Both the position numbers and the translations under genes were made by a program. A DNA stretch of 64,000 nt, taken from an uncultured Roseburia sp. Its GTDB lineage: Bacteria > Bacillota > Clostridia > Lachnospirales > Lachnospiraceae. Below, in pieces: positions 1 to 64,000 of this stretch. The notes under the pieces are model-generated. The model had not been told where the DNA came from and did not search any database. It was given only the letters and a program-made list of their open reading frames with translations. The number at the start of each line of letters is the position of its first letter. Position 1 is the stretch's first letter. The stretch covers positions 14,848 to 78,847 of the forward strand of contig CAMSQM010000006.1 of assembly GCA_947062675.1 (NCBI GenBank), in the 5' to 3' direction.

Positions 1-2
1 AC

Positions 3-197
3 AGGTTTTACCGCGCGGACTCCTCGAGAAATTCCGCGACGGGCGGCAGCGGGATCGGTCTCTCGATTGTGAAGAAGATTATCGAGGATCACGGCGGAAA
101 AATCTGGGCGACCAGCAGGGAGTCGATCGGAACAGTGATGTATTTTGTGATACGCAAATATCAGGAGGTGCCAAATGAGCAGAGTGCTGATCATTGA
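3..197 (+). CDS. Sensor histidine kinase, C-terminal HATPase fragment (5' truncated by window edge)
   Basis: Frame 3 reads RFYRADSSRNSATGGSGIGLSIVKKIIEDHGGKIWA (G2 box); TGA at 195-197 overlaps the start of the downstream regulator. Confidence 0.9.
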   Translation, partial: RFYRADSSRNSATGGSGIGLSIVKKIIEDHGGKIWATSRESIGTVMYFVIRKYQEVPNEQSADH

Positions 198-861
198 GGA
201 TGAGGATGCAATTGCGGAGCTGGAAAAGGATTATCTGGAGCTGAGCGGATTTGAGGTGGAGACGGAAAACGACGGGATGACGGGGTTAAAGAGAGCCCTG
301 TCCGAGGATTTTGACATGTATATCCTGGATCTGATGCTTCCGGGGGTCGATGGCTTTGAAATCTGCAGAAGGATACGCGGGGAAAAAAACACGCCGGTCC
401 TGATGGTGTCAGCCAGGAAAGATGATATCGACAAGATCCGCGGTCTGGGGCTGGGGGCGGACGACTATATCACAAAGCCTTTTTCCCCAAGCGAACTTGT
501 GGCGCGGGTAAAAGCCCATCTGGCCCGCTATGAGCGGCTGATCGGCAGTAATATGCCGGAAAATGACATCGTCGAGATCCGTGGAATCCGGATTGACAAG
601 ACGGCCAGACGTGTGTGGATAAACGGGGAGGAAAAGCAGTTTACGACGAAGGAGTTTGACCTGCTGACTTTCCTGGCGGAAAATCCGAATCATGTGTTTA
701 CCAAGGAGGAGCTGTTCCGGAAAATCTGGGACATGGAGTCCATCGGGGATATCGCCACAGTCACGGTTCATATCAAGAAAATCCGCGAAAAAATAGAAAT
801 GACCAATAAAGCCCAGTATATAGAGACCATCTGGGGGGTCGGATACCGCTTTAAATTATAA
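175..861 (+). CDS. OmpR/PhoB-family response regulator
   Basis: Receiver motifs (IIEDE, LDLMLP, KPF) plus winged-helix tail (YIETIWGVGYRF); AGGAGG RBS. Confidence 0.95.
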   Translation: MSRVLIIEDEDAIAELEKDYLELSGFEVETENDGMTGLKRALSEDFDMYILDLMLPGVDGFEICRRIRGEKNTPVLMVSARKDDIDKIRGLGLGADDYITKPFSPSELVARVKAHLARYERLIGSNMPENDIVEIRGIRIDKTARRVWINGEEKQFTTKEFDLLTFLAENPNHVFTKEELFRKIWDMESIGDIATVTVHIKKIREKIEMTNKAQYIETIWGVGYRFKL

Positions 862-943
862 CACAGGCCGGATGCTCTCCGGCAATGCGGGCCGAGGGAT
901 ACCCTCCCGGGGGTATGGGATCCGGCAGAGAGGGGAAGGAGAT

Positions 944-1960
944 GTGAGCGGAAGAGGCTGTGGAGCTGTCATTGCCGTGGGTATGCTTTTTCTGACGGGA
1001 TGCCGCGGAATGGTGACGGCGGAGGGAGATGCGCCGGGGACGGAGATATCTGATATTGTGCCGGCGGAGATGACCGCTGGCGCTTCCGGGCAGGAGAATT
1101 CCGGCTTTCCGGCGGAGACAGAGAGGAGGACGCCGGAGGAGATTCCGGGAACAGAGCGCGCGGATGACGGTCTGCGGGGGGCCGGTGGGGAGACGTTTCG
1201 TTTTGTGGATGTGCACGGGCAGAAATACGAGACGCGGATTCTGCCGGACGCTGCGCGGCATCCCTACCGGAAAGATGCCTTTGTGCGAAGCGGGAACAGA
1301 CTTACGTATACCGGAGACGGGCGATTTACCTGCCGGTACGGTGTGGATGTCTCCTACCATCAGGGGGAGATTGACTGGCAGGCGGTGAAAGCGGATGGCA
1401 TCGACTTTGCGTTTCTGCGGATCGGATACCGTGGATACGGGGAAGGGACGCTGAATACGGACGCGCAGTTTTTCCGGAATATCGAGGGCGCGCAGGCCGC
1501 GGGACTGGACGTCGGGGTTTACTTTTTTTCCCAGGCGGTGAGCGGTGAGGAGGCGCGCGGGGAGGCGGAGTTTGTCCTGGACAACCTTGCGGGGTATGCG
1601 CTGCAGCTTCCCGTCGTGTACGATCCGGAACAGATTGAGGGCGTGCGGACGCGCGCGGATGATCTGACAGGCAGTCAGGTTACGGAGAATACAATCTGTT
1701 TTTGTGAGAGAATCCGGGAGGCCGGATATGAGGCCATGGTATACAGCAATATGCTCTGGGAGGCGTTTGTGTTTGACATGGCGAGGCTCTCAGAGTATCC
1801 GTTCTGGTATGCGGATTATGAAGAGCAGCCGCAGACACCGTACCGGTTTGAATTCTGGCAGTACAGTAATGAGGGAAGCATTGCCGGGATTGACGGTCCG
1901 GTGGATCTGAATGTGTGGATGGTTCCGGCGGACGGATATGGCGCGGCGGACGGCGGGTGA
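944..1960 (+). CDS. GH25 muramidase (lysozyme), probable lipoprotein
   Basis: GVDVSYHQG and VYDPE (DxE) GH25 motifs; lipobox-like FLTGC; GTG at 944 with AAGGAG RBS preferred over the ORF-track start at 872. Confidence 0.85.
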   Translation: MSGRGCGAVIAVGMLFLTGCRGMVTAEGDAPGTEISDIVPAEMTAGASGQENSGFPAETERRTPEEIPGTERADDGLRGAGGETFRFVDVHGQKYETRILPDAARHPYRKDAFVRSGNRLTYTGDGRFTCRYGVDVSYHQGEIDWQAVKADGIDFAFLRIGYRGYGEGTLNTDAQFFRNIEGAQAAGLDVGVYFFSQAVSGEEARGEAEFVLDNLAGYALQLPVVYDPEQIEGVRTRADDLTGSQVTENTICFCERIREAGYEAMVYSNMLWEAFVFDMARLSEYPFWYADYEEQPQTPYRFEFWQYSNEGSIAGIDGPVDLNVWMVPADGYGAADGG

Positions 1961-2031
1961 ACGGCGTGGCGGTACACTTCCGGTCGTGTGCCGGCAGCGT
2001 GCACACCGGAACGGAAAAAGGGAGAACAGCG

Positions 2032-2694
2032 ATGAAGATGGACATTTTATATGAGGATGATGTCATTCTTGTCTGCCGCAAACCGGCGGGAACTGCCGTG
2101 CAGACGAGAAGCCTGACGCAGCCGGACATGGAAAGCCTGCTGAAGAATTATTGTAAAAGCAGAGGCGCGGACGGCGGACCGTCCGGGATTTTTGTGGTGC
2201 ACCGCCTGGACCAGCCGGTGGAAGGGGTGATGGTGTTTGCGAGGACAAAAGAAGCGGCGGCATCGCTCAGCCGCCAGTTTTCCGACAGACGCGCGGACAA
2301 GTTTTATTATGCCATGACAGACGGTATTCCGCAGGTGCGCAAAGGGAGACTTGAGGATGAACTTCTGCGGGATGCGGCGGCGAATCTGTCCCGTGTCGTT
2401 CCGCGGGGAACGGCGGGCGCGAAACGTGCGGAGCTGTTCTATGAGGTTGTCGAGACGGGGAATGGCCGCGCCGTTCTGAGAATCCGCCTGGAAACCGGCC
2501 GCCATCATCAGATACGCGTGCAGCTGGCCCACGCCGGCTGGCCCGTTGCCGGCGACCGGAAGTATAATTTTAAGGAACATATCAGCCCGTCGCTCCCGCA
2601 CCTGGCACTGTGCTCTTACAAAATCGGGATACGCCATCCGGTCACGCACCGGAAACTGGAGTTTGAAATTGACAAGCCCTTTACATTGTCATAA
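2032..2694 (+). CDS. RluA-family RNA pseudouridine synthase
   Basis: KPAG, VHRLD (catalytic Asp), LETGRHHQIR, GDRKY motifs; RBS before ATG 2032. Confidence 0.92.
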   Translation: MKMDILYEDDVILVCRKPAGTAVQTRSLTQPDMESLLKNYCKSRGADGGPSGIFVVHRLDQPVEGVMVFARTKEAAASLSRQFSDRRADKFYYAMTDGIPQVRKGRLEDELLRDAAANLSRVVPRGTAGAKRAELFYEVVETGNGRAVLRIRLETGRHHQIRVQLAHAGWPVAGDRKYNFKEHISPSLPHLALCSYKIGIRHPVTHRKLEFEIDKPFTLS

Positions 2695-2697
2695 AAT
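2669..2697 (+). promoter_or_regulatory. Sigma70/SigA promoter for proS
   Basis: TTGACA-N17-TAAAAT within the 3' end of the RluA gene, about 45 nt before the proS start. Confidence 0.7.
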
Positions 2698-2742
2698 GAA
2701 GGAAACTTTTGGATCACAATAGGGAAGACGAGGAGACAGATT

Positions 2743-4182
2743 ATGGCAAAGGAAAAGAAACTTGTGGAGGCGGTCACTTCGATGGAAGAAGATTTCACGC
2801 AGTGGTACACCGATGTAGTTAAAAAGGCGGAACTGATGGATTATTCCTCGATCAAAGGCTGTATGATTTTCAAGCCGAACGGCTATGCGATCTGGGAAAA
2901 TATCCAGAAGCAGATGGACGCACGGTTTAAGGCGATCGGGGTGGAGAATGTCTATATGCCGATGTTTATCCCGGAGAGCCTTCTGGATAAGGAGAAGGAT
3001 CATGTCGAGGGATTTGCGCCCGAGGTGGCATGGGTGACACAGGGCGGCGCTGAGACGCTTCCGGAGAGGCTCTGCGTCAGGCCGACCTCTGAGACACTGT
3101 TCTGCGATCTGTATGCGAATATTGTCCAGTCCTACCGCGATCTGCCGAAGGTATATAATCAGTGGTGTTCCGTCGTGCGCTGGGAGAAAACCACGCGGCC
3201 GTTTCTGCGCTCCTCGGAATTTCTGTGGCAGGAAGGGCACACCGCCCATGCGACGGCGGAGGAGGCGGAGGAATGGACGGTGCGGATGTTAAACGTCTAT
3301 GCGGATTTCTGCGAGGAGGTTCTGGCGATACCGATGGTGAAGGGCCGCAAGACGGATAAAGAGAAGTTTGCGGGCGCGATGGCGACTTACTCGATCGAGG
3401 CCCTGATGCATGACGGAAAGGCACTGCAGTCCGGTACGAGCCACAATTTCGGCGACGGGTTTGCGCGTGCGTTTGAGATTCAGTACACAGACAAAGAGAA
3501 CAGGCTGCAGTATGTGCATCAGACTTCCTGGGGAGTCTCGACCCGTCTGATTGGCGCAATTATTATGGTGCACGGCGATGATTCCGGCCTGGTTCTGCCC
3601 CCGCGGATCGCACCGGTCCAGGTGATGGTAATTCCCATCCAGCAGCAGAAGGAAGGAGTCCTTGATCAGGCTCTTAAGGTGCGGGATACGCTTGCGGAGG
3701 CGTTCCGGGTAAAAATTGACGACTCGGCAAAAACGCCCGGCTGGAAGTTCGCGGAGCAGGAGATCCGCGGTATACCGGTGCGCGTGGAGCTGGGGCCGAA
3801 AGATATTGAAAAAGGCGAGTGCGTGGTGGTGCGGCGCGATACGAGGGAGAAGATTGTGGTGCCGCTGTCGGAGCTGAATACCAGAATGGCAGAGATTCTT
3901 GAGACCATGCAGGCGGACATGCTGGGCCGGGCAAAAGCCTTTCTGGCGTCCCATATCTCGGATGCACATGATTACGCGGAATTCCGGCAGGCCGCGGCGG
4001 AGAAGCCCGGATTTATCCGCGCAATGTGGTGCGGGGAGGAGGCGTGCGAGCTGAAGATCAAGGAAGATACCACGGTGACTTCCCGCTGCATGCCGTTCGG
4101 CGATCAGGAGCAGATTGCACAGACGTGCGTCTGCTGCGGAAAGCCTGCGCATAAGCTTGTGTACTGGGGGAAGGCATATTGA
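2743..4182 (+). CDS. proS: Proline--tRNA ligase (archaeal/eukaryote-type)
   Basis: [32 protein letters not shown] motifs and C-terminal Zn-binding CxxC followed by GKAY. Confidence 0.97.
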
Positions 4183-5537
4183 GTGTGACGATCCGGATGC
4201 CGGAGGCGGTAAAGGCGATTATCGGCCGTCTTGCGGAAGCGGGGTTTGAAGCCTTCGCGGTCGGCGGCTGTGTGCGGGATTCGCTTCTCGGGAGACAGCC
4301 GCAGGACTGGGATATCACCACGGCGGCGGAGCCGGGACAGGTGAAAGCGCTTTTTTCCCGCACGATCGACACGGGGATCCGGCACGGCACTGTCACCGTA
4401 ATGGCAGGACGTGAACGGTATGAGGTGACGACATACCGCGTCGACGGGGAATACGAGGATTCCAGGCACCCGAAAAACGTGCAGTTTACGAGAAGTCTGG
4501 AGGAAGACTTAAAGCGGCGCGATTTTACAATTAACGCGATGGCGTACAACGATCAGAGAGGGCTTGTGGATATCTACGGCGGGATCAGGGACCTGGAGAG
4601 CGGCCTGATCCGCTGTGTCGGAAACGCGGGGGAGCGTTTTGCGGAAGATGCGCTCCGGATGCTGCGGGCTGTCCGCTTTTCCGCGCAGCTCGGGTTTCCC
4701 GTGGAGGAAGCGACCATCGCGGCGATGAAAGAGCGCTCGGCAAGTCTCGCCAAAGTCAGCGCGGAGCGGATTCAGGCGGAGCTGATAAAGCTTCTCGTGG
4801 CAGATCACCCGAAAGAGCTTCTCACTGCCTTCCGGACAGGGCTTACCGCCGTTTTTCTCCCGGAATTTGATGTGATGATGGAGACGCCGCAGAACAATCC
4901 GCACCACTGTCACAGCGTGGGGATGCACGCGCTGGAGGCGGCGGGGCACGCGCCGGCGGAGAAGGTGCTGCGCCTGACCATGCTGTTGCACGATGTGGCC
5001 AAGCCGGTCTGCCGGGTGACGGACGCGGACGGGACTGATCATTTTTACGGTCATCCCGCGGAGGGAAGCCGGATGGCGGAAGTGATTCTCAGACGGTTAA
5101 AATGCGATAATGACACGACGGAGGCGGTGTGCCGCCTGATCCGGTGGCACGACGACAATCCGCCTGTTACAGGGAGAAATATCCGGCGCGCGGTCAGCCG
5201 CATCGGCACGGATCTGTATCCGGGGCTGTTTGCCGTCAAACGCGCCGATATTCTGGCGCAGAGCAGTTACCGCAGGGCGGAGAAGCTGGCGTATGTCGAT
5301 GAATATGAGCGGTGCTACGGGGAGATACTGCGCAACGGGGAGTGCCTGACGGTGAAGGACCTTGCGGTCAGCGGCAGGGACCTGACAGAGGCCGGTATGA
5401 AGCCGGGAAAAGAGCTCGGCGATATGTTAAGGTATCTGCTGGAGATTGTCCTGGAAGATCCGGAGCGGAATCAGAAAGAACAGCTTCTCGCGGAGTTCCA
5501 CCGCAAACTTCAGGTGAATGAAAACATCCTGTCATGA
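4179..5537 (+). CDS. cca: CCA-adding tRNA nucleotidyltransferase with HD domain
   Basis: [34 protein letters not shown]; start overlaps the proS stop. Confidence 0.92.
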
Positions 5538-5560
5538 ATTGGAAATCCCTTTCATATGAT
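5532..5560 (+). promoter_or_regulatory. Possible mother-cell SigE-type promoter for the cotS-like gene
   Basis: TCATGAA-N14-CATATGAT resembles the SigE consensus; lies upstream of the GGAGG-GTG start at 5610. Confidence 0.4.
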
Positions 5561-5609
5561 GAACAGACACGGTAGAGAAACCGTAAATGAATCATATGGA
5601 GGGATTTTT

Positions 5610-6590
5610 GTGTATAATCGACCGGAACAGGTACTGGAGCAATATGAGCTGGAAATAAAATCCGTCTCCAAAGGACGGGAAAGTTACATCTGCGATACCA
5701 GTCAGGGGCAGAAACTGTTAAAGGAGTACAGGGGTTCCGCGCAGCGGGCGGAATTTCTGGCTGATATGCTTGCACATCTTAAGAATGAGGGACTGTCGGT
5801 GGAGACGGTACTCTGTACAAAAGAAGGATGCCCCATCGCAGTCGGCGAAGACGAGGTGAAATATATTGTGCTGGATACCGTTTCCGGGTCGGAGTGCGAT
5901 ACCAGAAACAGGGATCATATGCTTGCGGCAGTCAGAAAGCTTGCGGAACTTCACAATGCGGCGTCAGCTTATGCGGGAACCGCGCCGGAATTTCTGAGAG
6001 CCGATCCGGACGCCCTGCTTTCGCTTTACCGCAAACACAACCGGGAGCTGAATAAAGTAAAGAATTACATACGCGCCAAAAAGAAGAAAAATGCATTTGA
6101 AATGATATTCGCAGGACAGTATGCTGCATTTACGCAGAAGGCGGAGAAGGTGACGGACCTTCTTGCGGCCGAGGAGCCGGATGAGAAACTGTCCGGCTTC
6201 TGTCACGGGGATTACAATCAGCACAATGTCCTGTTTTCAGGGAAGCGCGTGTCGGTGGCGCATTTTGACAGCTTTTCCTTCCAGATGCAGGTCAGCGATC
6301 TCGCCAATTTTATGCGCAAGATGCTTGAAAAAAATAACTGGAACACCGGTCTTGGATCGGATTTTATCGGGACATACGATAAGGTCCGCAGATTATCCGC
6401 GCAGGAGCTGCGGTATCTGTACTACTATCTCGCATATCCGGAGAAATTCTGGAAGATCGCGAATCATTATTATAACGCCCACAAGGCATGGCTGTCCGGA
6501 CGCAATATCGAAAAGCTCGAAAAACTGATTGCGCAGGAACGGGTGCGGGAGGAATTTCTGGTGATGATGGGAAATTTCGTCGGCATCTGA
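5610..6590 (+). CDS. CotS-family spore coat protein (kinase-like fold)
   Basis: LAELH, HGDYNQHN, DLANFMRK, YPEKFWK motifs; GTG 5610 with GGAGG RBS. Confidence 0.85.
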   Translation: MYNRPEQVLEQYELEIKSVSKGRESYICDTSQGQKLLKEYRGSAQRAEFLADMLAHLKNEGLSVETVLCTKEGCPIAVGEDEVKYIVLDTVSGSECDTRNRDHMLAAVRKLAELHNAASAYAGTAPEFLRADPDALLSLYRKHNRELNKVKNYIRAKKKKNAFEMIFAGQYAAFTQKAEKVTDLLAAEEPDEKLSGFCHGDYNQHNVLFSGKRVSVAHFDSFSFQMQVSDLANFMRKMLEKNNWNTGLGSDFIGTYDKVRRLSAQELRYLYYYLAYPEKFWKIANHYYNAHKAWLSGRNIEKLEKLIAQERVREEFLVMMGNFVGI

Positions 6591-6693
6591 GACGCACATA
6601 TAATGCAGGGGCGGCAGCGGTTCGTAAAGTTTGTGATGACCGCAGAGGGAAATTGCATAATTTCTACAGCTTATACACGAAGGAGAAAATGGT

Positions 6694-9600
6694 ATGAACT
6701 ATGATTTTTCGAATCTTGGCGCGGAACAGTTTGAAAATATGGTCAGAAGCCTGAACGAAAAGAAATTCGGGATCGCATGTGAGCAGTATGGACGTGGACC
6801 GGACGGACAGAGAGAATTTGTCTATGAGGGGGAGTTTGCAGACGGCGACGGAACACTTGTCAGCGGACGTGTGATCGGGCAGGTAAAATATAAATACAGC
6901 ACGACGAAAACGGACGATTATGCCTGGCTGACGCGGGAAATCGACCGTGAACTTGCGGGATTTCAGGAGAAAGAAGAGGCCTACCGGCCGGACTATTATC
7001 TGTTTTACACAAATATAGTGCTCACGGCGGTAAAGGATAAGGGGCTGAGGGATAAAGTGTGCGCGTACGTGGAAAGGAAGAATAAGATCATTCCGCATTT
7101 TATTCTGCTTGGTTACGATGAAATCTGCGCGATGCTGGACAACAACCGCGACGTCGCGACAGCTTATGGTCTGGTCCTGCCGGGCGATGTGCTCTCGCAG
7201 CTGCTGCCGGAGAAGGGCGCTGATCCCGCGCAGTGGCTGAAGAAGTATCTGTACAGCGAATTCAGGGAGGAACTGTACACACGCATGGAACAGGCCGGTT
7301 CGGCAACGGAGCAGAAGATTTCCCTGGAAAAGGTGTGTGTGGATCTGAATGTGCTTGACCGGGAGAGCGGAAACACATTTAAGATTGCAGAATATGTATT
7401 TCAGATGGGCGGCGGCAGACTTGGCTATCAGAAAAAAGGTCACCGGGAAGAGCCGGACCGGGAGGAAAATATGGTTCTGATCGGCGGGCCGGGGAAGGGC
7501 AAGAGCACGATCTGCCAGTTTATGGCGCAGGTTTACCGGGCCCGGACTCTTTCGAAAATGGGATGCAGAGAGCGGACGCTGGATGAATTTGCCGGGGGTC
7601 CCGGAGAAAACGGAAAAGACCTGCCGGGCCGTGTCAGACTGCCCTTTGAAGTGGTGCTGCGCGATTACGCTGCGTGGATAAGCCGCAGGGAGGAGATGGA
7701 AGATATCTCCGTACTGCAGTATATGAGGGAGCGGATCAGAAGAATTGCGGGGGAAAATGTCCCGGCGCGCGTGCTGCGCGAGCTGCTGCGGAACATCCCG
7801 TGGATTTTTTTCTTTGACGGCCTGGACGAGGTGCCGGAATCCTCAAACCGGCGGGAAGTGCTGAGAGCGATACACCTGTTTATCGCAATGGAGCTCAGGG
7901 AACTGGCGTGTGACTATATGGTGATCGCGACGACCAGGGCGCAGGGCTATAATCATGAATTTGACGAGGAGCGGTACCGTCATCTGGAGGTCGCAGAGTT
8001 TTCGGAAGAGGACTGCTGCCGGTATGTAGAAAAGCTTTTTGCAGTGATGGAAGAGCAGAGCGTGCGGCGGGAGGAGTATGTCCGCATTATGAAAGAGGCG
8101 CTTTCAGACAGTATCACGGGCAGACTCATGAAGACGCCGCTGCAGGTGACGATTATCGCGATTCTGGTAAAACGCGGCGGAAAACCCCCGCATGACCGCT
8201 ATTCTTTGTTCCGGGAATACTATGAGACGGTTGTAAGCAGAGAGAAACAGAAGGAAATCGTGGAGATGCTGAATGAAAATACGGACTGGCTGGAGGAGCT
8301 TCATTATCTGACCGGTCTGGGTCTGCAGTGCGGGTCGCAGCAGCAGGAAAATGCCGCCGCGGAGATCTCACTGGAGGAGCTGCGCAGCGTGATCCGGACA
8401 TATGTGGAGGAGAACAGGGATGATTTTTATGAGGATAAGGCGGACTGCGAGCGGAAAGCGGAAGAGTTTCTGCGGACAATGACACAGAGAATCTGCTTCC
8501 TGTGCGAAAACCGCAGTGGATTTTACAGCTTTCAGATCCGGTCGGTGCAGGAATTTTTTGCCGGTACCTGTCTGGTAAAAGGGAAAAGCGACGGGGAAAT
8601 CATGGAGAATATACGCCGGATCGCGTACAGCGCTTACTGGAGGAACGTGCTCCTGTTCGCGCTGGGATATATGGAGCGGGAGCGGAAAAGTCTGGAGCCC
8701 TGGGTCGGTGCGCTCTGTGAGCAGATGAACGGAAAGGAAAATTTTCTGCAGGAGGACTACACGCCGGAAAATCTGTGTCTGTTCGGTTCATGGCTGGCTC
8801 TGGATATTCTCACGGAGGACCTTTTCCGTGGAAAGCAGCAGGAGAAGTATATTGTGCTTGCGTCCGGGGCGGCGGCGTTTGCGGGCCATGCGGATTATCA
8901 GAAGTTCAGCCTGCTCACAGGTGTCCGGCGGGACAGGCTGCTGCGCTATCTGCAGCAGAATGCCTGCCGTGATGCGGCGCTTCAGGAGTCGTCGCTGAAC
9001 GTGTACCTGAAGATGCACGAAAATGAGAAAAATAATCTGGAGGAGGAAATCATACAGCTCTGCGGACAGCTTCCGCCGGAGCGCCGGACTGCAGCCTGTG
9101 TCCTGATTCTGGAAAATCTTGTGGGAGACGGGGGCCGTCTCGCGGAATATGCCGGAAGTAAGCTGGAGACGGCGCTGGAACAGGGGGAGGTCCGGCAGCT
9201 TCTTCCCTGCCGCATACTGGGATATCTGCTGTACCGGAAAGGGAGGGAGCGGAGTGCGGAGCTAAAGAAAAATCTGTTCCTGCAGTGTCTCTACTGTGAG
9301 GACTGGAGTGTGAGTGCCGCATGGAAGTGGCAGGCGCTGGGAGTGCAGTGCGACATTGCTCTGCTGCGCAGATATCTGACACCCTGGGGGCGTGGGACAT
9401 TATCACAGAACATGATTCTGAACCTGACAGATTCTTTTGAGATTATGGTAAAAGACCAGGCTCTGCGGCGGGAGACGCTGACAGAGATACAGGCTGAAGT
9501 GCAGAAGCTGAATGCCGGTTTTCTGGCAGAATTCTGCGCGTTTCTTCTGGAACCATCCCTGGAAAAATACCGGGAGCTGTGCAGTCTGGCGGACAGCGGG

Positions 9601-10644
9601 GAGGATTATCTGACTGGAAAGTACAGGGCGCTCGTGAGATATTATGCACCTTATGATCAGGTGGAGACGGAGGAAGCGTTTCAGGCGGCGTGGCGGAGAC
9701 GGGAAGAGGATCTGGGCAGATTTGTCCGGAGAGAGTTCGGGGAACTGTATTTCAGGGAGACGGATGTCAGGTTTTATTCGTCTGTGGGATGCAGATCCGA
9801 CGCCTTCGATGAACTGACGGAACAGGGGATTATTCCTGTGGAAAGGATAGAAGAGCTCAGCGACGGTTTTCTGCAGCAGTTTCTGTTTGCGGCGGGCGTT
9901 CAGCTGGAGTGTGTGCGCCGGATAGCGGATATCAGTGAAAGCACGGCGGAATATTTTGGCAGAATGGTCGCGGAGGCGTCCCGCAGAAATCTGTACGCGT
10001 ACCATATGACAGATATTCTGGCGGTGCTTATGAGTCCTAAGTTCCGTAAGCGCTTCTGGGAGCAGTGTCCGGATTTCGGCCCTGTGGAGAGGATTGCAGA
10101 GGAAGAGCTGCGTGAGCGGAAGTGGAGGCGGCACAGGGTGCCATGTATCAGCGCGGAGGAAGCTGAAACGATTATCGGAAATATCATTCACAAAGTGATA
10201 TATGAGGCGGAGGAGAGCAGCTATCTGGCGCTGATTCCCTGGCTGATTGACGATAAGACTGATCTGAAAAGGTGCATTTCGGGAAATGATTTAAAACAGC
10301 TCTGCCAGACAGACTGCAGGAGTGAGAGCAACCGTCTGACCGTGAAGCTTTTGAGGATGTGTCTGGAAGAAAACAGAGAGCCCAGCCGGGTGGTGGAGGA
10401 GATTCTTCAGACCGGTGTGCCGCGGGCGGTAATTTTTACGGAGCTGGAAAATATGCTCCATTTCTGCGAGGCGGAGAATAAGGAAAAGCTCTGGGTGAGG
10501 ACATATCTGGAACTGACGGACGAGACGTTTGCGGGTAGCGGGGAACTGCGGGGGAGGATTCTCGGCGATATGGCGGAACTGCGCTCCGCCAGCAGCATGC
10601 CGGACTATTTTATGTATGCCTTGTCCACCCGCAGTACCACGTAA
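6694..10644 (+). CDS. Restriction-endonuclease-like domain + NACHT (STAND) NTPase, candidate NLR-like antiphage protein
   Basis: N-terminal FE..L..GRGPDGQRE..GQVK (PD-(D/E)xK/Mrr-like); Walker A GGPGKGKST; Walker B FFFDGLDEV; ATTR, KTPL, SVQEFFAG, WRNVLLFA NACHT motifs; about 650-aa helical C-terminus. Confidence 0.85.
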   Translation: MNYDFSNLGAEQFENMVRSLNEKKFGIACEQYGRGPDGQREFVYEGEFADGDGTLVSGRVIGQVKYKYSTTKTDDYAWLTREIDRELAGFQEKEEAYRPDYYLFYTNIVLTAVKDKGLRDKVCAYVERKNKIIPHFILLGYDEICAMLDNNRDVATAYGLVLPGDVLSQLLPEKGADPAQWLKKYLYSEFREELYTRMEQAGSATEQKISLEKVCVDLNVLDRESGNTFKIAEYVFQMGGGRLGYQKKGHREEPDREENMVLIGGPGKGKSTICQFMAQVYRARTLSKMGCRERTLDEFAGGPGENGKDLPGRVRLPFEVVLRDYAAWISRREEMEDISVLQYMRERIRRIAGENVPARVLRELLRNIPWIFFFDGLDEVPESSNRREVLRAIHLFIAMELRELACDYMVIATTRAQGYNHEFDEERYRHLEVAEFSEEDCCRYVEKLFAVMEEQSVRREEYVRIMKEALSDSITGRLMKTPLQVTIIAILVKRGGKPPHDRYSLFREYYETVVSREKQKEIVEMLNENTDWLEELHYLTGLGLQCGSQQQENAAAEISLEELRSVIRTYVEENRDDFYEDKADCERKAEEFLRTMTQRICFLCENRSGFYSFQIRSVQEFFAGTCLVKGKSDGEIMENIRRIAYSAYWRNVLLFALGYMERERKSLEPWVGALCEQMNGKENFLQEDYTPENLCLFGSWLALDILTEDLFRGKQQEKYIVLASGAAAFAGHADYQKFSLLTGVRRDRLLRYLQQNACRDAALQESSLNVYLKMHENEKNNLEEEIIQLCGQLPPERRTAACVLILENLVGDGGRLAEYAGSKLETALEQGEVRQLLPCRILGYLLYRKGRERSAELKKNLFLQCLYCEDWSVSAAWKWQALGVQCDIALLRRYLTPWGRGTLSQNMILNLTDSFEIMVKDQALRRETLTEIQAEVQKLNAGFLAEFCAFLLEPSLEKYRELCSLADSGEDYLTGKYRALVRYYAPYDQVETEEAFQAAWRRREEDLGRFVRREFGELYFRETDVRFYSSVGCRSDAFDELTEQGIIPVERIEELSDGFLQQFLFAAGVQLECVRRIADISESTAEYFGRMVAEASRRNLYAYHMTDILAVLMSPKFRKRFWEQCPDFGPVERIAEEELRERKWRRHRVPCISAEEAETIIGNIIHKVIYEAEESSYLALIPWLIDDKTDLKRCISGNDLKQLCQTDCRSESNRLTVKLLRMCLEENREPSRVVEEILQTGVPRAVIFTELENMLHFCEAENKEKLWVRTYLELTDETFAGSGELRGRILGDMAELRSASSMPDYFMYALSTRSTT

Positions 10645-11771
10645 TAGCAGTTCCCAAGACGGGTCCTTACTTTTTCGCGAATGATCCGCTCCAGTTCCTC
10701 GTCGCTGATATAGAACCGGTAGGGCACCATCACATCAAAGATCAGGCTGGTGTGGGTCGGTCCCGTGACGGCGCGGAAATCGTGAATTGTCATGACCTCG
10801 TCGATCCCGCGGATAATGGAAATGACTGTGCTGCGCAGCTCACGGATATGTTCGTCTGAGGTCACAATGGGATCCATGTGGATGGTCGCGTCGCATCCGA
10901 GCTGTGCGCGCAGTTCATTTTCCACATTGTCGATGGCGTCATGAATTTCAAGAATATTTCCCTCTGAGGGAACTTCAGCGTGGAGAGAGATCATCTGTCG
11001 CCCCGGACCGTAGTCATGCACAATCAGGTCGTGAATGCCGCAGATTTCGTCGTGTGCCATCACGATCCGGTTGATCTGACTGACAAATTCGGCATCCGGC
11101 GGCTGTCCGAGCAGTGGATTTAAGGTCTCCCGCGCCGCGCTGAACCCCGCGTACAGGATAAAAAGTCCCACCAGCGCACCGCAGTACCCGTCAATATGCA
11201 GACCGGTGTAGTGGCCGGTCAGCGTGGAAATCAGAACCACGGTCGTCGCACAGACGTCACTCAGGCTGTCCGTCGCTGTGGCGCGCATGGCCGCGGAGTC
11301 CAGTCTTTTTCCAATACTGTTGTTGTAAAAACACATGTATAGTTTTACAAGGATGGAAATCACGAGAATCACCACCGCGAGACCGGAAAATTCTGTTTCC
11401 GCCGGATGGATGATTTTTGCGACGGAGTCTTTGAGCAGCTCGTAAGCCATCAGAAGGATGGCTGCCGATACGGCAAGCCCGGAGATGTATTCAATTCTGC
11501 CATGACCAAACGGGTGCTCCGGGTCCGGTCTGGCGCCGGCCAGCTTAAAACCCACCAGCGTCACAAAGGAGGAGCCGGCGTCTGAGAGATTGTTGAACGC
11601 ATCGGCGGTGATTGCGATCGAATGGCTTATGGTGCCCGCCAGAAACTTTCCTGCAAACAGCAGGATATTGAGAAAAATCCCGACAGTTCCACACAGGATC
11701 CCGTACTGCTGTCTTACCTTCCGCCTGTCGTCCGTTTCACGGATAAAAAATTTTGCGAGAAGCGCTATCAT
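10605..11771 (-). CDS. Cation diffusion facilitator (CDF/FieF-like) metal efflux transporter
   Basis: ADAFNNLSD, HPFGHGRIEY, DSLSD, IHDLIVHDYG motifs; multiple TM segments. Confidence 0.93.
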   Translation of the reverse strand: MIALLAKFFIRETDDRRKVRQQYGILCGTVGIFLNILLFAGKFLAGTISHSIAITADAFNNLSDAGSSFVTLVGFKLAGARPDPEHPFGHGRIEYISGLAVSAAILLMAYELLKDSVAKIIHPAETEFSGLAVVILVISILVKLYMCFYNNSIGKRLDSAAMRATATDSLSDVCATTVVLISTLTGHYTGLHIDGYCGALVGLFILYAGFSAARETLNPLLGQPPDAEFVSQINRIVMAHDEICGIHDLIVHDYGPGRQMISLHAEVPSEGNILEIHDAIDNVENELRAQLGCDATIHMDPIVTSDEHIRELRSTVISIIRGIDEVMTIHDFRAVTGPTHTSLIFDVMVPYRFYISDEELERIIREKVRTRLGNCYYVVLRVDKAYIK

Positions 11772-11797
11772 ACATTCTCCTCCTGTCCCTTAAATGC

Positions 11798-12403
11798 TCA
11801 GTCCAGTTTTCCAAAATCCTGGAACGGCCAGTAGATAATAACGGCTTTGCCCAGAATCTTATCGGACGTCACATAGGTATTTTCCCAGTAACGGGCATCC
11901 CACGAATCATTGCGGTTGTCGCCCAGCATCAGATATGCGTCGTCAGGTATCTCAAACCGGAAGGGGCCTGTCGCCACGAACCAGTTCTCCTTGAGATAGG
12001 GCTCTGCGAGGGGGGTAGCGGAATCATTGATATATATGCTGCCGTCCTCGATGGTGACGGTCTCGCCGGGCAGACCGACCACGCGCTTGACATAGAGCTC
12101 CTCTTCGTTGTCCGGATAGCGGAAAATCACGACGTCGCCCCGCTTTGGCGGGTCTTTTAAGTACGCCAGCCGGCTGCCGATCAGCCGGTTGCCCGGCATG
12201 ATCGTATTTTCCATGGAGCCGGTCGGGACATCGGCGTTGATAATCACATAATTTTTCAGCAGCAGCGCCACCAGCAGCGCGATCACAAAAGTCAGCACCC
12301 AGCTTACGACTTCACGTAATATGGATTCCGTCTGCTGCTTTGCCGCCCCTTTTGCCGGTTTTGTGTTTTGTACATTCATATATCGTTCACTCTCTTTCCT
12401 CAT
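11798..12403 (-). CDS. lepB: Signal peptidase I
   Basis: VPTGSME (Ser), YVKRVVG (Lys), GDNRNDSWDAR; one N-terminal TM. Confidence 0.93.
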   Translation of the reverse strand: MRKESERYMNVQNTKPAKGAAKQQTESILREVVSWVLTFVIALLVALLLKNYVIINADVPTGSMENTIMPGNRLIGSRLAYLKDPPKRGDVVIFRYPDNEEELYVKRVVGLPGETVTIEDGSIYINDSATPLAEPYLKENWFVATGPFRFEIPDDAYLMLGDNRNDSWDARYWENTYVTSDKILGKAVIIYWPFQDFGKLD

Positions 12404-12612
12404 GCGGGCATTGCGCCGGGCAGATACGTCTGTCTCTATATTCTAACACAAATATATGAAAATAGGAACCATAAGAAAAATGCGGACAACTGAGGTGAGC
12501 ACGGTGTATTTATACGGCGGGAATACGTGGCGCTGCAGCTGCAGGAAAAATCTGCCGGCTGAGAGGCGGGTACGGCGATTTATACGGCAGGATGAATCTG
12601 CCGGCTGAAATG

Positions 12613-12652
12613 AAACGCCTCCGGCCGCAGAGACAGGGCCGGAGGCGTTTTT
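12613..12652. terminator. Rho-independent terminator downstream of iscU
   Basis: AAACGCCTCCGGCC / GGCCGGAGGCGTTT perfect stem with T-rich flanks. Confidence 0.75.
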
Positions 12653-12665
12653 GCCGCCATTGCTT

Positions 12666-13109
12666 TTAATAATCTTCCTCCACATCCTCTTCTTTTTCGC
12701 CGATATCGCTTACAGGCCGCGACAGCCCTTCGATTGTGATGTGGTTCTTTTCCGCGTAATCCCACAGCGCCGCATGAATTGCCTCCTCGGCGAGGAGGGA
12801 ACAATGAACTTTTACCGGCGGCAGACCGTCCAGGGCCTCCATCACGGCTTTGTTGGTGACGGCGAGGGCTTCCTGCACGGTTTTTCCTTTTACGAGCTCA
12901 GTGGCCATACTGCTGGTCGCAACGGCTGCGCCGCAGCCGAAAGTCTTAAACTTTACATCCTGTATCCGGCCGCTGTCGTCTATATCCAGATACATGCGCA
13001 TAATATCCCCGCATTTTGCGTTGCCGACGGTTCCGACACCGCTGGCGTCCTCGATCTCTCCCATGTTTCTGGGATTGTTAAAATGATCCATTACTTTTTC
13101 ACTGTACAT
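12666..13109 (-). CDS. iscU: Fe-S cluster scaffold IscU/NifU-N
   Basis: DHFNNPRN, AKCGD, FGCG, KVHCS: three conserved Cys. Confidence 0.95.
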   Translation of the reverse strand: MYSEKVMDHFNNPRNMGEIEDASGVGTVGNAKCGDIMRMYLDIDDSGRIQDVKFKTFGCGAAVATSSMATELVKGKTVQEALAVTNKAVMEALDGLPPVKVHCSLLAEEAIHAALWDYAEKNHITIEGLSRPVSDIGEKEEDVEEDY

Positions 13110-13128
13110 GTATAGCCTCCCCGGAACT

Positions 13129-14310
13129 TTATTTTTGTTCCCTGATAAAATCCTCGTAAAGCGGGGACATCTCCCGCAGTCCGCTTACAATCTTTTTCAG
13201 TTCATCGACCGTGTAGTCGATTTCCTCCGGCGTGTTTGCCTCCGAGAGCGTCAGACGCAGTGAGCCGTGTGCAATTTCGTGCGGCAGACCGATGGCGAGC
13301 AGCACGTGGGAGGGATCGAGCGAGCCTGAGGTGCAGGCGGAACCGCTGGAGCCGCAGATACCTGCCTGGTCAAGACGGATCAGAAGGCTCTCCCCCTCGA
13401 TAAAACGAAAACAGAAATTCGCGTTGTTGGGAAGGCGTTCCTGCGCGGGACCATTCAGGCGGGTATAGGGAATCTCATTTAGCACGCGCGCGATCAGGTG
13501 ATCGCGGAGCTCACATTCCCTGCGTCTGCGGTCTTCCATCGTTTCATGGGCGAGACGCGCGGCTGTGCCGAATCCCACGATTCCAGGGACATTCAGCGTA
13601 CCTGCGCGGCGCCTGCGCTCCTGTGCGCCTCCGTGGAGAAAGGAACGGATTTTCACACCCTTGCGGATGTAGAGCATCCCGACTCCCTTGGGACCGTTTA
13701 ATTTATGCCCGCTTGCGCTCAGCATGTCGATCTTCAGATCATCCACATCCAGCGGAATATGTCCGAAAGCCTGGACTGCGTCCGTGTGGAATAAAACGCC
13801 GTGTTTTTGTGCGATCGCACCGATTTCGCGCAAGGGTTCGATGGTCCCGATCTCATTGTTCGCCGCCATGACGGAGATCAGAATGGTGTCGGGCCGGATT
13901 GCCGCCTCAAGCTCGTCCGGGCTGACGCGTCCTTCCCCGTCCACGCCAAGATAAGTGACCTCGCAGCCGTTTTTTTCCAGCCATTCACAGGTGTGAAGCA
14001 CGGCGTGATGCTCGATGGCGCTTGTGATAATATGTTTTCCTTTTCCGGCATATGCCTCCGCCGCGGCTTTGAGCGCCCAGTTGTCCGATTCGCTGCCGCC
14101 GGCAGTGAAGTATATTTCTTCGGGTCTGGCGCCGATGAGTTCAGCCACGGCAGCTCTTGCCCCGCTTACCGCTTTTGCGCCCTCGCCCGCGAAAGAATAG
14201 ACTGCATTCGGGTTGCCGTATATTTCCGTAAAATAAGGCAGCATCGCGTCGAGCACCACGGGGCTCACCTGCGTTGTCGCCGCATTGTCCAGATAAACTG
14301 GTGTTTTCAT
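13129..14310 (-). CDS. iscS: Cysteine desulfurase IscS/NifS
   Basis: YLDNAATT, HTDAVQ, SGHKLNGPKG (PLP Lys), SSGSACTS (Cys); GGAGG RBS before ATG 14310. Confidence 0.96.
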   Translation of the reverse strand: MKTPVYLDNAATTQVSPVVLDAMLPYFTEIYGNPNAVYSFAGEGAKAVSGARAAVAELIGARPEEIYFTAGGSESDNWALKAAAEAYAGKGKHIITSAIEHHAVLHTCEWLEKNGCEVTYLGVDGEGRVSPDELEAAIRPDTILISVMAANNEIGTIEPLREIGAIAQKHGVLFHTDAVQAFGHIPLDVDDLKIDMLSASGHKLNGPKGVGMLYIRKGVKIRSFLHGGAQERRRRAGTLNVPGIVGFGTAARLAHETMEDRRRRECELRDHLIARVLNEIPYTRLNGPAQERLPNNANFCFRFIEGESLLIRLDQAGICGSSGSACTSGSLDPSHVLLAIGLPHEIAHGSLRLTLSEANTPEEIDYTVDELKKIVSGLREMSPLYEDFIREQK

Positions 14311-14367
14311 GATTTCCTCCATTTCTGCCATTCTGTCTATTTCCTGGCAATTTGATAGGACATGTAT

Positions 14368-14395
14368 ATTATACACGTTTCACGCGGATTGTCAA
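14368..14395 (-). promoter_or_regulatory. SigA promoter for iscS-iscU
   Basis: Minus strand TTGACA-N16-TATAAT. Confidence 0.75.
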
Positions 14396-14474
14396 GAGGC
14401 GTGCCGATTCCTCCTTGTAAAATCTTCCTCAAGGCGTTAGAATAGAGAGAAATACGTAAAAGGATGGTTACGCT

Positions 14475-16151
14475 ATGAAAATCAGAAAGTCACCTGACAG
14501 AAATATTTTGTCCTCGCTTGTACTTGTACTGATTATCACAGGCTGTCTGATTGCAAGTACTGTTCTGGTGAACCGCATTTCTCCCGGTCATCACGATGAC
14601 GGAACCGGGGAGGGTGCTCTCACGGAGGAGGAGAACGCCGCCTATGAGCAGGCCGTACACACACGGAGGGTGCTCCACGGGATCGGCGTGGCTGAGCTTG
14701 CCGTGCTTCTGGTGTATTTCACAGGGGTACTGACAAGAGTGCGCAAACGGACGGCACAGCAGGAGCATCAGCTCGCGCAGACGCTTTATATGTATGATGT
14801 CCAGCAGACTCTGTTTGATGCACACAGAATGCCCTCGCTGATTACCAGCGCGCTGCGGAAGGTTGCGGAAAATCTGACTGCCGAGACGGCTTTTCTGTTT
14901 CATTTCAGCGGAAACACCGTTCAGGAACTTTATATATGGCCGGAACCGGAGCGGGAATACAAAAATCTTCCCAAAATGAACGAGTTCCGCCGTATTCTCC
15001 CGCAGATTACGGGGCGCCTTCAGGAAGGAAAGAGCAGTCTGATCTATCCCGCCGACCGGCGTGATATGCTGGATGAGAAGGAGCGCGGCGTGCTGGCGCG
15101 GCAGTCCATCGGAAGCCTGATGCTCGTGCCTGTACTGGATTCTAACGGAAGAATTACCTGTGTGCTGGGCGGCATCAATTTAAAGCACCGCTGGACGGGC
15201 GCGGAACCTCTTGAGTGTGTCGCAAGGGATTTTCAGATGGCCCTGACCAATATAAGCTATTACCGTCTGATACATGAGATGGGCATGCTGGACGCCCTGA
15301 CAGGTCTGAAAAACAGGAACTGTTACGAGCATTCGCTGAAAAGATATGATGAGCTGGAAAATACGGCCCTCTGCTGCCTGTACGTAGATGCCAACGGACT
15401 GCATGAACTGAACAACCATCTGGGCCATGCGGCCGGGGATGAAATGCTGATGTATGTCAGCAATGCGCTGCGGACGACATTCGGCGATGATGATACCTAC
15501 CGCATCGGCGGAGACGAGTTTGTGGCATTCTGCTGCGGCTGCCCGCCCGACGCGGTGGAAGAGCGCGTCAGAAGGTTTCAGGAAGTGCTGGAGAGCAGAA
15601 CGTATCACGTCTCCATCGGGCAGGCGTGGAGAGAAGGGGCGGAACCTGTCGCAGCCGTGATATCCGGTGCGGAGAGGGAGATGTACAGTGAAAAGCAGCG
15701 TTACTATCAGGAAAAGGGGGACGTATCCAAGGCAAGGCAGATGAATCAGAAGCTGGAACAGATTCTGCTGGAGAAGAAGGACGCCGATACATTCCTTTCC
15801 ATTATATCGAGTTATTTTGCGGGGGCCTATGTTGTGGATTTTTCCACGGACCAGACAAGAGCGCTCTGCAAGACGCCGTGTTTTATGGAATATCTGGAAC
15901 AGAATCATTACCGGTTCAGCGGGTCCATGGAACAGTACATTGATGCTTATGTGTCCCCCGGGGACAGAGAGAGGCTGCGGGCTTTCCTGGATTACGGGAC
16001 GATCGAGCGGGAGCTGCTCGACGGGAAAGTTCCGGAGTGCCGCTATCGGAAGAAGGACGGTACAGTGCTTACGCTTCGCATTTATCCGTCTGAAGGTTAT
16101 GACGGAAAGCAGAGAGAGACTTTCTGGCTTCTGGAGAACAGCTGCCTCTGA
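14475..16151 (+). CDS. Membrane diguanylate cyclase (2 TM + GAF-like + GGDEF + C-terminal sensory-like region)
   Basis: DALTGLKNR, DANGLHELNNHLGHAAGD, YRIGGDEF. Confidence 0.88.
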   Translation: MKIRKSPDRNILSSLVLVLIITGCLIASTVLVNRISPGHHDDGTGEGALTEEENAAYEQAVHTRRVLHGIGVAELAVLLVYFTGVLTRVRKRTAQQEHQLAQTLYMYDVQQTLFDAHRMPSLITSALRKVAENLTAETAFLFHFSGNTVQELYIWPEPEREYKNLPKMNEFRRILPQITGRLQEGKSSLIYPADRRDMLDEKERGVLARQSIGSLMLVPVLDSNGRITCVLGGINLKHRWTGAEPLECVARDFQMALTNISYYRLIHEMGMLDALTGLKNRNCYEHSLKRYDELENTALCCLYVDANGLHELNNHLGHAAGDEMLMYVSNALRTTFGDDDTYRIGGDEFVAFCCGCPPDAVEERVRRFQEVLESRTYHVSIGQAWREGAEPVAAVISGAEREMYSEKQRYYQEKGDVSKARQMNQKLEQILLEKKDADTFLSIISSYFAGAYVVDFSTDQTRALCKTPCFMEYLEQNHYRFSGSMEQYIDAYVSPGDRERLRAFLDYGTIERELLDGKVPECRYRKKDGTVLTLRIYPSEGYDGKQRETFWLLENSCL

Positions 16152-16205
16152 CCGGCCGGGTGCGGATCCTTATCCCGGGTGCGGTAAAAAGCGCCTGTAC
16201 ATAGA

Positions 16206-16247
16206 AAAAACATCCCCTTCACCCAGACAGGTGAAGGGGATGTTTTT
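16206..16247. terminator. Bidirectional Rho-independent terminator
   Basis: AAAAACATCCCCTTCACC-N6-GGTGAAGGGGATGTTTTT between convergent DGC and MCP genes. Confidence 0.9.
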
Positions 16248-18303
16248 ATTCTGTTTTGAAGACGGAGATTTCCGACTTTAAACCGTTCATATTGTCCCCG
16301 AGATTTTCGGCGGTTCCGTTCAGACTCTCCACGTTCTGCTGGAGATTTTCCGCGACATTTTTTACCACTGACGCGCTCGACGCGGTCTGTTCGATAATGA
16401 GTGAAATATTGCGCACAGCTTCGAGTGTGTCCTCACGCTCCCGGTCGGCACGTTCCGTGCTGACCAGGATCTCTTTGAGGCCGTCAAAGAGGGCTTCCAT
16501 CGATGCGTTCATGCTCTGGAAGACTTCCGTCACTTCCTTCACGGCTTCCGTCTGCAGGGCAACCATGGAACCTGCCTGTTTTGCATTGTTCACACTGACA
16601 CCTGTCTGGGAACTGATATGCTCGACGTTGTTGCGGATCTCCCCGGCCGCCTGTGCGGAATTATCCGCCAGCTTGCGGATTTCCTCGGCTACCACCGCGA
16701 ATCCGCGCCCTGCCTCTCCGGCTCTTGCCGCCTCAATCGAGGCGTTCAGGGACAGGAGATTCGTCTGTTCAGAGATATCGGTGATGGTGGCGACAAACTG
16801 GTTGATGATCTCGGACTCTTTTTTCAGCTCCTCGATGCTCTCCTCCACTCTGGCAGTCACAGCCGTTGTCTCGCTCGCCCGCTCGCCCAGAAGGCGCACC
16901 AGCTCCATACCGCGGTGTATCATTTTTTCTGAATCTGTCACCAGCGCCTCGACACTCTGTGCGACGCGGCTGACTTCCCGGATTTCCTCCGAAAGGGTAT
17001 CTGTCCTGCGCACGCATTCCTGCGCGTGGACGGACTGCTGTTCCATTCCGTCATTGATCTCGCTGATGGCCTGCGCGATATCTCGTGAATATTCGTGAAT
17101 CACCCCGGAACTTTCCGTCACCTCTCCGGCGGAAATCTCGAGCTTATCCGTGGCCTGGCTGACCTTGCGGACAAGCTTTTTATTGTTGGCGATCATATTG
17201 TTCGCCGCGGACGCAAGGCCACGGAATTCATCACGGCCCTTTACATATACCTGCGTGGCCAGGTTGCCGCCGGCGACCACTTCCAGGCTGCCGGAAATGC
17301 GCTTCATATTACGGCGTATGCCAAGCGTGATGCCCATACCGATGAAAACAGCGATAATACTGCAGATAATGACGCCCAGAAAGGTGATCTGCTTGATGGT
17401 TTCCGCCTGTGCGGTGACGATTTCCATCGGTACCAGCGCGCAGAGCACCGCGCCGGTGCTTTCGCTTGTGTTGTGGAAGAAAAGGTAGCGCTTTCCGAGA
17501 AAGTCCACTTCCCCGGATCCGCTCTCCGCGTCAGCCGGGAAGAACGCCTGTCCGGCAAATACCGGCTCCCCCTCCGGAAGGCCTGAAGAGGCCCCCTCCG
17601 CCGTCTTTTCCGCGACGAGTTCCCTGCCGCTTCTGGTGATAAATCCCACGATGCTGCCCGCGCCGAAATCGAGTCCGTTCAGAAATTCCTGAATCGCGTC
17701 TGCTTTTACATCGACGACGATCAGCGCTTTGCTGTTTTTGGCGGAAAGCTGGCAGGAGAGGATGGAGTCTTCCGGATCCAGGTTCAGGGCTTCATCCAGA
17801 ACCGTATGGTGATCGGTCCATTTGGCGACGGATGTGCCGTCTCCGCCGCTCTCCTCCATCTCTTTCATGTACTCCTCATACACGCCGTAGGTGGATGTGC
17901 CGCCTTTGGTGCTGATCATCTGCATACTGCTCCCCGGCACCAGATGAATATGGCTGATAAAGGGATTGCCGATCTGGGAGGCGAGTATTCTGGTCCGTGT
18001 GGAGTCGATCAGGGTCAGCTTTTTGGAGATGTCATCCTGGTAGAGACCCATAAAATATCTGCCCAGGTCAGCGTCCACGACATATTTGAGCGCCTCCGCC
18101 TCTATGTAGGAATTACTCATGTCAATATAGTCCGCCGCCATCTCAACGGTCTGACGGGCGGACTCGCGAAAGGCGGCGCTCATGCCCTCTGCCGCTTTCC
18201 GGTAGGAGAGAATCCCGAGAATAATCATGCACAGAATCGGTACCAGAAAGCAGACCATGATTTTGTTGCGGATGCCGAAAAGTAAAAATTTGCTTTGCTT
18301 CAT
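16246..18303 (-). CDS. Methyl-accepting chemotaxis protein
   Basis: Two TMs around an extracellular sensor, HAMP, signalling hairpin [34 protein letters not shown]. Confidence 0.95.
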
Positions 18304-18427
18304 AATAATACTTCCTATCTACTTTGATAGAATCATTATACAGGAAATGCTGGGGAATTTCCACAAAAACCGTGTTTATTTCCGGAAAAAATTCTCTGTT
18401 TATGCCAGTGATTCCGGAAGCCTTCCG

Positions 18428-20032
18428 TTATCCTGCGGCATGCAGAAGGCCCCGGATACCCTGTCGCCGGAAGAGATCCCTGTAATAGCCGATTTCATCG
18501 CGTATCAGCTGATCGATGACGTGCATGCCCAGTACCTCCACCGGGGCTCTGTCGTCGGTGAGGACGCGTCCGCCGCTCCCGCAGGCAGTCAGACTGCTGT
18601 GTACATCCGTGAGGATCCGGGTCAGCGCGGCGTCCCCCGACAGTGCGGTGTATTCTGCGAGGCGGTCCGGAGCGCCGGCGTCCCGGGAGGCAAAGAGCTC
18701 CCGGTTTGTCGCATTCGGAACATCGACTGTCCAGGCATACTCAAATACGTTTGTAATTGTGTTGGAGAGCCAGGAGTTGATGCCGTCTTCCCCGTCAGAT
18801 TTCATATTCATATTCACGACCATAATGCCGTCATCTTTCAGATGGTCTCTGACAAGCGAAAAGAATTCCACCGAGGACATCTGGAACGGGATCGTGATAT
18901 CCTGATAGGCGTCCACCATGATCACGTCATATTTCCTTCCGGATGCCTGCAGATAGGCTCTTCCGTCGTAAGTCGTCACCTGCACGGAGTCCGGGAGCGC
19001 AAAATATTTCAGAGCAAGATCTGTGATTCTGCGGTCAATTTCCACGCCTTCCACGGTCGCATTGTCAAAATATTTTATACACTGCTTCGCGTAGGTCCCG
19101 GTTCCCATGCCGAGTACAAGGATTTCTGCCGCATTTTTTTCCGGGACGCCGGCCATGAGCGGAGCGGCCAGCGCGTAATCATAGTACATACCGGTCAGGG
19201 AATCGTCTTTTGTCATGATGGACTGCACGCCGAAGAGAACATTGGTGGAGAGAATCACGCTGCGGTCTGTTTCCCGGACCTGCAGATAATTGTAAATTGA
19301 TTCACCCTCATAGACAAGATCCTTCTCCCAGAACGCAAAACTGCCTGTGCGGCCCGCCAGACTGCAGACGACGAAGAGGGCCGCGGAGACAACGCAGGCA
19401 CGTCTGCCTGTACGGCTGCTGAGAAAATAGACGATACCGAGCAGAAGAAGGATTCCGGAAAAAATCAGAAAAGTGACGGAGGTACCGACTGCCGGGATTG
19501 TGACAAAGGTGGGAAGAAAGGTCCCGAGAATACTCCCCACTGTGTTGAAGGCCCCAAGGGTTCCCACGATTTTTCCGTTGTCGGAAAGGCTGTCCACGGT
19601 ATATTTTGCCAGGGACGGCGTCACCGTGCCGAGCAGAAACAGTGGAAACACGAAGACCAGCATACAGGAGCAGAATGCGGCCAGTATCAGGAAACTGTTG
19701 CTGATGGTGAGCACCAGCAGCGCGGAAACGCCGAGAATAATGTATTTTCCGGCAAAGGGGATGGCTGCGATCCAGACTGCAGCGATAAGAAGACGCAGGT
19801 AAAGCCGGTCAGGGTCCGGATTTTTGTCCGCGCGCCGGCCGCCCCAGATATTGCCGAGAGCCATCGCGATCATGATGGTGCCGATTATAATGGTCCACAC
19901 GATCTGGGAGGAACTGAAATAGGGAGCGAGAAGACGGCTGGCGCCGAGCTCGACGGCCATGACGGACATGCCCGCAAAAAATTCGGTCAGGTAGAGATAA
20001 TATTTGTTTTTCAGGATAGTTCTTGTATTCAT
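18428..20032 (-). CDS. Membrane-domain / spermidine-synthase-like SAM-dependent transferase fusion
   Basis: About 7 N-terminal TMs (VELGASRLLAPYF) followed by a Rossmann SAM fold (LGMGTG, VEID, DGR, IMVDAY). Confidence 0.8.
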   Translation of the reverse strand: MNTRTILKNKYYLYLTEFFAGMSVMAVELGASRLLAPYFSSSQIVWTIIIGTIMIAMALGNIWGGRRADKNPDPDRLYLRLLIAAVWIAAIPFAGKYIILGVSALLVLTISNSFLILAAFCSCMLVFVFPLFLLGTVTPSLAKYTVDSLSDNGKIVGTLGAFNTVGSILGTFLPTFVTIPAVGTSVTFLIFSGILLLLGIVYFLSSRTGRRACVVSAALFVVCSLAGRTGSFAFWEKDLVYEGESIYNYLQVRETDRSVILSTNVLFGVQSIMTKDDSLTGMYYDYALAAPLMAGVPEKNAAEILVLGMGTGTYAKQCIKYFDNATVEGVEIDRRITDLALKYFALPDSVQVTTYDGRAYLQASGRKYDVIMVDAYQDITIPFQMSSVEFFSLVRDHLKDDGIMVVNMNMKSDGEDGINSWLSNTITNVFEYAWTVDVPNATNRELFASRDAGAPDRLAEYTALSGDAALTRILTDVHSSLTACGSGGRVLTDDRAPVEVLGMHVIDQLIRDEIGYYRDLFRRQGIRGLLHAAG

Positions 20033-20201
20033 ACTGCCTCCGTACGGGTAAAATATTTTTTTTTAAGAATAGCATTTCCGGGGGAGAATGTACAGTGTTA
20101 TTGCAGGGGCAGCGGATATCCGGAGCGATTGCGGCATACTGCCCCTTTGGACGGGCATAAAAAAAGTGCTAAAACTTTTGCCGTGCCATTTGCAAAAAAT
20201 T

Positions 20202-20232
20202 AAAAAACGCAGGAGAATCTCCTGCGTTTTTT
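20202..20232. repeat. Perfect 14-bp inverted repeat, terminator-like
   Basis: AAAAAACGCAGGAG-AAT-CTCCTGCGTTTTTT. Confidence 0.8.
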
Positions 20233-20290
20233 GATTTTTTGTTATACTCATTTCCGGAACATTCCCTCACAGATGAAAGGAGAACAGATT

Positions 20291-20437
20291 ATGAGTACAG
20301 TCGAATATATCATAGCGTTTCTTGGGGCCATTGTTGTGATCGGCGGCTTTATCTATGGGATATATGACACATATTCCCGAAGGAAAGATTCAGACCATAA
20401 AACGGAGAATCCGGAATCGGAACGTGCGTGGCATTAA
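20291..20437 (+). CDS. Small single-pass membrane protein (48 aa)
   Basis: AAAGGAGA RBS, ATG 20291, MSTVEYIIAFLGAIVVIGGFIYGIYDTYSRRK; extended -10 TGTTATACT at 20240-20248. Confidence 0.65.
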   Translation: MSTVEYIIAFLGAIVVIGGFIYGIYDTYSRRKDSDHKTENPESERAWH

Positions 20438-20458
20438 ATGCTTTCAGCCTGCACGCGG

Positions 20459-21175
20459 TCAGATCATCAGAGCCTGGCTTTCCGGCATGCGGTAACCGAC
20501 CCGCGGAATTGTGATGATATATTCCGGCTCTGCCGGAGCCCTCCCGAGCTTTTTGCGGATATTTGTCATGTTTACGCGCAGAATGCGGCTGCCGCTGCCC
20601 GCGTACGGTCCCCAGATTTTTTCGAGCAGCATCTGATATGTAACGACGGCGCCGGAATTCGAGGCAAGGCATTCCAGAATCCGGTATTCCACTGGAGAAA
20701 AATGGACTTCCCGGCCGGAGAGTATGACCTGGCGTCTGTCGAAATCAATTTTCAGCGCGCCTGACTGATAGCAGGTATTCGGGTGGTTTAAGGTTCTGCG
20801 CCTTAAGGCGGTGTAGATGCGCGCCGCCAGTTCCTCCTCGTGAAACGGTTTGACGATATAGTCGTCGGCGCCGTCGTAGAGAGCCCGGACCTTGTCGCTG
20901 TAGCTGTTCTGCGCGGAGATCACGAGCAGAGGGCAGTCTGTCCAGCCGCGGAACCACCGGATCAGTCCGAACCCGTCCAGATCATGCAGATCGGTATCCA
21001 TCAGAATCAGATCCGGACAGATACTGGTGCCCGTTTCCATACCTTCCCTGCCGGATTTGGCACTGTAAATGCGGTATTTATCCCGTTCCATTGTTTTGCG
21101 GAGCAGATAAGAGATATTCTCATCTTCGTCGATCAGCAGAAGTCTTGCTCTGTCTGTCGTTCTGTTTTTTTTCAT
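20459..21175 (-). CDS. KdpE-like OmpR-family response regulator
   Basis: DLILMD, ADDYIVKPF, LRVNMTNIRKKL, TIPRVGYR. Confidence 0.88.
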   Translation of the reverse strand: MKKNRTTDRARLLLIDEDENISYLLRKTMERDKYRIYSAKSGREGMETGTSICPDLILMDTDLHDLDGFGLIRWFRGWTDCPLLVISAQNSYSDKVRALYDGADDYIVKPFHEEELAARIYTALRRRTLNHPNTCYQSGALKIDFDRRQVILSGREVHFSPVEYRILECLASNSGAVVTYQMLLEKIWGPYAGSGSRILRVNMTNIRKKLGRAPAEPEYIITIPRVGYRMPESQALMI

Positions 21176-21204
21176 GAAAAACGCCTCCTGTGCGATGCGG
21201 ATAA

Positions 21205-21612
21205 TTATGCATGGTTTCTCTTATGCACAGAAGAGCCTTCTTTTTTGCCGTCTTTCCGGTGAATATAGAAAAGGTTCCGCCAAAGGGTGATCCCCGGACT
21301 ATCGGAATGGCGCAGGATTTCCCGCGCGGCGATGCGCGGGAGCGGCAGCGTGGAAAGCGCCGGAAGGAGAGTCTCCCGCTGCGCCATTTCCCCGCGGAGC
21401 AGACGACTGAAAAGAACCTTCACAGTATTCTCGGGCGGCCGGTAATCCTGCGCCGTATTCTGCAGCGGAGCGGTAAACTGCTGGCAGCGGACGCCGGAGG
21501 CGGCAAAATCACATGCAGCCTGTTCCGCCAGGGGGGCGGACTGCACAAGTGACAGGCATATAAGCGCTGTCATAAACCAGAGCAGTTTTTTTTGTTTTCT
21601 GATTCCGGGCAT
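21205..21612 (-). CDS. Hypothetical exported or membrane protein ending in YIHRKDGKK
   Basis: GGGGGA RBS, hydrophobic N-terminus; collinear with the downstream regulator. Confidence 0.55.
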   Translation of the reverse strand: MPGIRKQKKLLWFMTALICLSLVQSAPLAEQAACDFAASGVRCQQFTAPLQNTAQDYRPPENTVKVLFSRLLRGEMAQRETLLPALSTLPLPRIAAREILRHSDSPGITLWRNLFYIHRKDGKKEGSSVHKRNHA

Positions 21613-21669
21613 TTTTCACATCCCCCCCTTTCTCTTTTCAGACCCTGTGGTTTTTACATGCCGGATACA

Positions 21670-23085
21670 TTAACCGGCCTGCGCACGCCGTTCTTTCAGG
21701 ATAGAGACATTCTCCGCCACTTTCTGCCGGTTCAGCGGATAGACAAACCAGAGCAGTAAGGCGACGATAAAAAAACCGGCGGCCGGAACAAGTGTCGCTG
21801 TTGCGAACAGGCCTTCGATGACCGCATCCGTCTGAACGGCCGACGCGGGTTCATATCCGATGATATCCAGGGCCCATCCCCCGACACCGCCGGCGAGTGC
21901 CTGTCCGGCTTTGCGCGCGAAAGAATAGACTGCGTAGACGGTGCCGTCCTCGCGCTGTCCGGTCCGCACTTCCTGATCGTCGATAACGTCTGTGATATTG
22001 GCCCAGATAACGGTATTAAAAAATCCCAGCCCCAGATAGCCGACTGCGGACAGAAGCAGAAAAGCCCACAGATTTTTAATGTGGAGAAAATACATCAGGG
22101 CATAGGAACAGCCGGCGAGAAGCATTCCGGCCACGGAACCTTCTTTTTTCCCCACCTTTCTGGAAAGGGGAACGCTTATGGGCGCGACAATAAACAGCAT
22201 CACAGCCGTGGAGATCATTGTAAAAAGGGAGATTCCCTCCGCGCTTTTAAAATATTCCGGATAAACGAAATTGTTCATGGAGCTGATCAGAAGCTGGCTG
22301 AGCAGCAGGAAGATTGCCGCGCCGATGATCCCGAGCAGAGCACGGCTCTGAAATACGGCCGCCAGTGTTTCGGCCAGAGTGATACGTCTGCCGCCCGCCG
22401 CCTTTTCCACGTGCACGCGCTCAGTGGTCAGCCGGTAACAGAGCAGGTAGCAGATAACGGCCAGAAGCGAAAAGAGCCCCGCTACAATCGTAAAAGCCCC
22501 GCCTCCGCGCACGATCTGGTTGCCGTCGGCGTCAGTGGTATAAATAAACAGCGGCGTGCCGACACCGATAAAGAGCCCCGCCAGCGTTGCACCGATGGAG
22601 CGGAAGGTTGAGAGGGCTGTCCGCTCTCCGGGATCTGCCGTGATCGCCGATGCCATGGAACCGTAGGGGATGTTGATTGAGGTGTAGAAAATGCTTCCCC
22701 ACAGCAGATAGGTTCCATACATATAGATAATCTTCACCCACATGGCGGCATCTGCCAGAGCGCTCTGGTACATAAGAAAACTGGAAAGCGCCACCGGGCC
22801 GCACATCCGGCGGATCCAGCAGCGGAATTTTCCGTCCCCCGCGGGCTTCGCGGAATCGACGATCCTCCCCATTGTGACATCCGTGAAGGCGTCCGCAAAA
22901 CGGGCCACGAGAAAGAGGGTTCCGACCATTCCGCCGCTGATGCCGAGTACTTTGGTGTAAAACACCATAAGAAAAGAGCTCGCGAAAATGAATGTAAAAT
23001 CATTGCCGAAATCACCGAACATATAACCGAGTTTGTCCCGCATGCCAAATGGTCTGGCGGGAGTCTGTTCTGTCTGCATTGTCAT
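21670..23085 (-). CDS. Glycoside-pentoside-hexuronide (GPH/MelB-like) MFS symporter
   Basis: GYMFGDFGNDF, ARFADAFTD, GKFRCWI, NIPYGSM motifs; about 12 TMs. Confidence 0.93.
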   Translation of the reverse strand: MTMQTEQTPARPFGMRDKLGYMFGDFGNDFTFIFASSFLMVFYTKVLGISGGMVGTLFLVARFADAFTDVTMGRIVDSAKPAGDGKFRCWIRRMCGPVALSSFLMYQSALADAAMWVKIIYMYGTYLLWGSIFYTSINIPYGSMASAITADPGERTALSTFRSIGATLAGLFIGVGTPLFIYTTDADGNQIVRGGGAFTIVAGLFSLLAVICYLLCYRLTTERVHVEKAAGGRRITLAETLAAVFQSRALLGIIGAAIFLLLSQLLISSMNNFVYPEYFKSAEGISLFTMISTAVMLFIVAPISVPLSRKVGKKEGSVAGMLLAGCSYALMYFLHIKNLWAFLLLSAVGYLGLGFFNTVIWANITDVIDDQEVRTGQREDGTVYAVYSFARKAGQALAGGVGGWALDIIGYEPASAVQTDAVIEGLFATATLVPAAGFFIVALLLWFVYPLNRQKVAENVSILKERRAQAG

Positions 23086-23169
23086 ATCCTCCTGTCTGTA
23101 ATCGTCACACCGTACTATTATATCCGTTTCCGGTACGGGGAATACAGAGGCAGGAATCCATGTCTCCGG

Positions 23170-24309
23170 TTATTTTGTGCGTTTTTTTTCCTGATACATC
23201 CGTTTATCAGCCAGCGCCACGGCGTCCCTTGTACTTTTCATGCTGTCAGCATTATATTTTACACAGCCGGCGCTGATGGTGATTTCCCATGGCTTTCCGC
23301 CGCCCCAGCGGATTCCGGCAACCGACTCCTGAAGACGTCTGATGGTATCCATGGCTTCTTCAGGCGTATTGCTTTTGAGAATTATGACAAATTCGTCTCC
23401 GCCGTATCTTGCGAGAAATGCCTGTTCTGCCCCGAACACGATTTTGATCCGATCGGAAACTTCCCGAAGCACTTCATCTCCGGTCACATGACCGTATGCA
23501 TCGTTGATGCTTTTGAATTTATTGATATCCATCAGGATAAAGTACCAGTTCTCCTTATCCTCCAGGCGTTCATCCATAATCTGCAGGTACTGGTCCAGGC
23601 GCCTCCGGTTGTTTAAGCCTGTCAGGCTGTCCCTTGTGACCTGCTCACGCTGGACATTGGTGTAGATCAGCAGCAGGGACGCCGCCGTAAAGGGCCAGAT
23701 AAGGTCTGTCCCGAAGAAAGCGAGCTGCAGAATACTGCCGAGGACCGGCAGCAGAATAAAGGCGGCAAGCATCTGGAACTCTTTTTTCTTTTCAGGAAGA
23801 TATTCCAGACGGATCTGACGGTGGGCCAGCGCGGAAGCGGCGGTCAGATAGCCGACTGGAATCAGCACCTGAAGCACAAAGTATGGCCCGCGCACGTAGT
23901 GGTTGTGAGAGTCCATGTAAAACAGCAGCCGGTGCCAGGGATTCGATGCGAGGACCGCAAGCAGCACAAGCAGTGGAACAGACCAGACAGCCGCTTTTCT
24001 GCCGGTCTGCCCGACTCCGTTGACAACCATATCATACACGTACAGATACCACAGAAATGCGGCAAAACATACGGAGCCGGAATACAGGGTATTTGTGAAC
24101 CACAGGAGAGCGGAGGCATATGGCTTTATACTGCCGTCCAGAACCCAGGTGCACATGTTGATCACGATAATGCCGGCAAGCAGCACGATAATAAAACGCA
24201 GCACGCGGCTCCGCCAGGTATAGGTGAAAATTTTTGGCGTATTGAGCCGCATAATAATAAGTACTATGATCGGTATAATATTGATCTGCACATATATCGC
24301 CGCACTCAC
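23170..24309 (-). CDS. Membrane diguanylate cyclase (about 7 TM + GGDEF)
   Basis: RDSLTGLNNRR, DINKFKSINDAYGHVTGD, ARYGGDEF; GTG 24309 overlaps the upstream stop (GTGA) with GGAGG RBS. Confidence 0.9.
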   Translation of the reverse strand: MSAAIYVQINIIPIIVLIIMRLNTPKIFTYTWRSRVLRFIIVLLAGIIVINMCTWVLDGSIKPYASALLWFTNTLYSGSVCFAAFLWYLYVYDMVVNGVGQTGRKAAVWSVPLLVLLAVLASNPWHRLLFYMDSHNHYVRGPYFVLQVLIPVGYLTAASALAHRQIRLEYLPEKKKEFQMLAAFILLPVLGSILQLAFFGTDLIWPFTAASLLLIYTNVQREQVTRDSLTGLNNRRRLDQYLQIMDERLEDKENWYFILMDINKFKSINDAYGHVTGDEVLREVSDRIKIVFGAEQAFLARYGGDEFVIILKSNTPEEAMDTIRRLQESVAGIRWGGGKPWEITISAGCVKYNADSMKSTRDAVALADKRMYQEKKRTK

Positions 24310-25517
24310 ACAGAATCCTCCTTTTTTGCGCATATCGCCGGTTCCGGCTGCCTGTGCAGCCGCGCCGCCCGTGTGCTTTCTTTTTTGTCTGTTTTCTGCC
24401 GGTACATCCGCTCGTCTGCTTTTGCGATCAGACCTGCGGTGGTCTGGTCTGCTATCTCGCTCCACATGGCATAGCCGATACTCAGGGAAAGGCTGTAAGG
24501 TTTGCCTGTTCTCTGCCGGAAGAGTTCAGCCTCACTGTGAATACGCTGCATCATGTGCCGGGCGTCTTCCGGCGTCTCCCATTCGCCAATTACCGAGAAC
24601 TCATCCCCGCCGTACCGGGCCAGGAAGACAGGCTCCCCTGAGGCTGCGCGCCGCAGAATCCCGGCAGTCGCCCAGAGAGCCTCGTCGCCGACAGAATGAC
24701 CGTGTCTGTCGTTGATCAGTTTGAAATCATCCACATCAATCATCAGGATTCCCCAGTCGGTCCTGTCCTGTTCCGTTTTTTTGCGCAGATAGCGGTCAAA
24801 CTCCCTGCGGTTGTTAAGACCGGTCAGTCCGTCCGTTGTGATCTGCTGGTTCTGCGTTTTAATGTAGAGAAACAGGATCCCGACGGACATACACGGAGCG
24901 GTAATGCACCAGTCGGCCCGGATGGTGTCCGCGAGGATGCCGGCCAGCGGAAACAGGGCGGACTGCATCAGAAACCGGTATTCCTGCCGCAATGCGCTGC
25001 GGGAGGCCCGTTTTAAGGCAGCGTATGCCAGAAACGAGCTGGCCAGAAAAACGATGCCGGAGAAAAGTTCCGGGATAAAAAAGAGACATTCTCTCCGGTA
25101 TATCCGGTCGTCCGTGATGGAAAAAATCAGGTGAGTCCATGGCGTCAGGGCGGTAAATGCCACGTATCCGGCAAATACATACTGCAGGATGCGGCGTGCT
25201 TTGTTTATTCTGTCCGGCGGCTCCTTTCCGTAGATGCGATAGCGCAGGTAGAGGAACCAGTGGCATGGAACCATGGCAGAAAAAACTGCGTTTAAAATAT
25301 GAACCAGCCAGAAGAGGAACACCGGCGTGCGGTCCTGCCATTCGTCCAGGAACCCCGCAGCCACGTCCAGGGCGATAAGTCCGCCGGTCATAAGGATCAG
25401 CTGCTGGAACAGTCGTGTCTCTGTTTTCCTTGTTCCCTTTTTCTGGTTGTTCAGATACAGGATCGCGAGCATGCATACTGGAAATAAATTAACGCTTAAA
25501 TGCGTCACGATATCCAT
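24306..25517 (-). CDS. Membrane diguanylate cyclase (about 7 TM + GGDEF), paralog of the neighbour
   Basis: TDGLTGLNNRR, DVDDFKLINDRHGHSVGD, ARYGGDEF. Confidence 0.92.
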   Translation of the reverse strand: MDIVTHLSVNLFPVCMLAILYLNNQKKGTRKTETRLFQQLILMTGGLIALDVAAGFLDEWQDRTPVFLFWLVHILNAVFSAMVPCHWFLYLRYRIYGKEPPDRINKARRILQYVFAGYVAFTALTPWTHLIFSITDDRIYRRECLFFIPELFSGIVFLASSFLAYAALKRASRSALRQEYRFLMQSALFPLAGILADTIRADWCITAPCMSVGILFLYIKTQNQQITTDGLTGLNNRREFDRYLRKKTEQDRTDWGILMIDVDDFKLINDRHGHSVGDEALWATAGILRRAASGEPVFLARYGGDEFSVIGEWETPEDARHMMQRIHSEAELFRQRTGKPYSLSLSIGYAMWSEIADQTTAGLIAKADERMYRQKTDKKESTRAARLHRQPEPAICAKKEDSV

Positions 25518-25530
25518 AATACTCCTCCGC

Positions 25531-27525
25531 CTACTGATATTTCCTGCGGAACTGTACCGGAGTCATTTCGTAGGCTTTCCGGAACAGGCGGTTAAAATGT
25601 TCAACATTTTCGTATCCCACATAGGCCGCGATCGCCTCCACGGTCTGGTTTGTCTCCTTGAGCATCTTGCGCGCACGTTTCATGCGCGCGGCCTTGACAG
25701 CATCCTGAAAAGTCATGCCCGACTTCTCGCGGATATAGCGTGAGAGATACGGTTTGGAGAGGCCGAAGTTCTCGGCGAGGAGGTCCAGTGTCACGTCCGC
25801 ATAATGGCTCTGGATATAGTTCATAATATCGACGATGCGCTCCTCACGTCCCTCTGTGATATTCTTATCTTTCGTGAGCTTGTTGGCCGCGGAGACAAGT
25901 GCCGCAACCGAGCTTGTGATGATATCCGCGTCAATGCCCACACCCCAGTAATCTGTTCCCTGGCAGGTGATCTGTACGAACGCGGCAGCCCTGGAGGAAG
26001 AGCCCCTGGAGATCGCATGTTCCTCATAGGCGGAGAGCTCATAGCTGACGCCGAAAAACATCTTGATCGCATTGCTGACGGCGTCAAGGCGGCCGTTACC
26101 TGCCGTCTCGACAGTCCTCTGTTCCCCGTTCTGCGCGATGGTAACCGTGGCCGTGATACCGTTCTTCTGCTCGAAGTGGCATTCCGTTATGGCGAAGATA
26201 TCCTTGCGGTTGATGTAATGTTCCTCAAAAATACGGTAAATGGCCTGCGGGGACAGCTCCTGGTGCATGTGGTCGGAAGTTCCCTTGACGAGATATCCGA
26301 CTTCCTCTTTCATCTGATCGGGCAGCGCAATGCCAAAGTTCTGTTTTAAAATGAAGGCCACGCCGCCTTTGCCCGACTGGCTGTTGATGCGGATGACGTC
26401 GGATTCGTATTCACGTCCCACATCCCGGGGGTCAATTGGCAGATAGGGCACATCCCAGCGCTCCCCGCTATTGCCCGCGTCCCGCCATGCCATGCCCTTG
26501 GAGATTGCGTCCTGGTGGGAACCGGAAAAAGCGGTGAATACCAGGTCTCCGGCGTACGGCGTGCGCTCATAGACGCGCATACCGGTAAACTGTTCATACT
26601 TTTCGCGGATCGGGCTGATGTGCGAGAAGTCCAGTCCCGGATCGACGCCGTGGCAGAACAGGTTCATCGCGAGAGTGACGATATCGACATTTCCGGTCCT
26701 CTCCCCGTTGCCGAACAGCGTTCCCTCGACCCGGTCGGCCCCGGCCAGGACGCCGAACTCCGCATCGCTTATGCCGCAGCCACGGTCATTGTGCGGGTGT
26801 ACGCTTAATATCACGTGTTCGCGATACTTTAAGTGCCTGTGAATGTATTCAATCTGGCAGGCGAAGACGTGCGGCATGGCGATCTGTACCGTTGTCGGGA
26901 TATTGATAATCGCCCTGTGCGTATCATCCGGCTTCCACACATCCAGCACCGCGTTGCAGACCTCCACGGCGTAATCCACCTCGGTTCCCGGAAAGCTCTC
27001 CGGGCTGTACTCGAAGGTGAAGCTGCCGTCCGTCTCATCCGCAAGTGTTTTTAACAGGGCGGCGCCATCCACGGCGAGCTGTTTCACCTCTTCGCGGCTC
27101 TTCTTAAACACCTGTTCCCTCTGCGCGACGGAAGTAGAATTATAGAGATGAATGACGGCGTGCGGCGCGCCCTTTACCGCCTCAAAGGTCTTGCGGATAA
27201 TGTGCTCCCTGGCCTGGGTGAGCACCTGCACCGTCACATCATCGGGGATCATATTCCGCTCGATCAGCGCGCGCATAAAATTGTACTCCGTCTCGGAGGC
27301 GGCGGGAAAACCGACTTCGATTTCCTTAAAACCGATATCCACAAGCATCCGGAAGAATTCAAGCTTTTCCTCAAGGCTCATCGGTTCGATCAGGGCCTGG
27401 TTGCCGTCTCTTAAGTCCACACTGCACCAGACGGGCGGCCTTTCGATGCTGTCTTTTTTTACCCAGTCATATGTCACCTCCGGCGGCATAAAGTAGGACT
27501 TTTTATATTTTTCTGCGATGTTCAT
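25531..27525 (-). CDS. leuA: 2-isopropylmalate synthase with C-terminal AraC-type HTH
   Basis: SVDLRDGNQAL, HPHNDRG, GNGERTGN, NSQSGKGG; last ~105 aa are an AraC double HTH (LSKPYLSRYIR..VGYENVEHFNRLFRKAYEMTPVQFR) in frame. Confidence 0.93.
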   Translation of the reverse strand: MNIAEKYKKSYFMPPEVTYDWVKKDSIERPPVWCSVDLRDGNQALIEPMSLEEKLEFFRMLVDIGFKEIEVGFPAASETEYNFMRALIERNMIPDDVTVQVLTQAREHIIRKTFEAVKGAPHAVIHLYNSTSVAQREQVFKKSREEVKQLAVDGAALLKTLADETDGSFTFEYSPESFPGTEVDYAVEVCNAVLDVWKPDDTHRAIINIPTTVQIAMPHVFACQIEYIHRHLKYREHVILSVHPHNDRGCGISDAEFGVLAGADRVEGTLFGNGERTGNVDIVTLAMNLFCHGVDPGLDFSHISPIREKYEQFTGMRVYERTPYAGDLVFTAFSGSHQDAISKGMAWRDAGNSGERWDVPYLPIDPRDVGREYESDVIRINSQSGKGGVAFILKQNFGIALPDQMKEEVGYLVKGTSDHMHQELSPQAIYRIFEEHYINRKDIFAITECHFEQKNGITATVTIAQNGEQRTVETAGNGRLDAVSNAIKMFFGVSYELSAYEEHAISRGSSSRAAAFVQITCQGTDYWGVGIDADIITSSVAALVSAANKLTKDKNITEGREERIVDIMNYIQSHYADVTLDLLAENFGLSKPYLSRYIREKSGMTFQDAVKAARMKRARKMLKETNQTVEAIAAYVGYENVEHFNRLFRKAYEMTPVQFRRKYQ

Positions 27526-27595
27526 AGTCGTTTCTTTGTCTCCCTCTGTCTGATCTCATTATTTCTGTACTGATATTTTTGATATATTTTGTTCT

Positions 27596-27624
27596 ATTCT
27601 ATCATGACTGATCTTTCTGTTCAA
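27596..27624 (-). promoter_or_regulatory. SigA promoter for leuA
   Basis: Minus strand TTGAAC-N17-TAGAAT with extended TG. Confidence 0.6.
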
Positions 27625-27649
27625 GGGGAAATTCATCAAACTTATTGAT

Positions 27650-28297
27650 TTATTTTTTGCTGTCTATTCCCTGCCTGGCGCAGAGTTCCCTGATGCAGCA
27701 GCGGTCGCAGTGAGGCTGTGTTCTGGCGGTGCAGATGTCCCTGCCGTGTTCCACCAGGCGGTGGCAGAAATCATTTCCCTCTTCCGGCGGAATGATTTTC
27801 CAGAGCGCCATCTCGACCTTTTTCGGCTCTTTTATACCATCCACAAGCCCCATGCGGTTGACCAGGCGGATGCAGTGCGTGTCCGTGACGATAGCGGGCT
27901 TACCGAAGACGTCCCCCATCACCAGGTTCGCGCTTTTGCGGCCGACGCCGGGGAGTTTTAAGAGTTCGTCGAAACTGTCGGGAACTTTTCCGCCGTACCG
28001 GTCGCGCAGAAGCTTCATGCAGGCGCTGATGTCCCGGGCCTTGCTGTGCCCGAGCCCGCAGGGTTTTACGATCTCCTCGATTTCACCGGGGTCCGCCGCC
28101 GCAAGCGCATTCACGTCCGGAAACTTTTTATAGAGCTCCGGGACGATTACGTTGACACGGGCGTCCGTGCACTGCGCGGCGAGACGGACACTGACCAGAA
28201 GCTTCCAGGCATCGTCATAGTCAAGCGTGCATCCGGCGTCGGGATATGCTTCTTTTAGTTTTTGTATGATTTTTTTTGCCAGTTCCCGTTTATCCAT
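27650..28297 (-). CDS. nth: Endonuclease III
   Basis: LAAQCTD, HhH LPGVGRKSAN, VTDTH, Fe-S motif C-x7-C-x2-C-x5-C. Confidence 0.93.
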   Translation of the reverse strand: MDKRELAKKIIQKLKEAYPDAGCTLDYDDAWKLLVSVRLAAQCTDARVNVIVPELYKKFPDVNALAAADPGEIEEIVKPCGLGHSKARDISACMKLLRDRYGGKVPDSFDELLKLPGVGRKSANLVMGDVFGKPAIVTDTHCIRLVNRMGLVDGIKEPKKVEMALWKIIPPEEGNDFCHRLVEHGRDICTARTQPHCDRCCIRELCARQGIDSKK

Positions 28298-28329
28298 GGC
28301 TTTCTCCTCTTTTGCGTTGTGTTCTGTGT

Positions 28330-31300
28330 TCACGGCTGCTGTGGCAGCAGCAGATCCCGTACCGACCGCAGGAATGATTCCAGAATTCCGGGAATCTCCG
28401 CAGTCCGCTGTGACGGGAGTTTCCTGCCGGAACCGGGCGATTTCAGCAGGAGGGTAAAATACGGCGCTTTTGCGTCTGCGGTAAATTTCAGCCGCGGGCC
28501 GTAAGAGAGCAGGAAGGGCTGGATTTTAGCCGCGTCAATCCGGGCTTTTTCGTAGAGCGTAAATTTCAGGGTGTCTCCTTTCTGGCAGACATCCGTGACA
28601 TACACCTGATGAGCCAGCGACTTGACTTTTGCAATAAAAAGCAGATTTTCGACGGATTTCGGAAGATCGCCGAAACGGTCGGTCAGTTCATCTGTCATTT
28701 CCGCCGCCTCCTCATCCGAGGTAATTCCGGCGATGCGCTTGTAGATATCCAGCTTCTGAAACTCGTTGGGAATGTAGCCCATCGGGATATAGGCGTCAAT
28801 CTCAATGTCGATTGACGTGTCAAACTGTTCATCCGCGGTGATGCCTTTTGCCTCTTTTACCGCCTCGTTGAGCATTTTGCAGTAGAGATCGTAGCCGACA
28901 GCCTCCATGTGTCCGTGCTGTTCCGCCCCGAGCAGGTTGCCTGCGCCCCGGATTTCCAGGTCCCGCATTGCGATTTTAAAGCCGCTGCCGAGCTCTGTGT
29001 ACTCACGGATGGCCGCCAGACGCTTTTCTGCAATTTCTTTTAACATCTTATCGCGCCGGTACATCAGAAACGCGTAAGCGGTGCGGCTGGAACGCCCCAC
29101 GCGGCCTCTGAGCTGGTAGAGCTGGGAGAGTCCCATATTGTCCGCGTCGTGGATAATCATTGTATTGACATTGGAAATGTCAAGTCCGGTCTCGATGATC
29201 GTTGTGGAGACAAGAACATCAATCTCCCCGTTGATAAAGCGGTACATGATATTTTCAAGCTCCGTCTCCCGCATCTGTCCGTGGGCGAATGCAACGACGG
29301 CTTCCGGAACCAGCTCCGCGACCTTTGCCGCGACGTCCCCGATCTCGCGGACCCGGTTGTAAACGTAATAGGCCTGCCCGCCGCGGGAGAGCTCCCTTGA
29401 GATGGCTTCCCGCACCAGCTCCTCGTTGTATTCCATCACATAGGTCTGGATGGGGAGGCGGTCCATCGGCGGCTCCTCCAGAACACTCATGTCACGGATT
29501 CCGATGAGGCTCATATGGAGGGTGCGCGGAATCGGCGTTGCGGTGAGAGTCAGAACATCGATGTTTGTTTTCAGCTGTTTGATTTTTTCTTTGTGTGCGA
29601 CCCCGAAGCGCTGTTCCTCATCGATTACCAGAAGCCCGAGGTTTTTGTAGACAACGTCTTTTGACAGCAGACGGTGTGTGCCGATCACGATATCCAGCTG
29701 TCCGGCTTTCAGCGCCCCGATCGTTTTTTTCTGCTCCGCGGCGCTGCGGAAGCGGCAGAGAAGACCGATATTTACCGGAAAATCTTTCATGCGCTGCACG
29801 AAATTATTGTAGTGCTGCTGCGCGAGAATGGTGGTTGGCGCTAAAAAAGCTACCTGCCTGCTGTCCTGTACCGCCTTAAATGCAGCTCGGATGGCGATTT
29901 CCGTCTTGCCATAGCCCACATCCCCGCAGATCAGGCGGTCCATGATCCGGGGACTTTCCATATCTGCTTTCGTCGCCGCGATCGCGAGTTCCTGATCTTC
30001 CGTCTCCTCAAACGGGAATATTTCCTCAAATTCGCGCTGCCAGACGGTATCAGGGCTGAAGGCAAAGCCTGTTTCCCGCTGCCGCGCTGCATACAGAGCC
30101 ACCAGATCCTGTGCGACGGCTTTTACCGCGCCCCTGACTTTTGCCCTGGTTCTGCTCCAGTCCTGTCCGCCGAGTTTATTGAGTCTGGGCTTTCTGGCGT
30201 CGGAACCGGCAAATTTCTGTATCAGCTCAAGCTGGGTTGCCAGGATATAGAGATTGCCGCCGCCGGCATACTCGATCTTGATATAGTCCTTAATTGTTTT
30301 ATCGACCTCAATTTTTTCGATGCCGCGGTAGATTCCCAGCCCGTGATTTTCATGGACGACGTAATCGCCGACCGAGAGGTCGGTAAAACTGGCGATTTTT
30401 TCGCCCTCGTAAGTGTGGCGGCGCTTCTTTTTCTTTTTTTCCCCGCCAAAGATATCGCTCTCGGAAATCACGACGAATTTCAGCATCGGATATTCATAGC
30501 CGCGTCTTATTTTTCCGTAGCCGGTCATAATCTCGCCCGGTTTTACTTCGTGGTCAAAATCCTCGCTGTAGAAGGCATTCAGCCCTTCCGCCATCAGGTC
30601 TTCGGCCAGACGCTTCGCCCTTGTTCTGGAACCGGAGAGCAGAATGACCTGGTATCCGTTCTTTTTGTAGCGCGTCAGATCTTTTACCAGCAGTTCAAAG
30701 CTGTTATTGTAGGGATTGACGGTTTTCAGGTCAAAATGAATCCGCTCCCGGATGTTCAGCTGGCTGTTTTTCAGGTCGAGCGCCGCGAGTGAGATACACC
30801 TGCAGGCACAGAGTTTTGCCAGAGTTTCTTTGCAGGAAATAAGCTCCCGCATCTGTCCGGGCAGGATGTATCCTTTTTCCAGGCGCTGCTTCATGCTCTC
30901 GGAAAATTCCGTTTCCGTGGCGTTTCCACGCTCAATGCCACGGGCGGCTTCATCAAGGAAAATCAGTGTGCGGGAGCGGTCGAAATAGTCGAGCAGAGAG
31001 ACGCGCTCTTCGCAAAAATAGGAGAGCCAGGCATCAAGTCCGGCACTTATATTGAGCTCGCCGGCTTCCTCCGCGATCTGGTCCGCCGCCGCCCTGACGC
31101 GGTAAGCCTCCTCTGTTTTCATCTCTTTGCGGAGTTTTTCAGAGACGTGCTCCGCTTCCTTCAGAATGCGCGCGATTCCGGCCTTCCGGTCTTTTTTTGT
31201 CAGCACCAGCTCACAGGCCGGATAAATGTGAATTTCCTGAAGATTTTCGATGGAGCGCTGGCTTTCCGCGTCGAAAGAGCGGATGGAATCGACCTCGTCG

Positions 31301-31884
31301 TCCCAGAGCTCGATCCGGAACGGGTTTTCCTCTGTCAGCGGAAAAATATCTATGATTCCGCCGCGGACGGAAAACTCCCCGCGTGTACTGACCTGGTAAT
31401 TCTTTTCATAGCCGAGTTCTGTCAGGTGCTCTGCCAGATGAACAGGATTCACGATATCGCCGGAGGAGATTTTCATGACCGCCTGGATAAAGGTCTCGGG
31501 GGTCGGCATCGGGTTCATAAGGGCGTCAAATGTAGTGAAAATAGTACACTCTTTTTCTTCCGCCAGAAGCCTGAGGGCGCCGATGCGCTCCGCCGTCAGA
31601 ACATTTCCGCGGATGTCTGACTGATAAAACAGAATATCTTTTGCGGGATAACAGACCGCGCGGCGGTCAAAAAATCGGTACTCTTCGCATAACTCCCTCG
31701 CCCGCTGTTCCTGGAATGTGACGATCAGCCTGCTGGTGTTCCTGCCGCTGATATTGTATATCATGTGCGGCTTTGCCGCGTCAATACAGCCCGATACCTG
31801 GATCGTTCCCGTGAGATCCGGCAGCGCAGCCATAAGATTTTCAAATTCTTTGAGCCCCGGAAGGGACCGGGTAAACGTGTTCAC
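28330..31884 (-). CDS. mfd: Transcription-repair coupling factor
   Basis: UvrB-like N-terminus, RID ([10 protein letters not shown]), SF2 motifs GDVGYGKT and [20 protein letters not shown]-terminus. Confidence 0.98.
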
Positions 31885-31897
31885 ACATACCTCCCTC

Positions 31898-32458
31898 TCA
31901 GTTAAACTGGTTCATCGCCTGATCTGTCTCCTGGCGCAGAATCGCCTCCGCGGCTTCCACGGCCCGTCCGATGGCTTCGTCAACGCTTTTGCGGTCTTCC
32001 GCGTCAAAACGGCTGAGCACATAATCCGCCAGGTCCCAGCCAGCCGGTTTTTCGCCGACGCCGATTTTGATACGTTGAAAAACATCCGTTCCAGTCAGTG
32101 AGATAATGTTCCGGATACCGTTGTGTCCGCCGGCGCTTCCTTTTTTCCGGATCCGGATCCGGCCGGGTTCCAGGCTGATGTCGTCAAAAATGACGAGCAG
32201 CTCCGTCTCCGGATCTGCTTTATAATAATGAAGCAGTTCTGCCACGCACTCCCCGCTCAGATTCATAAAAGTCTGCGGCTTTGCAAGAATTACGCTGGTT
32301 TGTCCGATGATGCCTTTTCCGAAAAGGCATTTGTGCTTTCTGGTGCTGATATCGATCCTGTATTTTTTTGCGATGGCATCCACGGCGTCAAAACCTGCAT
32401 TGTGCCGGGTATGTTCGTATTTCCGGCCGGGATTGCCAAGCCCTACTATCAGAAACAT
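31898..32458 (-). CDS. pth: Peptidyl-tRNA hydrolase
   Basis: GLGNPG, TRHNAGF, KPQTFMNLSG, GGHNG. Confidence 0.97.
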   Translation of the reverse strand: MFLIVGLGNPGRKYEHTRHNAGFDAVDAIAKKYRIDISTRKHKCLFGKGIIGQTSVILAKPQTFMNLSGECVAELLHYYKADPETELLVIFDDISLEPGRIRIRKKGSAGGHNGIRNIISLTGTDVFQRIKIGVGEKPAGWDLADYVLSRFDAEDRKSVDEAIGRAVEAAEAILRQETDQAMNQFN

Positions 32459-32575
32459 GTTTTTCCTTTCTTAAAATGAAGCAGATTTGATTTATGTTTA
32501 AGTTCCATTTTACAGAAGTTTTCGGATTTTACAAGAGGGGTTTTTGTGGGTTGACACAAAAAATGTAAGGCGATC

Positions 32576-32604
32576 TTGAAACTGCCGGAAATGGGGTATA
32601 TAAT
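32576..32604 (+). promoter_or_regulatory. SigA promoter for the DGC at 32682
   Basis: TTGAAA-N17-TATAAT. Confidence 0.65.
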
Positions 32605-32681
32605 AAATAAAAGTGCTGGTAAAATTGTTCAAAAAGTATTATGAAGCTGCCGCAGGCGGCATCTGAGGAAGTGAGGGAAAT

Positions 32682-33887
32682 ATGCACACGAAAAGTAGTT
32701 CTCCGGAAAGTGTGGGGAAGAGAAAGAAACGCAGGATCCGGGAATCGGAGCTTATGGAATGGAAAAGGGTGACGCTTTATCCATTGTATGATATATTTGG
32801 CTGGACGCTGCTGGTACAGGTTATACTGCTGTTTGTGTTCAGTCCGTCGGAGCATATGAGCCGGATGGAATATTTTATGGCCTACGTGGGAATTCCAATG
32901 GCAGGACTCCTGGCAGTCATTCTGTGTCTTAAGTTTTTCCTGAACAGGCTGGCAGGGCGTTACGCAAACACAGAGGTGGCAGTTATTACGATTATATTCC
33001 TGAATCTGTATTCAGGAATCTGTCTCTGCAGTTTCGGGAATCTGTCGTATATGATGGTGGTGGTATTCTTTCCCATCATAATAGCACCTGTATATAAAAA
33101 GAAAAGACTGGTATATATTCAGGTCGTCATCAGTTTTCTGATTCTGATCTACGGGGAGCTCATTCATGTTCCGTATTTTAACAAAGACAACCAGGTGCAC
33201 GGGTCGGTGGTTGAAGTTGGCGAATGGAGGATCGGGGAAGCATTTACCGTGTGGGATTACGAGTCACAGCTGGTAGTGAGCGGAGTAGTGCTCCTGCTCC
33301 TGTTTTATGCGATGGTTCGCTTTGAGCTCGAGGTGATGAAGACTACTAATATGCTCAGCGAACAGGGGAGTCGGGATTCGCTGACGCAGCTTCTGAACCA
33401 CGAAGCATTTTATGAGGTGCTGGATGAGCAGATGCAGCAGTTTGAGGGCACAAAAGAGAAGTTTTCAATTATTGTGGCCGATATAGATAATTTTAAAAAG
33501 GTGAACGATACATACGGGCATGCTTTCGGGGATGAGGTAATCCGGCAGGTGTCCGAGGTGCTCAGGAAGGTCTGCGACAGGCGTGATGTGTGTGCGCGCT
33601 ATGGAGGGGAAGAGTTTTCCGTGATTCTTCCGGGAAGGAATCTCCGCGACGCGGCGGAGCATGCGGAGCGTATCCGGCAGAGATTTGAGAACACTGATTT
33701 TACGACGGAGGAGGGCGAGACACTGCATTTTACACTCAGTCTGGGGGTTGCAGAACACAATCAGAAATACCAGACGGCAAGTGCATTTTTTGAGCGGGCG
33801 GACAAAGCGCTGTACGAGGCGAAGCGCACGGGTAAGAACCGTGTGTGCTGCTGGAGACAGGGCGGCCTGCCGGAGCAGGAGGGCTGA
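32682..33887 (+). CDS. Membrane diguanylate cyclase (multi-TM + GGEEF)
   Basis: RDSLTQLLN, DIDNFKKVNDTYGHAFGD, ARYGGEEF, RADKALYEAK. Confidence 0.92.
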   Translation: MHTKSSSPESVGKRKKRRIRESELMEWKRVTLYPLYDIFGWTLLVQVILLFVFSPSEHMSRMEYFMAYVGIPMAGLLAVILCLKFFLNRLAGRYANTEVAVITIIFLNLYSGICLCSFGNLSYMMVVVFFPIIIAPVYKKKRLVYIQVVISFLILIYGELIHVPYFNKDNQVHGSVVEVGEWRIGEAFTVWDYESQLVVSGVVLLLLFYAMVRFELEVMKTTNMLSEQGSRDSLTQLLNHEAFYEVLDEQMQQFEGTKEKFSIIVADIDNFKKVNDTYGHAFGDEVIRQVSEVLRKVCDRRDVCARYGGEEFSVILPGRNLRDAAEHAERIRQRFENTDFTTEEGETLHFTLSLGVAEHNQKYQTASAFFERADKALYEAKRTGKNRVCCWRQGGLPEQEG

Positions 33888-33901
33888 AAAGCCCTCTTTT
33901 T
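33879..33901 (+). terminator. Rho-independent terminator
   Basis: GAGGGCT-GAAA-AGCCCTC-TTTTT. Confidence 0.7.
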
Positions 33902-33966
33902 GTATCAGGGAAGCGTGCCGCGGAAGCTGACCGCCGCGGGCAGAGAGCCCGGAAAAGCCGTATTTT

Positions 33967-34920
33967 TCACCGGACAAAGCGGCTGATCGCGTCGTTGAGG
34001 TTCTCGAGAACCTGCTCATCGCCGGTTTCCACCGCGTCCATAACGCAGTGGCTGATATGGTCTTCCAGGATGATTTTGCCGATATTGCTGATGGCGGAGC
34101 GGACCGCTGCGATCTGGGTCAGAACCTCGCTGCTGTCCCGTCCGTTTTCGATCATGGTCCGGACGGCTTCCATATGACCGATTGCCCTGTTCATGCGGTT
34201 GATAACAGCCCTGGTATTCTCCTGATGATGCAGACGCCGCTGTTTCCAGATGCAGATCTGGCGGTATTCCTGCAGGCGGCGCCCGACTTCGGACGGTTTT
34301 GGGTGAGAAAGGATAAAATGGTAATCATTCCAGACGCGCTGGACTTCCACAGTGGCTTCTTTGACGGTTTCCAGGTCTTCCGTGTCATATTTCATGAAAA
34401 AATACGGCTCAAATACAGCTCCCAGGATGAGACCGGCACAGCAGTCGTTCCGCTTTTCACCCAGATTATCCAGATGGGGGAAATGCGCGAGGTATTCCGT
34501 GATGCCGATGATCAGATCAAAAAACATATGCGGGGAAAAGCCGTCTTCCAGTTCGGTCCGGCTCAGATCCTCTCCGGCGGGCAGATCAAAAAGATCCTGC
34601 TTTTTTTCATCCCAGTACATACTGGAACATACGTCGAGCGCCGCCGTGAGCACAGGGATAAATTTCTGAAAAATCTTTGCTTCATACAGGTGCCCGGGAT
34701 GCCGGCGCCCGGAATACAGGTGGTCATGCATGGCGTCGAGAATTTCGCCAAAATCTGCCAGGCCGCTGCACGCATCCATCTTCGACAGTATCAGAAAACA
34801 CTGATTTGTGCGGCAGAGACTCAGCAGGCACCAGAGTTTTACCTGACGCTCGTCCATATCGCCGGCCAGTTCCCGGATTTTCCGGAATTGTTTATCAAGA
34901 TAGGTTTCGTTCTGGGACAT
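33967..34920 (-). CDS. Fusion of an unknown ~230-aa helical domain with a C-terminal CsoR/RcnR-family domain
   Basis: C-terminal NRMNRAIGHMEAVRTMIENGRDSSEVLTQIAAVRSA..LEDHISHC is CsoR/RcnR-like; GGAGG RBS before ATG 34920; single open frame. Confidence 0.75.
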   Translation of the reverse strand: MSQNETYLDKQFRKIRELAGDMDERQVKLWCLLSLCRTNQCFLILSKMDACSGLADFGEILDAMHDHLYSGRRHPGHLYEAKIFQKFIPVLTAALDVCSSMYWDEKKQDLFDLPAGEDLSRTELEDGFSPHMFFDLIIGITEYLAHFPHLDNLGEKRNDCCAGLILGAVFEPYFFMKYDTEDLETVKEATVEVQRVWNDYHFILSHPKPSEVGRRLQEYRQICIWKQRRLHHQENTRAVINRMNRAIGHMEAVRTMIENGRDSSEVLTQIAAVRSAISNIGKIILEDHISHCVMDAVETGDEQVLENLNDAISRFVR

Positions 34921-35201
34921 TGTGCGCACCTCCCCGGTTGTGTTCTGTCTGAAATTTTACTATACTTTAAGCATTCTGACAATTCTTTCTTTCACTTTCC
35001 GGGGAGGGGAGAAACCGGATATTCACCGCAGAAGGCGTCGGGAAGCCGGAAGCTGTGTCTGCAGCGTGGTGAACCACAGGGGTATATGGCTGTGGAATCG
35101 AGAGAACTTTAAACTTTAGAAGAGAATTTACAACGGGGATATTTTCATGTATACTGGTGAAAAACGGAGTAATATAAAGAGCGCATACAAGGAGAGATAT
35201 A

Positions 35202-36662
35202 TTGAAGAAGATCAGGATTAACAGGAAAAACGTAATTCCCGTCCTCCTTACGATCCTCTGCATTCTGTCTGCGGGGGGATGCGGGGACAGCAGGGACGGC
35301 AGGCTGGTCACGGGGAAATATTACTATCCTGAAAAGGATACACAGGAAGCGGAAGATTCTGCGAAAAACGGGCAGAAGGAGGAGAGCGGGCAGGAAACGC
35401 CGGAGAGGGAAGAGAGCGCGCCGCTTTCCGGGGCAGGGGACGATATCGCCGGCGCAGAGCTTTTTCTGATCATGGGAAATGATATGCAGAGGCAGAGTCT
35501 GCTTTTAAAGCAGCTGGCATCCGGAAAACAGTACAAATATCAGTATTCGCTGGCAACGCGCTTTCTCGATAAATATGGGAACCGCATGCCGGTGTCCGGT
35601 TTTGACTGCGGAAGAATCATTGAGATCGGGGAGAGAGACAACAATGGAAAAGTGATGCAGGTGCAGATTTCAGACGACGTCTGGGAGTATCCGGACGTCA
35701 GACGCTATTCCGTGGACGGGCAGCACGGCGCGTTTGTCATCGCGGACACGAAATATCTGTTCGATGATTCGCTGTATGTCAGTTCCGACGGCAGGGTGCA
35801 GGAGCTCTCGGATCTGACGGAGCTGGATACTTTGCGGGTGATCGGCAGGGGGCGGAAGCTTTTGTCTGTGACCGTGACGACCGGCCACGGAAAGCTCTCG
35901 CTCACGAACACGGAGTTGTTTGACGGCAGCCTGATTCAGATCGGAAACCGTATTTTTCAGGAAATTACAGGACCGATGACGCTGGAGCTTGCGGAGGGGA
36001 CGCATCTTGTCACGGTGGCCAACGACGGCTATGGAGGCAGCACTGAGGTCACGGTGGAGCGTGGAAAGGAGACGGTACTGGATCTGAATACCTTAAAAGG
36101 GGAGGGGCCGAAGTTTGGAAATGTGTTGTTTGCCGTCGACGTGGAGGGAGCTGTGCTGCAGATTGACGGGAAAGTCGTCGACTACAGTGAGGTGATCGCG
36201 CTGAAATACGGGGTGCACACGATTACGGTGACGGCTGATTCCTATGAGACTTACACGAAAAAGCTGTATGTCAACTCTGAGGAGGCCACGATCGTCATAG
36301 GACTGACAGGACAAAATCCCGCTCAGGGGAGCGCAGGAGAACAGGGCGGGAGTTCTGAGGAGAGTTCAGAAAAAAAAGATACGGAAAACAATACTTCCGG
36401 GGATACGGCCGGGAGCGGCGCGGCAGGCGGCCAGGCGGGCAGTCTCGCCGGAAGCCAGGCGGGCAGTCTCGCCGGGAGCGGCGGTAACGGAACGGGAACC
36501 GGCCAGGGGACGAATAACGGCCAGAATCTTGATAACATTATGAGCGAGGCGGAACTCAATACCATTGTGGATGAGCTTCTGGACAATAAGGATGATGAGA
36601 ATATGTCGTCGTCTGATTTCCTCACAACGCTTGGCGATCTGGTGGACAAAATTGTGGATTAA
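35202..36662 (+). CDS. PEGA-domain lipoprotein
   Basis: TTG start with AAGGAG RBS, lipobox LSAGGC, PEGA-like GTHLVTVANDGY and GVHTITVTADSY, Gly/Ser-rich tail. Confidence 0.75.
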   Translation: MKKIRINRKNVIPVLLTILCILSAGGCGDSRDGRLVTGKYYYPEKDTQEAEDSAKNGQKEESGQETPEREESAPLSGAGDDIAGAELFLIMGNDMQRQSLLLKQLASGKQYKYQYSLATRFLDKYGNRMPVSGFDCGRIIEIGERDNNGKVMQVQISDDVWEYPDVRRYSVDGQHGAFVIADTKYLFDDSLYVSSDGRVQELSDLTELDTLRVIGRGRKLLSVTVTTGHGKLSLTNTELFDGSLIQIGNRIFQEITGPMTLELAEGTHLVTVANDGYGGSTEVTVERGKETVLDLNTLKGEGPKFGNVLFAVDVEGAVLQIDGKVVDYSEVIALKYGVHTITVTADSYETYTKKLYVNSEEATIVIGLTGQNPAQGSAGEQGGSSEESSEKKDTENNTSGDTAGSGAAGGQAGSLAGSQAGSLAGSGGNGTGTGQGTNNGQNLDNIMSEAELNTIVDELLDNKDDENMSSSDFLTTLGDLVDKIVD

Positions 36663-36912
36663 CCGGCTGGATTTTACCGTCCCCGGAGTGCGTGGCGCCC
36701 TGTATGTACTCCGGGGATTCTGTGCGGGTGCGGACGATAATGATGTGTTACAGATTGTGGTAAAGTTTCAGGAATTTTACTTGAAAAAATAGTACCGGGA
36801 AGCTAAGATATAAAGTATAGCGGAATGTCTGGGCGTAAGGGGCTGGCAGGTGCAGTGCTCCTGCCGGGGCGCGCAGGGATTGTGCGGAGAATAATACAGG
36901 AGGAATGAAAAG

Positions 36913-38646
36913 ATGGGTTATAGGGAAACGTATGAGGCATGGCTGGACAATCCCTACTTTGACGAGGCGACAAGGGAGGAGCTTAAGGGCATCGCCGGCG
37001 ATGAGAAGGAGATCGAGGAGCGCTTTTACATGGATCTGGAGTTTGGAACGGCAGGTCTGCGCGGAGTGATCGGGGCGGGCACGAACCGCATGAATATCTA
37101 TACTGTGCGCAAGGCGACACAGGGGCTGGCGAATTATATTCTCAAAGTGGGGGCACAGGCAAAGGGAGTTGCGATCGCTTATGATTCCAGAAGAATGTCG
37201 CCGGAGTTTGCGGATGAGGCTGCGCTCTGTCTTGCGGCAAACGGGATTAAGGCGTATGTATTTGAGTCGCTGCGGCCGACGCCGGAGCTCTCTTATGCAG
37301 TCCGCAGGCTGGGCTGTACCGCAGGAATCAATATCACGGCAAGTCACAATCCGCCGGAATACAATGGCTATAAGGTGTACTGGGAGGACGGTGCGCAGAT
37401 CACACCGCCGCATGATACAGGAATCATGGATGAAGTGCGCGCAGTGACAGATTATGCGACTGTTAAAACGATGTCCCTGGAGGACGCGAAGGCAGCCGGT
37501 CTGTATCAGGTGATTGGCGCGGATATCGATGATCCGTATATTGAAGAGCTGAAAAAGCTGGTGCTTCACCAGGACTGCATCGACAAAGTGGGTGCGGATA
37601 TGAAGATCGTCTATTCCCCGCTTCACGGCACTGGAAATATCCCGGTGCGCCGTGTGTTAAAAGAGCTCGGATTCCCGAATGTTTATGTCGTGCCGGAGCA
37701 GGAGCTTCCGGACGGAGAGTTCCCGACGGTCAGTTATCCCAATCCGGAGGCGGCGGAGGCGTTTGAGCTTGGCCTTGCCCTTGGCAGAAAGGTTGACGCA
37801 GACCTGATTCTGGCCACTGATCCGGACGCGGACCGTCTGGGCGTGTATGTAAAGGATTCCAAAACAGGAGAATACCACAGCCTGACCGGAAATATGTCCG
37901 GTTGTCTGATCGGGGATTATGTGATCGGACAGCGCAGGGAGCTGCACGGACTGCCTGAGGACGGCGCATTTATCCGCTCGATTGTTTCGACGAATATGGC
38001 GGATGCGATTGCGGCGCACTACGGGATCGCGCTGGTCGAGGTGCTGACCGGATTCAAGTTTATCGGGCAGAAGATCCTGGAGTTTGAGAATACCGGTAAG
38101 GGAACATATCTCTTCGGCATGGAGGAGAGTTACGGGTGTCTCACGGGAACTTATGCGAGGGACAAGGATGCCATTGTCGCTTCCATGGCGCTGTGCGAGG
38201 CAGCTGCTTACTATAAGACGAAGGGTATGACCCTGTGGGACGCAATGCTTGCAATGTATGAGAAATACGGCTACTACAAGGATGATGTAACGTCCATTAC
38301 CTTAAAGGGCATTGAGGGTCTGGCAAAGATTCAGGAGATCATGGATACCCTGCGCGCGGATGCACCAAAACAGATCGGCAGCTATCAGGTGACCGCTGTG
38401 CGCGACTATAAAAAGGGCACGATCACGAATATGGCCGATGGTTCGGAGCGTCCGACAGGACTCCCGTCTTCAAATGTGCTCTATTATGAGATGACGGACG
38501 GGGCATGGGTGTGCGTGAGGCCGTCCGGCACAGAGCCCAAGGTAAAATTCTATCTCGGTGTAAAGGGAAGCTCCATGGAGAATGCGGATGAAAAGTCGGC
38601 GGCACTCTCCAAAGAAGTACTTGCAATGATTAATCAGATGCTGTAA
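36913..38646 (+). CDS. pgm: Phosphoglucomutase/phosphomannomutase
   Basis: FGTAGLRG, ITASHNP, DPDADR, GMEESYG, RPSGTEPK. Confidence 0.93.
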   Translation: MGYRETYEAWLDNPYFDEATREELKGIAGDEKEIEERFYMDLEFGTAGLRGVIGAGTNRMNIYTVRKATQGLANYILKVGAQAKGVAIAYDSRRMSPEFADEAALCLAANGIKAYVFESLRPTPELSYAVRRLGCTAGINITASHNPPEYNGYKVYWEDGAQITPPHDTGIMDEVRAVTDYATVKTMSLEDAKAAGLYQVIGADIDDPYIEELKKLVLHQDCIDKVGADMKIVYSPLHGTGNIPVRRVLKELGFPNVYVVPEQELPDGEFPTVSYPNPEAAEAFELGLALGRKVDADLILATDPDADRLGVYVKDSKTGEYHSLTGNMSGCLIGDYVIGQRRELHGLPEDGAFIRSIVSTNMADAIAAHYGIALVEVLTGFKFIGQKILEFENTGKGTYLFGMEESYGCLTGTYARDKDAIVASMALCEAAAYYKTKGMTLWDAMLAMYEKYGYYKDDVTSITLKGIEGLAKIQEIMDTLRADAPKQIGSYQVTAVRDYKKGTITNMADGSERPTGLPSSNVLYYEMTDGAWVCVRPSGTEPKVKFYLGVKGSSMENADEKSAALSKEVLAMINQML

Positions 38647-38754
38647 TTCCTTACAGGTCCGCTTCCGGCATACATTCCGGCATCGTCCGGCCGGGGAACT
38701 GTTTTTGTTCCGGTCCGGGCGGTGGCGGATCCCCTTTTCGTTTTTGGATTTTCC

Positions 38755-38783
38755 TTGACAAAGGGAATAAAAACAAGTATATA
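38755..38783 (+). promoter_or_regulatory. SigA promoter for hup
   Basis: TTGACA-N17-TATATA. Confidence 0.7.
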
Positions 38784-38856
38784 TATGGAAGGCAGGTATT
38801 TTCGGAAGAATCCTGATACCTAATTCAGATTGAAACCTACAGGAGGAATTTGCGAC

Positions 38857-39132
38857 ATGAACAAAACAGAACTGGTTACAGCGATAGCTGAGAAAGCCGA
38901 AATCAGCAAGAAAGATGCAGAGGCGGCATTGAAGGCTTTCACGGATGTTATCGCTGAGGAATTAAAGAAAGGCGAGAAAATTCAGCTGGTCGGCTTTGGA
39001 ACATTTGAGGTATCAGAGCGCAGGGAGAGAGTCGGCAGGAATCCGCAGACCAAGGAAGAGATGACGATTCCGGCATCGAGGGCTCCCAGATTTAAGGCGG
39101 GAAAAGCGTTAAAAGATATGATCAATGACTAA
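38857..39132 (+). CDS. hup: HU DNA-binding protein
   Basis: MNKTELV..GFGTF..RNPQT..PRFKAGKALK; AGGAGG RBS. Confidence 0.97.
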   Translation: MNKTELVTAIAEKAEISKKDAEAALKAFTDVIAEELKKGEKIQLVGFGTFEVSERRERVGRNPQTKEEMTIPASRAPRFKAGKALKDMIND

Positions 39133-39228
39133 TGTTTCATTTTCACATAGAGATGGTGTAAGAGTGGATTCCGCGCTGACCGCAGGGGTCTGCTCTTTAT
39201 TCATTTTTAGCGTGGGAAGAAAGGAAGG

Positions 39229-39477
39229 ATGAATATGAGACTGGACAAGTTCCTTAAGGTATCCCGTCTGATCAAGCGGCGCACGGTCGCAAATGAGGCC
39301 TGCGATGCGGGGCGCGTGATGGTCAACGGCAGGACCGCCAGGGCATCCTTAAGCGTAAAAGCCGGGGATATTATTGAAATCGGTTTCGGGACAAAGACGG
39401 TGAAGGTACGTGTTCTTAGCCTGCAGGACACAACAAAAAAAGAAGAAGCGAAAGATTTATTTGAATATTTATCATAA
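39229..39477 (+). CDS. yabO: S4-domain RNA-binding protein (YabO/RqcP-like)
   Basis: MRLDKFLKVSRLIKRRTVANEAC; conserved position before yabP. Confidence 0.9.
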   Translation: MNMRLDKFLKVSRLIKRRTVANEACDAGRVMVNGRTARASLSVKAGDIIEIGFGTKTVKVRVLSLQDTTKKEEAKDLFEYLS

Positions 39478-39556
39478 ATCAGGACACCTCCCAGTATAAT
39501 TATAAAAGCAAAGTCTGATTGCGACAGACAGGCAAGCGGACAGAGGGAGGTTATTT

Positions 39557-39847
39557 ATGGACGAGAGAAATAGCAGCACGGCGAAATCACATAAAGTCCT
39601 GCTGGTGAACCGGAAAAGCGGTGCGTTCAGCGGCGTGGTGGACGTCCTCTCTTTTGATGTGGCAGAAATACTGCTGGAGACGGAGCTGGGAATGCTGCTG
39701 ATCAAAGGGCATGATCTCCATGTGAACAGGCTCAGCCTCGAAAAGGGAGAGATTGACATAGAGGGGCGGATTGATTCCCTCACCTATTCAGATGTGAAAA
39801 GTGCGGGAAAACAGGCAGAGTCCTTTTTCGGGAGGCTGTTCCGCTGA
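39557..39847 (+). CDS. yabP: Sporulation protein YabP
   Basis: SGVVDVLSFD, LETELGML, IKGHDLHV, IEGRIDSLTY. Confidence 0.92.
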   Translation: MDERNSSTAKSHKVLLVNRKSGAFSGVVDVLSFDVAEILLETELGMLLIKGHDLHVNRLSLEKGEIDIEGRIDSLTYSDVKSAGKQAESFFGRLFR

Positions 39848-40299
39848 TGCCGGTCAGTGAGACGATTGTACAGGAGGCTGTTTTCCTCGGAACGGCCATT
39901 CTGGCGGGCGCAGGGCTTTTTTTCCTCTATGATATCCTCCGCATATTCCGGAGAATCGTCCCGCATGGAAACATCTGGATCGGGGCGGAGGATTTTCTGT
40001 ACTGGCTGATCTGCACGGGAGTCGTATTTGTGATGCTGTATCAGGAAAATGACGGCATGGTGCGTGGATTTGCGCTGGGCGGTGTGATTCTGGGGATGTT
40101 TCTGTATATTCTGCTGCTGAGCCGTCTGGTAGTAAAAGTGAATGTGCGCGTTATACGGACGGTGCTTGGGTTTCTTGGAAAAGTGCTGCGGATTGTTCTG
40201 CATCCGTTCCGGTGGATCTGGAAAAAAGTATGGGGCTTTTTCAGAAAACAATTGAAAAAGTTTATCCGGGCGGTTAAAATAGGGCTGAGTAAACGATAG
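39847..40299 (+). CDS. yabQ: Spore cortex biosynthesis protein YabQ
   Basis: Hydrophobic YDILRIFR..EDFLYW motif; coupled to yabP. Confidence 0.88.
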   Translation: MPVSETIVQEAVFLGTAILAGAGLFFLYDILRIFRRIVPHGNIWIGAEDFLYWLICTGVVFVMLYQENDGMVRGFALGGVILGMFLYILLLSRLVVKVNVRVIRTVLGFLGKVLRIVLHPFRWIWKKVWGFFRKQLKKFIRAVKIGLSKR

Positions 40300-40316
40300 A
40301 TTGTGGGGAAGAATAT

Positions 40317-40622
40317 ATGGGGAGATCAGGTAGAAACAGAAGAAACACGAATAACCGGGCCGGAAAGATCTGTATCGTCACGATTTTACTGGCTTTCATG
40401 GCGGTCATGTCTGTTCAGATTGTCAGGATATATGAGAAGAACCGGGAATACATAGAAAAACAGGCGGAGCTGGAAGTACAGCTGGAGTCTGAGATGGCGA
40501 GAAAGAATGAGCTGGAGAATTATGAGGAATATACGAAGTCCAGGCAGTACGTGGAGGACGTCGCCAGAAGCAAGCTGGGACTTGCCTATGAAAATGAGAT
40601 TATATTTAAGGAAAAAAAGTGA
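40317..40622 (+). CDS. divIC: Septum formation initiator (DivIC/FtsB family)
   Basis: Single TM, coiled coil, YVEDVARSKLGL; position after yabQ. Confidence 0.85.
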   Translation: MGRSGRNRRNTNNRAGKICIVTILLAFMAVMSVQIVRIYEKNREYIEKQAELEVQLESEMARKNELENYEEYTKSRQYVEDVARSKLGLAYENEIIFKEKK

Positions 40623-40627
40623 TGGTG

Positions 40628-40660
40628 ACGTCCCTGCAGGTGAAAAGCGGGGGCGTTTTC
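40628..40660 (+). terminator. Probable terminator after divIC
   Basis: ACGTCCCTGC-N9-GCGGGGGCGT-TTTC (two G-U pairs). Confidence 0.55.
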
Positions 40661-40688
40661 TGTTAAAAGACTTGGGAAAAGCAGGTGT

Positions 40689-41822
40689 GTGAATGTGAAG
40701 AACAGACGAAAAACCTGTCGGTCTGTGTGGTTCTGTCTTCTGCTGACAGTGCTGCTGATAACGGCAGTGCCGGTGTCCGGGGAAGAGAGCGGCGGACCGG
40801 AGGAAGAAGATACGGAAGAGACCGGTTCGCTTCTGCGGGAATACAGCGAATATCAGGAACGGTTTGCCGCGGTGGAAAACAGGGATCAGCTCGCGGAAAG
40901 CGGATTTTCCGTGATTGAGAAACAGATTTTTCCTCTGGAGACGGCCTGTTTCGGGGCAGTGACGTTTGTGCCTGCCATTGACCGGCGCTATCACCGGCTC
41001 GCCCTGTTTCTGACGGATGAGGACGGGGCGGTTGTTTACCGGACGGATGCCCTGGAGACCAATCAGCGCAATAAGGGGAAGCTTGCCCAGCCGGTTAAAG
41101 GGATTTCCGCGGTATCATTTCAGGATCTGAATGCGGACGGGCGGACGGATATTGTTATTATTTCGTTCTGCGTCAATCAGACGGGGGCTTACGCCGGGAC
41201 GCCATACAAGACGGGAGATGTCCTGTTTCAGGGGGAGAGAGGGTTTTACAGGGACTACCGGATCTCGGACAAGATCAACCGCTTCGGCATGAATAAGAGT
41301 GTTGAGAGCATCACTGCCTTTGTGCGGGACGGCGGGTCCACCGAATTTCTGTACACGGCCGCGACGAAGGACGAGCTTCTGAAAAACGGGTTTGTGATCG
41401 CTGAAGAACAGTGCTACCCCAGACGATTTGAGAAGCTGGGGCGCCTTGAAGTTGTGCCCGGAACCTACCGGATGGCCGATTTCTCGACGTTTATGATTTA
41501 TCTGATCGACGATCAGGGCTATATTGTGTGGAGTCTGCAGCCGATGGGCGATTACGAGGATCTCTACGCGTTAAAGGGCATTACCTGCCGTGATATTGAC
41601 GGGGACGGGATGAAAGATATTCTGGTGCTGGCGCGCTACAGCTATACAGATGCGGACGGTGAGACGGTTACACAGAACGATTACTCGGTTTATTATCAGC
41701 GCACAGGCGGGTTTTATGCCGGCACGGAAGTGAAAAAGGCTGTTTTCTGTGAGGACGATGATACGGTGGCGGAGCTTGTGGAGCGCGCGCGGGCGTACTG
41801 GGGGTGGAAATCAGAGTTATGA
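40689..41822 (+). CDS. Exported protein with two internally duplicated halves, each carrying a DxNADG/DxDGDG loop
   Basis: Signal peptide; QDLNADGRTDIV and RDIDGDGMKDIL; stop overlaps the next ATG. Confidence 0.8.
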   Translation: MNVKNRRKTCRSVWFCLLLTVLLITAVPVSGEESGGPEEEDTEETGSLLREYSEYQERFAAVENRDQLAESGFSVIEKQIFPLETACFGAVTFVPAIDRRYHRLALFLTDEDGAVVYRTDALETNQRNKGKLAQPVKGISAVSFQDLNADGRTDIVIISFCVNQTGAYAGTPYKTGDVLFQGERGFYRDYRISDKINRFGMNKSVESITAFVRDGGSTEFLYTAATKDELLKNGFVIAEEQCYPRRFEKLGRLEVVPGTYRMADFSTFMIYLIDDQGYIVWSLQPMGDYEDLYALKGITCRDIDGDGMKDILVLARYSYTDADGETVTQNDYSVYYQRTGGFYAGTEVKKAVFCEDDDTVAELVERARAYWGWKSEL

Positions 41823-42478
41823 TTAAAATACTGATTGTGGATGATGAAAAGCCTATCTGTGATCTGATTGACCTGAATCTTTCCGCGTCGGGGTATCAGT
41901 GCACGGCGGTTCAGGACGGGATGAGGGCCATCGAAATGATAGAGAGGGACGCTTATGACCTGGTGCTTCTGGATATTATGCTGCCCGGGGCGGACGGGTA
42001 CGATGTGATGGAATATATCCGGCCTCTGGGGATCCCGGTGATTTTTATCACAGCGAAGCATGAGGTGCGGGACCGGGTGAGAGGGCTCAGGCTTGGCGCG
42101 GACGATTATCTGGTCAAGCCTTTTGACGTTGTGGAGCTGATGGCGCGGGTGGAGGCAGTTCTGCGCCGCTATAATAAAGCAGACCGGGTGCTGCGCGCGG
42201 GGGATGTAGAAGTTGATGTGGAGGCGCGCAAGGTGACAAAGGCGGGCAGGCCGGTGGTGCTGACCAACAAGGAGTTCGGCCTTCTTGTGCTGTTTATGCA
42301 GAACAGAAATATCGCCCTTTTCCGGGAGAGGCTGTATGAGACGGTCTGGGAGGGGGAATATTTCGGGGACAGCCGCACACTGGATCTTCACGTCCAGCGC
42401 CTGCGCAGGAAGCTCGGCTGGGAACAGAGTCTGGTGGCGGTATACAAGGTGGGATACCGCTTAGAGGTGCCTCAATGA
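41819..42478 (+). CDS. OmpR-family response regulator
   Basis: IVDDE, LLDIMLP, DDYLVKPF, LDLHVQRLRRKL. Confidence 0.95.
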   Translation: MIKILIVDDEKPICDLIDLNLSASGYQCTAVQDGMRAIEMIERDAYDLVLLDIMLPGADGYDVMEYIRPLGIPVIFITAKHEVRDRVRGLRLGADDYLVKPFDVVELMARVEAVLRRYNKADRVLRAGDVEVDVEARKVTKAGRPVVLTNKEFGLLVLFMQNRNIALFRERLYETVWEGEYFGDSRTLDLHVQRLRRKLGWEQSLVAVYKVGYRLEVPQ

Positions 42479-44067
42479 AATTTTCTCTAAAACTACTTTT
42501 GTGGACAATGATTGTCATGGCGGTAACGCTGGGAACGGGCGGGTTCTTTTATGTGAACTATGTGTTCCGGACGGCTCTCGAGCGGGAGAGAGGGCAGGCG
42601 ATGGATGAAAACAGTATCCTGAAATTTGCTTTTGAGACGGCTGCTTTAAATGTGCCCGCAAAATATGATGTGCTTCCCGACCGGACGGTGGAACAGATTG
42701 CCTCCAATCTCGAGAACAGCGGGCAGAATGCGGGCAGGATGCTTCGGTTCTCCGATGAGGAGGTGCAGACGCTGTATGCCAGCGACGGCTTTGCGGCCGA
42801 CAAGGCTCTTTTGTCCGTGGCGGGGACACAGACCAGGGCTTACCGTATTATAAAACAGGAGATGCAGTACTATGTTCAGACCTGCAGTGTGGTCCATGTG
42901 CTCGACCGCGTTCTTTATCTGGAAACCATGCGGGATGTGACGGAGGTTTATAAGGAGCGCGCGACGGGCTTTACCGTATACCGCAGGATGATGATTCTGA
43001 TGCTGCTGGCCGGGGCGGTGATACTGCATTTTATGGCATCCTGGCTGACAAAGCCGATCCGCCTGCTGACGGAAGCGACGCAGAAAATGGCGTCGGGAGA
43101 CTATGCTTCCCGTGCAGAAGAGGTCAGCACTGATGAGCTGGGAGATCTCACACAGGCTTTTAACCGGATGGCGGAGGCGCTGGAGGAGAATATCTGCCGC
43201 CTTCAGGAGGAAATCGGGGCGCGTGAGGAGTTTGTCGGCGCATTTGCCCATGAATTGAAAACGCCGCTGACGGCGATGATCGGCTATGCCGATATGCTCC
43301 GTTCCAGAAAGCTGGACGAGGAAAAAAGTTTTCTGTCCGCCAGCTATATTTATACGGAGGGAAAGCGGCTGGAGGCGATGTCCATCCGCCTTCTGGAGAT
43401 TATTGTCGCAAAGCGCGGGGAAGTGCGGCTCCGGACGGTTCCGGCGGAGCGCCTGGCCACCGCTCTGCGGCAGACATTTCTTCTCAATGAGGAGTGGCAT
43501 TTTGTGTATTCGTTTGAGCAGGCGACGGTGTCCGTGGAGGCTGATCTGATCAAAACAGTGCTGGTGAATCTGATAGACAATGCCTGCAGGGCGTCGGAGC
43601 GCGGCAGCGTGATTGAAGTTTCCGGGAGCCTTTCGGCAGGGGGGTACCGTTTTGCGGTCCGCGATCATGGCGTCGGGATTCCGGAAGAGGAGCAGGATAA
43701 GATTACAAAGGCGTTTTACATGGTGGACAAATCCCGCTCCAGAAGTCACAACGGAGCGGGACTGGGGCTGGCGCTCTGCGCAGAGATTCTGAAACTGCAT
43801 GGGAGCAGGCTGGAGATTGAAAGCACGCCCGGGGAGGGGAGCTGTATCGGATTTGTGGTTCCCGCGGCAGAGTCTGAACCGGAAAAGAAAATTCAGGACA
43901 GAGGAAAGCGTGTGCAGGAAGCGGAGCCGGGAAGAGAGCCGGAAGAGCGGCGCAGAGGAAGCGGTGAGCAGGAAGCGGAGCCGGGAGTGCGGGATACAGG
44001 AAGGGCGGCGGAAGAGCCGTGTGCCGGGAGGGGAGACGGCGGTCGCGGAAAGGAGGGAGACGGATGA
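42475..44067 (+). CDS. Sensor histidine kinase (2 TM, HAMP, HisKA, HATPase) with low-complexity tail
   Basis: FAHELKTPL, NLIDNA, DHGVGI, GAGLGL. Confidence 0.95.
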   Translation: MKFSLKLLLWTMIVMAVTLGTGGFFYVNYVFRTALERERGQAMDENSILKFAFETAALNVPAKYDVLPDRTVEQIASNLENSGQNAGRMLRFSDEEVQTLYASDGFAADKALLSVAGTQTRAYRIIKQEMQYYVQTCSVVHVLDRVLYLETMRDVTEVYKERATGFTVYRRMMILMLLAGAVILHFMASWLTKPIRLLTEATQKMASGDYASRAEEVSTDELGDLTQAFNRMAEALEENICRLQEEIGAREEFVGAFAHELKTPLTAMIGYADMLRSRKLDEEKSFLSASYIYTEGKRLEAMSIRLLEIIVAKRGEVRLRTVPAERLATALRQTFLLNEEWHFVYSFEQATVSVEADLIKTVLVNLIDNACRASERGSVIEVSGSLSAGGYRFAVRDHGVGIPEEEQDKITKAFYMVDKSRSRSHNGAGLGLALCAEILKLHGSRLEIESTPGEGSCIGFVVPAAESEPEKKIQDRGKRVQEAEPGREPEERRRGSGEQEAEPGVRDTGRAAEEPCAGRGDGGRGKEGDG

Positions 44068-44888
44068 AAAAATTACCGGTTCGCGTGGCGGCGCCCTGCC
44101 TTGCCGTGTGCACGGTAGTCCTGTCTGTCTGGGGGCCTGAGGCGCTGACAGTCTTCCGGGATCAGAAGATTCTGGACGTGATTTACGAGGTGGCGACGGA
44201 GCCGGAGGGAGAGGGGTACCGCTACAGGCTCAGCAGCAGCGAAAAGCTGTTTATTCTCTCGGAGTGTTTAAACAGTCAGACGCTGCCTGAGAGCGAGCAG
44301 AGTGCTCTCACGAACAATACGGGCGCGGGTTATCAGGAGACCGGAGGGACCTATGCCTTTGTGGTGAACCACAGGGGGCCGTCCGGCAGGGAGATCACGA
44401 GCGAACAGATCTATAGCACCTGCAATGAAGGACTTGAAACCCTCAAAGAACTTGGAATCCTGCCGGCAGAGCTTAAGGAGGTGGAGCCGTCCTCCTATGA
44501 CGCCACGCTCTATTCTGCGATTGACGTGCCGGAGCCCCGGAACAATGTGGCAGTGTGGAAGCTGAGCCTCGCAAACAGTCAGAAAAATGCCAATAAGGAG
44601 AACCGTCTGATCGACGCATATCTGGACGCGGATGACGGAAAAATATATGAATTTTATGTGCGGACGGCGCTGCACTGGGAGGATATTGATCCTGACGCCC
44701 TGGCAGGTGCCTGGGCCGGCTATATGGGACTTGGCGCCGCGACACCGTATGAGACAGAAAATCCGCTTCTGGAGACGGCGTCCAGCTATCAGAAATATGT
44801 TTTTCCGGCAAACGGAGGGGAAAAGACGATCGTCACGATCGGCTTTTATGAGGGAATCAATGAACTTTTTCTGAAAATTTCAAAATGA
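44064..44888 (+). CDS. Hypothetical exported or membrane-anchored protein
   Basis: ATG overlaps the HK stop, GGAGG RBS, N-terminal hydrophobic segment. Confidence 0.75.
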   Translation: MKKLPVRVAAPCLAVCTVVLSVWGPEALTVFRDQKILDVIYEVATEPEGEGYRYRLSSSEKLFILSECLNSQTLPESEQSALTNNTGAGYQETGGTYAFVVNHRGPSGREITSEQIYSTCNEGLETLKELGILPAELKEVEPSSYDATLYSAIDVPEPRNNVAVWKLSLANSQKNANKENRLIDAYLDADDGKIYEFYVRTALHWEDIDPDALAGAWAGYMGLGAATPYETENPLLETASSYQKYVFPANGGEKTIVTIGFYEGINELFLKISK

Positions 44889-44919
44889 TGCAAAAATGAT
44901 GCAAAAATGATGATATTCT
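44880..44919 (+). promoter_or_regulatory. Three 11-bp direct repeats (CAAAAATGATG) abutting an extended -10
   Basis: TCAAAATGATG-CAAAAATGATG-CAAAAATGATG followed by A-TATTCT. Confidence 0.5.
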
Positions 44920-45011
44920 GATGCAGCCGCTGTGTAAGCTTGTCAGTACAGGGGAACAGAGATTCTTTTCCGGAAGCAGGACTGGCAGGTACACAGAGAG
45001 GAGCATCATTT

Positions 45012-46463
45012 ATGCAAAAGAGAGCCACAGGGCTGAGAGACGCGAAAGACAGGAAAAACAGAATCAGGAGAGGGAGAAGGGGAAGCGTAACAGGGATCCG
45101 GTGGATGCTGTCGGTCACTCTGCCGCTGCTTGCGTGCGCGGTGGCCGCGTTTATGGCCGTCCGGGTGACGGCTGCGCCTGAGAATCCGCAGGCAGAAGCT
45201 CTCGCAGAGACCATGGAGGCGGAGCGGAATCCGGAGGCAGGAGAAGCAGCCTCCGATATGGCAGCAGATGAGGGCGGACAACGGCCGGACAGCTCTGACG
45301 GCAGACGGGGGGAACCCCTGATTGTGATTGATCCGGGTCACGGAGGACCTGACGAGGGCTGTACTGCGGGAGGAATTCCGGAAAAAGAGATAAACCTGCA
45401 GATAGCGGGCAGGGTGACAAAGCGGCTGTCTGAAATGGGCTATCAGGTGATTCAGACAAGGACGGCAGACTGCTATCTGGCAAAAGAACAGAGAGTTGAG
45501 AATGCCAACCGTCTGAAGGCGGACATTTATGTCAGTATTCATCAGAACACGTTCGGGGACGAAACGGCAAACGGGATTGAGACGTGGTATGACGGGACGG
45601 ATTCCGGGAGGGACAGCCGGAGGCTCGCACAGCTGATACACAGGGAGACGCTCCTGCGCACAGGTGCGCAGGAGCGGGAATTAAGAGCGGATGCAGATTT
45701 TTGTGTGACGGGGAAGACACAGATGCCGGCCTGCCTGATCGAGACGGGATTTCTCTCGAATGCCGGGGAGCGGGGGCTTCTGGTCAGCCCGGAATATCAG
45801 GAACAGATTGCAGACGGAATCGCGGAGGGGATCCATCTGTATTTTCATCCCAGAACGATGTATCTGACTTTTGACGACGGCCCGTCGGAAAGGAGCACGG
45901 ACCAGATTCTTGATGTGCTGCGGGAGCGGAATATAAAAGCGGCCTTTTTTGTGATCGGTGAATATGTGCGGAAATATCCGGACACGGCGCGGCGGATTGT
46001 GCAGGAGGGGCATACGATCGGGATTCACTGTGACAGTCACAATTATGAGGCGCTTTATGCCGACGCGGACAGTTATCTGGAAGATTTCCGGAGAGCATAT
46101 GAAACCGTGCGGGAGGTGACAGGCGTCAGGGTGACGCTGTTCCGCTTTCCGGGCGGCAGTATCAATGCTTATAATGAAAAAATCTGCCGGGAGATTATCC
46201 GGCGGATGACGGAAAATGGTTTTGTCTATTTTGACTGGAATGCAAGCCTTGAGGACGCCGTGGCGGATGCCAGGCCGGAGCGATTTATTGAAAATGCCAG
46301 GGATACGGCGCTGGGGAGAAATACTGTCGTCCTGCTGGCGCATGACAGGGTGGAAGGAACGGCCGCCTGCCTCGAAGGGCTGATTGACGCATTTCCGGAC
46401 TACCGGATGGAACGGCTTACGCCGGAGTCGGAACCGGTGCAGTTTGTCAGACCATGGGAATAA
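45012..46463 (+). CDS. Bifunctional N-acetylmuramoyl-L-alanine amidase (Amidase_3) + polysaccharide deacetylase (NodB/CE4)
   Basis: IDPGHGG, EKEINL, SIHQN, LIETGF; LTFDDGP, HCDSH, FRFPGG, LLAHD; one N-terminal TM. Confidence 0.92.
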   Translation: MQKRATGLRDAKDRKNRIRRGRRGSVTGIRWMLSVTLPLLACAVAAFMAVRVTAAPENPQAEALAETMEAERNPEAGEAASDMAADEGGQRPDSSDGRRGEPLIVIDPGHGGPDEGCTAGGIPEKEINLQIAGRVTKRLSEMGYQVIQTRTADCYLAKEQRVENANRLKADIYVSIHQNTFGDETANGIETWYDGTDSGRDSRRLAQLIHRETLLRTGAQERELRADADFCVTGKTQMPACLIETGFLSNAGERGLLVSPEYQEQIADGIAEGIHLYFHPRTMYLTFDDGPSERSTDQILDVLRERNIKAAFFVIGEYVRKYPDTARRIVQEGHTIGIHCDSHNYEALYADADSYLEDFRRAYETVREVTGVRVTLFRFPGGSINAYNEKICREIIRRMTENGFVYFDWNASLEDAVADARPERFIENARDTALGRNTVVLLAHDRVEGTAACLEGLIDAFPDYRMERLTPESEPVQFVRPWE

Positions 46464-46487
46464 ACAGGAAGCTGCAAAAGAGAAAAA

Positions 46488-46725
46488 GTCAATATCGCCC
46501 TGATTTGTGTTAATATAATATCTGATAATCTTTCTGTATCCGGAGTATTATAGTATCTGTCAGGAGGAACACAGCCGACTGGCGGAAAGAAAAATATTTC
46601 AGAACAGGGAGGAAAAGACGATGTTGGAAAGGTTTAAAGAATTCTGCGTGGAAAACCTTGAGGCAATTGAGATAAGTGCAGCGTATTTATATGGTGAGGA
46701 TCTCTGGCGTTACAGCGACAGGTAA
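46488..46725 (+). repeat. Direct repeat copy 1 (~238 bp, diverged) of a peptide-expression cassette
   Basis: Aligns collinearly with 48893-49128 from GTCAATAT to GACAGGTAA. Confidence 0.92.
46621..46725 (+). CDS. 34-aa small protein, copy 1 (MLERFKEFCVENLEAIEISAAYLYGEDLWRYSDR)
   Basis: GGGAGG RBS, downstream terminator; 6 synonymous versus 2 conservative codon differences from copy 2. Confidence 0.8.
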   Translation: MLERFKEFCVENLEAIEISAAYLYGEDLWRYSDR

Positions 46726-46746
46726 AACGCGCGTGAACATGTAAGG

Positions 46747-46792
46747 AAAAGGTACCTCCGGTCTGGATAAGACGGGCCGGGGGTACCTTTTT
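46747..46792. terminator. Bidirectional terminator between peptide copy 1 and the Crp gene
   Basis: AAAAGGTACCTCCGGTC / GGCCGGGGGTACCTTTTT. Confidence 0.8.
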
Positions 46793-46818
46793 GCGGTCCT
46801 GGCTGTGGAATGGCCGGA

Positions 46819-47463
46819 TCAGAAGATACTGCCCTGGGATGTATCCGCGAGCCGGTAAGTGCCTTTTTCTATTTTTACAACCAGTCCGTTTTTCTCATAA
46901 TCATTTAATATGCGCTGAAGCTGTCTGGAGCTGCAGTGCAGTCTGAAAGCTGTTTTTTCGATTCCTTTCAGCTGTTTATTCTCACATTTGTATTTCATGT
47001 AGGACAGAACCCGCTCCCGCAGTGTGGAGGAGGCTGCTTCCGAAGCGCACAGCGTTTCTGTTTTCTGCGCCATCATTTTTCCCACAAAATACATGAACCG
47101 GCTGTTCTGATACAGTTCTTCTTCATGATCCTTTGTGATAAAAGCGATCGTGGTCAGCCTTTCTGTGGCCTCGGCGTATATATTGCTGTTTTTTATGTGA
47201 AACAAATCCATTTCACCGAGAACATAATTTTTACGTCCGTCCGCCAGAGAATAGGTGCTTCCGTCGTCCCGGATAAAATAAATGGATAGTTCTCCGGAGA
47301 GTACAAGCTGGAAAAAGAAATTGTCCAGCCAGGGGGCCGCAATCAGTTCGCCGGCTTCATATTCGATCAGGAACAGATCTAATGTTAAGCTTTCCAGCAG
47401 ATCTTTATGACAGCTTTCCGACATGGCATTCAGAATCCGGCTTTTGTCATAAATTTTCCTCAT
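46819..47463 (-). CDS. Crp/Fnr-family transcriptional regulator
   Basis: cNMP-binding-like LVLSGELSIY..LGEMDL; C-terminal HTH LHCSSRQLQRILN; GGAGG RBS before ATG 47463. Confidence 0.85.
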   Translation of the reverse strand: MRKIYDKSRILNAMSESCHKDLLESLTLDLFLIEYEAGELIAAPWLDNFFFQLVLSGELSIYFIRDDGSTYSLADGRKNYVLGEMDLFHIKNSNIYAEATERLTTIAFITKDHEEELYQNSRFMYFVGKMMAQKTETLCASEAASSTLRERVLSYMKYKCENKQLKGIEKTAFRLHCSSRQLQRILNDYEKNGLVVKIEKGTYRLADTSQGSIF

Positions 47464-47480
47464 ATCTACCTCCATTATAG

Positions 47481-47496
47481 CAGGACATATGTCCTG
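47481..47496. promoter_or_regulatory. Perfect 16-bp palindrome, candidate operator of the Crp/Fnr regulator
   Basis: CAGGACATATGTCCTG in the short divergent Crp-MATE intergenic region. Confidence 0.65.
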
Positions 47497-47551
47497 TTTT
47501 TCAGTTTTATATTAACGTACAATGGATGAGAATTCAAGGGAGGAAAAGAAT

Positions 47552-48889
47552 ATGTCGTCTGTATATGAAGGAAAAAATATGTCATCAACAATCATGAAGC
47601 TTGGGATTCCGGCCATGCTGGGCCAGCTTGCCACCCTGATTTATAATCTGGCGGACACTTACTTTGTGTCATTGACAAAAAGTGCGGAACAGATTGCAGC
47701 TGTCACACTCAGCGTTCCGGTTCTTCTTATTATTATGTCAATCGCGTGTGTGTCCGGCATGGGTGGCAGCAGTGTGATTGCAAGACAGCTGGGAGAGGGG
47801 AAAAGAGATGATTCGGCAAAATGCCTGAATTTCTGTATTTACGCGATGGTGATCGCCGGTGTCATCGTGCTTGTTTCGGGCCTGCTCATACTGGAGCCTG
47901 TTGCGCGGCTTATCGGGGCCGATGAAGGAAATACCGGCTTCACCTGTGATTATCTGAAATGGATATTTGCAGGGGCCCCGTTTATTATGCTGGCAAACGG
48001 TCTTCCGCATACGCTTCGGGCGGCCGGGATGATCAGGGAAAGCACAATCGGTGTTGTGCTGGGAAACGCGGTCAATATTGTTCTCGACTGGATTCTGATT
48101 GTATTTTTACATATGGGAACTGCTGGGGCAGCTCTGGCTACCTCTCTTGGCTTTCTGTGTGCAGCCGTATACTATTTTATCTGCCTGATCATTAAGGAAA
48201 AAAACGGAGACGGGCTGATTACGCTGTCGCCGCGGAAATTCAGGCCGGAAAAGCGGATGGTTGCCAGTGTTCTGAAAATCGGGATTCCGGGGGCGCTTAT
48301 TACGGTTATGATGAGTGTTTCGAATATTGTCCTGAATAATTATATCAGTATATATGGATCCGATGCGGTGGCGTCTTACGGTATTGCCTATAAAATTGAT
48401 ATGTTCCCGATTATGCTTTCGGTAGGGCTGTCGCAGGGAATCGCGCCGCTGCTGGGATTTTATTTTGGATCAAAGCAGGCAGAGAAGCTTAAAGAAGCGA
48501 TGCGGATAAGCATTTTTTATGGAATGATTTTTGGCGCGATGTTTACGATTCTTTTTATGGTGTCGGGCAGGTATTTTGCGGCAGCATTTTTGTATGAAGA
48601 AAGTCTGATTATACAGACTGCGGGTTTCCTGAGACTGCTCTGTTTTCATGCCCCGCTGCTCGGGATTATTAATATGGTAACCTCTTACTTTCAGGCGCTC
48701 GGCAGGGCGGCAGGTTCGCTTACTATTACGGTTCTGCGCAATGTTGTGCTCTTTATTCCGGGAGTGATAATACTGAACTATTTCTGGCAGCTGAACGGGG
48801 TTATTCTGACACAGCTTGTGGTTGAGATGCTTCTGACTGCAGTATGTATCATTATGTATCGGATTGCAGCGCCGGAGAAGGTGATATAA
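47552..48889 (+). CDS. MATE-family efflux transporter
   Basis: LGIPAML..LIYNLADTYFV, NIVLDWIL, GTAGAALAT; about 12 TMs; GGAGG RBS before ATG 47552. Confidence 0.93.
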   Translation: MSSVYEGKNMSSTIMKLGIPAMLGQLATLIYNLADTYFVSLTKSAEQIAAVTLSVPVLLIIMSIACVSGMGGSSVIARQLGEGKRDDSAKCLNFCIYAMVIAGVIVLVSGLLILEPVARLIGADEGNTGFTCDYLKWIFAGAPFIMLANGLPHTLRAAGMIRESTIGVVLGNAVNIVLDWILIVFLHMGTAGAALATSLGFLCAAVYYFICLIIKEKNGDGLITLSPRKFRPEKRMVASVLKIGIPGALITVMMSVSNIVLNNYISIYGSDAVASYGIAYKIDMFPIMLSVGLSQGIAPLLGFYFGSKQAEKLKEAMRISIFYGMIFGAMFTILFMVSGRYFAAAFLYEESLIIQTAGFLRLLCFHAPLLGIINMVTSYFQALGRAAGSLTITVLRNVVLFIPGVIILNYFWQLNGVILTQLVVEMLLTAVCIIMYRIAAPEKVI

Positions 48890-48892
48890 AAT

Positions 48893-49128
48893 GTCAATAT
48901 TGCCCTGATTTCTGTTAATATAATATCTGATAATTCTGCGCTGTCCGGGGTATTATAATATCTGTCAGGAGGAATGCAGCTGACAGAACTAAAAAAATAT
49001 TGCAGAAAAGGGAGGAAAAGAGAATGTTTGAAAAATTTAAGGAATTCTGCGTGGAGAACCTCGAAGCAATTGAGATAAGTGCAGCATATTTATATGGTGA
49101 GGATCTCTGGCGCTACAGCGACAGGTAA
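48893..49128 (+). repeat. Direct repeat copy 2 of the peptide-expression cassette
   Basis: Aligns with 46488-46725. Confidence 0.92.
49024..49128 (+). CDS. 34-aa small protein, copy 2 (MFEKFKEFCVENLEAIEISAAYLYGEDLWRYSDR)
   Basis: GGGAGG RBS; 32 of 34 aa identical to copy 1; terminator downstream. Confidence 0.8.
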   Translation: MFEKFKEFCVENLEAIEISAAYLYGEDLWRYSDR

Positions 49129-49176
49129 ACCGTGAGGATGACGGAACCTTCTGCTGTATCTGAAAATGAGACAGAC

Positions 49177-49223
49177 AAAAAAGGAGACCGGTTTCTGTTC
49201 GACAGGAACCGGTCTTCCTTTTT
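49177..49223. terminator. Bidirectional terminator between peptide copy 2 and the Cys/His-repeat gene
   Basis: AAAAAAGGAGACCGGTTTCTGT-TCG-ACAGGAACCGGTCTTCCTTTTT. Confidence 0.85.
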
Positions 49224-49229
49224 GCGCTG

Positions 49230-49916
49230 TTATGCTTTTTTAATGGTGGAATGCCCGTAATAGGTCTTTCCCTTGTGAGTATGTTTTTTGGTCTTTGTGC
49301 AGTTTGCCACGGTACACTGGCTGTAAGTCTTACTGCCGGTGGCATGGCCGTAATAATACTTGCCGCTGTGTTTGTGTTTGCCGGTTTTTTTGCAGCCGTC
49401 CACGGTACACTGGCTGTAGGTTACGTAGGTGGAATGCCCGTAATAGTAGCTGCCGCTGTGTTTGTGCTTTCCATTCTTTTTGCAGCCGTATACAGTGCAC
49501 GCGCTGTAGGAATGGCCGTTATAGCAGGTTCCGCCGTGATAGTGCTCGCCTGTCGCGGTACAGCCTGCGACGCTGCACGGGCCATGGTACGTATTGGAGT
49601 GGCCGTTGTAGCAGTTGCCGCCGTGGTAGTGTTCGCCTGTTGCGGTACAGCCTGCGACGCTGCAGGGACCGTAGTAGGTCGTATTGGAATGACCGTTGTA
49701 GCAGGTTCCGCCGTGGTAATGCTGTCCGTTTGCGGTACAGCCTGCGACGCTGCACGGGCCGTAGTACGTTGTGCCGCCGCCGGTTCCCGTCGCCGGAACG
49801 CCGCAGCCGCCGCCGTGATGACCGCCGCCGTGTCCGTGTGCCATTGCAACCGCAGGCTCCTGCAGTACGATCAGAACTGCGGCGAGAACCAGAAGTGCTT
49901 TTCTGAGTGTTTTCAT
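49230..49916 (-). CDS. Secreted Cys/His-rich repeat protein (six C-x4-C-x5-H-x-H-x3-[CYT]-Y-x-GH repeats)
   Basis: GGAGG RBS, Sec signal ending AMA, tandem repeats visible in both DNA and protein. Confidence 0.85.
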   Translation of the reverse strand: MKTLRKALLVLAAVLIVLQEPAVAMAHGHGGGHHGGGCGVPATGTGGGTTYYGPCSVAGCTANGQHYHGGTCYNGHSNTTYYGPCSVAGCTATGEHYHGGNCYNGHSNTYHGPCSVAGCTATGEHYHGGTCYNGHSYSACTVYGCKKNGKHKHSGSYYYGHSTYVTYSQCTVDGCKKTGKHKHSGKYYYGHATGSKTYSQCTVANCTKTKKHTHKGKTYYGHSTIKKA

Positions 49917-50097
49917 TGGATGATACCTCCCTGTTGTGATTGACGATGTCCTGTTTTTTTACCGTTCTGATAATAATACGACCGGAACTGGAAAAACCTT
50001 TCATGATTTCCATTTATTTTTTATAATTTTTTCACAGGACGGAAACAGACCGCAGAGGCAGGCGGTATGCACTGAAACTGCGGTCCGGACTGAGCGC

Positions 50098-50931
50098 TTA
50101 TCCGATATGTTTTTCGTTGTAGACGATAGTCGCCAGTCCTTTGCGGTAAGAGAGGGCCTCCTCGCTGCTCATGTGGCTGAAGTCCTCACGCTTTGGCGTG
50201 GCCTGCCCGGCAAGGATATCTTCCGCGCACGCGATCAGATCAAACAGATATTTCTTTCCGATCGGGCGCAGGAAATGTCCGGGCAGGATCAGGTCAAATT
50301 CTGCCTCCCTTGCGGCCAGCTTCTTTAAGTCGTCACAATATGTGCGGACGCTGGTGGAGTACGCATCGAAGATCAGAATCGGGGTGCTGACGATGGAGTC
50401 CCCCGCGATCAGGATCCGGTTTCTGCTGTCCAGGAATGCCATGCTGCCCGGCGTATGGCCGGATATCCCGATGGCCTCGAATTCCCGGTCTCCAAGGTCA
50501 AAGCGCATGCCCTCCGTCAGTTTTTTCGGGGGTTTCTGTGCGTGCAGCGTTTTTCCGCTCAGATCCCCTCCGGTGTAAAACGGGTCCTGCATTGTTTTGG
50601 CGCAGAAGCTCTTCCAGTGCTCTTCGGTCATATAAGGGGGTTCCTGCATCCACTGATCTTCCGGATTCAGGTATACCTCATCAAATTCGTGGTTGCCGGT
50701 TGCGTGATCAATGTGCCCGTGCGTGTTGGCGACAAACACAGGTCTGTCCGTCAGCTGTGCAGCTGTTTCTTTCAGGGGCCCAACCCCCGCTCCGGTATCC
50801 ACAAGCATGGCACGGCTGCTTCCCTCGACCAGATACATGATGTCAATGCCGTATTCGTCGATCGCATAAATGTGATCCGCGACGAGCTGAATTGTGTAAC
50901 CGTTTATATTCCGGATGTTCAGATTATCCAT
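50098..50931 (-). CDS. Metallo-beta-lactamase-fold hydrolase
   Basis: LVDTG, NTHGHIDH (HxHxDH), GHTPGS, AGDS, PGH. Confidence 0.9.
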   Translation of the reverse strand: MDNLNIRNINGYTIQLVADHIYAIDEYGIDIMYLVEGSSRAMLVDTGAGVGPLKETAAQLTDRPVFVANTHGHIDHATGNHEFDEVYLNPEDQWMQEPPYMTEEHWKSFCAKTMQDPFYTGGDLSGKTLHAQKPPKKLTEGMRFDLGDREFEAIGISGHTPGSMAFLDSRNRILIAGDSIVSTPILIFDAYSTSVRTYCDDLKKLAAREAEFDLILPGHFLRPIGKKYLFDLIACAEDILAGQATPKREDFSHMSSEEALSYRKGLATIVYNEKHIG

Positions 50932-51017
50932 GGTTTTCCTCATTTCCGCACTAACGCGCTTTTTTGTACAAAACAGGTCTGTGCATGTGCACAAACCTGT
51001 CATTAAATCGTTTACCG

Positions 51018-51854
51018 TTACATTTTCACAGCGCCCGCCGTGATACCGCTGGTGATGTATTTCTGCGCCAGGATATACAGGACGATGATCGGAATGATTG
51101 AGAGCGTCAGCGCTGCGATCAGGAGGTTCCAGTCTGAGCTCGCATTGCTTCGGAACATATAGATCATAACGGTGAGCGTCCGTTTTCCCGTTTCATTGAT
51201 CATCAGGCTCGGCATCAGGAAATCATTCCAGGTCCACAGGAAGAACAGAACGCCGATGGTGATGCTCGTCGGTTTTACCAGCGGGAAAATAATCTGCATC
51301 ATTGTGCGGAATGCGCTGCACCCGTCAATGCAGGCGGCTTCCTCGAGCTCCTTCGGTACGGATTTCAGGAAACCGACATATGTAAAAATTCCAAATGCGC
51401 AGTGGAAGCCGGAATACAGGCAGATTAATACGGTCAGACTGTTGTTCATATTGAACTTTGTCGTCATTACCTGCAGGGCGATCATGATCGTGTGAAACGG
51501 GATGATCTGCCCAAGGGTGAATAAGAGATACCACAGCTGCCCGTCCTTTGTGGTAATGTGCGCGATGCCGTAGGCGGCCAGAAAGCTCACAAGCACGCCG
51601 AGCAGGACGGTACCGCCTGTCACGTAGGCCGAGTTTAAGAACACCTGCATAAAGTCCATGCGCTCGACCGCGGTTTTATAGTTATCCAGTGTAAAATGAA
51701 TGGGCGGCGCCAGAAAGTTTGCGATCATGTCGCTGTAGGGTTTGAAACTGTTCATGACAAGGAGCAGAATCGGCATTACGAACAGAATTCCGAGCACCAG
51801 CATAATGATGGTTGCGACGATGCCGCCTTTTTCTTTTTCTTCTTTTTCACGCAT
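51018..51854 (-). CDS. Carbohydrate ABC transporter permease (MalG-like)
   Basis: EAA loop ELEEAACIDGCS, WNDFL. Confidence 0.95.
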   Translation of the reverse strand: MREKEEKEKGGIVATIIMLVLGILFVMPILLLVMNSFKPYSDMIANFLAPPIHFTLDNYKTAVERMDFMQVFLNSAYVTGGTVLLGVLVSFLAAYGIAHITTKDGQLWYLLFTLGQIIPFHTIMIALQVMTTKFNMNNSLTVLICLYSGFHCAFGIFTYVGFLKSVPKELEEAACIDGCSAFRTMMQIIFPLVKPTSITIGVLFFLWTWNDFLMPSLMINETGKRTLTVMIYMFRSNASSDWNLLIAALTLSIIPIIVLYILAQKYITSGITAGAVKM

Positions 51855-52744
51855 CAGTATTCCACCTCCCGCTTTCTTGTGACATTGAGCTGAATCAGGG
51901 TGACAACCGCGACGGTCAGGAACAGAATCACGGACTTCGCGGAGCCATAACCCATGTTATATTTCACAAACGCTTCCTTATATATATCCATTGCCACCGG
52001 CATTGTCGTCCCGTAAGGACCTCCTGCCGTCATCGCATTTGGCACATCAAAAGCTTTGAATGCGCCGGAGATGGAGACGAACAGATTGATCGTGATGGTT
52101 GGCATCAGCAGCGGAAGCTGGATATCACGGATCAGACGCAATCCGGTGCAGCCGTCGATTTTTCCGGCTTCAATCAGATCCATCGGGATAGTCTGAAGGC
52201 CGGCGGTGTAGATCATCATCAGAAATCCGATCTGCTGCCAGACGGATACCAGGATAATTGTAAATGTCGCCGTTCCGGGAGAACCGAACCAGCTGATAGA
52301 TCCCAGCCAGTCCCAGTGCATCAGCTCCGCGATGTTGGGCAGAATCTGGGAAAAGATAAAGGTCCAGATAAATGCGACCAGAACGGACGAAATAATATTC
52401 GGAATAAAAAACAGCGAGCGGATGACACCTTTTGCCCGGATATTTTTGTTCAGGAAATAGGCGAGGATAAATCCTGCCAGGTTACTGCCGACAATCGTAA
52501 AGACGCCCAGTTTCAGGTTGAAAAAAAAGGCTGTGCGAAAGCCCTCGTCGGAGAGCAGTTTGATGTAGTTGCTGATTCCTGCCATACTCTTTTTGCCGCT
52601 CATCAGATTCCACTTCAGAAAAGAATACGGGATGGTACCCCCGAACAGTGGAATCAGCAGGGAGCATGCATACAGAAGCAGTGCCGGAAGCAGAAGCAGG
52701 TAATAAAATTTTCTGTATTTTTTGTAAATGATTGACATTTTCAT
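51854..52744 (-). CDS. Carbohydrate ABC transporter permease (MalF-like)
   Basis: AGLQTIP..EAGKIDG, FKAFD, GGP. Confidence 0.95.
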   Translation of the reverse strand: MKMSIIYKKYRKFYYLLLLPALLLYACSLLIPLFGGTIPYSFLKWNLMSGKKSMAGISNYIKLLSDEGFRTAFFFNLKLGVFTIVGSNLAGFILAYFLNKNIRAKGVIRSLFFIPNIISSVLVAFIWTFIFSQILPNIAELMHWDWLGSISWFGSPGTATFTIILVSVWQQIGFLMMIYTAGLQTIPMDLIEAGKIDGCTGLRLIRDIQLPLLMPTITINLFVSISGAFKAFDVPNAMTAGGPYGTTMPVAMDIYKEAFVKYNMGYGSAKSVILFLTVAVVTLIQLNVTRKREVEY

Positions 52745-52919
52745 TGCCTCCTTTCCGAATCACGCCGGTTCTGCGGTGTTTTTTTGCGCAGAAACGGCGG
52801 GGTCTGCCACGGCGTACCTGTTGCAGATGCCGTATATCAGACGCCCGCCGTAAATTTCGTTCTCACAAATTCCGGAAACTGTTGTCTGTATACAGTTTAC
52901 CGGACGCAGAATCAAACGT

Positions 52920-54296
52920 CTATTCGATAAAATTCAGGTAGCTCTCGTTCAGCTCCTGGATCACGGTTGCCTGGTCTTTTGCTCCTGCCATATAACCCTG
53001 GAAGATATCGCCGGAGGTGACGTCAAAACCGTTTGCATACTGCTGATAGACCCACGGAATGGTGTTGCCCGCATCGCAGTAAGCTGTGTAATCATCCATT
53101 GCCGAGCTCGGTACGCCGCCGCTGTAAGGCATTGCAGGCGGAGCATCGCCCAGATCCGCAGTCAGCACCTGAATCCACTGCTGCTCCGGATCGCTCATGT
53201 ACTCCAGCACTCTTTTGCACAGGTCAAGGTGCTCGGTCTTGGAATTGATGACGTAGCAGGTACCTACATCGACGGAAAGCTTGTTTTTCGCGGCGTCGTT
53301 GGAAACCGGAATAGCAAAGCATCCGATATCGGGTACCGGGTTGGCATGTGCAACGGTGGAAAGGCTGAACTCACCGGATACGAGCATTGCCGCCTGGCCG
53401 TTAGCCAGCGCATTGAAGCCGGAAGTGGAATCCTGATCCATCATGTTGCCGCCGGAATACTGTTTCATAATGTCTGCAAACTGGAATACCTCGTCGATGC
53501 CTTCCACGTCGAAAGTGCCCTCGCCGGAATCCAGGGATGAGAGGAATCCGGGGATGTCATCCTGTACAAACGGGGTTAAAAGTGCGCTGAACAGATGTTT
53601 TAAAGTCTAGGACTCTTTGTAGGTCGGTGCGATCGGCTGGATGCCGGCAGCTTCAAGCTTTGCGCAGGCATCTGCGAACTCGTCTCTTGTCGTCGGGAGT
53701 GTCTCGATTCCTGCTGTTTTAAATAATTCCTTATTGTAGAATACGCCAAGATACTCATAGACGGACGGATAAGCGTAAACGGTGCCGTCTGCGCCCTTGC
53801 CGGCCTCGAGTGCTTCCGGGTATACTTTATCCACGAAAGATTCTCCGGAGAGATCGGTAAGCCTTCCGGCCTCCGCGAATGCCTGTACCTGCTTGTACGG
53901 TGTCAGGAGATAAATATCCGGCAGATCATCCGCCGCAACCTTGGCTCCGAGAAAATCAGAGTAATCGCCGGTCTGCATCTGGATGTCGAGATCAATATCC
54001 GGATTTTTGCTGTTAAAATCTTCCTGAATTTTCTGGAGATCCTCGCCCCAGCTTCCGTTCCACACAGCCATGCTGATCTTTGTCTTATCGCCGGATGCGC
54101 CATTGTCCGCGGCCGGCGTCTCCGTTCCGCTGGCAGAGGATGCGCCGCTGTCCGCGCCGGAAGTACCGCTGTCCGCATTGCCGCCAGTGGTACTTCCACT
54201 GTCAGTTTTGCCGTCATCTCCGCCTCCGCAGGCTGCCATTGACAGCGTCATCGCGCAGGCCAGACCAAGTGCTGCCCATTTTTTCACTTTTCTCAT
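52920..54296 (-). pseudogene. Carbohydrate ABC solute-binding lipoprotein interrupted by an in-frame TAG at 53607-53609
   Basis: The two ORF-track pieces are in the same frame; reads ..PTYKES-TAG-TLKHLFSALL..; lipobox SMAAC; AGGAGG RBS before ATG 54296. Confidence 0.88.
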
Positions 54297-54443
54297 TTTT
54301 GCCTCCTTGTGCACACGTTTTTTTTGTGCATATCCGGATCCGTGCGTGTGCACACAGACCCGTGGCTGAAATTCATGATAGTCATTTTTTCAGCCTTCTG
54401 CTTTTTTGTGCTTTCCCCGCTGTATGCCGCGGGGAGTATTCCA

Positions 54444-55676
54444 TCAGGGGCGGACAGATGTCCCGTCCGCAAGTCTCGACAGCATCCACCCCCAGGTAAT
54501 ACCACCGTCCGTGCACGGATACTTTTCTGCGGCTTTTTCGTTGATGTCCACGCCGATGCCCGGGCGGCCGTTTAAGTAGATGTAGCCGTCGCGCACTTCG
54601 GGTATTCCGTCAAATATCTCGTGCAGTGCCTCCGGATTCCGGTCGCAGTAAAATCCGGCTTCCGGATCCGTCCATTCCTGAATCCCGAAATTCGGGGAGG
54701 AAAGATCAAGATGCGCGTTCACCGCGTGCCCCACGGGAGTGAGGTCCACAGGTCCGTGCCACGCCGTCCGCACGCCGAATGCGTCGCAGAGGGCGATCAG
54801 CTTTTTCGCCGGCGTAATGCCTCCGATCTGGCTGATATGAATTCTGATATAGTCAATCTCCCGCTCTTTGATGAGATTCAGCCATTCACTCGGATTGTTG
54901 AACAGCTCTCCCATCGCAAGCGGAGTCGTACAATGCTGTCTGATTCTGCCAAACCAGCCGGCCTGCTCCGGAGGCAGACAGTCTTCCAGGAAAAACAGCC
55001 GGAACGGCTCCATTTCCCTGGCAAATGTGACCGCGTCCGACGGCTGCAGACGCTCGTGCACATCATGGCAGAGCTCCAGTTCCCATCCGAAACGCTCTCT
55101 GATACGCTTAAAGAGCTCCACGGTTTTTTTCATATATATTTTTGGATCGTAATAGGCTCCGGGAAGTGCGCCCTCGGGGGGCTGGTGAACGGTCTCATTT
55201 CCGCCGTAGCCTCCGGCCTGCGCGCGGATATACCGGTAGCCCCGGTCTTTTAAGGCGGCGATGCGTTCCAGTGTTTCTTCGATATCTGCGCCTTCTGCAT
55301 GGGTGTAACAGGTGACGCCCTCGCGGCATTTTCCGCCGAAAAGGTCGTACAGCGGCATGCCGGCCATCTTTCCCTTGATATCCCACAGCGCCATGTCAAT
55401 ACCCGATATCGCGTTGTTGAGCACCGGTCCGTTCCGCCAGTAGCTCATTCCCGCCATGCTCTGCCAGATGTCCTCGATGTAGGAGACATCCCTGCCGGTC
55501 AGATAGGGTTTTAAATATTTTTCAATTGCCGTCACGACGGCCAGATGCCGGTGGGCAAAAGTCGCGCAGCCGAGTCCGTAAAGTCCCGGCTCACTTGTCT
55601 CAACCTTAACCGTCACCAGATTGATCTTTTCCGGCGCGCAGCAGATTACTTTCACATCCCTGATCGTTACACTCAT
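54444..55676 (-). CDS. Enolase-superfamily acid-sugar dehydratase (ManD/RspA subgroup)
   Basis: YWRNGPV, AISGIDMALWDIKGK, HDVHER, FLED, MGE, WHG motifs. Confidence 0.9.
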   Translation of the reverse strand: MSVTIRDVKVICCAPEKINLVTVKVETSEPGLYGLGCATFAHRHLAVVTAIEKYLKPYLTGRDVSYIEDIWQSMAGMSYWRNGPVLNNAISGIDMALWDIKGKMAGMPLYDLFGGKCREGVTCYTHAEGADIEETLERIAALKDRGYRYIRAQAGGYGGNETVHQPPEGALPGAYYDPKIYMKKTVELFKRIRERFGWELELCHDVHERLQPSDAVTFAREMEPFRLFFLEDCLPPEQAGWFGRIRQHCTTPLAMGELFNNPSEWLNLIKEREIDYIRIHISQIGGITPAKKLIALCDAFGVRTAWHGPVDLTPVGHAVNAHLDLSSPNFGIQEWTDPEAGFYCDRNPEALHEIFDGIPEVRDGYIYLNGRPGIGVDINEKAAEKYPCTDGGITWGWMLSRLADGTSVRP

Positions 55677-55697
55677 ATCCGTCCTCGTTTCTGTGAT

Positions 55698-56540
55698 TCA
55701 TTCTTTTGTGTCAGACTGGGAAATTCTATTTACGGTGCCTCCCCAGTCTGTTTTTCCGGGAATTACTTTTTCCGGCATTCCCGGCAGTATCAGGCCGCCG
55801 TCCACGCGAAGCACTTCTCCTGTAATATAGGAAGCTTTTTCGTCAGCGAGAAATACCACGGCGTTTCCGATGTCTTCTGGGCTGCCGTTTCTCCCCAGCG
55901 GAATCCGTCCGCCGAGTTCTTCCCAGAATCCTTCAAAATATTCCAGATGATCCCGCCGGATCTCTTCCTGCGTGCGGATGCGCACAGCCCCGGGGGCGAC
56001 GCAGTTGACCCGGATTCCGTAAGGCGCCAGATCCAGGGCCATCGACTGGGAAGCACGGTTTAAAGCAGCCTTGATTCCGCCGTAGACGGCGTCTTCGGGG
56101 TAGGCCCGGTCGGCTCTCGACGATGTGATCTGAATGATGGAGCCTCTGACATGGTGTTCTTTCATATAGACAGCCGCGTAATGGCTCATCATCAGATAAT
56201 TCAGAAAATCCAGATGTATCATGTGCAGCGTATCCTCCGGCGTGAGCTCGAGGATTGACTGAAAGGTTGTGACGCCGGCGTTATTTACGAGAAGATCAAG
56301 TCCTTCAAGACATGAGACTGCCCGGTCGAAAAACAGCTGCCCGGCTCCCGGTTCTCCGAGATCTGCCTGAAAATACCAGACGTTTGCCCCGCTTTCCCGC
56401 AGGGCTTCTGCGGTGCGCTCCGCCTCATCCTCCCTCGCGTTGTAGGAAAAAACGAGGTCATATCCGTTTTCTGCCAGACAGCGCGCAATTCCTCTGCCGA
56501 TTCCGCGGCTTGCGCCTGTTACAATCGCCTTTCTGCGCAT
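55698..56540 (-). CDS. Short-chain dehydrogenase/reductase
   Basis: TGASRGIG, LVNNAG, YGGIK (YxxxK), VNCVAPG. Confidence 0.93.
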   Translation of the reverse strand: MRRKAIVTGASRGIGRGIARCLAENGYDLVFSYNAREDEAERTAEALRESGANVWYFQADLGEPGAGQLFFDRAVSCLEGLDLLVNNAGVTTFQSILELTPEDTLHMIHLDFLNYLMMSHYAAVYMKEHHVRGSIIQITSSRADRAYPEDAVYGGIKAALNRASQSMALDLAPYGIRVNCVAPGAVRIRTQEEIRRDHLEYFEGFWEELGGRIPLGRNGSPEDIGNAVVFLADEKASYITGEVLRVDGGLILPGMPEKVIPGKTDWGGTVNRISQSDTKE

Positions 56541-56579
56541 GTTTCCCTCCTCTCTGCGCTGTTTTTTGCGCAAAAGAAT

Positions 56580-57677
56580 TTATATCCGGTGGTACATGGT
56601 GACTTTTACCGGTACCGGAATCGCCCGTCGTCCTGCAATTCCGGCAAGCATACCTTCCGCCAGGTCAAATACGACGATTTCACCGCTGGCCTGATTTGCC
56701 ACGAGCAGATGACGGCCTGATTCATCCAGACAGATACTTCTGGGTCCCTTCCCGCCACAGCCGCGCTCCTGAACCATGGAGAGCGTTCCGTTTTTCTGTA
56801 TCTGAAAAACAAAGATGCGGTTGCTCCCGCGCACGGATACATACAAAAACCCATCCTGTGAGAGCGCAATATCCGCAGCCAGCGCATCTTCCTGCATTCT
56901 GCCGCGATAGAGAGGCAGCCACTGGATTTCCTGCATCCTGCCGGATGGATCCTGCTGAAAGACGGAAATGGTACAGTCGAGTTCATTGACGACGTAAAGC
57001 GTCAGTCTGCCATCCTGATTTTTTGTGCACATATGCCGGGGACCGGATCCCGCCCTTGCAGGAAGCGCTTCCAGCTCTGTCAGTTCGTCTCCGTGGAATG
57101 CAAACAGCCGGATGCGGTCGCATCCAAGGTCTGCCACAAACACTTTTTCGCCGCAGAGACAGCATGAATGGATATGCGGGGCTTCCTGACGGTCCGGGCG
57201 CGCGCCGTGTCCCGTGAAGGAGCGGCTTTCCAGCAGTTTTAAAGCTCCCGCCGTCCGGATGCTGATCAGATGAAAATCTCCGCTTCCGTAATCAGACAGA
57301 AAGAGCAGTTCCCGCTCTTCGCAGACCGCGATGTGACAGGAGGCGGCTCCCGGCAGGCTGAGCTTCGCGGTGAGCCGGAGCGTGAATCCGGTCATTCCGC
57401 TGTCCGTTTCCGGTGCCGTGCCGTCCGGGCAGAGGCTGTATTCTTTCAGAATGGCCGCGTCGTCCGTTTCACTGACCGCAAACAGACGATCTTTAAAGAA
57501 CGCAAGATACGACGGGTTCAGTGTTTCCTCCAGAAAAAGACATTCACCGATGGTTCCGCTTATTTCCTCATACGGATACAGGAAGATTCCTTTTCCGAGC
57601 TCCTGTGTCGCGGTCACAGCAGGGGCTGTCCGCTCTGTGTATGTACCGATTGCAAGTAGTTTCATGATTATCCCCAT
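56580..57677 (-). CDS. Lactonase (6-phosphogluconolactonase/YbhE-like beta-propeller)
   Basis: IGTYT, NPSYL, SCHI, APHIHS, GPRHM, VSVRG, GPRS. Confidence 0.88.
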   Translation of the reverse strand: MGIIMKLLAIGTYTERTAPAVTATQELGKGIFLYPYEEISGTIGECLFLEETLNPSYLAFFKDRLFAVSETDDAAILKEYSLCPDGTAPETDSGMTGFTLRLTAKLSLPGAASCHIAVCEERELLFLSDYGSGDFHLISIRTAGALKLLESRSFTGHGARPDRQEAPHIHSCCLCGEKVFVADLGCDRIRLFAFHGDELTELEALPARAGSGPRHMCTKNQDGRLTLYVVNELDCTISVFQQDPSGRMQEIQWLPLYRGRMQEDALAADIALSQDGFLYVSVRGSNRIFVFQIQKNGTLSMVQERGCGGKGPRSICLDESGRHLLVANQASGEIVVFDLAEGMLAGIAGRRAIPVPVKVTMYHRI

Positions 57678-57774
57678 GCCGGAGCATTTTTTGTGAAGGC
57701 CGCAGGCCGGATCTCCGATTTCCGGATCTGCGGTTCCGTTTATGAATCATCTGCCGCGGAAGTGTTTAGAAACA

Positions 57775-59142
57775 TTATCTGAAATGAAAGCCGTCGCAAA
57801 GTTCCTTTACCATCCGCAGCTCATTTACGCTTTCTATTTTCCGGCCGTGAATCACTATGTTTTCAAAGTGAAAATCATGCGGCCTGCACACTTCGTTTTT
57901 CATCTCAAAACCTCTGATAATTGAGACGGGGAAGATGCCTTCCGTGATTTCAATATTTTTAAAATGTACATCACAGATCATGCCGCGGCTGCGGTCCCTG
58001 GAATATTTGGAGTCGAGCGTCTTAATGTCAATCAATTTTTCCTGTGCATCTTCAATCCGGATATTTTCATAATGAATATCATGGATAAAGGCCCGGTCCG
58101 CGTTGTGGATGGTCAGAACTCCGCCGGACTGATTCCCCTCGTACTCACAGTGGGTGATCACGCAGTTGCGGAAAATGACATCTGAGATTTCATCACATCT
58201 GGTTTCATAGCCTATTTCCAGCGCGTTTCCGAATTCTGCATTCCAGAACAGACAGTTTTCCACGAGAATGTGCGCTACATCGCTGCACCCGGAAGGATCC
58301 TGAAATTCCTCGGCTTTGATGGAGATGCAGTCGTCGTTTGCCCGGATAAAGGAATTTCGCACCGTTACGTTCCGGCATCCCACGATATCGAGACCGTCCC
58401 CGGTAATCACTTTTCCAAGGATATTGACGTCCTCAATCCGCACGTCCTCACACGCCGTTGGCACAATGTGCCAGGAAGAGCCGTCGAGCAGCGTGATGCC
58501 GCGGATTTCAATGTCACGCCCCAGTATCGGCACGATCATCTGTTCCGCGCCGTTTTCATCCCATTTGTGCCAGTTGCCGCCGTAGAGAATCCCGTTTCCG
58601 ATAATCCGGACGTGATCGGCCAGTCTGGAGGTGATTCTTCCGCTGACCACGGCGCCTTCCTCGATATAAACCACGTCGCCGGATTTCAGCTCCAGACAGC
58701 CGATGTTGTACGCGCAGCCTTTCCGGAATTCGTGAGTCACATTCTGTGGCTTTGCGATTTTTACAGAGGGAAGAATATAAAGAGGGCAGAGAAGATCGTC
58801 GTCCAGCTCAAGAATCACCCGGTCGCCGTCCGGAATGGTCAGTTTCAGAAGCTGTCCGTCTCTTTCACAGGAAAACTTTCCGGTGCCCGGACGCAGACGG
58901 AAGCTGTCAAAATCGTCCAGGACCGTCACTTCCACTGTGAGGCTCTGTTCGTTTTCGTCCATCACTGGAAGTGTGAAATGGAAAAACTCATTTCCGTAGA
59001 CCTTCTGTTCCTCACCGTTGATGTGGACTCTGTAGAGCGGAGAGATTCCCGGCTCGTCCACGCTGTGCAAGCGGTACAGTGGTTCCTCTTTCAGGGGCTT
59101 TGGTACGTAATCCTGTTTATTCATCATTATCTTTCTTCGCAT
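57775..59142 (-). CDS. Cytoplasmic right-handed beta-helix glycoside hydrolase (GH28-like)
   Basis: GDGLDIVGCRNV and NDDCISIK motifs; no signal peptide. Confidence 0.75.
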   Translation of the reverse strand: MRRKIMMNKQDYVPKPLKEEPLYRLHSVDEPGISPLYRVHINGEEQKVYGNEFFHFTLPVMDENEQSLTVEVTVLDDFDSFRLRPGTGKFSCERDGQLLKLTIPDGDRVILELDDDLLCPLYILPSVKIAKPQNVTHEFRKGCAYNIGCLELKSGDVVYIEEGAVVSGRITSRLADHVRIIGNGILYGGNWHKWDENGAEQMIVPILGRDIEIRGITLLDGSSWHIVPTACEDVRIEDVNILGKVITGDGLDIVGCRNVTVRNSFIRANDDCISIKAEEFQDPSGCSDVAHILVENCLFWNAEFGNALEIGYETRCDEISDVIFRNCVITHCEYEGNQSGGVLTIHNADRAFIHDIHYENIRIEDAQEKLIDIKTLDSKYSRDRSRGMICDVHFKNIEITEGIFPVSIIRGFEMKNEVCRPHDFHFENIVIHGRKIESVNELRMVKELCDGFHFR

Positions 59143-59247
59143 CTCATCATCCTCTTCCGAAAATTCATCACTATCTTTAAGAAACATGATATACAATAAT
59201 CTTTTTCCGCGCAAGATAAAACATGCACAATATCCGGGAAGAATTAT

Positions 59248-59261
59248 TGTGCATGTGTACT
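59248..59261. promoter_or_regulatory. Candidate operator TGTGCATGTGTACT; similar copies at 50980-50993 and 54341-54354
   Basis: The motif recurs in three intergenic regions of one locus. Confidence 0.45.
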
Positions 59262-59288
59262 AATTTCCTGCGTGGAATTAAAGTCTGT

Positions 59289-59317
59289 TTGACGTTTTGG
59301 ACAGAATATTTTATACT
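59289..59317 (+). promoter_or_regulatory. SigA promoter for the GntR regulator
   Basis: TTGACG-N17-TATACT. Confidence 0.7.
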
Positions 59318-59367
59318 AAAATAATGAATATCAAATTTTGGAACAGCAGGGGAGGTTAAGCAGGGAA

Positions 59368-60126
59368 ATGGCAAACACACCGGCCTATAAGGTAATGTAT
59401 CTTAAGCTAAAAGAGGATATAGATAATAATGTATATCCTGTCGGAACATATCTTCCGACGGAGGGCGATCTGGAAAAGCTATTCCAGGTCAGCCGGACCA
59501 CTGTGCGCCATGCGGTGGATCTGCTGGCAAGAGAGGGAAGGGTGCATGTTAGGCAGGGAGCGGGCACCCAGGTTGTCGATTCACCGGAAAAGTTCCTTCC
59601 CAAATACGCAAAATTTCATAATGTTGTCGATGTGAAAACAGATGTGGGGGAGAGTGCGATTAAGACGAAAGGGATCTGGATTGACCGGATTGCCGCCAGC
59701 TCCACGGTGGCGGAGGCGCTGGAGATCGGGGAAGGCGCTCCCGTATTCTGCCTTCAGCGCATTATACATAGCAATGAATCACCGATGGTGATTATGACGA
59801 ATTATCTGCGGACAGACTTTTTTCCGGATCTGGATGCATATCAGGGACATATTCATGATCTGTACTACTTTATTCAGAAGCAGTATGGAATTCAGTTTGA
59901 GACGGGGCAGGAGAGAATCACTGCGATCCGGGCTGATTATCTGGACGCCCAGCTGCTGGATATCGCCCCGGGATCACCGATTTTTTTCAATACGCGCAGG
60001 GCGCGCTGCCCGCTCGGTCCGCTGGAGTATCTCGAGGCCAAGATACGGCCGGACCTGTGCACGTTTATCGTTTCCATGCAGGGGGTACCGAAATGGTATG
60101 AGGATGCAGGATATCTGAATGAGTGA
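59368..60126 (+). CDS. GntR-family regulator (HutC subfamily, UTRA domain)
   Basis: LPTEGDLEKLFQVSRTTVRHA, RQGAGT; UTRA-like C-terminus. Confidence 0.93.
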   Translation: MANTPAYKVMYLKLKEDIDNNVYPVGTYLPTEGDLEKLFQVSRTTVRHAVDLLAREGRVHVRQGAGTQVVDSPEKFLPKYAKFHNVVDVKTDVGESAIKTKGIWIDRIAASSTVAEALEIGEGAPVFCLQRIIHSNESPMVIMTNYLRTDFFPDLDAYQGHIHDLYYFIQKQYGIQFETGQERITAIRADYLDAQLLDIAPGSPIFFNTRRARCPLGPLEYLEAKIRPDLCTFIVSMQGVPKWYEDAGYLNE

Positions 60127-60133
60127 GAAAGGC

Positions 60134-60168
60134 GCGCAAAGCCGGCGGGATGCTGCCGGCTTTTGTGC
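60134..60168 (+). terminator. Terminator after gntR
   Basis: GCGCAAAGCCGGCG / TGCCGGCTTTTGTGC stem. Confidence 0.6.
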
Positions 60169-60277
60169 ATATACGGTCGGAGTCCGAATACTTCTGAAAG
60201 GCGGTACGGATATATTTAATTTACTGGCAGGCTATATTTATCTGAATCAGCAGCTGTAAACTGTAAAGGAGAAAACC

Positions 60278-60526
60278 ATGACTGACCCGATAGAACAGAT
60301 AAACAATATATCTGATATGGACGATTTCTTAAATTTTGTTATTCAATTAGCAGAGGATGCAAAAGAGCACCCGGAAGAATGGTCAAATACGACTATTACT
60401 GATTATCTGGGACAAATGGCAAGCTGGATAGAGGACTGCTATATGCCTGAAGATAAAATAAACTTTGAAAAGCCGGACTATAAAACATTGGCAAAAATTT
60501 TATATATGGGAAAGATTTATGAGTAA
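60278..60526 (+). CDS. Small acidic protein, immunity-like (DUF7660-type resemblance, unverified)
   Basis: AAAGGAG RBS; EEWSNTTITDYL..SWIED..AKILYMGKIYE pattern. Confidence 0.7.
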   Translation: MTDPIEQINNISDMDDFLNFVIQLAEDAKEHPEEWSNTTITDYLGQMASWIEDCYMPEDKINFEKPDYKTLAKILYMGKIYE

Positions 60527-60779
60527 ATATTTTCACTTTATTTAATGAAATAATGCCATCAGGGACAGAGGGCGCTCTGCCTGCTGTTTTTTATGGCGAA
60601 AAGAGGTGCGGCCACGGCCGCGACCTGCATCCGGTCCTGCAGGCAGGCGGCGGGACTGAGCACCGTCCGGACTGGAGGAACAGTTTGCCTGCGGGCCCCA
60701 AAAAGCCTTGGGCTGTGTCCTCCCGCCTCTGCGCCTCGGCCACAGACGCCGATGGGTTTTTGCTGATGAAAAGCGAATA

Positions 60780-61085
60780 CTAGGCGGCCACGGCCCATAT
60801 CGCTCATGCCATTAGGGGGCGCGCGGACTGCAACCGCTGCGTGTTCTTCTCTGACGGCGTTTCCAAAAGGAACTGGTCTGCCAGTATATTGTAGCGAAGC
60901 GTGAGCTCAAAGAAAATCTGCAAACCTGGGTACTGCCCGTTGTTCGCGATGTTCACAGGATAGCGTGGGGAGATATACATTTCGTCGCTGACTTTTCTGC
61001 AGCCTTCTTTGCGAGCTTTCCGCGCCGCTTTTATTGCTTCGCCAAAAGCCCCGAAGCCGTATTTTTCTACTGGTCATTTTGCCAT
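60780..61085 (-). pseudogene. Decayed XRE-family HTH regulator of the type found on Firmicutes ICEs
   Basis: MAK*PVEKYGFGAFGEAIKAARKARKEGCRKVSDEMYISPRY..LQIFFELTLRYNI..; TGA at codon 4 and a frameshift near the 3' end. Confidence 0.75.
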
Positions 61086-61186
61086 ATTCATTCACTCGGT
61101 TACATTTTACTATTCCCCTTTCTTCCGAGATATGTCTGTACACTTCCTGCTATGAACTAAAATAGTGATTATTATAACAAATAAAG

Positions 61187-61630
61187 TTGATGCCTGCCTG
61201 TGCATTTTCACACAATGCGAAATTACTGATATTGGACGAACCGACAAGTGGACTCGATCCTGTTACTCGTGACGAATTTTTGGAAATCCTGCAGGACTAT
61301 ATTAAAGACAGAGAAAGAAGCGTTATGTTCTTAACGTATATTAACTCTGGCCTGGAGCAGGTTGCCGATTATATTACACTTATCAATCAGGGCAATATGA
61401 TTTTTACGGGCAGTATGGAAGATTTATTGAATAGTTATCGGCTTATTAAAGGGAAACCACGCGATTTAACAATAGAACTTGAAAAAACATAATTGGTTTT
61501 CGCAGGACTGGTATGGGCTTTGACGGACTTATAAGCGCGAAAGCTGCGACACAATATAATAATTATATTATTGGTGATGTCAAAATTGATGATGTTGTCG
61601 TGCGTATAGGTAAAGAAGGCAGAAAAATAC
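61187..61630 (+). pseudogene. ABC ATP-binding protein remnant (5' truncated, frameshifted)
   Basis: Begins just before Walker B (LLILDEPTSGLD) with no Walker A; frameshift in the A6 tract 61482-61487 joins to IIGFRRTGMGFDGL. Confidence 0.85.
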
Positions 61631-61632
61631 GA

Positions 61633-62220
61633 ATGGTGCTTTCGGGATTGCTAAACTGGACTTTTATTACTATGAAAAATGCAGGCCGTTTTATATGCTA
61701 TTATGGTACTGATTATTGCCATGTTTTCTATTATGGATTCGTCAATAATTGTATCATTCTTGTCATACGGGAAAAAAATAATCTTAATCTGTTATACGGC
61801 TCTGTTTCAATGGAACTAAAAGATATTGCACCTGGGTGACACATTTTTGCGCTTTTCAATTGTGTAATTTCTCTTGTTACGGTTATTGCTGTTTCTTTGA
61901 TAGTATCTTCCTTTCGGGATATATTTTTAGATGTATCAGATATTTAGCCTGTCGTTGTTGATTTTTCAATTATAACAGGAGTACAAATGCCGTTATTTTT
62001 CAGGATGGGATACACAAAAGCAAGGATGCGGGCAATAGACCCGTTCTCTGTAGTAATGTTACTGGTTACCATTCCGTCATTTATAACTGTATTGTCTGCT
62101 TTTGTTCAATCAGTAATATCAAATTGAAGTATGGTAATCGCAGCTGGTATTGTAGCGAGCTGTGCTATTTAGCTAATCTCTTACAAAATTGCTGTTGTTG
62201 TATACCGAAAACGAAAATAA
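61633..62220 (+). pseudogene. ABC-2-type permease remnant with several internal stops
   Basis: IAKLDF, REKNNLNLLYGSVS, QMPLFFRMGYTKA, YKIAVVVYRKRK*; internal TGA/TAG codons. Confidence 0.75.
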
Positions 62221-62663
62221 GGAGGTGCCCCTGCATGAAATGTAAAACCTGTAAAAAGCATATGAAAGCCGTGATAACCAGCTTTTTTGTTGTCGATAAC
62301 AGAAAAGCAGAGAATCGACCACTAATGAAAGTGATATGTTCTCTACACCTGCCTGTATACTGTTTGTCAGCGTTGATGATAAGTTATTATGAATGCTTCC
62401 TTATCAATGGAAAATAAAGGAAAAACGCGGATATACCAAGTGATAAGGAGTTATATAGACCATGATAAAAATACTATTTATATGCCACGGAAACATCTGC
62501 ATAAGACATATGCCCCAATTAAGCTTTTATTGGATAAATTCAAGAATCCGGTTTTATTGTAAATATTTTGTAGAATCCTGTTGCATTATGTTGTAATTTG
62601 TATTACACTACAGAAAGAGTTTTTTGGTTTTTGTTTTGTATTTTCTACATTTAATTTATTAAA

Positions 62664-63185
62664 ATGGGAGATATAATACTTATGATTAAACTATATCAAG
62701 AAAGCCGCCAAGCAAGATATTGGATAAAATACTCAGTAATACCATCTTTTATACCTGTTATATTAATTGTTGCATATGATTGTATATTAGGATGTGATTT
62801 AGTAAATATAATAAATAGACATTTGGTAGATTTCATTTTAGTTGTTTTTGCAGTGGTTGTAAGCGTTTACTGTTCGGCAAATGAGCTGAAGAAAAAAATG
62901 AAATCTGATAGTGCTGAAGAAAAAAGTGATAATTACGTTCTCTTTTCCTTACTCGCTGGGATATGGTGTACGGCATTTTTTACCTTTTTTTATGATAGAC
63001 TTAAGCCGGAGGAAAGCTTATCATGTGAAAAAATTGGATTTTGTTTTGCACAAATTTTCCTTACTTATTTAGTATTCTATTTCGGTATGAAAACAGAAAA
63101 AGAATTGGAGTCATTGCCAAAAACAAGCTCCTCTGAAAGCACTAATAATAAACAGTCACAAGAGGAGAATCCGCCTGATGTTTAA
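62664..63185 (+). CDS. Hypothetical AT-rich membrane protein (about 4 TM)
   Basis: 173-aa ORF with hydrophobic segments; stop overlaps the next start. Confidence 0.65.
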   Translation: MGDIILMIKLYQESRQARYWIKYSVIPSFIPVILIVAYDCILGCDLVNIINRHLVDFILVVFAVVVSVYCSANELKKKMKSDSAEEKSDNYVLFSLLAGIWCTAFFTFFYDRLKPEESLSCEKIGFCFAQIFLTYLVFYFGMKTEKELESLPKTSSSESTNNKQSQEENPPDV

Positions 63186-64000
63186 CAAAAAAAAGAATTT
63201 GATCATGTATGTTGTATTTATAATGTTTACTATTTTTTTTCTGTGGAATGCTTTTGCCCAAAGAAAAAAAATGATTTTATTATACGAATCTGGTGTAGAA
63301 AAAATTAGCAATAAAGAATATATTGAGGCTCGAGAAATTTTAAGTGAGTTAGGTGATTATAAAGACAGCTTTGACAAAATAAAAATAGCTCAGCTCTTAG
63401 AACAAAAAAAAGAAATATGCGATAAAGCTATTGAAGAGTTTAATGCCGGAAATTATGAAAATGCTATCAGGTTATTTGAAAAAATCGAGGATTTTAAAGC
63501 AAGTAAAGATTATACTAAAAAGAATGAAGAAATCGTTGAACTGTTTGAACAGATAGACGGATTCAAAGATAGTAAAGAATATATAGTAAAAGCTAATGCT
63601 CTTTTAAATGAAAAGAACAATAATGAATCTATATATAATCAAGCATATGATAATTATGAATCTGATAATTTTATTTTAGCAATTCAAGATTTTTTAAAAT
63701 TAAATGATTACAAAAACAGCGAAGATATGATCCGGGAATGCAGATTAGAACTAGCAAGATTACAACAAGCTACTACCATATCTGCCGGAATCCGTTCTTC
63801 AGTTGGAATGATAAGAAACGGAAAGGTTTATTTGGCAGGTGATGACTACTATTCTTGGAAATCTGTACTTGATACATGGAATGATATTATATCAATTTGT
63901 GTTAAAGGGAATTTTGTAGTAGGTTTAAAAAAGGACGGAACAGTTGTTATGGCTGGCAAAGTACCTGAATATTATGTTGGCACAAAGACCTGGACCGATA
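63178..64000 (+). CDS. Membrane-anchored TPR-like + RCC1/BLIP-II repeat protein (3' truncated by window edge)
   Basis: AGAGGAG RBS; open frame to the window end; N-terminal TM, GDYKDS-type helical repeats, then WNDIISICVKGNFVVGLKKDGTVVMAG propeller blade. Confidence 0.75.
   Translation, partial: MFNKKKNLIMYVVFIMFTIFFLWNAFAQRKKMILLYESGVEKISNKEYIEAREILSELGDYKDSFDKIKIAQLLEQKKEICDKAIEEFNAGNYENAIRLFEKIEDFKASKDYTKKNEEIVELFEQIDGFKDSKEYIVKANALLNEKNNNESIYNQAYDNYESDNFILAIQDFLKLNDYKNSEDMIRECRLELARLQQATTISAGIRSSVGMIRNGKVYLAGDDYYSWKSVLDTWNDIISICVKGNFVVGLKKDGTVVMAGKVPEYYVGTKTWTD

Follow-up and report, generated by a model that had tools for sequence, protein, structure and literature searches.

A lone gene in a housekeeping region of an uncultured Roseburia sp. 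genome encodes a large protein, P0001, in which a preliminary description had noticed nuclease and NACHT motifs. The locus raises the question of whether P0001 is an antiphage sensor, which part of it might recognize infection, and whether the gene is an old or a recent component of the genome. The stretch of DNA analyzed (the window) is 64,000 nucleotides long, and the features referred to below are numbered from its first letter.

5556-6590: APH/CotS-YutH-like kinase gene, upstream neighbour
6681..6685, + strand: AGGAG ribosome-binding site visible in the sequence itself, 8 nt 5' of the ATG start codon (6694)
6694..10644, + strand: gene for P0001, a nuclease-NACHT-solenoid STAND protein; one intact ORF with an ATG start, 1316 codons plus stop
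6694..7173, + strand: residues 1-160, predicted PD-(D/E)xK (Mrr/REase-like) nuclease effector (AF2 model, fold match, conserved candidate catalytic residues)
7174..7443, + strand: residues 161-250, helical segment linking effector to NTPase
7444..8853, + strand: residues 251-720, NACHT nucleotide-binding oligomerization module (Pfam NACHT, motif series)
7483..7509, + strand: Walker A/P-loop GGPGKGKST (residues 264-272, with K270)
7725..7728, + strand: GAGG, deleted in one conspecific assembly with a frameshift at codon 344
7807..7830, + strand: Walker B FFFDGLDE (residues 372-379), in the NACHT form hhhhD-G-h-D-E
8341..8343, + strand: codon 550, CAG; TAG (Q550*) in a conspecific allele found in at least 13 contigs
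8854..10641, + strand: residues 721-1316, all-helical solenoid, presumed sensor (AF2 model)
10605..10644, no strand: 40-bp overlap of the 3' ends of the P0001 gene and the convergent CDF transporter gene
10605-11771, - strand: CDF transporter gene, convergent with the P0001 gene

P0001 is a single-gene, single-chain protein of three parts: a predicted nuclease, a NACHT ATPase switch and a presumed helical sensor. Its gene is the sole copy in the 3.0-Mb genome and lies, as previously described, between the cotS-like kinase gene and the CDF transporter gene. The lack of a clear terminator after the cotS-like gene was borne out by a consensus scan, in which no terminator-like site was detected between the kinase gene and the P0001 ORF, and no promoter-like site belonging to the gene itself was present in the 103-bp spacer on its 5' side. 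Freedom from mobile-element marks and host-like base composition were likewise confirmed: a search for flanking target-site duplications and terminal repeats returned short chance repeats only, and GC content was 0.51-0.55 over the gene compared with 0.49-0.60 in the flanks. No defence genes were found adjacent to it in its own genome.

All of the nuclease and NACHT motifs listed in the preliminary description were present in the 1316-aa ORF, with their residues conserved in 41-42 of 42 or 30 of 30 relatives. In the N-terminal region these are F13-E14, GPDGQRE (35-41) and GQVK (62-65), containing the candidate catalytic residues E14, D37/E41 and Q63-x-K65. D37 was kept in 42/42 aligned relatives and E14, E41, Q63 and K65 in 41/42, with an equivalent pattern (GADGGRD...LQSKF) carried by an E. 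coli relative. The AF2 model of residues 1-160 (pLDDT 74.5, medium confidence) has the helix-strand-strand-strand-helix-strand order of a PD-(D/E)xK core (H10-25, E30-32, E41-49, E55-65, H75-92, E101-106), in which E14 falls in helix 1, D37/E41 where strand 2 begins and Q63-V-K65 where strand 3 ends; the loop containing D37 has a pLDDT below 50. The best PDB fold match to this model was a chain of EcAvs4 (8dgf; probability 0.99, E 3e-3, TM 0.36-0.41), an antiviral STAND protein with an N-terminal Mrr-like nuclease, and SPARDA chains were among the weak fold matches. Residues 1-160 thus model as a PD-(D/E)xK fold at medium confidence, and the absence of a nuclease fold here, named beforehand as an outcome that would speak against the proposal, was not seen. 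No Pfam nuclease family (e.g. Mrr_cat) matched P0001 at E<=1. The PADLOC check suggested earlier gave a divided result. The N-termini of the Aga_REase-TIR and PDC-S73 models matched residues 1-158 (E 1e-7 to 4e-5), and across the family the Aga_TIR-PNTD1-PNTD2 model matched 29/30 members and Aga_REase-TIR-PNTD1-PNTD2 26/30; no bNACHT or Avs model was matched in a set that did not include Avs6-21, and only the N-terminal ~150 residues of P0001 matched any model.

Where relatives carry a different effector (P0079, P0082), homology starts within the linker at residue 182. Beyond it, the Pfam NACHT profile (PF05729) matched P0001 marginally, scoring 28.4 bits where the cut-off is 26.7 (+1.7 bits), and matched 29/30 family members at E<=1e-3, with NPHP3_N matching 20/30; relatives P0079 and P0065 span NACHT model positions 3-164. 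In addition to the Walker motifs, the region contains TTR (413-415, R415), KTPLQ (480-484, P482), QEFFA (619-623) and an invariant H537. K270, D375, D378, E379, R415, P482 and H537 were invariant in 30/30 family members, and R415 (TTR), P482 (TPL) and H537 are candidates for the sensor-1 arginine, the GxP-like element and the winged-helix histidine, respectively, as placed by motif order only. A family profile searched against PDB sequences retrieved P-loop kinases only, and neither Avs3 nor Avs4, and an NCBIfam search returned nothing useful. On the sequence evidence, assignment of residues ~250-720 to the NACHT clade of STAND NTPases holds. The layout of effector, NACHT and sensor proposed at the outset also holds.

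The C-terminal region had been described as helical and ~650 aa in length. Its helical nature was upheld by a confident AF2 solenoid model (pLDDT 86, pTM 0.76, 39 helices), whilst the length was revised on conservation to about 600 aa from approximately residue 720; the last ~16 residues form an unconserved tail of low confidence. The structure prediction and fold search called for earlier yielded a solenoid but no specific relative: searches of PDB and BFVD returned generic HEAT/ARM/TPR folds only (TM <0.3), with no viral structural counterpart and no hint of a ligand, and a tblastn search of phage records gave no match. Residues 721-1316 have a column entropy of 2.26, compared with 0.87-1.05 in the nuclease and NACHT parts, and the sensor sequence found only ~30 matches among 1.84 billion representative proteins. 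The nuclease-NACHT chassis was by comparison widespread, being present in at least 409 loci from many phyla (including cyanobacteria, actinobacteria and planctomycetes). At least 25 relatives share 33-44% identity with P0001 through residues ~712-724 and then continue into unrelated C-termini. The C-terminus is family-specific, hypervariable and swapped among chassis relatives, and to judge from these alignments it behaves like a sensor. It is conceivable, if somewhat short of probable, that the ~600-aa solenoid represents a novel family of STAND sensors confined to Lachnospiraceae, recognizing a conserved gut Clostridia phage protein or a host factor not covered by characterized Avs or bNACHT proteins, with the REase-NACHT chassis serving as a common platform for sensor swapping.

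Homologues of P0001 were found amongst defence genes. One lies inside a BREX/GmrSD/PglZ cluster, one directly 3' of AbiH, one adjoining DpnII and Mrr genes, one in an E. coli P2-like prophage between the phage portal and replication-endonuclease genes, and one on a Klebsiella plasmid in the vicinity of Lit and IS110. The 115 flanking ORFs of 16 family loci matched 147 PADLOC families (E<=1e-10), including PglX (6.5e-144), Type IIG R-M, DrmMI, AbiLi, Old/GajA and AriA, whilst the 46 ORFs of the Roseburia window, used as a control, matched 6. The control matches were attributed to generic housekeeping similarity, for example of DndA/SspA to a NifS-type gene and of Cas3/DpdF to Mfd. No partner gene conserved across the homologue loci was found, and PADLOC applied to the E. 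coli, Klebsiella and Priestia relatives matched nothing past the end of the REase domain. These surroundings support an Avs/bNACHT-type abortive-infection sensor and strengthen the defence reading originally offered.

The suggestion that this is an old, domesticated defence gene was not sustained. None of 60 relatives searched (36 congeneric species plus 24 others) carries the P0001 gene, so that the universal single-copy conservation named as contrary evidence was not seen; the 36 congeners keep the ProRS-CCA-CotS genes. A 28.6-kb block interrupts the genus-wide CotS-lipoprotein-PGM order, a lineage-specific synteny break, and the gene lies at the edge of this block. The nearest full-length relatives of P0001 share only 54% identity with it. 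With this patchy, lineage-specific distribution, and with null alleles within the species (see below), the P0001 gene was acquired recently by a single Lachnospiraceae species.

Taken as a whole, P0001 is best read as a single-chain, STAND/NLR-like protein and putative antiphage sensor of the bNACHT/Avs type, a reading to which we assign a probability of roughly 0.75. The mechanism envisaged, including the identity of the ligand, oligomerization, DNA cleavage and phage protection, is drawn by analogy with Avs3/4/7 and bNACHT25. At rest P0001 would be a nucleotide-bound, autoinhibited monomer. The C-terminal solenoid would bind an infection cue, most likely a conserved Lachnospiraceae phage protein or alternatively a host factor perturbed by infection, and binding would free the NACHT module for ATP binding and oligomerization. 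The oligomer could then join the N-terminal PD-(D/E)xK domains into an active nuclease assembly, which would presumably cut DNA indiscriminately, halting the phage while sacrificing the cell (abortive infection).

Within the same class of protein, the solenoid might instead act as a guard, monitoring a host factor or chaperone perturbed by infection with no direct binding of a phage protein. Validated proteins of equal three-part layout, bNACHT25 and bNACHT32, need host DnaJ (Kibby et al., 10.1101/2022.07.19.500537; PMC12169576), Avs7 incorporates host EF-Tu, and the lack of a viral structural counterpart of the sensor would also fit. However, diversification and wholesale swapping of sensors among close chassis relatives are better suited to an arms race with variable phage ligands than to recognition of a conserved host protein, and bNACHT25 has no sequence similarity to P0001, such that guarding appears unlikely. 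Less likely again is a role outside immunity, with P0001 as a STAND NTPase that acts, for example, in regulation or in DNA-repair or restriction-like housekeeping and is tied to the sporulation-type kinase. The housekeeping setting 3' of the CotS/YutH-like kinase gene with no intervening terminator would suit such a role, as would the existence of many STAND clades with no defence association, but the gene is missing from 36/36 congeners that retain ProRS-CCA-CotS, homologue loci have no conserved partner gene, and a nuclease effector, a hypervariable C-terminus and homologues in defence islands are all at odds with it, making it highly improbable.

The alleles of the species bear on a further alternative, in which an acquired defence gene has lost selection and the intact copy in the window is perhaps silent or non-functional. 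Because the Q550* nonsense allele is the one most often recorded in the species, the gene may be dispensable or decaying. Another conspecific MAG has a 17-bp deletion in the gene, although this and the 4-bp GAGG deletion, each seen in a single MAG, are possibly assembly errors; apparent split alleles in L032 and part of L033 were discarded as they reflected runs of N at one position rather than mutations. Isolation from other defence genes and the spacer devoid of a promoter-like site or terminator of the gene's own are also what a relic would show. Against this, the copy in the window runs to full length and keeps all catalytic and NTPase residues, and several further conspecific alleles also encode an uninterrupted 1316 aa. 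Intact alleles differ by 24 synonymous and 22 non-synonymous codon changes, fewer non-synonymous than expected under neutral decay, differences too few for a comparison of sensor with chassis. Decay is considered improbable, and an antiphage sensor remains the preferred reading.

Defence systems of gut Lachnospiraceae have seen hardly any experimental study. P0001 offers a clean single-gene candidate with mutational targets at K270, D375/D378 and D37/E41/Q63/K65, and the intact and Q550* alleles within one species form a natural comparison pair. Finding the ligand would extend the map of phage proteins sensed by bacterial STANDs by one entry; the concept itself would stay as it is, nuclease-NACHT and nuclease-STAND sensors having been established already.

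Amongst known systems, the P0001 family has the features of an Avs-type layout, namely an effector, a STAND NTPase, a helical sensor of ~600 aa (the criterion being at least 400 aa) and defence-associated homologues. EcAvs4 is reportedly activated by binding the phage portal protein. It has in common with P0001 the logic of effector, STAND and large helical sensor, with a resemblance in N-terminal fold only; in P0001 the NTPase is NACHT-type by Pfam, the sensors are unrelated, and neither the profile against PDB sequences nor the PADLOC Avs models gave a match at the sequence level. In Avs7, nuclease-mediated tetramers form upon ligand binding. The pAgo-associated REase/DREN effectors (Aga_REase-TIR-PNTD, Aga_TIR-PNTD) and PDC-S73 have only the N-terminal domain in common with P0001, which is devoid of the Argonaute, APAZ or TIR parts of the pAgo-associated systems.

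The closest functional precedents are bNACHT25 and bNACHT32 of E. coli (clade 6), validated antiphage proteins whose protection requires the nuclease (D48A) (Kibby et al., bioRxiv 10.1101/2022.07.19.500537; PMC12169576). They have the same single-gene order of PD-(D/E)xK DNase, NACHT-type STAND NTPase and C-terminal helical domain as P0001, although bNACHT25, at ~750 aa, has a short NCH1 domain in contrast to the ~600-aa solenoid of P0001 and different clades are assigned. A BLAST comparison of P0001 with the N-terminal ~400 aa of bNACHT25 and bNACHT27 detected similarity at the P-loop only. Of the accessions compared here, only bNACHT25 appears in Table S1 of the preprint, and the Lachnospiraceae sensor is absent from it. 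Its clades 2 and 3 hold uncharacterized REase+NACHT and Mrr_cat+NACHT (+HEAT) proteins (Kibby et al., 10.1101/2022.07.19.500537) with domain borders close to those of P0001, as in a Calothrix protein (REase 5-156, NACHT 218-694) and a planctomycete protein (REase 18-111, NACHT 235-720), and the chassis relatives of the P0001 family cover the taxa of these clades (cyanobacteria, actinobacteria and planctomycetes). The nuclease-NACHT architecture is thus not new, REase+NACHT proteins having been catalogued and bNACHT25/32 validated, and P0001 displays the tripartite bNACHT layout of effector, NACHT and diversifying C-terminus.

The NACHT gene comprises one ORF of 1316 codons at positions 6694-10644 of the forward strand, as the preliminary description had it, and is present in one copy in the 3.0-Mb assembly. 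Its ATG start codon has an AGGAG site 8 nt to the 5' side and agrees with the consensus N-terminus of homologues (MRYDFSKM...). Genes for ProRS, a CCA-adding enzyme and an APH/CotS-YutH-like kinase (CotS) lie upstream, and genes for a CDF transporter, signal peptidase, NifU and NifS lie downstream in convergent orientation, confirming the placement between cotS and a CDF transporter gene. A simple scan of the 103-bp spacer between the kinase and NACHT genes detected neither terminator-like nor promoter-like sites, in line with the earlier remark that no clear terminator follows the cotS-like gene. At their 3' ends the NACHT gene and the convergent CDF gene share 40 bp (10605-10644). In the NACHT protein the final ~16 residues show no conservation and are modelled with low confidence. 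This segment looks like a read-on tail made when the gene was placed at the locus.

The motifs previously quoted for this protein were all found, at the following residues.

Motifs of the 1316-aa protein
Residues 13-14: FE
Residues 35-41: GPDGQRE
Residues 62-65: GQVK
Residues 264-272: GGPGKGKST
Residues 372-379: FFFDGLDE
Residues 413-415: TTR
Residues 480-484: KTPLQ
Residues 619-623: QEFFA

The Walker B element has the NACHT-typical shape hhhhD-G-h-D-E, and K270, D375, D378, E379, R415, P482 and H537 were invariant in 30/30 aligned homologues. The match of the protein itself to the Pfam NACHT model scored 28.4 bits (cut-off 26.7), whilst at family level this model matched 29 of the 30 aligned homologues (NPHP3_N matched 20/30) and was covered almost end to end by two relatives; the NACHT assignment is firmer for the family than for the single protein.

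The proposed nuclease fold of the N-terminus was supported by a model of residues 1-250 built with a 42-sequence alignment (mean pLDDT 74.5), in which the secondary structure elements H10-25, E30-32, E41-49, E55-65, H75-92 and E101-106 follow the PD-(D/E)xK order. The top PDB fold match was an Avs4 chain (8dgf; prob 0.99, E 3e-3, TM 0.36-0.41), with SPARDA chains ranking far below it, and PADLOC matches were confined to the N-terminal region, comprising pAgo-associated REase-type models and PDC-S73. Residues E14, D37, E41, Q63 and K65 were conserved in 41-42 of the 42 sequences and are also present in an E. coli relative of only 26% identity. Because the loop bearing D37 was poorly modelled, the candidate catalytic acid of strand 2 may be either D37 or E41.

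Residues 690-1316 were modelled confidently (pLDDT 86, pTM 0.76) as 39 helices with a small number of short strands, and Foldseek searches of PDB and BFVD returned only generic HEAT/ARM/TPR solenoids with TM <0.3. Among 30 full-length members, column entropy was 0.87 in the nuclease domain, 1.05 in NACHT and 0.94 in residues 661-720 but leapt to 2.26 in residues 721-1316, the presumed sensor, where identity to the 1316-aa protein fell to 0.28 from ~0.6 upstream. The sensor alone, used as a phmmer query without filters, recovered 30 of the 1.84 billion representative proteins, all of them members or fragments of the same family, and the full-length form with this sensor was found in only ~16 Lachnospiraceae genomes, labelled Acetatifactor, Eubacterium, Roseburia or unclassified.

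A word-index search with the protein produced 82 homologues, the top full-length one at 54% identity, and over 25 further proteins of like length were 33-44% identical as far as residues 708-724, with nothing shared beyond. In a survey in which each species was represented by a single genome, the nuclease-NACHT half was found at no fewer than 409 loci in Bacillota, Bacteroidota, Actinomycetota, Chloroflexota, Cyanobacteria, Proteobacteria, Planctomycetota and Verrucomicrobiota, with similarity once more ending near residue 710-724; this half is also plasmid-borne in Rhodococcus, Streptomyces, Priestia and Klebsiella. In two relatives, P0079 and P0082, the common region begins only at residue 182, and they therefore carry other N-terminal effectors. 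P0082, a metagenomic protein of 1638 aa, has AAA_21/ABC-type ATPase matches at its C-terminus and no solenoid there, and is an example of both ends of the chassis being exchanged. The jump in entropy, the end of homology before the C-terminus and the rarity of the sensor together show that the protein consists of a conserved effector-switch chassis joined to a rare, fast-evolving and exchangeable C-terminal module.

Several homologues are found among defence genes. That of Lachnospiraceae bacterium M18-1 lies between BrxA/B/C and GmrSD, an AAA_15/DUF3696 ATPase and PglZ; others lie immediately downstream of AbiH, adjoin DpnII and Mrr_cat genes, or adjoin Uma2 and Macro genes, and that of Klebsiella variicola is on an IncF plasmid close to Lit and IS110. 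The relative in E. coli H2 (L050:7001-10993, chromosome NZ_CP028733.1; 1330 aa, WP_096949132.1, 'NACHT domain-containing protein') is 26% identical over residues 2-664 (E 4e-64) with a different C-terminus, and its gene is inside a degraded P2-like prophage, flanked by phage portal and replication-endonuclease genes; of 5426 complete E. coli genomes, only 3 carry it. No homologue was found in phage records by tblastn. When 115 ORFs around 16 family loci were compared with PADLOC (E<=1e-10), 147 families were matched, including PglX (6.5e-144), Type IIG R-M, DrmMI, NsnB, AbiLi, Old/GajA and AriA, compared with 6 for the control of 46 other ORFs of the window, a tally that is a rough, semi-quantitative test since it counts families rather than proteins and many models are redundant. 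The control matches were attributed to housekeeping look-alikes (the NifS-type gene resembling DndA/SspA, and Mfd resembling Cas3/DpdF). The homologues have no conserved partner gene beside them, and the system therefore consists of one gene. In different Lachnospiraceae genomes, members at L026/L069 and at L055 both lie directly 3' of paired Gate-domain (SpmA/SpmB-like) genes, suggesting a recurrent insertion spot.

The history of the locus was reconstructed from gene order in relatives. No homologue was detected in any of 60 related genomes, 36 same-genus species among them. The CotS-like kinase is retained by 34/36 congeners; in 10/10 examined the CCA-CotS order is kept (with ProRS upstream in most) and CotS has a lipoprotein gene and then a phosphoglucomutase-like gene directly after it; here both lie further along.

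Features of the rearranged region
6591-35201: 28.6-kb block, with the NACHT gene at its left edge
35202-36662: lipoprotein gene
36913-38646: phosphoglucomutase-like gene

CotS is thus parted from its usual lipoprotein neighbour by this block, whose genes are of ordinary chromosomal types, among them CDF, SPase, NifU/NifS, GGDEF proteins, MCP, Mfd and Pth. The NifS-NifU-SPase-CDF cluster is located elsewhere in relatives, among which the genes after CDF differ. Neither repeats nor an integrase were found at the junction, agreeing with the reported lack of mobile-element marks. The block is a lineage-specific rearrangement.

Two further features of the window were recorded.
25531-27525, reverse strand: complete 2-isopropylmalate synthase (HMGL-like, IPMS_D2, LeuA_dimer) with a C-terminal AraC-type HTH (HTH_18) in one ORF, by Pfam
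23170-25517, reverse strand: two neighbouring GGDEF diguanylate-cyclase ORFs, one with an N-terminal 7TM domain, overlapping by ~160 bp as listed, probably through start-codon choice

In all conspecific contigs found, the NACHT gene occupies the interval from CotS to CDF, with ~98.7% nucleotide identity, and it looks fixed in position within the species. Intact 1316-aa alleles occur in several assemblies; among conspecific assemblies a nonsense allele, Q550* (CAG>TAG, 8341-8343), was sampled more often than any single intact allele, being carried by 13 or more contigs that come from several samples (loci L030 and L031). Codon 344 is hit by a 4-bp deletion (7725-7728) in one MAG, and another MAG lacks 17 bp near codons 174-180 (near 7213-7236). 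Two more apparent split alleles were runs of N only and were discounted. The preliminary description took this for an old, domesticated defence gene, a history contradicted by the absence from 60 related genomes, the break in synteny and the null alleles within the species. The gene is instead a lineage-specific acquisition, at species level, at the rearrangement junction. What that description said of its kind stands: the gene is a candidate for NLR-like defence by one nuclease-bearing protein with an unassigned sensor, its function, ligand and mechanism all putative.

The nuclease-NACHT architecture is already established. A catalogue of bacterial NACHT proteins already includes those whose effectors are nucleases (Kibby et al., bioRxiv 10.1101/2022.07.19.500537), Table S1 of that work including REase+NACHT and Mrr_cat+NACHT proteins of clades 2 and 3 whose domain borders almost equal those of the 1316-aa protein. 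The antiphage proteins bNACHT25/32 combine PD-(D/E)xK, NACHT and helical domains in that order, and their protection of E. coli requires the nuclease (PMC12169576); Avs3, Avs4 and Avs7 illustrate nuclease-mediated tetramerisation driven by binding of the ligand. Only the P-loop aligned when the first ~400 aa of bNACHT25 and of bNACHT27 were compared by BLAST, and no PADLOC bNACHT or Avs model matched the protein, whose family is distant from every tested protein, bNACHT25/27 included. As a 2026 survey already counts 198 defence-associated STAND clades and 684 sensor clusters, the latter mostly helical repeats, one further helical-repeat sensor is expected rather than surprising, and a conserved chassis with an exchangeable C-terminus is the same pattern as described for bNACHT and Avs sensors.

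Follow-up and report, generated by a model that had tools for sequence, protein, structure and literature searches.

Ada is a methyltransferase with an AraC-type helix-turn-helix (HTH) and controls its own gene; it serves in DNA repair as a suicide protein, becomes active by methylating itself, and is no metabolic enzyme bearing an allosteric site for its end product. Among the trigger enzymes, PutA, BirA, NadR and the archaeal RbkR carry a DNA-binding domain (DBD) of their own (PMC5397151). As for 2-isopropylmalate synthase (LeuA), its regulatory domain, of the LeuA_dimer type, binds leucine and dimerises in characterised homologues (PMC10464499), and a literature search found no publication on a LeuA-AraC fusion. 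In Firmicutes, leuA can be controlled by the T-box, an RNA attenuator reading uncharged tRNA.

Here we describe a gene, referred to as leuA-HTH, encoded on the minus strand (25531..27525; 664 aa plus stop, from the open reading frame list, the translation and domain scans) of a 64,000-nucleotide stretch of DNA from an uncultured Roseburia sp., the whole of which is called the window. We put at roughly 65% the probability that leuA-HTH encodes a trigger enzyme which recognises an operator at its own -35 element and controls its own synthesis, with essentially one target. A sequence-only reading of the window had proposed that the enzyme is the sensor of a one-component transcription factor: the LeuA with its conserved DBD and DBD-linked operator is in keeping with this proposal, but the apparent target is the gene's own promoter, and a leu regulon is unsupported in 30 genomes.

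Protein Architecture and Enzyme Integrity

The gene had been read as a complete LeuA running in frame into an AraC double HTH, and this is confirmed, the junction having neither stop codon nor frameshift. All features of the window given below lie on the minus strand. Downstream of a ribosome-binding site read from the sequence (GAGGGAG, 27540..27546), the protein begins with a catalytic HMGL-like TIM barrel (aa 32-307, 26605..27432; PF00682 at 2.5e-69 in a Pfam scan of the 664-aa protein, and alignment to PDB 1SR9), followed by the post-catalytic subdomain IPMS_D2 (aa 327-394, 26344..26547; PF22615, 5.5e-33) and the LeuA_dimer regulatory domain (Pfam span aa 423-550, 25876..26259; PF08502, 1.3e-26), the latter also visible in the secondary structure of an AF2 model (pLDDT 84-93). 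A variable junction, delimited by cross-genus identity and the AF2 model (aa 551-566, 25828..25875), leads to an AraC-type DBD (aa 567-664, 25534..25827) with seven helices and two HTH motifs, supported by Pfam, AF2, identity and dN. The Pfam matches of this domain lie at aa 583-661 (HTH_18, 8.3e-23, over 79 of 80 profile positions; HTH_AraC, 9e-11), its PDB sequence matches are the YesN-type AraC DBDs 6SWI and 3LSG, and its recognition helices are LSKPYLSRYIRE and NVEHFNRLFRK. In the AF2 model, a monomer of moderate confidence (pLDDT 74.9, pTM 0.54), the helix of the regulatory domain extends to aa 553, a coil of about 7 residues covers aa 554-560, and the DBD starts at aa 561, its seven helices spanning aa 561-663 with pLDDT 77-89. 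LeuA thus takes the N-terminal sensor/dimerisation position of the AraC-type layout.

The LeuA part scores 797.6 bits against NCBIfam NF002991 (2-isopropylmalate synthase; cut-off 455) over aa 5-549, and slightly under the cut-off of the equivalog TIGR00970 (660.8 vs 697.4). It aligns with Mycobacterium tuberculosis LeuA over aa 26-520 (E = 3e-152), and in the alignment to 1SR9 its R39/D40, the glutamate of EYSPES, H243/H245, H337 and the tyrosine of VPYLPIDP are identical to R80/D81, E218, H285/H287, H379 and Y410, H337 and the tyrosine being situated just past the barrel, within the D2 part. leuA-HTH is the sole LeuA-type gene of the genome; one other HMGL-like gene, considered as a second LeuA or CimA, is oxaloacetate decarboxylase alpha. 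The earlier statement that the gene stands apart from leuBCD is correct, as leuB (contig C14) and leuCD (C3) are on other contigs than the window (C6), and ilvD and ilvB are also elsewhere in the genome. A single LeuA-like match is likewise found in 25 of the 29 other fused genomes, with leuC retained in all 29 and leuB in 28. As the sole LeuA-type gene of a genome that retains leuB, leuCD, ilvD and ilvB, its product looks like the working 2-isopropylmalate synthase of the cell, and it may be inhibited by leucine.

Conservation of the Fusion

Fusions of this kind had been expected in other Lachnospiraceae, and a domain-architecture survey found the gene intact in 75 of 301 sampled genera (about 662-670 aa) and frameshifted in three more. 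More than 120 protein clusters, with 77-99% identity, have all five domains in common, and the congeners are collinear proteins of 664 aa and not the two separate genes that an artefact would leave in close relatives. Across 30 genera, the mean identity at the junction (aa 551-566) is 33%, vs 67-82% in the flanking domains. The DBD, for which the mean identity among genera is 72%, is better conserved than the regulatory domain, and its recognition helices are nearly invariant. Its dN is 0.06-0.12 with saturated dS; since synonymous sites are saturated even among congeners, dN alone was compared and no dN/dS ratios are given. The double HTH, described before as intact-looking, thus retains two motifs, near-invariant recognition helices and a low dN, and belongs to a subfamily of its own that is essentially always attached to LeuA. 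By these comparisons between genera, the DBD is under strong purifying selection and the fusion is real and ancient; the LeuA polypeptide looks like one that also bears a functional AraC DBD.

Several apparent exceptions were discarded. Three loci (L038, L041 and L047) resemble a natural split into leuA and a stand-alone HTH gene, the HTH frame overlapping the end of leuA by 26-55 nt; given this overlap and a frame change at A9, A8 or T5 runs, they are frameshifted fusions and no sign of an HTH protein made on its own. Barrel-less "sensor plus HTH" paralogues were also considered, but the candidates recurring most often, P0167 (83 contigs) and P0233 (35 contigs), each represent the C-terminal part of a full-length gene with a frameshift. 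The small HTH proteins of 120-145 aa returned by a representative search come from contigs 500-700 nt long and carry no information on this point.

Promoter and Operator

A sigma-70 promoter is predicted by a promoter scanner at 27596..27624, with the -35 hexamer TTGAAC (27624-27619), a 17-nt spacer and a TG-extended -10 element, TGATAGAAT (27604-27596), the -10 hexamer of this independent prediction being TAGAAT, with its end at 27596. Transcription is predicted to start near 27589, and the resulting leader of about 64 nt agrees with the short one (~65 nt) estimated earlier. Just upstream lies a candidate operator, box 1 (TAAATCAATAAGTTTGATGAATTT, 27629..27652), recognised by a position weight matrix (PWM), by its invariance among congeners and by its co-occurrence with the DBD; it begins at the nth stop codon and stops a few nt upstream of the -35 element. 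Its core, ATCAA-N6-TGAT, is at 27649-27635, and the operator consensus is AAAATCAA-N6-TGATTAAA, an asymmetric element of 24 nt (about 20-24 bp). Box 1 scores 29.8 bits, the top match genome-wide, and has no other exact match in the window. The operator always has the orientation of the gene, the reverse strand scoring 13-25 bits lower. Among congeners, box 1, -35 and -10 are invariant, and so are, in four of them, CCTTG and TGATAG[A/T]ATAGA.

In many genera, a second copy of the operator is found about 73-76 bp downstream of box 1, just past the transcription start, and the congeners have a good box 2 (ATCAACTTTCTTGAA) at this position, 74-76 nt from box 1. The source strain retains only a degenerate box-2-like site, ATCAAAAATATCAGT (27569..27583, about +6 to +20; from the congener alignment and coordinates), box 1 alone being intact beside good promoter hexamers. 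The TGATATTTT-like repeats at 27571-27590 previously pointed out are present, but they overlap the degenerate box 2 and are not the conserved element; as a first EMSA target they give way to box 1 (27629-27652), the strongly conserved site. Certain features of the geometry weigh against the preferred reading. In the source strain, the promoter hexamers are good and box 2 is degenerate, and a site covering about -60 to -39 is poorly placed for a simple repressor; besides, with a linker of 7 residues, a single dimer could hardly occupy two direct repeats simultaneously.

Co-occurrence of Operator, DNA-Binding Domain and T-Box

Of 73 loci encoding the DBD, 55 have an operator of at least 18 bits; none of the 37 loci without the DBD has one. 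For loci outside the set used to build the PWM, the corresponding figures are 30/44 and 0/20 (Fisher p = 7e-8); as such tests take no account of common descent, the evidence that counts as independent is limited to about three co-losses and one or two transfers out of the family. HTH-less genes nested in fused clades (L039, L040 and L048) have lost the operator as well, a fusion in another family (L138) also has it, and the neighbouring genes vary between genera, those downstream in the source strain being GGDEF genes. About one quarter of the fused loci have no site of at least 18 bits within 600 nt, some of them having recognisable variants and two having nothing. We infer from this pattern that the DBD binds box 1; recognition of an operator abutting its own -35 element would imply that the protein controls its own synthesis.

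Neither a T-box nor any other Rfam family was found in the window. The earlier remark that the gene lacks a T-box therefore holds for the source strain, but not for the family: a T-box leader (RF00230) is kept at 16 of 73 loci encoding the DBD, vs 30 of 37 without it, and at the loci with both elements the operator is upstream of the T-box leader. The scarcity of T-boxes alongside the DBD suggests that both do the same job, and the limitation of the operator to fused genes suggests that the enzyme controls its own gene, largely replacing the T-box.

Alternative Explanations

That the fusion is an artefact of stop-codon loss or misassembly, or the DBD a decaying remnant, has a negligible chance of being correct: the two parts are indeed in different frames at three of the 50 loci of the first sets and on some metagenome contigs, but these frameshifts fall at homopolymer runs and vary in position, against 75 genera in intact frame, collinear congeners and a DBD better conserved than the regulatory domain. 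A wider DBD regulon, comprising leu/ilv or other functions and having the own-promoter site merely as its most conserved member, would account for the excess of pattern matches in 30 whole genomes over a reversed-pattern control (about 75 vs 16). However, a whole-genome PWM scan found no operator at the leu/ilv genes of the source genome, and the 29 other fused genomes have no site of at least 15 bits within 1.5 kb of leuC or leuB, a scan that covers long operons as far as their promoters fall inside this distance. No recurrent second target emerged among the extra matches, six inspected consensus-like sites being in coding regions or beside unrelated genes, and the operator is essentially unique per genome. 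We consider this wider regulon very unlikely, and the likely target of the DBD, as far as sites in these genomes tell, is the leuA-HTH promoter itself and not a leu regulon. An equally small chance is given to the box being bound by a different transcription factor, such as a LysR-type dimer encoded divergently from leuCD, with the fused DBD binding other sites. Its partly palindromic core (ATCA...TGAT) fits the LysR-box pattern ATC-N9-GAT, so that a dimeric factor remains compatible with the sequence, and a LysR-type gene does adjoin leuCD (C3:46416-47318); yet the lysR-leuC intergenic region, the place at which one would look for binding by such a regulator, has no copy of the box. Moreover, the box is asymmetric and found in a single orientation, it tracks the presence of the DBD through the co-losses and the transfer outside the family, and its near-uniqueness in each genome is what a dedicated local regulator would show.

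A further alternative accepts autoregulation but dispenses with the metabolite: through the DBD, the activity of the promoter would simply follow how much enzyme is present, and catalysis alone would respond to leucine. The operator evidence fits this equally well, and boxes flanking the promoter in many genera would suit a dose-dependent self-control. On the other hand, a DBD about 7 residues from a leucine-binding domain reproduces the usual sensor-DBD layout of AraC proteins, and it is the leucine-responsive T-box that becomes much rarer in its presence; we thus regard control without a metabolite as rather improbable.

Proposed Mechanism

Returning to the preferred reading, a trigger enzyme acting at its own promoter, we infer an output dependent on leucine or substrate from how the domains are ordered, from the shortness of the linker and from the rarity of T-boxes alongside the DBD. 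The regulatory/dimerisation domain is joined through a very short linker to the AraC-type DBD, so that leucine occupancy of the former could set DNA binding by the latter, transcription presumably rising when leucine is scarce. Box 1, in a class-II-like position, would activate; box 2 would either repress or, by engaging the second DBD of a LeuA dimer, complete a loop. A more elaborate version, which we hold only tentatively and would not favour over its negation, takes the allosteric leucine site of LeuA as an AraC-type ligand sensor, with the DBDs of the dimer switching between the activating site at -35 and the promoter-bracketing pair some 74 bp apart, an AraC-like "light switch", and with this protein-based leucine sensor progressively replacing the tRNA-sensing T-box of leuA in a large radiation of the gut Lachnospiraceae.

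If the reading is true, an amino-acid biosynthetic enzyme would be added to the few trigger enzymes that bear a DNA-binding domain themselves, and a feedback-inhibition site would have been reused as the sensor of a transcription factor. It would also be an example from nature of a riboswitch-like RNA element giving way to a protein regulator, with every intermediate state still found in living genera: T-box only, both, or protein only. Human and animal gut Lachnospiraceae, with Roseburia among the source names, carry the fusion family in abundance, and little is understood of how they control branched-chain amino-acid synthesis. As there is one clearly defined operator, the idea lends itself to direct testing, and the system could provide a compact leucine-responsive switch for engineering.

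Comparison with Known Systems

Like PutA, BirA, NadR and RbkR, leuA-HTH unites metabolic enzyme and DNA-binding domain in a single chain and would have its own promoter in its regulon; as in RbkR, some lineages have lost the DBD. Their DBDs are N-terminal, of ribbon-helix-helix or winged HTH type, whereas leuA-HTH has an AraC double HTH at its C-terminus; its enzyme part also differs, catalysing the first committed step of an amino-acid biosynthesis, its apparent regulon is one gene, and its regulation is predicted from sequence. Ada resembles it in that a single protein, controlling its own gene, unites an AraC-type HTH with an enzyme-like domain.

Regarding the AraC/XylS family, the order of a sensor/dimerisation module and a C-terminal seven-helix double HTH is that of AraC, RhaS, MelR and XylS, and the asymmetric candidate operator, whose two conserved blocks are spaced by one helical turn and which abuts the -35 element, is also alike, as are the two same-orientation sites and the presumably dimeric protein with respect to AraC looping. 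The differences are a putative sensor that is a complete 550-aa enzyme and not a small ligand-binding domain, the very short linker and a second site past the transcription start. M. tuberculosis LeuA (1SR9; 3FIG), with identical catalytic residues, ends with the regulatory domain, whereas the leuA-HTH protein goes on into the DBD. Finally, the T-box of Firmicutes controls the same gene, presumably also by leucine supply, but does so in the RNA, whereas the fusion system is protein-based and would act at the promoter; both coexist in some genera, and the source strain has the protein system only.

Domain organization and role of the fusion protein

The gene leuA-HTH (25531..27525, minus strand) is a single open frame of 664 aa, in which Pfam places an HMGL-like barrel (aa 32-307), the post-catalytic subdomain IPMS_D2 (aa 327-394), the LeuA allosteric/dimerisation domain (aa 423-550) and an AraC-type HTH_18 domain (aa 583-661). 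The NCBIfam model of 2-isopropylmalate synthase, NF002991, matches aa 5-549 with 797.6 bits (cut-off 455), and the sequence-only reading of a LeuA continuing in frame into an AraC DNA-binding domain is thus borne out by the ORF, Pfam and NCBIfam scans. Aligned with M. tuberculosis LeuA (PDB 1SR9; E = 3e-152), the fusion is identical at R80/D81, E218, H285/H287, H379 and Y410, and retains the signature blocks of the LeuA regulatory domain. Judged from its sequence, the enzyme part is intact, and the protein has the features by which LeuA and AraC-family proteins are each defined. In an AlphaFold2 model of the monomer (pLDDT 74.9, pTM 0.54), the layout of the regulatory domain agrees with that described for the leucine-binding domain (PMC10464499), and a seven-residue coil precedes an AraC domain of seven helices (aa 561-663).

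The genome of this organism (2.99 Mb, 87 contigs, 94.9% complete) contains one other HMGL-like gene, the oxaloacetate decarboxylase alpha subunit according to NCBIfam. The remaining leucine pathway genes are present and unlinked to leuA-HTH, as had been noticed for leuBCD: leuB lies on contig C14, together with ilvD, ilvB and serC, and leuCD on C3, while the window belongs to C6. Since it is the sole LeuA-type gene in a genome with the rest of the pathway, gene content implies that the fusion must be the cell's isopropylmalate synthase, provided that the organism makes leucine. A divergent LysR-type regulator gene lies alongside leuCD, and the lysR-leuC intergenic region (C3:47319-47479) contains a different palindrome, ATGATA-N9-TATCAT, likely a LysR box, so that a regulator distinct from leuA-HTH may control leuCD.

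Distribution and conservation of the fusion

At 77-99% identity, more than 120 protein clusters have all five domains and are ~664 aa long; where named, their sources are Roseburia sp., Lachnospiraceae or Clostridiales. One genome per genus was searched in 301 genera of the Lachnospiraceae; an uninterrupted match to the whole protein (63-81% identity) was found in 75 of them, this genus included, in agreement with the earlier belief that such fusions occur elsewhere in the family. Enzyme and HTH parts lie in different frames in 3 further genera, and in all other genera with a close match LeuA stops at ~aa 550. When 399 genomes from ~70 families were sampled across the class, only two occurrences of the regulatory-plus-HTH arrangement lay outside the family. 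An artefactual origin of the fusion is excluded.

The AraC domain is conserved. Mean pairwise identity among 30 fused genera is 82% for the barrel, 67% for the regulatory domain, 33% for the 16-residue junction and 72% for the HTH domain, both of whose recognition helices are almost invariant. Among four congeners, the dN of the HTH (0.06-0.12) is below that of the regulatory domain, with synonymous sites saturated. Searched alone against 1.8 billion representative proteins, the HTH part gave 18 matches below 1e-30, all of them LeuA fusions or pieces thereof, past which identity drops to 30-45%, a level usual among AraC proteins in general.

The three genera with different frames (L038, L041, L047) were considered as natural 'split' genes and rejected: the HTH frame overlaps the end of leuA, and the shift occurs at A9, A8 or T5 runs. 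They are frameshifted fusions, caused by assembly errors or recent mutations. The frame change falls exactly at the variable junction (L041 and L047 among them), where slippage could in principle yield both LeuA alone and LeuA-HTH. Frameshifted leuA-HTH genes also recur on metagenome contigs from many samples (L122-L129), one fragment (P0167) on 83 contigs; for P0233 the position of the shift differs from contig to contig. These genes are either pseudogenes of one widespread species or the product of systematic misassembly. P0167 and P0233 were the most recurrent candidates for proteins with sensor and HTH but no barrel, and both were rejected as such, being fragments of full-length genes with a frameshift.

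A putative operator at the leuA-HTH promoter

Upstream of 30 fused orthologues lies a shared 24-nt element, consensus AAAATCAA-N6-TGATTAAA(A/T)TT (~36 bits). Its invariant blocks, ATCA and TGAT, are set 11 bp apart, a full turn of the helix, which is the spacing that a single AraC domain should need for its two HTH motifs. Owing to its flanks the element is asymmetric, and it is always oriented as the gene is, the opposite strand scoring 13-25 bits lower. In this strain the gene-strand (minus) sequence TAAATCAATAAGTTTGATGAATTT at 27652-27629 (box 1) matches the consensus; it runs from the stop codon of nth, the gene upstream, to within a few nt of the -35. An independent promoter scanner predicts, on the minus strand, a -35 TTGAAC (27624-27619) and, after a 17-nt spacer, a TG-extended -10 TAGAAT ending at 27596; transcription is predicted to start near 27589, which would put box 1 between about -63 and -40. 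No other exact match to the pattern occurs in the window, and box 1 has the highest PWM score of the whole genome (29.8 bits), the next matches (26.0 and 23.5 bits) being beside unrelated genes. Upstream of the gene, the blocks invariant across three congeners (84-88% protein identity) are precisely these: the box, the CCTTG of the -35 and the TGATAG[A/T]ATAGA of the -10. A second copy (box 2) is found in the same orientation 73-76 nt downstream, just past the predicted start, in those congeners and ~15 other genera; this strain retains the ATCAA half alone at 27583-27569, the degenerate position with which the TGATATTTT repeats of the sequence-only reading coincide. In one large clade (L016, L018, L021-L024, L026, L027), box 1 overlaps a conserved hairpin, GGAAAGTGA-N9-TCACTTTCC followed by TTTTTT, which looks like the terminator of the upstream gene (~420 aa); terminator and putative operator have sequence in common.

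This dedicated putative operator co-occurs with the AraC domain. HTH-encoding loci were compared with close long-form LeuA loci whose lack of the HTH was confirmed by tblastn: a box of at least 18 bits within 500-600 nt upstream is present at 55 of 73 HTH loci and at none of 37 HTH-less ones (best score 5.7), or, restricted to loci outside PWM training, at 30/44 versus 0/20 (Fisher p = 7e-8, the test ignoring shared ancestry). Some independent events emerge from a tree of the LeuA part built by maximum likelihood: the HTH-less genes L039/L040 and L048 branch within fused clades and have also lost the box, and of two fusions outside the family, L138 has the box, while L139 (genome G598, another family) has a pair of diverged boxes (ATCAT-N6-TGAT) at a distance of 59 nt. 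Flanking genes vary between genera, so the box belongs to leuA-HTH rather than to a neighbour. The second recognition helix of L139 is altered as well (PNAEHFIRLFKK versus ENVEHFNRLFKK in the protein studied here), and these changes may reflect co-variation of protein and site.

Relation to T-box leaders

T-box leaders at the Rfam gathering score precede 16 of 73 HTH loci and 30 of 37 HTH-less loci (Fisher p = 3e-9, this test too ignoring shared ancestry). Where fused genes have both controls, the box precedes the start codon by 400-525 nt and lies before the T-box leader; where the T-box is missing, the distance is 84-219 nt. T-box-bearing fused genes are scattered over the LeuA tree, which suggests that the ancestor had both controls and that one or the other was then lost repeatedly. 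No Rfam family reaches gathering score anywhere in the window (1-64000), in agreement with the earlier remark that leuA-HTH has no T-box, and this strain would have the putative protein-based control alone. Among other RNA elements, a Clostridiales-1 sRNA adjoins leuA in L011, L045 and L180, in two cases right next to the T-box, and a THF riboswitch lies upstream of leuA-HTH in L036, on the opposite strand.

Proposed regulation and alternatives

We propose autoregulation through the own-promoter box, to which we give a probability of roughly 0.65 on sequence grounds. The AraC domain would bind the box, and leucine in the adjacent regulatory domain would alter DNA binding; leucine as the signal is a tentative element, held at somewhat under even odds. 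The upstream box, in a class II activator position, could boost transcription at low leucine, and the poor -35 and extended -10 of many genera fit the need for an activator. The downstream box might repress, or loop two DNA-binding domains of a LeuA dimer together. The good promoter hexamers and degenerate box 2 of this strain leave the sign of control undecided. Autoregulation operating with no ligand at all is an unlikely variant.

The box might instead be read by a different factor, such as the LysR-type protein encoded beside leuCD. Its core does fit ATC-N9-GAT, but the lysR-leuC intergenic region has no box, and the box lacks symmetry, keeps a single orientation and follows the HTH; we regard this as improbable. 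A wider regulon seems equally improbable, being unsupported by genome scans: a whole-genome PWM scan placed no box near leu or ilv genes of this genome, and in the 29 other fused genomes none of at least 15 bits lies closer than 1.5 kb to leuC or leuB. Scanning the 30 fused genomes for the exact pattern turned up roughly one consensus site in each, at leuA-HTH; another six consensus-like matches fall within coding sequence or next to unrelated genes. The simplest reading of these sequences is a regulator with a single target, its own gene.

Two membrane GGDEF (diguanylate cyclase) genes lie downstream of leuA-HTH (23170-25517, minus strand); two of the three congeners also have the pair in this place, with gaps of 70-140 nt. 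In this strain the first GGDEF gene begins 13 nt past the leuA-HTH stop, with its own RBS, and there is no terminator between the two genes; given this short gap and the missing terminator, it is probably co-transcribed with leuA-HTH, sharing the putative operator-controlled promoter.

Comparison with known systems

No description of a LeuA-AraC fusion was found in the literature searched. The hypothesis is directly testable on one defined 24-bp site. As predicted from sequence, the fusion would be alike in kind to PutA, BirA, NadR and RbkR, trigger enzymes with their own DNA-binding domain (PMC5397151), and it resembles AraC-family one-component regulators in layout, but with a whole enzyme as the putative sensor.

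Follow-up and report, generated by a model that had tools for sequence, protein, structure and literature searches.

A 34-residue microprotein cassette repeated in a Roseburia genome and its predicted cupin-AraC regulator

Repeated cassettes and their expression signals

The window analyzed here (a stretch of 64,000 nt from a Roseburia genome) contains two direct repeats, at 46483-46729 and 48888-49132, which share 86% identity over 238 nt in a whole-genome BLAST (E = 7e-76). Repeat search and alignment also bore out the collinear arrangement described in an initial reading of the letters alone (the sequence-only reading). Similarity between the two copies, A and B, extends from 5 nt before GTCAATAT to 4 nt past the stop codon, with 81% identity in the upstream segment (46483-46595/48888-49000) and 90% in the downstream segment (46590-46729/48993-49132). 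In each repeat, a 34-codon ORF is preceded by a strong ribosome-binding site and a conserved upstream block and followed by a terminator of its own. The features of both cassettes and of the two genes between them are as follows:

46488-46525, + strand: operator of cassette A, a predicted cupin-AraC site of two 17-bp half-sites (position weight matrix [PWM] score 64 bits)
46514-46524 and 46549-46559: two TATA(A/G)TATCTG boxes, 35 bp apart, cassette A
46519-46527: TATC-T-GATA dyad, cassette A
46522-46554, + strand: predicted promoter of cassette A (consensus scan), with a weak -35 CTGATA (46522-46527) and a -10 TATTAT/TATAGT (46546-46554)
46556-46586, + strand: predicted 5′-terminal mRNA stem-loop of cassette A (TCTGTCAG...CCGACTGG; -14.7 kcal/mol)
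46607-46612, + strand: ribosome-binding site GGGAGG of cassette A, 8 nt before the ATG
46621-46725, + strand: microprotein gene copy A, an ORF of 34 aa (MLERFKEFCVENLEAIEISAAYLYGEDLWRYSDR), with 136 clusters by profile search
46746-46797, + strand: terminator of cassette A, 20-bp stem and T run (RNAfold, -37.9 kcal/mol for 46726-46800)
46819-47475, - strand: Crp/Fnr-like regulator gene (Pfam, NCBIfam; context only)
47522-48889, + strand: MATE transporter gene (Pfam, NCBIfam; context only)
48893-48930, + strand: predicted operator of cassette B (PWM score 60 bits)
48927-48959, + strand: predicted promoter of cassette B (consensus scan), -35 CTGATA and -10 TATTAT/TATAAT
48961-48987, + strand: predicted 5′-terminal stem-loop of cassette B (CTGTCAG...CTGACAG; -12.5 kcal/mol)
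49010-49015, + strand: ribosome-binding site GGGAGG of cassette B
49024-49128, + strand: microprotein gene copy B, an ORF of 34 aa (MFEKFKEFCVENLEAIEISAAYLYGEDLWRYSDR; begins MFEKFKEF)
49176-49229, + strand: terminator of cassette B, 23-nt arms (87% complementary) and T run

The sequence-only reading had counted two copies; both are present, the total is three. The third cassette is located on another contig of the same genome (G000:C33:24902-25003, minus strand), flanked by an oxidoreductase gene and tig, and its surroundings are not syntenic in relatives (empty-site comparison for the cassette ends). A fourth peptide-like match in the window (12468-12542; E = 0.078) is not accompanied by an operator and was taken as chance. 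The end of a mobile element or a MITE was rejected as the origin of the repeats: there are only three copies, terminal inverted repeats were not found, and the neighbors are housekeeping genes. A fragment of a larger gene was rejected as well, the homologs being stand-alone ORFs of 32-80 aa.

The -35 hexamer of cassette A overlaps the second half-site of the operator, and we infer a transcription start near 46559-46562. Across species, the -10 block GTATtATAATAC is conserved and the -35 region is variable. The segment encoding the 5′ hairpin folds with z < -2 in 22 of 29 homologous loci versus none of 31 control segments, and its partner arms show compensatory changes (GTCAAAGG/CCTTTGAT and GTCAGGAGG/CTTCTGAT). 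AGGAGG or GGAGG is found at the same distance from the start codon in essentially every homolog. The convergent Crp-like gene probably uses the terminator of cassette A as well; the terminator of cassette B is common to a convergent gene for a His/Cys-rich protein. The untranslated parts of the cassette diverge fast and carry indels, and several Roseburia loci have a partly conserved motif 3′ of the stop codon. An Rfam search of 46000-49600 at E values up to 10 returned only chance-level matches (E ≥ 1.5, far below the gathering scores). SigD, SigE/G/K, sigma-54, and TcdR-type promoters did not fit the upstream block by eye, and a LytTR-type reading of it was dropped once the divergent AraC partner (see below) had been found. 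The GGGAGG motif 8 nt before the ATG, the two boxes, the dyad, and the unrelated strong terminators are all there as the sequence-only reading had listed them. The dyad, which had been regarded as a control element, is not conserved in relatives, only its TATCT is. That the copies are separately transcribed units with one common regulatory element, as had also been proposed, is supported by the predicted signals.

An uncurated family of small proteins

The ORFs of copies A and B differ at nine nucleotides, eight of them at codon position 3, and codon comparison yields exactly the six synonymous codons and two conservative replacements (L2F and R4K) reported previously. Among 30 Roseburia homologs, differences per site amounted to 0.36 for the first, 0.31 for the second, and 0.59 for the third codon position. 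Together with the third-position changes between A and B, these values support the earlier view that the cassettes harbor a translated small gene under purifying selection. Profile searches detected the peptide in 34 of the 151 genomes of Roseburia species and, in a set of 1.84 billion proteins, yielded 136 clusters of the family, almost all of them 32-80 aa long. The peptides, including long and hydrophobic variants, had no match in Pfam, NCBIfam, PADLOC, or PHROGs, and a PDB profile search was empty, as expected from the initial impression that no recognized family is matched. The peptide thus belongs to an uncurated small-protein family, which, like the AraC partner described below, the sequence-only reading had not noticed. 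Because a search of 300 further genera of the same bacterial family with a single peptide sequence found nothing, the distant homologs had to be reached with a profile and via the regulator. Searching with a 42-aa extended frame returned only the cluster of the window itself.

An amphipathic helix spanning residues 2-24 is predicted by AF2; pLDDT stays above 90 up to residue 20, at 94 for the first block of ten residues and 91 for the second. Conservation spans the whole peptide, including its tail (G25, D27, P30, and Y31); in this aromatic tail, DYxPY is found replaced by DLWRY. The window peptides are acidic (net charge -4), with a mean hydrophobicity of ∼0.1, a longest hydrophobic stretch of ∼11 residues, and no transmembrane span. 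In a Hungatella-like lineage, a 39-aa variant occurs, the C-terminal half of which resembles a membrane-spanning segment (hydrophobic stretch of 17-19 residues), and the family may therefore be membrane-associated instead of cytosolic. Several species carry tandem or multiple peptide paralogs. Such copies are more typical of pheromone, bacteriocin, and toxin genes than of intracellular modulators, an observation that runs against the explanation preferred below.

The predicted operator and the cupin-AraC regulator

The operator consists of the direct repeats GTCAATAT and GTTAATAT, which are spaced 21 bp apart in cassette A (46488-46495 and 46509-46516) as well as in cassette B (48893-48900 and 48914-48921), and the second half-site carries the conserved TATCT. 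In 29 Roseburia loci, 85 nt align without gaps, with GTCAATAT, TAATA, and ATCT being invariant; in distant genera, both repeats read GTCAAnA, also 21 bp apart. When the genome was scanned with the PWM, the three cassettes scored between 50 and 64 bits and nothing else exceeded 14 bits, that is, no further operator sites indicative of a larger regulon were found in this genome.

In 23 of 31 Roseburia loci, the peptide gene is divergent from a gene encoding a protein of ∼288 aa composed of a cupin domain and an AraC-type HTH, and in such linked loci the operator, nearly invariant, is situated between the two genes. The same holds for a small ORF in most of 80 regulator loci from many genera across the Lachnospiraceae, where no conserved neighbor besides this ORF was observed; the only recurrent ABC neighbor (14 of 80 loci) is unannotated. 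A linked module with a single peptide gene is found, for example, in a Roseburia hominis MAG. In the genome studied here, the regulator ortholog is encoded on contig C27 (G000:C27:21371-22231), unlinked to all cassettes. It has the AraC-type double HTH and the cupin sensor domain expected of AraC/XylS activators (HTH_18, 2e-21; HTH_AraC, 1.4e-14; Cupin_2, 5.8e-07; AraC_binding, 1.6e-06). The cupin of the regulator contains an invariant, metal-site-like HxHxxxE...H set, which suggests a small-molecule ligand, and two invariant cysteines. When orthologs of the regulator were required to be at least 64% identical, the peptide was present in 28 of 29 regulator-positive Roseburia genomes versus 34 of 151 Roseburia genomes overall. 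The 28 include this genome and one other (G426) where peptide and regulator are both present yet unlinked; the remaining regulator-positive genome (G430) has no peptide at the threshold used.

The half-sites are repeated at a distance of about two helical turns and overlap the weak -35 region, as is the case for operators of the AraC/XylS type. Considering its position, the co-occurrence, and this direct-repeat geometry, we propose that the operator is the binding site of the cupin-AraC protein. The best curated match of the regulator is NCBIfam AryK (E = 3.9e-42, AryK residues 7-265). At 144 bits, the match falls far short of the cut-off of 850 set for that family, and the regulator is therefore not a member of it; AryK also differs in being 759 aa long, with a long extra C-terminal part. 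AryK and Rsp are AraC-family regulators of Staphylococcus aureus, and the paper on AryK describes no small-peptide target (PMC3922988). Since the relatives of the cassettes in many gut Lachnospiraceae adjoin one AraC-type regulator, the cassettes look like an undescribed regulator-plus-microprotein module; no description of it was encountered in the literature searched, small-protein papers included.

In the explanation we prefer, and hold with moderate confidence, every repeat forms a complete cassette with transcription of its own, and the microprotein serves one cupin-AraC factor as its dedicated output. A regulator dimer would occupy the two direct-repeat half-sites (GTCAATAT... and GTTAATAT...TATCT, 21-bp period) at about -73 to -36, overlapping the poor -35, a geometry that appears to match that of AraC at araI1-I2. 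Upon sensing of a ligand by the cupin domain, the regulator would bring RNA polymerase to the TATAAT box. The resulting mRNA of ∼240 nt is predicted to have a protective 5′ stem-loop, a strong ribosome-binding site, and an intrinsic terminator. Its product would fold into a long amphipathic helix at residues 2-24, with a face of the small-xxx-small type (A17/A21/G25), and end in a short tail of aromatic character. It would most likely stay inside the cell and dock onto a partner protein, for which the regulator itself (feedback) or a membrane protein are candidates. With three dispersed copies in this species, the signal perceived by the regulator would act on three loci.

To our knowledge, hardly any work has been done on the small proteins of Roseburia, Mediterraneibacter, Blautia, and their relatives, which dominate among the commensals of the human gut. 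The module, composed of one sensor-regulator, one near-invariant 38-bp operator, and one microprotein, is a conserved feature across a bacterial family, yet none of the curated libraries searched contains it. It would constitute a regulon of size one that is directly testable, a candidate pair of inducible promoter and regulator for genetic tools in Lachnospiraceae, and a route to the signal sensed by the cupin domain. Its triplication and unlinking in this species also illustrate how the operator can accompany a small gene as it spreads.

Known systems and alternative explanations

Comparable in its geometry is the araBAD promoter of E. coli, with AraC at araI1-araI2. Both regulators combine an N-terminal cupin (AraC_binding) with a double HTH at the C terminus, the proposed target gene is divergent as for AraC/XylS activators generally, and the predicted operator comprises two direct-repeat half-sites with a 21-bp period that end at a weak -35. 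Unlike with AraC, the sole conserved target is one ORF of 32-65 residues instead of a catabolic operon, the cupin has the invariant HxHxxxE...H set and the two invariant cysteines, and the target is unlinked and triplicated in this species. AcrZ of E. coli, a 49-aa partner of AcrB, is activated by MarA/SoxS/Rob, and MgrB of the same organism is a PhoP-activated feedback peptide. Both are small helical peptides that bind a larger protein and are direct targets of a stress-sensing activator (of the AraC family in the case of AcrZ). The microprotein shares with them the small-residue helix face, and its Hungatella-lineage variant looks membrane-spanning. It has no homology to either, the Roseburia peptides do not have a full transmembrane segment, and the cupin-AraC regulator, unlike the activators of AcrZ and MgrB, appears to have no target besides the peptide gene. 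The ANR family, for example, Aar of enteroaggregative E. coli, comprises small helical proteins whose genes are activated by an AraC-family regulator. As for these, feedback of the microprotein on its AraC-family activator can be hypothesized; ANR proteins differ in length (∼60-70 aa), in their Gram-negative hosts, and in their unrelated sequence.

A short transcript encoding a protein of ∼40 residues is also known from SgrR-SgrS/SgrT of enterobacteria and from the CcpN-controlled SR1/SR1P of Bacillus subtilis; SgrT acts on PtsG and SR1P on GapA (PMC10730256). The module would resemble these systems in that a dedicated transcription factor governs one short terminated transcript for a small protein. 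There is no sequence relationship to SgrT or SR1P, the regulator family is different, and, unlike for SgrS and SR1, the evidence points to the protein, with no sign of a base-pairing RNA function. Three classes of peptide systems were considered and rejected. A cyclic peptide of the AgrD type does not agree with the C-terminal half of the peptide, which has no conserved Cys or Ser, and neither an NCBIfam AgrD match nor an AgrB-like neighbor was found. For a bacteriocin or pheromone with a double-glycine leader, the column statistics revealed no GG/GA/GS site, and no peptidase recurs in the neighborhood. RRNPP or Rgg-SHP signaling does not apply, the adjacent regulator being composed of a cupin and an AraC HTH instead of TPR and the peptide not having a signal-like sequence.

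It is conceivable, albeit doubtful, that the peptide is the regulator's own partner in a closed circuit, acting as an intracellular co- or anti-activator or as an exported signal that the regulator senses. In that case, the output gene would have been copied around the genome as a portable operator-promoter-ORF unit of ∼250 bp, and the exported version would amount to a peptide-responsive AraC-family system conserved across the Lachnospiraceae. Less probable is a signaling pro-peptide that is exported, perhaps trimmed, and then detected by the cupin-AraC protein, either directly or upon re-import, in an autoinducing two-gene circuit. The self-contained pair of regulator and small ORF with no other conserved neighbor, the confinement of the operator to peptide genes, the tandem or multiple paralogs of some species, and the aromatic tail would all suit such a circuit. 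However, no signal peptide, double-glycine leader, adjacent exporter, or protease was found, and conservation of the whole peptide is at odds with the pattern of a conserved leader and a variable core. We know of no AraC-family receptor for a peptide, and the metal-site-like motif of the cupin suggests a small-molecule ligand instead.

That the copies encode a membrane-active or toxic peptide, similar to type I toxins or holins and silent until induced, is improbable, despite the small size, the multiple dispersed copies, the small-xxx-small motif, and the hydrophobic stretch of 17-19 residues in the Hungatella-lineage homologs. The window peptides themselves are acidic and not hydrophobic, with no transmembrane span, and a conserved antisense region or 3′ overlap is lacking, since similarity between A and B ends 4 nt past the stop codon. 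The conserved 5′ block appears to be promoter and operator, no antitoxin RNA was found with Rfam, and control seems to lie with a regulatory protein and its conserved operator; the type I toxin-like role considered in the sequence-only reading was not supported.

Quite improbable, too, is a primarily regulatory role of the ∼240-nt transcript as a dual-function sRNA in the manner of SgrS or SR1, to which the ORF would be secondary. Divergent pairing with a dedicated regulator is known for sRNAs (SgrR-SgrS, OxyR-OxyS, and GcvA-GcvB), and the short terminated unit, its structured 5′ end, and the partly conserved motif past the stop codon in several Roseburia loci are compatible with this notion. 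It is contradicted by conservation at the amino acid level with free third positions, by the rapidly diverging, indel-containing untranslated parts, by the lack of an Rfam match, and by the strong and invariant ribosome-binding site.

Finally, a joint function of both peptide copies with the Crp-like regulator and the MATE exporter that they bracket, as transporter modulator or exported cargo, is very improbable, despite the fact that the order A-Crp-MATE-B is kept in at least six independent assemblies of the species, that copy B begins 5 nt past the MATE stop codon, and that 4 of 80 regulator loci have a gene for a MATE-like protein nearby. This order is absent from other species, the 30 other genomes searched contain no close ortholog of the Crp-like gene (relatives only 26-28% identical), the third copy sits between the oxidoreductase gene and tig, and each cassette has a promoter and a terminator of its own. 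The functional tie to the pair that had initially been suggested was not supported: the pair is incidental context, and in ∼30 other Roseburia species the peptide gene adjoins the cupin-AraC gene instead.

Three cassettes and their portable unit

The two direct repeats reported by the sequence-only reading were recovered by a repeat search of the window (46483-46595 versus 48888-49000, 81%; 46590-46729 versus 48993-49132, 90%), and comparison of the second copy with the whole genome gave 86% identity (E = 7e-76). In pairwise alignment, the likeness extends from 5 nt upstream of GTCAATAT to 4 nt past the stop codon. Beyond that point the terminators, both strong, are indeed unrelated. The ribosome-binding site and 34-codon ORF were likewise confirmed, with GGGAGG located 8 nt 5' of the ATG in both copies; the ORFs differ at nine nucleotides, eight of which are third codon positions, and the two conservative changes claimed are L2F and R4K. 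A third cassette, copy C, with the same upstream block and the product MIKKLKEFYVENSEMIAVGMAYLNGGDCFLYTDR, is present on another contig of the source genome (G000).

46621-46725, plus strand: ORF of copy A
46488-46495 and 46509-46516: operator repeats of copy A
49024-49128, plus strand: ORF of copy B
48893-48900 and 48914-48921: operator repeats of copy B
G000:C33:24902-25003, minus strand: copy C, between a Gfo/Idh/MocA-type oxidoreductase gene and tig

The operator of copy C directly abuts or overlaps the 3' end of the oxidoreductase gene (positions 6100-6116 of the extracted locus L008), the last four codons and stop of which (VNID*) are operator sequence. An ortholog in another genome, G367, ends two residues earlier and with a different sequence (...YPQEQ*). 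Judged from these gene ends, the cassette evidently landed on the end of the oxidoreductase gene, which defines the portable unit as operator, promoter and ORF. A weak peptide-like match elsewhere in the window (12468-12542, plus strand; E = 0.078; ...VSTVYLYGGNTWRCS...) lacks an operator, a ribosome-binding site and a start codon and was dismissed as chance.

The upstream region, from just before GTCAATAT to a hairpin (85 nt), aligns without gaps in 29 Roseburia loci. The operator consensus of these loci is AAAAAGTCAATATCGCCCnAnTTTTTGcTAATATnaTATCT-N22-GTATtATAATACcTGTCAG, in which GTCAATAT, TAATA and ATCT never vary; the blocks are separated by 20 nt of essentially random sequence. Since the second block in distant genera also reads GTCAAnA (GTCAATATCGACTTAAAAnAGGTCAAnA), the element is a pair of direct repeats spaced at a 21-bp period. 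In the window, a weak -35 box (CTGATA) overlaps the second half-site and is followed downstream by a TATTAT/TATAAT box. With the start site taken near 46560, the half-sites lie at about -73 to -36, the same geometry as that of AraC at araI1-I2. When the first 47 nt of the aligned block were used as a weight matrix to scan the source genome, only the three peptide cassettes matched (64, 60 and 50 bits), and no further site exceeded 14 bits. The operator is conserved and exclusive to the peptide gene.

Directly after the -10 box, the hairpin scored z < -2 against shuffled sequences in 22 of the 29 loci; none of 31 control segments taken from within the ORF did so. Its arms change together (GTCAG/CTGAC, GTCAAAGG/CCTTTGAT, GTCAGGAGG/CTTCTGAT and ATGTCA/TGACAT), which speaks for an RNA stem at the mRNA's 5' end. 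Stems of this kind are known in Firmicutes to protect mRNA from 5'-dependent decay.

The peptide and its relatives

The substitution pattern and the conserved start region show a small gene that is conserved and, by these signatures, translated. Among 30 Roseburia homologs, the mean pairwise difference per site was 0.36 at the first codon position, 0.31 at the second and 0.59 at the third, and every homolog has kept an AGGAGG-like sequence 7-9 nt 5' of the ATG. The conserved columns (M1, K4, K6, Y/F8, F/Y9, E11, N12, I13, D/E14, I16, A17, G19, A21, G25, D27, P30 and Y31) span the whole peptide, which makes a processed pheromone less likely. A type I toxin, as far as the window copies are concerned, is made less likely by their acidity (net charge -4) and by the lack of a transmembrane span, and a purely RNA function by the free third codon positions. 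AlphaFold2, supplied with the family alignment, predicted one long helix over residues 2-24, kinked at N12 and followed by a flexible aromatic tail; pLDDT was 94 in the first ten-residue block and 91 in the second.

A single-sequence search of 300 other genera of the same family gave no matches. Weak matches within the genus are true homologs, their upstream DNA being the same, and a profile built from seven peptides placed the gene in 34 of 151 Roseburia species genomes. Against 1.84 billion representative proteins, a 44-sequence profile yielded 136 clusters (E up to 1e-3), nearly all of 32-80 aa and mostly of 32-36 or about 55-65 aa, among which there were no informative fusions. Among the more divergent forms, encoded behind the same operator at regulator loci, are a 39-aa variant whose C-terminal half is hydrophobic and transmembrane-like (MVKNINRFWNEQSRNIGAGAFAVAMTLLMITMRYVGYFS) and variants of 55-65 aa that share a conserved N-terminal MSTIAVN. 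No family in Pfam, NCBIfam, PADLOC, PHROGs or the PDB matched any variant.

The same representative search returned P0043 (211 aa), an unrelated longer protein in which seven tandem SIAAYKKQYYEENRE repeats mimic the KKYFxEN...IAA core of the peptide ahead of an HTH-like C-terminus, probably by convergence on a helical motif. Just 3' of the peptide stop in six other Roseburia loci (L020, L021, L031, L037, L038 and L040), a partly conserved GGTGA/GGAGG ... CATGA ... AGGAAAA marks the start of another tiny ORF, K/R-rich and 15-21 codons long, which extends into the stem of the terminator. This motif, which is absent from copies A and C, could reflect translational coupling or chance.

A cupin-AraC regulator

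An AraC-type regulator is linked to, and co-occurs with, the peptide gene. In 23 of 31 Roseburia loci examined, a gene of ~288 aa (Cupin_2/AraC_binding plus HTH_18/HTH_AraC) lies immediately upstream and divergent, and just beyond the first operator repeat a good sigma-70-type promoter, pointing towards this gene, can be read in many species. Among curated families the protein comes closest to the N-terminal part of S. aureus AryK, with a score that falls far short of the AryK family cut-off. A regulator ortholog (E up to 1e-120) was present in 29 of the sampled Roseburia genomes, and 28 of these have the peptide; most peptide-positive genomes that lack such an ortholog are either incomplete or carry the divergent long subtype together with a regulator of 33-38% identity. 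In the source genome the two are unlinked:

G000:C27:21371-22231 (L047 4318-5231): regulator gene, ~90 nt after an S8 subtilase (peptidase) gene and before spoIIR

This regulator is 64-81% identical to other Roseburia orthologs, and neither a peptide gene nor an operator was found alongside it. Peptide and regulator are likewise unlinked in G426, the nearest relative sampled (81% identical regulator).

The regulator alignment was scanned against one genome per species, and the best 80 of 516 loci were retained (Roseburia, Hungatella, Hespellia, Mediterraneibacter, Faecalimonas, Sellimonas, Blautia, Petralouisia and others). At most of these 80, the regulator is divergently paired with a small ORF that has a ribosome-binding site; the peptide profile matches some of these ORFs, and others, more divergent, are located behind the same operator. 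Clustering of all neighbours at these 80 loci revealed no other conserved gene. At three loci of other Lachnospiraceae (L076, L057 and L089), a single regulator is adjoined by two to three tandem peptide paralogs with one operator or repeated operators, which indicates that peptide-gene copy number has expanded several times independently. The cupin domain has invariant H33, H35, E39, H73, H88, C86 and C108; this set (HxHxxxE, two further His and two Cys), retained across 35-100% identical relatives, is similar to a metal site, a hint that the ligand is metal- or redox-dependent.

The regulator would bind the direct repeats and activate the promoter once its cupin domain is occupied, and the microprotein would then act by binding another protein. 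Aar, MgrB, AcrZ and SgrT are analogues for such action on a target; by analogy with these and SR1P, the most likely candidate targets are a membrane protein or, as feedback, the regulator. SR1P is a small-protein analogue described in PMC10730256. Text searches of the literature and small-protein papers contained no description of this regulator-microprotein module, which may still be published elsewhere.

Genes around copies A and B

46819-47475, minus strand: Crp-like gene
47522-48889, plus strand: MATE gene

At least six other assemblies of the species keep the order amidase, copy A, Crp-like, MATE, copy B, His-Cys-rich protein. The suggested tie between the peptide and the bracketed Crp-MATE pair was not supported: the peptide gene was not found beside Crp/MATE-type genes in other species, and relatives of the Crp-like protein in 30 other genomes searched were just 26-28% identical. 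The bracketing is read as locus history, not function. The Crp-like and MATE genes are divergent, and the 46 bp that separate them contain a near-perfect palindrome (AGCAGGACATATGTCCTGTT, 47479-47498), a likely operator of the Crp/Fnr-like regulator that a scan also flagged as terminator-like. The 228-aa His-Cys-rich protein (49230-49916, minus strand) matched nothing in Pfam or NCBIfam. Its N-terminus is hydrophobic and, by eye, signal-peptide-like, and it contains six tandem repeats of ~29-30 aa (YYGPCSVAGCTAxGxHYHGGxCYNGHS; DNA period 78-93 nt) in which His, Cys, Gly and Tyr are abundant. Its appearance is that of a secreted repeat protein that binds metal.

Follow-up and report, generated by a model that had tools for sequence, protein, structure and literature searches.

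Enterobacteria make certain small exported proteins solely in response to metal stress sensed at the envelope. Among these, PcoE/SilE and ZraP, the latter induced by Zn, have flexible His-rich ends and presumably bind metal on the outer side of the membrane; a His/Gly cluster opens the mature ZraP chain. They carry His and Met residues in helices, are under two-component control and belong to Gram-negative bacteria. The pneumococcal Pht proteins are surface-exposed and display five or six short metal motifs binding one Zn each, the motif H-x-x-H-x-H being embedded in large folded domains, with AdcR as repressor and Zn uptake as function. Bufferins (DUF2282 copper-binding RiPPs) are Sec-exported, Cys-based and envelope-protecting, and need an MNIO maturase and a partner. 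Lachnospiraceae are dominant butyrate producers of the gut and, to our knowledge, almost nothing is known about their extracellular metal handling.

Here we describe a gene of an uncultured Roseburia sp. that encodes a secreted protein with six tandem Cys2His2 (CCHH) units, located in the window, as we call the whole stretch of 64,000 nucleotides that was analysed. The protein resembles PcoE/SilE and ZraP in being small and exported, in its His-rich ends and in its predicted control by an envelope sensor, but there is no sequence or fold relation: its Cys2His2 sets lie in predicted tandem beta-hairpin knuckles, its regulator would be an ECF sigma factor and its host is a Gram-positive anaerobe. 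With Pht it has in common the repeated short motifs and would share a location on the Gram-positive surface; assignment as a polyhistidine triad protein was rejected, since H-x-x-H-x-H is absent and neither Pfam nor NCBIfam gave a match. Unlike the situation for bufferins, no modifying enzyme is encoded near the window gene or its relatives, and unmodified Cys2His2 sites are to be expected. PcoE/SilE, ZraP, Pht and bufferins are thus the closest functional analogues, and none of them is related in sequence, ligand set or regulation.

Two further systems resemble parts of the locus. The first half of each unit, C-[TS]-V-x-G-C, is the same knuckle as in C2H2 fingers with a C-x4-C knuckle such as REF6 and ZNF410 (PDB E 0.1-7). 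However, the His residues stand 5 and 7 positions past the second Cys on a predicted beta-strand, whereas those of C2H2 fingers stand 12 and 16-17 positions past it on a helix, and the window protein is predicted to be extracellular. A classical C2H2 zinc finger (zf-C2H2) was rejected on the grounds of the C-x4-C-x5-H-x-H spacing, the lack of a Pfam match and of a modelled helix, and PDB E values of at least 0.1. The second system is SigI/RsgI of Clostridium thermocellum (PMC10328401), whose anti-sigma factor is likewise a single-pass protein with an RsgI_M domain, a D-x-N-P-S-I motif and an outward C-terminal sensor. In the cassette described below the partner is a 160-aa ECF-type sigma factor with regions 2 and 4 only instead of SigI, the anti-sigma factor lacks RsgI_N, its sensor is a short His/Cys-rich tail and not a carbohydrate-binding module, and the predicted targets are Cys/His mini-proteins and not cellulosome genes.

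The repeat protein and its family

The gene and its surroundings comprise the following features.

49230..49916, minus strand: coding sequence (P0001), 228 aa plus stop, from the ORF list and translation
49926..49932, minus strand: ribosome-binding site AGGGAGG, ending 9 nt 5' of the ATG at 49916
49839..49916, minus strand: signal peptide, aa 1-26, MKTLRKALLVLAAVLIVLQEPAVAMA, predicted SPase-I cut after A26 by the -3/-1 Ala rule
49773..49838, minus strand: mature N-terminal His/Gly segment HGHGGGHHGGGCGVPATGTGGG, aa 27-48, with H-G-H as ATCUN-type start and low pLDDT
49506..49772, minus strand: repeats 1-3, aa 49-137, near-neutral type TYYGPCSVAGCTAxGxHYHGGxCYNGHS
49689-49754, 49599-49664 and 49512-49577, minus strand: CCHH cores of repeats 1-3, by motif match
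49233..49505, minus strand: repeats 4-6, aa 138-228, Lys-rich type TYSQCTVxGCKKTGKHKHSGKYYYGHS
49434-49499, 49344-49409 and 49251-49316, minus strand: CCHH cores of repeats 4-6, by motif match
49183..49217, not stranded: hairpin with a 16-bp stem and T/A runs on both sides, a bidirectional intrinsic terminator, 12 nt past the stop

The ORF at 49230..49916 is a genuine gene. An identical protein is encoded in the same context on contigs of three further samples, and the terminator is common to the CCHH gene and a convergent gene for a 34-aa microprotein. Long ORFs on the opposite strand (e.g. 49251..49943) were dismissed as mirror artefacts of the repeat. Rfam models matched the gene and its leader nowhere except for a spurious miRNA match at the terminator, and no riboswitch was found there.

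The N-terminus, with MKTLRK, a 12-residue hydrophobic core and QEPAVAMA, is a textbook Sec/SPase-I signal, and export of the protein is supported by this predicted signal. The preliminary description had let the signal peptide end in AMA and the mature chain start with HGHGGGHH. This cut is backed by the sequence and by conservation: His occupies position +1 after A-x-A in 92 of 145 CCHH family members, which speaks for the predicted cut and for a function of the His residues clustered at the N-terminus. H-G-H directly after A-x-A is kept in about 27 of 30 orthologues, but of the 92 family members with a His start only 29 have it; in the wider family His1 alone is general, and HGG, HHG and HGC starts are common. 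Mature H27-G28-H29 agrees with an ATCUN motif, defined by His at position 3 and a residue other than Pro at position 2. As a prediction, the ATCUN site proposed earlier can be upheld in its strict His3 form for the subfamily of the window protein, but does not extend to the wider family, which keeps only His1. Such a site requires a free alpha-amino group at mature residue 1, here the predicted cut exactly before His27. Its chemistry also needs Cu(II) or Ni(II) bound in square-planar geometry, and copper is mostly Cu(I) in the anoxic, sulfidic gut, which counts against a copper site of this kind.

Six matches to C-x4-C-x5-H-x-H-x4-Y-x-GH were found in the window protein (aa 55-76, 85-106, 114-135, 140-161, 170-191 and 201-222), in line with the number of repeats first counted. 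Six-frame translation of the whole 3.0-Mb genome (6.0 million residues) contained the core motif 15 times, 6 of them in the window gene, and 20,000 shuffles of the mature chain yielded a mean of 0.014 and a maximum of 2 occurrences. A chance origin of the six-unit array is excluded.

The core had been described as Cys2-His3. Columns that do not vary within the family are C, V, C, H, H, G, Y and G, and as putative ligands only the two Cys and two His residues are kept: the third His, that of GH, is replaced by Tyr in some relatives, and the shortest natural unit has a period of 16 aa and ends just past H-x-H (C-x4-C-x5-H-x-H plus two). The conserved core is thus Cys2His2. A metal-binding role would be the most economical reading of this 14-residue invariant module, which would be organised by metal in a chain devoid of hydrophobic residues.

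The two halves of the array differ in charge as originally noted, repeats 4-6 containing all 17 Lys residues (pI 9.7) and repeats 1-3 being near neutral (pI 6.5). Repeats 4-6 are also the portion kept in every orthologue. Repeats 1-3, previously seen as nearly identical at the DNA level and recently expanded, share pairwise 82-84% DNA identity and 83-90% protein identity, with dS of 0.80-0.90, dN of 0.05-0.07 and omega of 0.05-0.09. As the differences are mostly synonymous and omega is low, these units are old duplicates under purifying selection, and the idea of a recent expansion had to be given up. Between the window protein and its orthologues, non-synonymous divergence is 0.16-0.34 and synonymous sites are saturated.

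The mature chain is composed of 20% Gly, 13% Thr, 12% Tyr, 11% His, 8% Lys and 8% Cys, and lacks Leu, Met, Phe, Trp and Arg, which makes a conventional hydrophobic core impossible. Met-rich periplasmic proteins under ECF control offer an analogy for a sacrificial scavenger, and an exported protein so rich in Cys, His, Tyr and Lys might, on the cell surface of a strict anaerobe, soak up oxidants (O2-derived species, HOCl) or electrophiles that come from host or diet. The ECF stress-type control described below would also suit such a role. We regard this as improbable, since the strict C-x4-C-x5-H-x-H spacing and an omega of about 0.05-0.09 point to a defined site and not to bulk composition, and since the mature chain does not contain a single Met. 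Even less probable is an antimicrobial or competition factor, a cationic, His-rich, histatin-like protein engaged in metal-potentiated attack on membranes or nucleic acids of competitors. The cationic C-terminal half and the ATCUN-type start, a feature of histatins as well, fit such a role; however, the charge is not conserved, many relatives being acidic with E/D-rich units, and no immunity gene or export/processing partner is found among the neighbours.

AlphaFold2 models were computed for the full chain with the family alignment (mean pLDDT 69) and for a two-repeat fragment (mean pLDDT 67). Both show one beta-hairpin per unit with pLDDT up to about 87, H-x-H lying on strand one, x-[Y/C]-Y-x on strand two and the C-x4-C knuckle before them; the CCHH units contain no helix, the linkers are of low confidence and the N-terminal His/Gly segment, likewise low in pLDDT, is predicted to be flexible. 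Foldseek comparison of both models with the PDB gave no match below E = 0.9. The choline-binding-repeat and LIM folds that recurred among these matches were discarded at TM-scores of at most 0.27, normalised either way. The confidence of the models is moderate (mean pLDDT 67-69) and no fold match backs a known zinc-finger class, which counts against a metal-binding role.

Sequence comparison was similarly unproductive. Searches of the PDB returned insignificant matches only, to the C-x4-C knuckles of C2H2 fingers, and Pfam and NCBIfam models did not match the window protein, the nearest being DUF7230 at E 0.63. The earlier statement that the repeat could not be assigned to a named family thus stands for Pfam, NCBIfam, Rfam and the PDB. 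Full-text literature searches found no description of a CCHH repeat family, a further one returned papers on RsgI and on the classification of ECF factors only, and source databases label the relatives 'hypothetical protein' at most. A RiPP precursor of the Cys-every-fifth CefA type (NF038108) was also rejected, since the window protein does not match the model, no maturase is present and the N-terminus is a Sec signal instead of a leader peptide; one relative scores 24 bits against this model, below its cut-off of 30 bits. No radical-SAM or other maturase is encoded in any of 33 CCHH neighbourhoods.

Since the sequence is repetitive, a word-indexed homologue search gave only 2 matches, and a profile of the repeat, as had been proposed, was therefore searched exhaustively against 1.84 billion representative proteins. 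At E <= 1e-3 it detected about 213 clusters, almost all in Lachnospiraceae. The relatives are nearly all 80-290 residues long and carry a signal peptide and 1-12 units; of the 145 family members mentioned above, about two thirds have His among their last three residues, and 52 end in -HH. The window protein does not have the ...GHH C-terminal tail typical of the cassette-encoded members. CCHH units are also present at the outward-facing end of four BlaR1/M56 sensor proteases and one anti-sigma-like membrane protein, and in one protein they are joined to S-layer-homology (SLH) wall anchors, which places the units outside the cell. Among sampled genomes the repeat occurs in 21 of 401 Lachnospiraceae genera, and a Clostridia-wide sample of 400 genomes contained one genome with it besides the window's own. 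Close orthologues, identified with an alignment of the close subfamily, are encoded at 32 loci of uncultured Roseburia, Eubacterium, Dorea, mouse-gut Lachnospiraceae and strain 3-2. Most of them have five units and the H-G-H start, and unit number ranges from 2 to 7 between species and also varies within 90% clusters.

Gene neighbourhood, ECF promoter and predicted regulon

In the window the gene is surrounded by genes for a MATE exporter, a Crp-type regulator, an MBL-fold hydrolase and ABC permeases. None of these was retained as a partner, as they are not conserved among orthologue loci, and the 32 close orthologues have no conserved operon partner beyond lineage synteny. This bears on the possibility that the protein serves metal acquisition, as a secreted or wall-held scavenger (zincophore-like or Pht-like) that collects Zn, Ni or Co, metals in short supply in a gut rich in sulfide, for delivery to an uptake transporter. 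The metal-ligand anatomy would be the same as for a sponge, flexible His-rich termini would suit hand-over, and genes for CbiMNQO cobalt transport or cobT/U/S are found close to those of two distant relatives. Nevertheless we consider acquisition unlikely: an uptake-transporter gene is not a conserved neighbour in 33 loci, inspection of the upstream regions by eye revealed no metal-repressor palindrome or Zur, Fur or NikR-like operator, the promoters are of the ECF or housekeeping type and do not suggest a cytoplasmic metal-starvation repressor, and one relative lies directly behind a CDF cation-efflux gene and not an importer gene.

In a Pfam tally of 131 flanking ORFs at 33 non-redundant CCHH loci, the only recurrent neighbour families were RsgI_M anti-sigma factors (7 loci) and sigma-70 region 2 (7 loci). 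Five loci in five genera share a cassette in which the CCHH gene comes first, followed by the genes for a 160-aa ECF sigma factor and an anti-sigma factor. The latter is a single-pass protein of about 240-325 residues with a short cytoplasmic segment, one membrane helix and an outer domain corresponding to the RsgI central domain (Pfam RsgI_M, E 2.5e-21) with D-x-N-P-S-I. All linked anti-sigma factors have the N-P-S-I motif and a short His/Cys-rich C-terminal tail. In C. thermocellum RsgI, autocleavage at the Asn-Pro bond of N-P-S-I stands in for site-1 proteolysis, and the RsgI model requires an extracellular binding partner for the C-terminal module (PMC10328401).

The window genome encodes an orthologous sigma factor on another contig, C20 (31478-31957), with 58% identity to the cassette sigma factor (E 1.8e-60) and a match to the sigma70-ECF model above cut-off. 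The first gene of its operon encodes a secreted protein with three CGYYVDxNGDGxCDHC repeats that ends in GGHHGGRHHGGRHH. For two relatives with an unlinked arrangement like that of the window gene, the sigma factor was found in the genome at 85-87% identity. In other genera the first gene of the cassette encodes a small secreted Cys/His or Asp/Cys protein with His-rich ends and differing internal repeats. Some genomes with a CCHH gene do not have the sigma factor. Co-occurrence of CCHH gene and sigma factor in genomes gave p = 7e-4, and p = 0.12 when the window's own and the three linked genomes were removed, and was for this reason not used as evidence.

Upstream of the window gene, an ECF-type promoter was identified 58 nt 5' of the ATG.

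49997..50003, minus strand: -35 element TGAAAGG, 14/14 match to the cassette promoters
49975..49981, minus strand: -10 element TCGTATT, spacer 15 nt, with the transcript start predicted at about 49968

In its exact form, TGAAAGG-N15-TCGTATT is present at a single site of the genome (3.0 Mb), that of the window gene. The score of 14/14 is reached at all 5 cassette loci, at the window gene and at its 2 closest relatives; the other 38 loci score at most 11/14 and have sigma-A-like TTGAAA/TATAAT elements instead. Predicted ECF control of CCHH genes is thus lineage-specific, most orthologues having sigma-A-like promoters. The C20 sigma operon is preceded by TGCAAGG-N15-TCGTATTAT, and the window promoter fits the autoregulatory TG[A/C]AAGG-N15-TCGTATT pattern of this sigma factor at the right distance from the start codon. 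A relaxed scan of the genome (at least 13/14, spacer 15, RBS and start about 42 nt downstream) detected the window gene and the sigma operon only. By promoter identity, the window gene is assigned to the predicted two-unit regulon of the C20 ECF sigma factor.

A family-wide scan for the exact pattern was noisy, with 42 matches against about 27 in a reversed-pattern control, and only matches with a nearby ORF were interpreted. Those with an ORF within 150 nt all precede a sigma gene or a gene for a small secreted Cys/His/Asp protein. One unlinked target starts its mature chain with HGHHGGGH directly after AFA and has, as judged by eye, a peptidoglycan-binding-like stretch at its C-terminus. No efflux pump, enzyme or metal regulator was found behind the ECF promoter in the predicted regulon, implying that the inducing stress could also be non-metal.

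The promoters also bear on the suggestion in the preliminary description that the protein might belong to the spore or the cell surface and be cross-linked through disulfides or metal, to which dityrosine can be added as a conceivable link. Its Tyr/Lys/Cys/His-rich composition is reminiscent of some Bacillus coat proteins. A spore coat protein would be expressed in the mother cell from the promoter of a sporulation sigma factor and would need no export signal. A Sec signal peptide kept across the family, promoters of the ECF or sigma-A type in place of a sporulation type, and the absence of sporulation genes from the neighbourhoods of 33 loci make this role highly improbable.

The cassette itself accommodates another function, in which metal merely stabilises the fold and the secreted Cys/His proteins are ligands or co-sensors of the His/Cys tail of the anti-sigma factor in a self-reinforcing loop, or else structural wall proteins. 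Such a function would agree with the order secreted protein, sigma, anti-sigma behind an autoregulated promoter, with the high polymorphism of the first gene between genera, with His-rich tails on both partners, with the use of CCHH units as outer domains of BlaR1-type and anti-sigma-like sensors, and with the extracellular ligand that the RsgI model demands (PMC10328401). The window protein, however, is unlinked to the cassette and does not have the common C-terminal tail, most orthologues have no ECF promoter, and some of their genomes have no sigma factor, so that we hold this role to be unlikely for the window protein. A more specific version, to which we give a rather small chance, is that the metal-loaded (or stripped) secreted protein itself binds the anti-sigma tail as a ligand and so brings about release, in a metal-bridged extracellular signalling loop. 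If true, such a loop would be a circuit for self-signalling or kin-specific signalling among gut Lachnospiraceae, based on protein and gated by metal, and not simple detoxification.

A proposed extracytoplasmic metal buffer

The explanation that we favour, tentatively and at somewhat less than even confidence, is that the product of the window gene, induced through an ECF sigma factor and exported, binds metal as a buffer or sponge, probably in association with the wall. Once exported by Sec and cut behind Ala26, it would expose a flexible H-G-H-GGG-HH N-terminus, followed by six autonomous Cys2His2 modules, each a knuckle plus a beta-hairpin and, for its small size, probably dependent on an ion for folding. 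Every module may bind one divalent metal in a Zn-type S2N2 site, with Co, Ni or Cd as further possible occupants, and the N-terminus may contribute a site of the Cu(II)/Ni(II) type. Retention on the anionic cell wall would be due to the C-terminal half with its many Lys residues (pI 9.7).

Transcription would not be constitutive but start from the ECF promoter TGAAAGG-N15-TCGTATT. The C20 sigma factor would be kept inactive by a single-pass anti-sigma factor whose outer domain is of the autocleaving RsgI type and whose short extracellular tail is rich in His and Cys, and firing of this sensor would activate only two transcription units, the sigma operon, headed by the gene for another secreted Cys/His protein, and the window gene. 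The role of the window protein would then be extracytoplasmic metal buffering or sequestration as output of an envelope stress response, probably to metal. The outward orientation of the sensor, the absence of uptake genes and starvation repressors, and the single CDF neighbour weakly favour metal excess over scarcity. The sequence shows the gene with its export signal, the anatomy of its repeats, its family, the identity of its promoter and the sigma orthologue; metal binding with its stoichiometry, wall retention, the inducing signal and a protective role are what we infer for this protein.

Stress-induced extracytoplasmic metal-binding proteins, of which the window protein would be an example, are known as such; new here are the repeat, which is uncatalogued, and the cassette, which is undescribed. 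The analysis defines a 14-16-residue extracellular Cys2His2 module in about 200 protein clusters, and a conserved three-gene cassette of secreted Cys/His protein, ECF sigma factor and RsgI-type anti-sigma factor with a His-rich tail, together with its promoter. With its sigma and anti-sigma factors the cassette would unite two types of signalling, ECF and SigI/RsgI, and the predicted regulon of only two transcription units in the window genome is directly testable. If metal binding holds true, the repeat would provide a compact, tandem and genetically encodable metal-binding element, and the family would represent a new class of extracytoplasmic metal buffers that is relevant to the effects of dietary Zn and Cu on the microbiota.

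Genes around the CCHH locus

A gene for a 34-residue microprotein (MFEKFKEF...) lies convergent with the CCHH gene of the window. The two genes have a common terminator, and the microprotein gene is kept beside the CCHH gene on contigs of other samples.

49024-49128 (+), 34-residue microprotein gene
49251-49943 (+), long ORF overlapping the CCHH gene
49295-49906 (+), long ORF overlapping the CCHH gene
49519-50013 (-), long ORF overlapping the CCHH gene

The three long ORFs, which occupy other frames or the other strand, lack an RBS and any logic of signal or homologue. They arise as side effects of the GC-rich repeat and should stay unannotated.

Repeat number and additional cysteines

Within single 90%-identity clusters, those of proteins P0005 and P0027, protein length differs by repeat-sized steps (97/129/166 aa; 110-242 aa), and these steps therefore indicate that repeat copy number is polymorphic between strains. 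In many orthologues (relatives' loci L054-L082) an extra linker cysteine, GHSxxC[IV]TYSQC, alternates with an extra hairpin cysteine, G-Q-C-YYGH, and this alternation points to further disulfides or to metal sites between the units. Extra cysteines of the window protein are confined to the hairpin of repeats 1-3, plus Cys38.

CCHH units in other proteins and beside metal-related genes

In BlaR1/M56 sensor proteases (P0020 and three other matches), units of the CCHH type make up the C-terminal portion outside the cell, and likewise in a 726-aa anti-sigma-like protein; a further protein joins such units to S-layer-homology domains (P0004 and P0011 belong to this set). In the profile match list (alignment A2), two long proteins matched Pfam Zf_WRKY19 (E 3.7e-43); such matches are probably eukaryotic Cys/His-repeat proteins caught by the short profile.

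Three distant relatives adjoin or lie near metal-related genes. Directly upstream of one is a CDF cation-efflux gene, assigned by Pfam, whose product has a poly-His C-terminus of its own. The second is near CbiMNQO-like cobalt transport genes and the third adjoins cobT/cobU/cobS-like genes, both identities being read from N-terminal sequences. The loci of this set are:

L030:19-1377
L046:5129-10217
L035:9544-12768

The sigma cassette and a probable regulon member in another genus

Outside the window, the own genome carries an autoregulated cassette:

G000:C20:30791-32714, whole cassette
G000:C20:31478-31957, ECF sigma
G000:C20:31944-32714, RsgI_M anti-sigma, last gene

Its promoter, TGCAAGG-N15-TCGTATTAT, precedes the gene of a secreted protein of ~194 aa, located upstream of the sigma gene. 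This protein contains CGYYVDxNGDGxCDHC three times, a repeat in which a Ca-loop-like D-x-N-G-D-G has Cys on both flanks, and ends in the tail GGHHGGRHHGGRHH. In naive ORF calling this first gene was masked by a longer antisense ORF.

At L142 (G371:C2, ~84420), a gene without sigma linkage is preceded by the same promoter. The encoded protein starts AFA|HGHHGGGH..., followed by two copies of YYYCGGHxAHTHxxGVCPY, and its C-terminal stretch resembles, as judged by eye, a peptidoglycan-binding domain. The L142 gene seems to belong to the same regulon in a different genus and to encode a wall-anchored protein.
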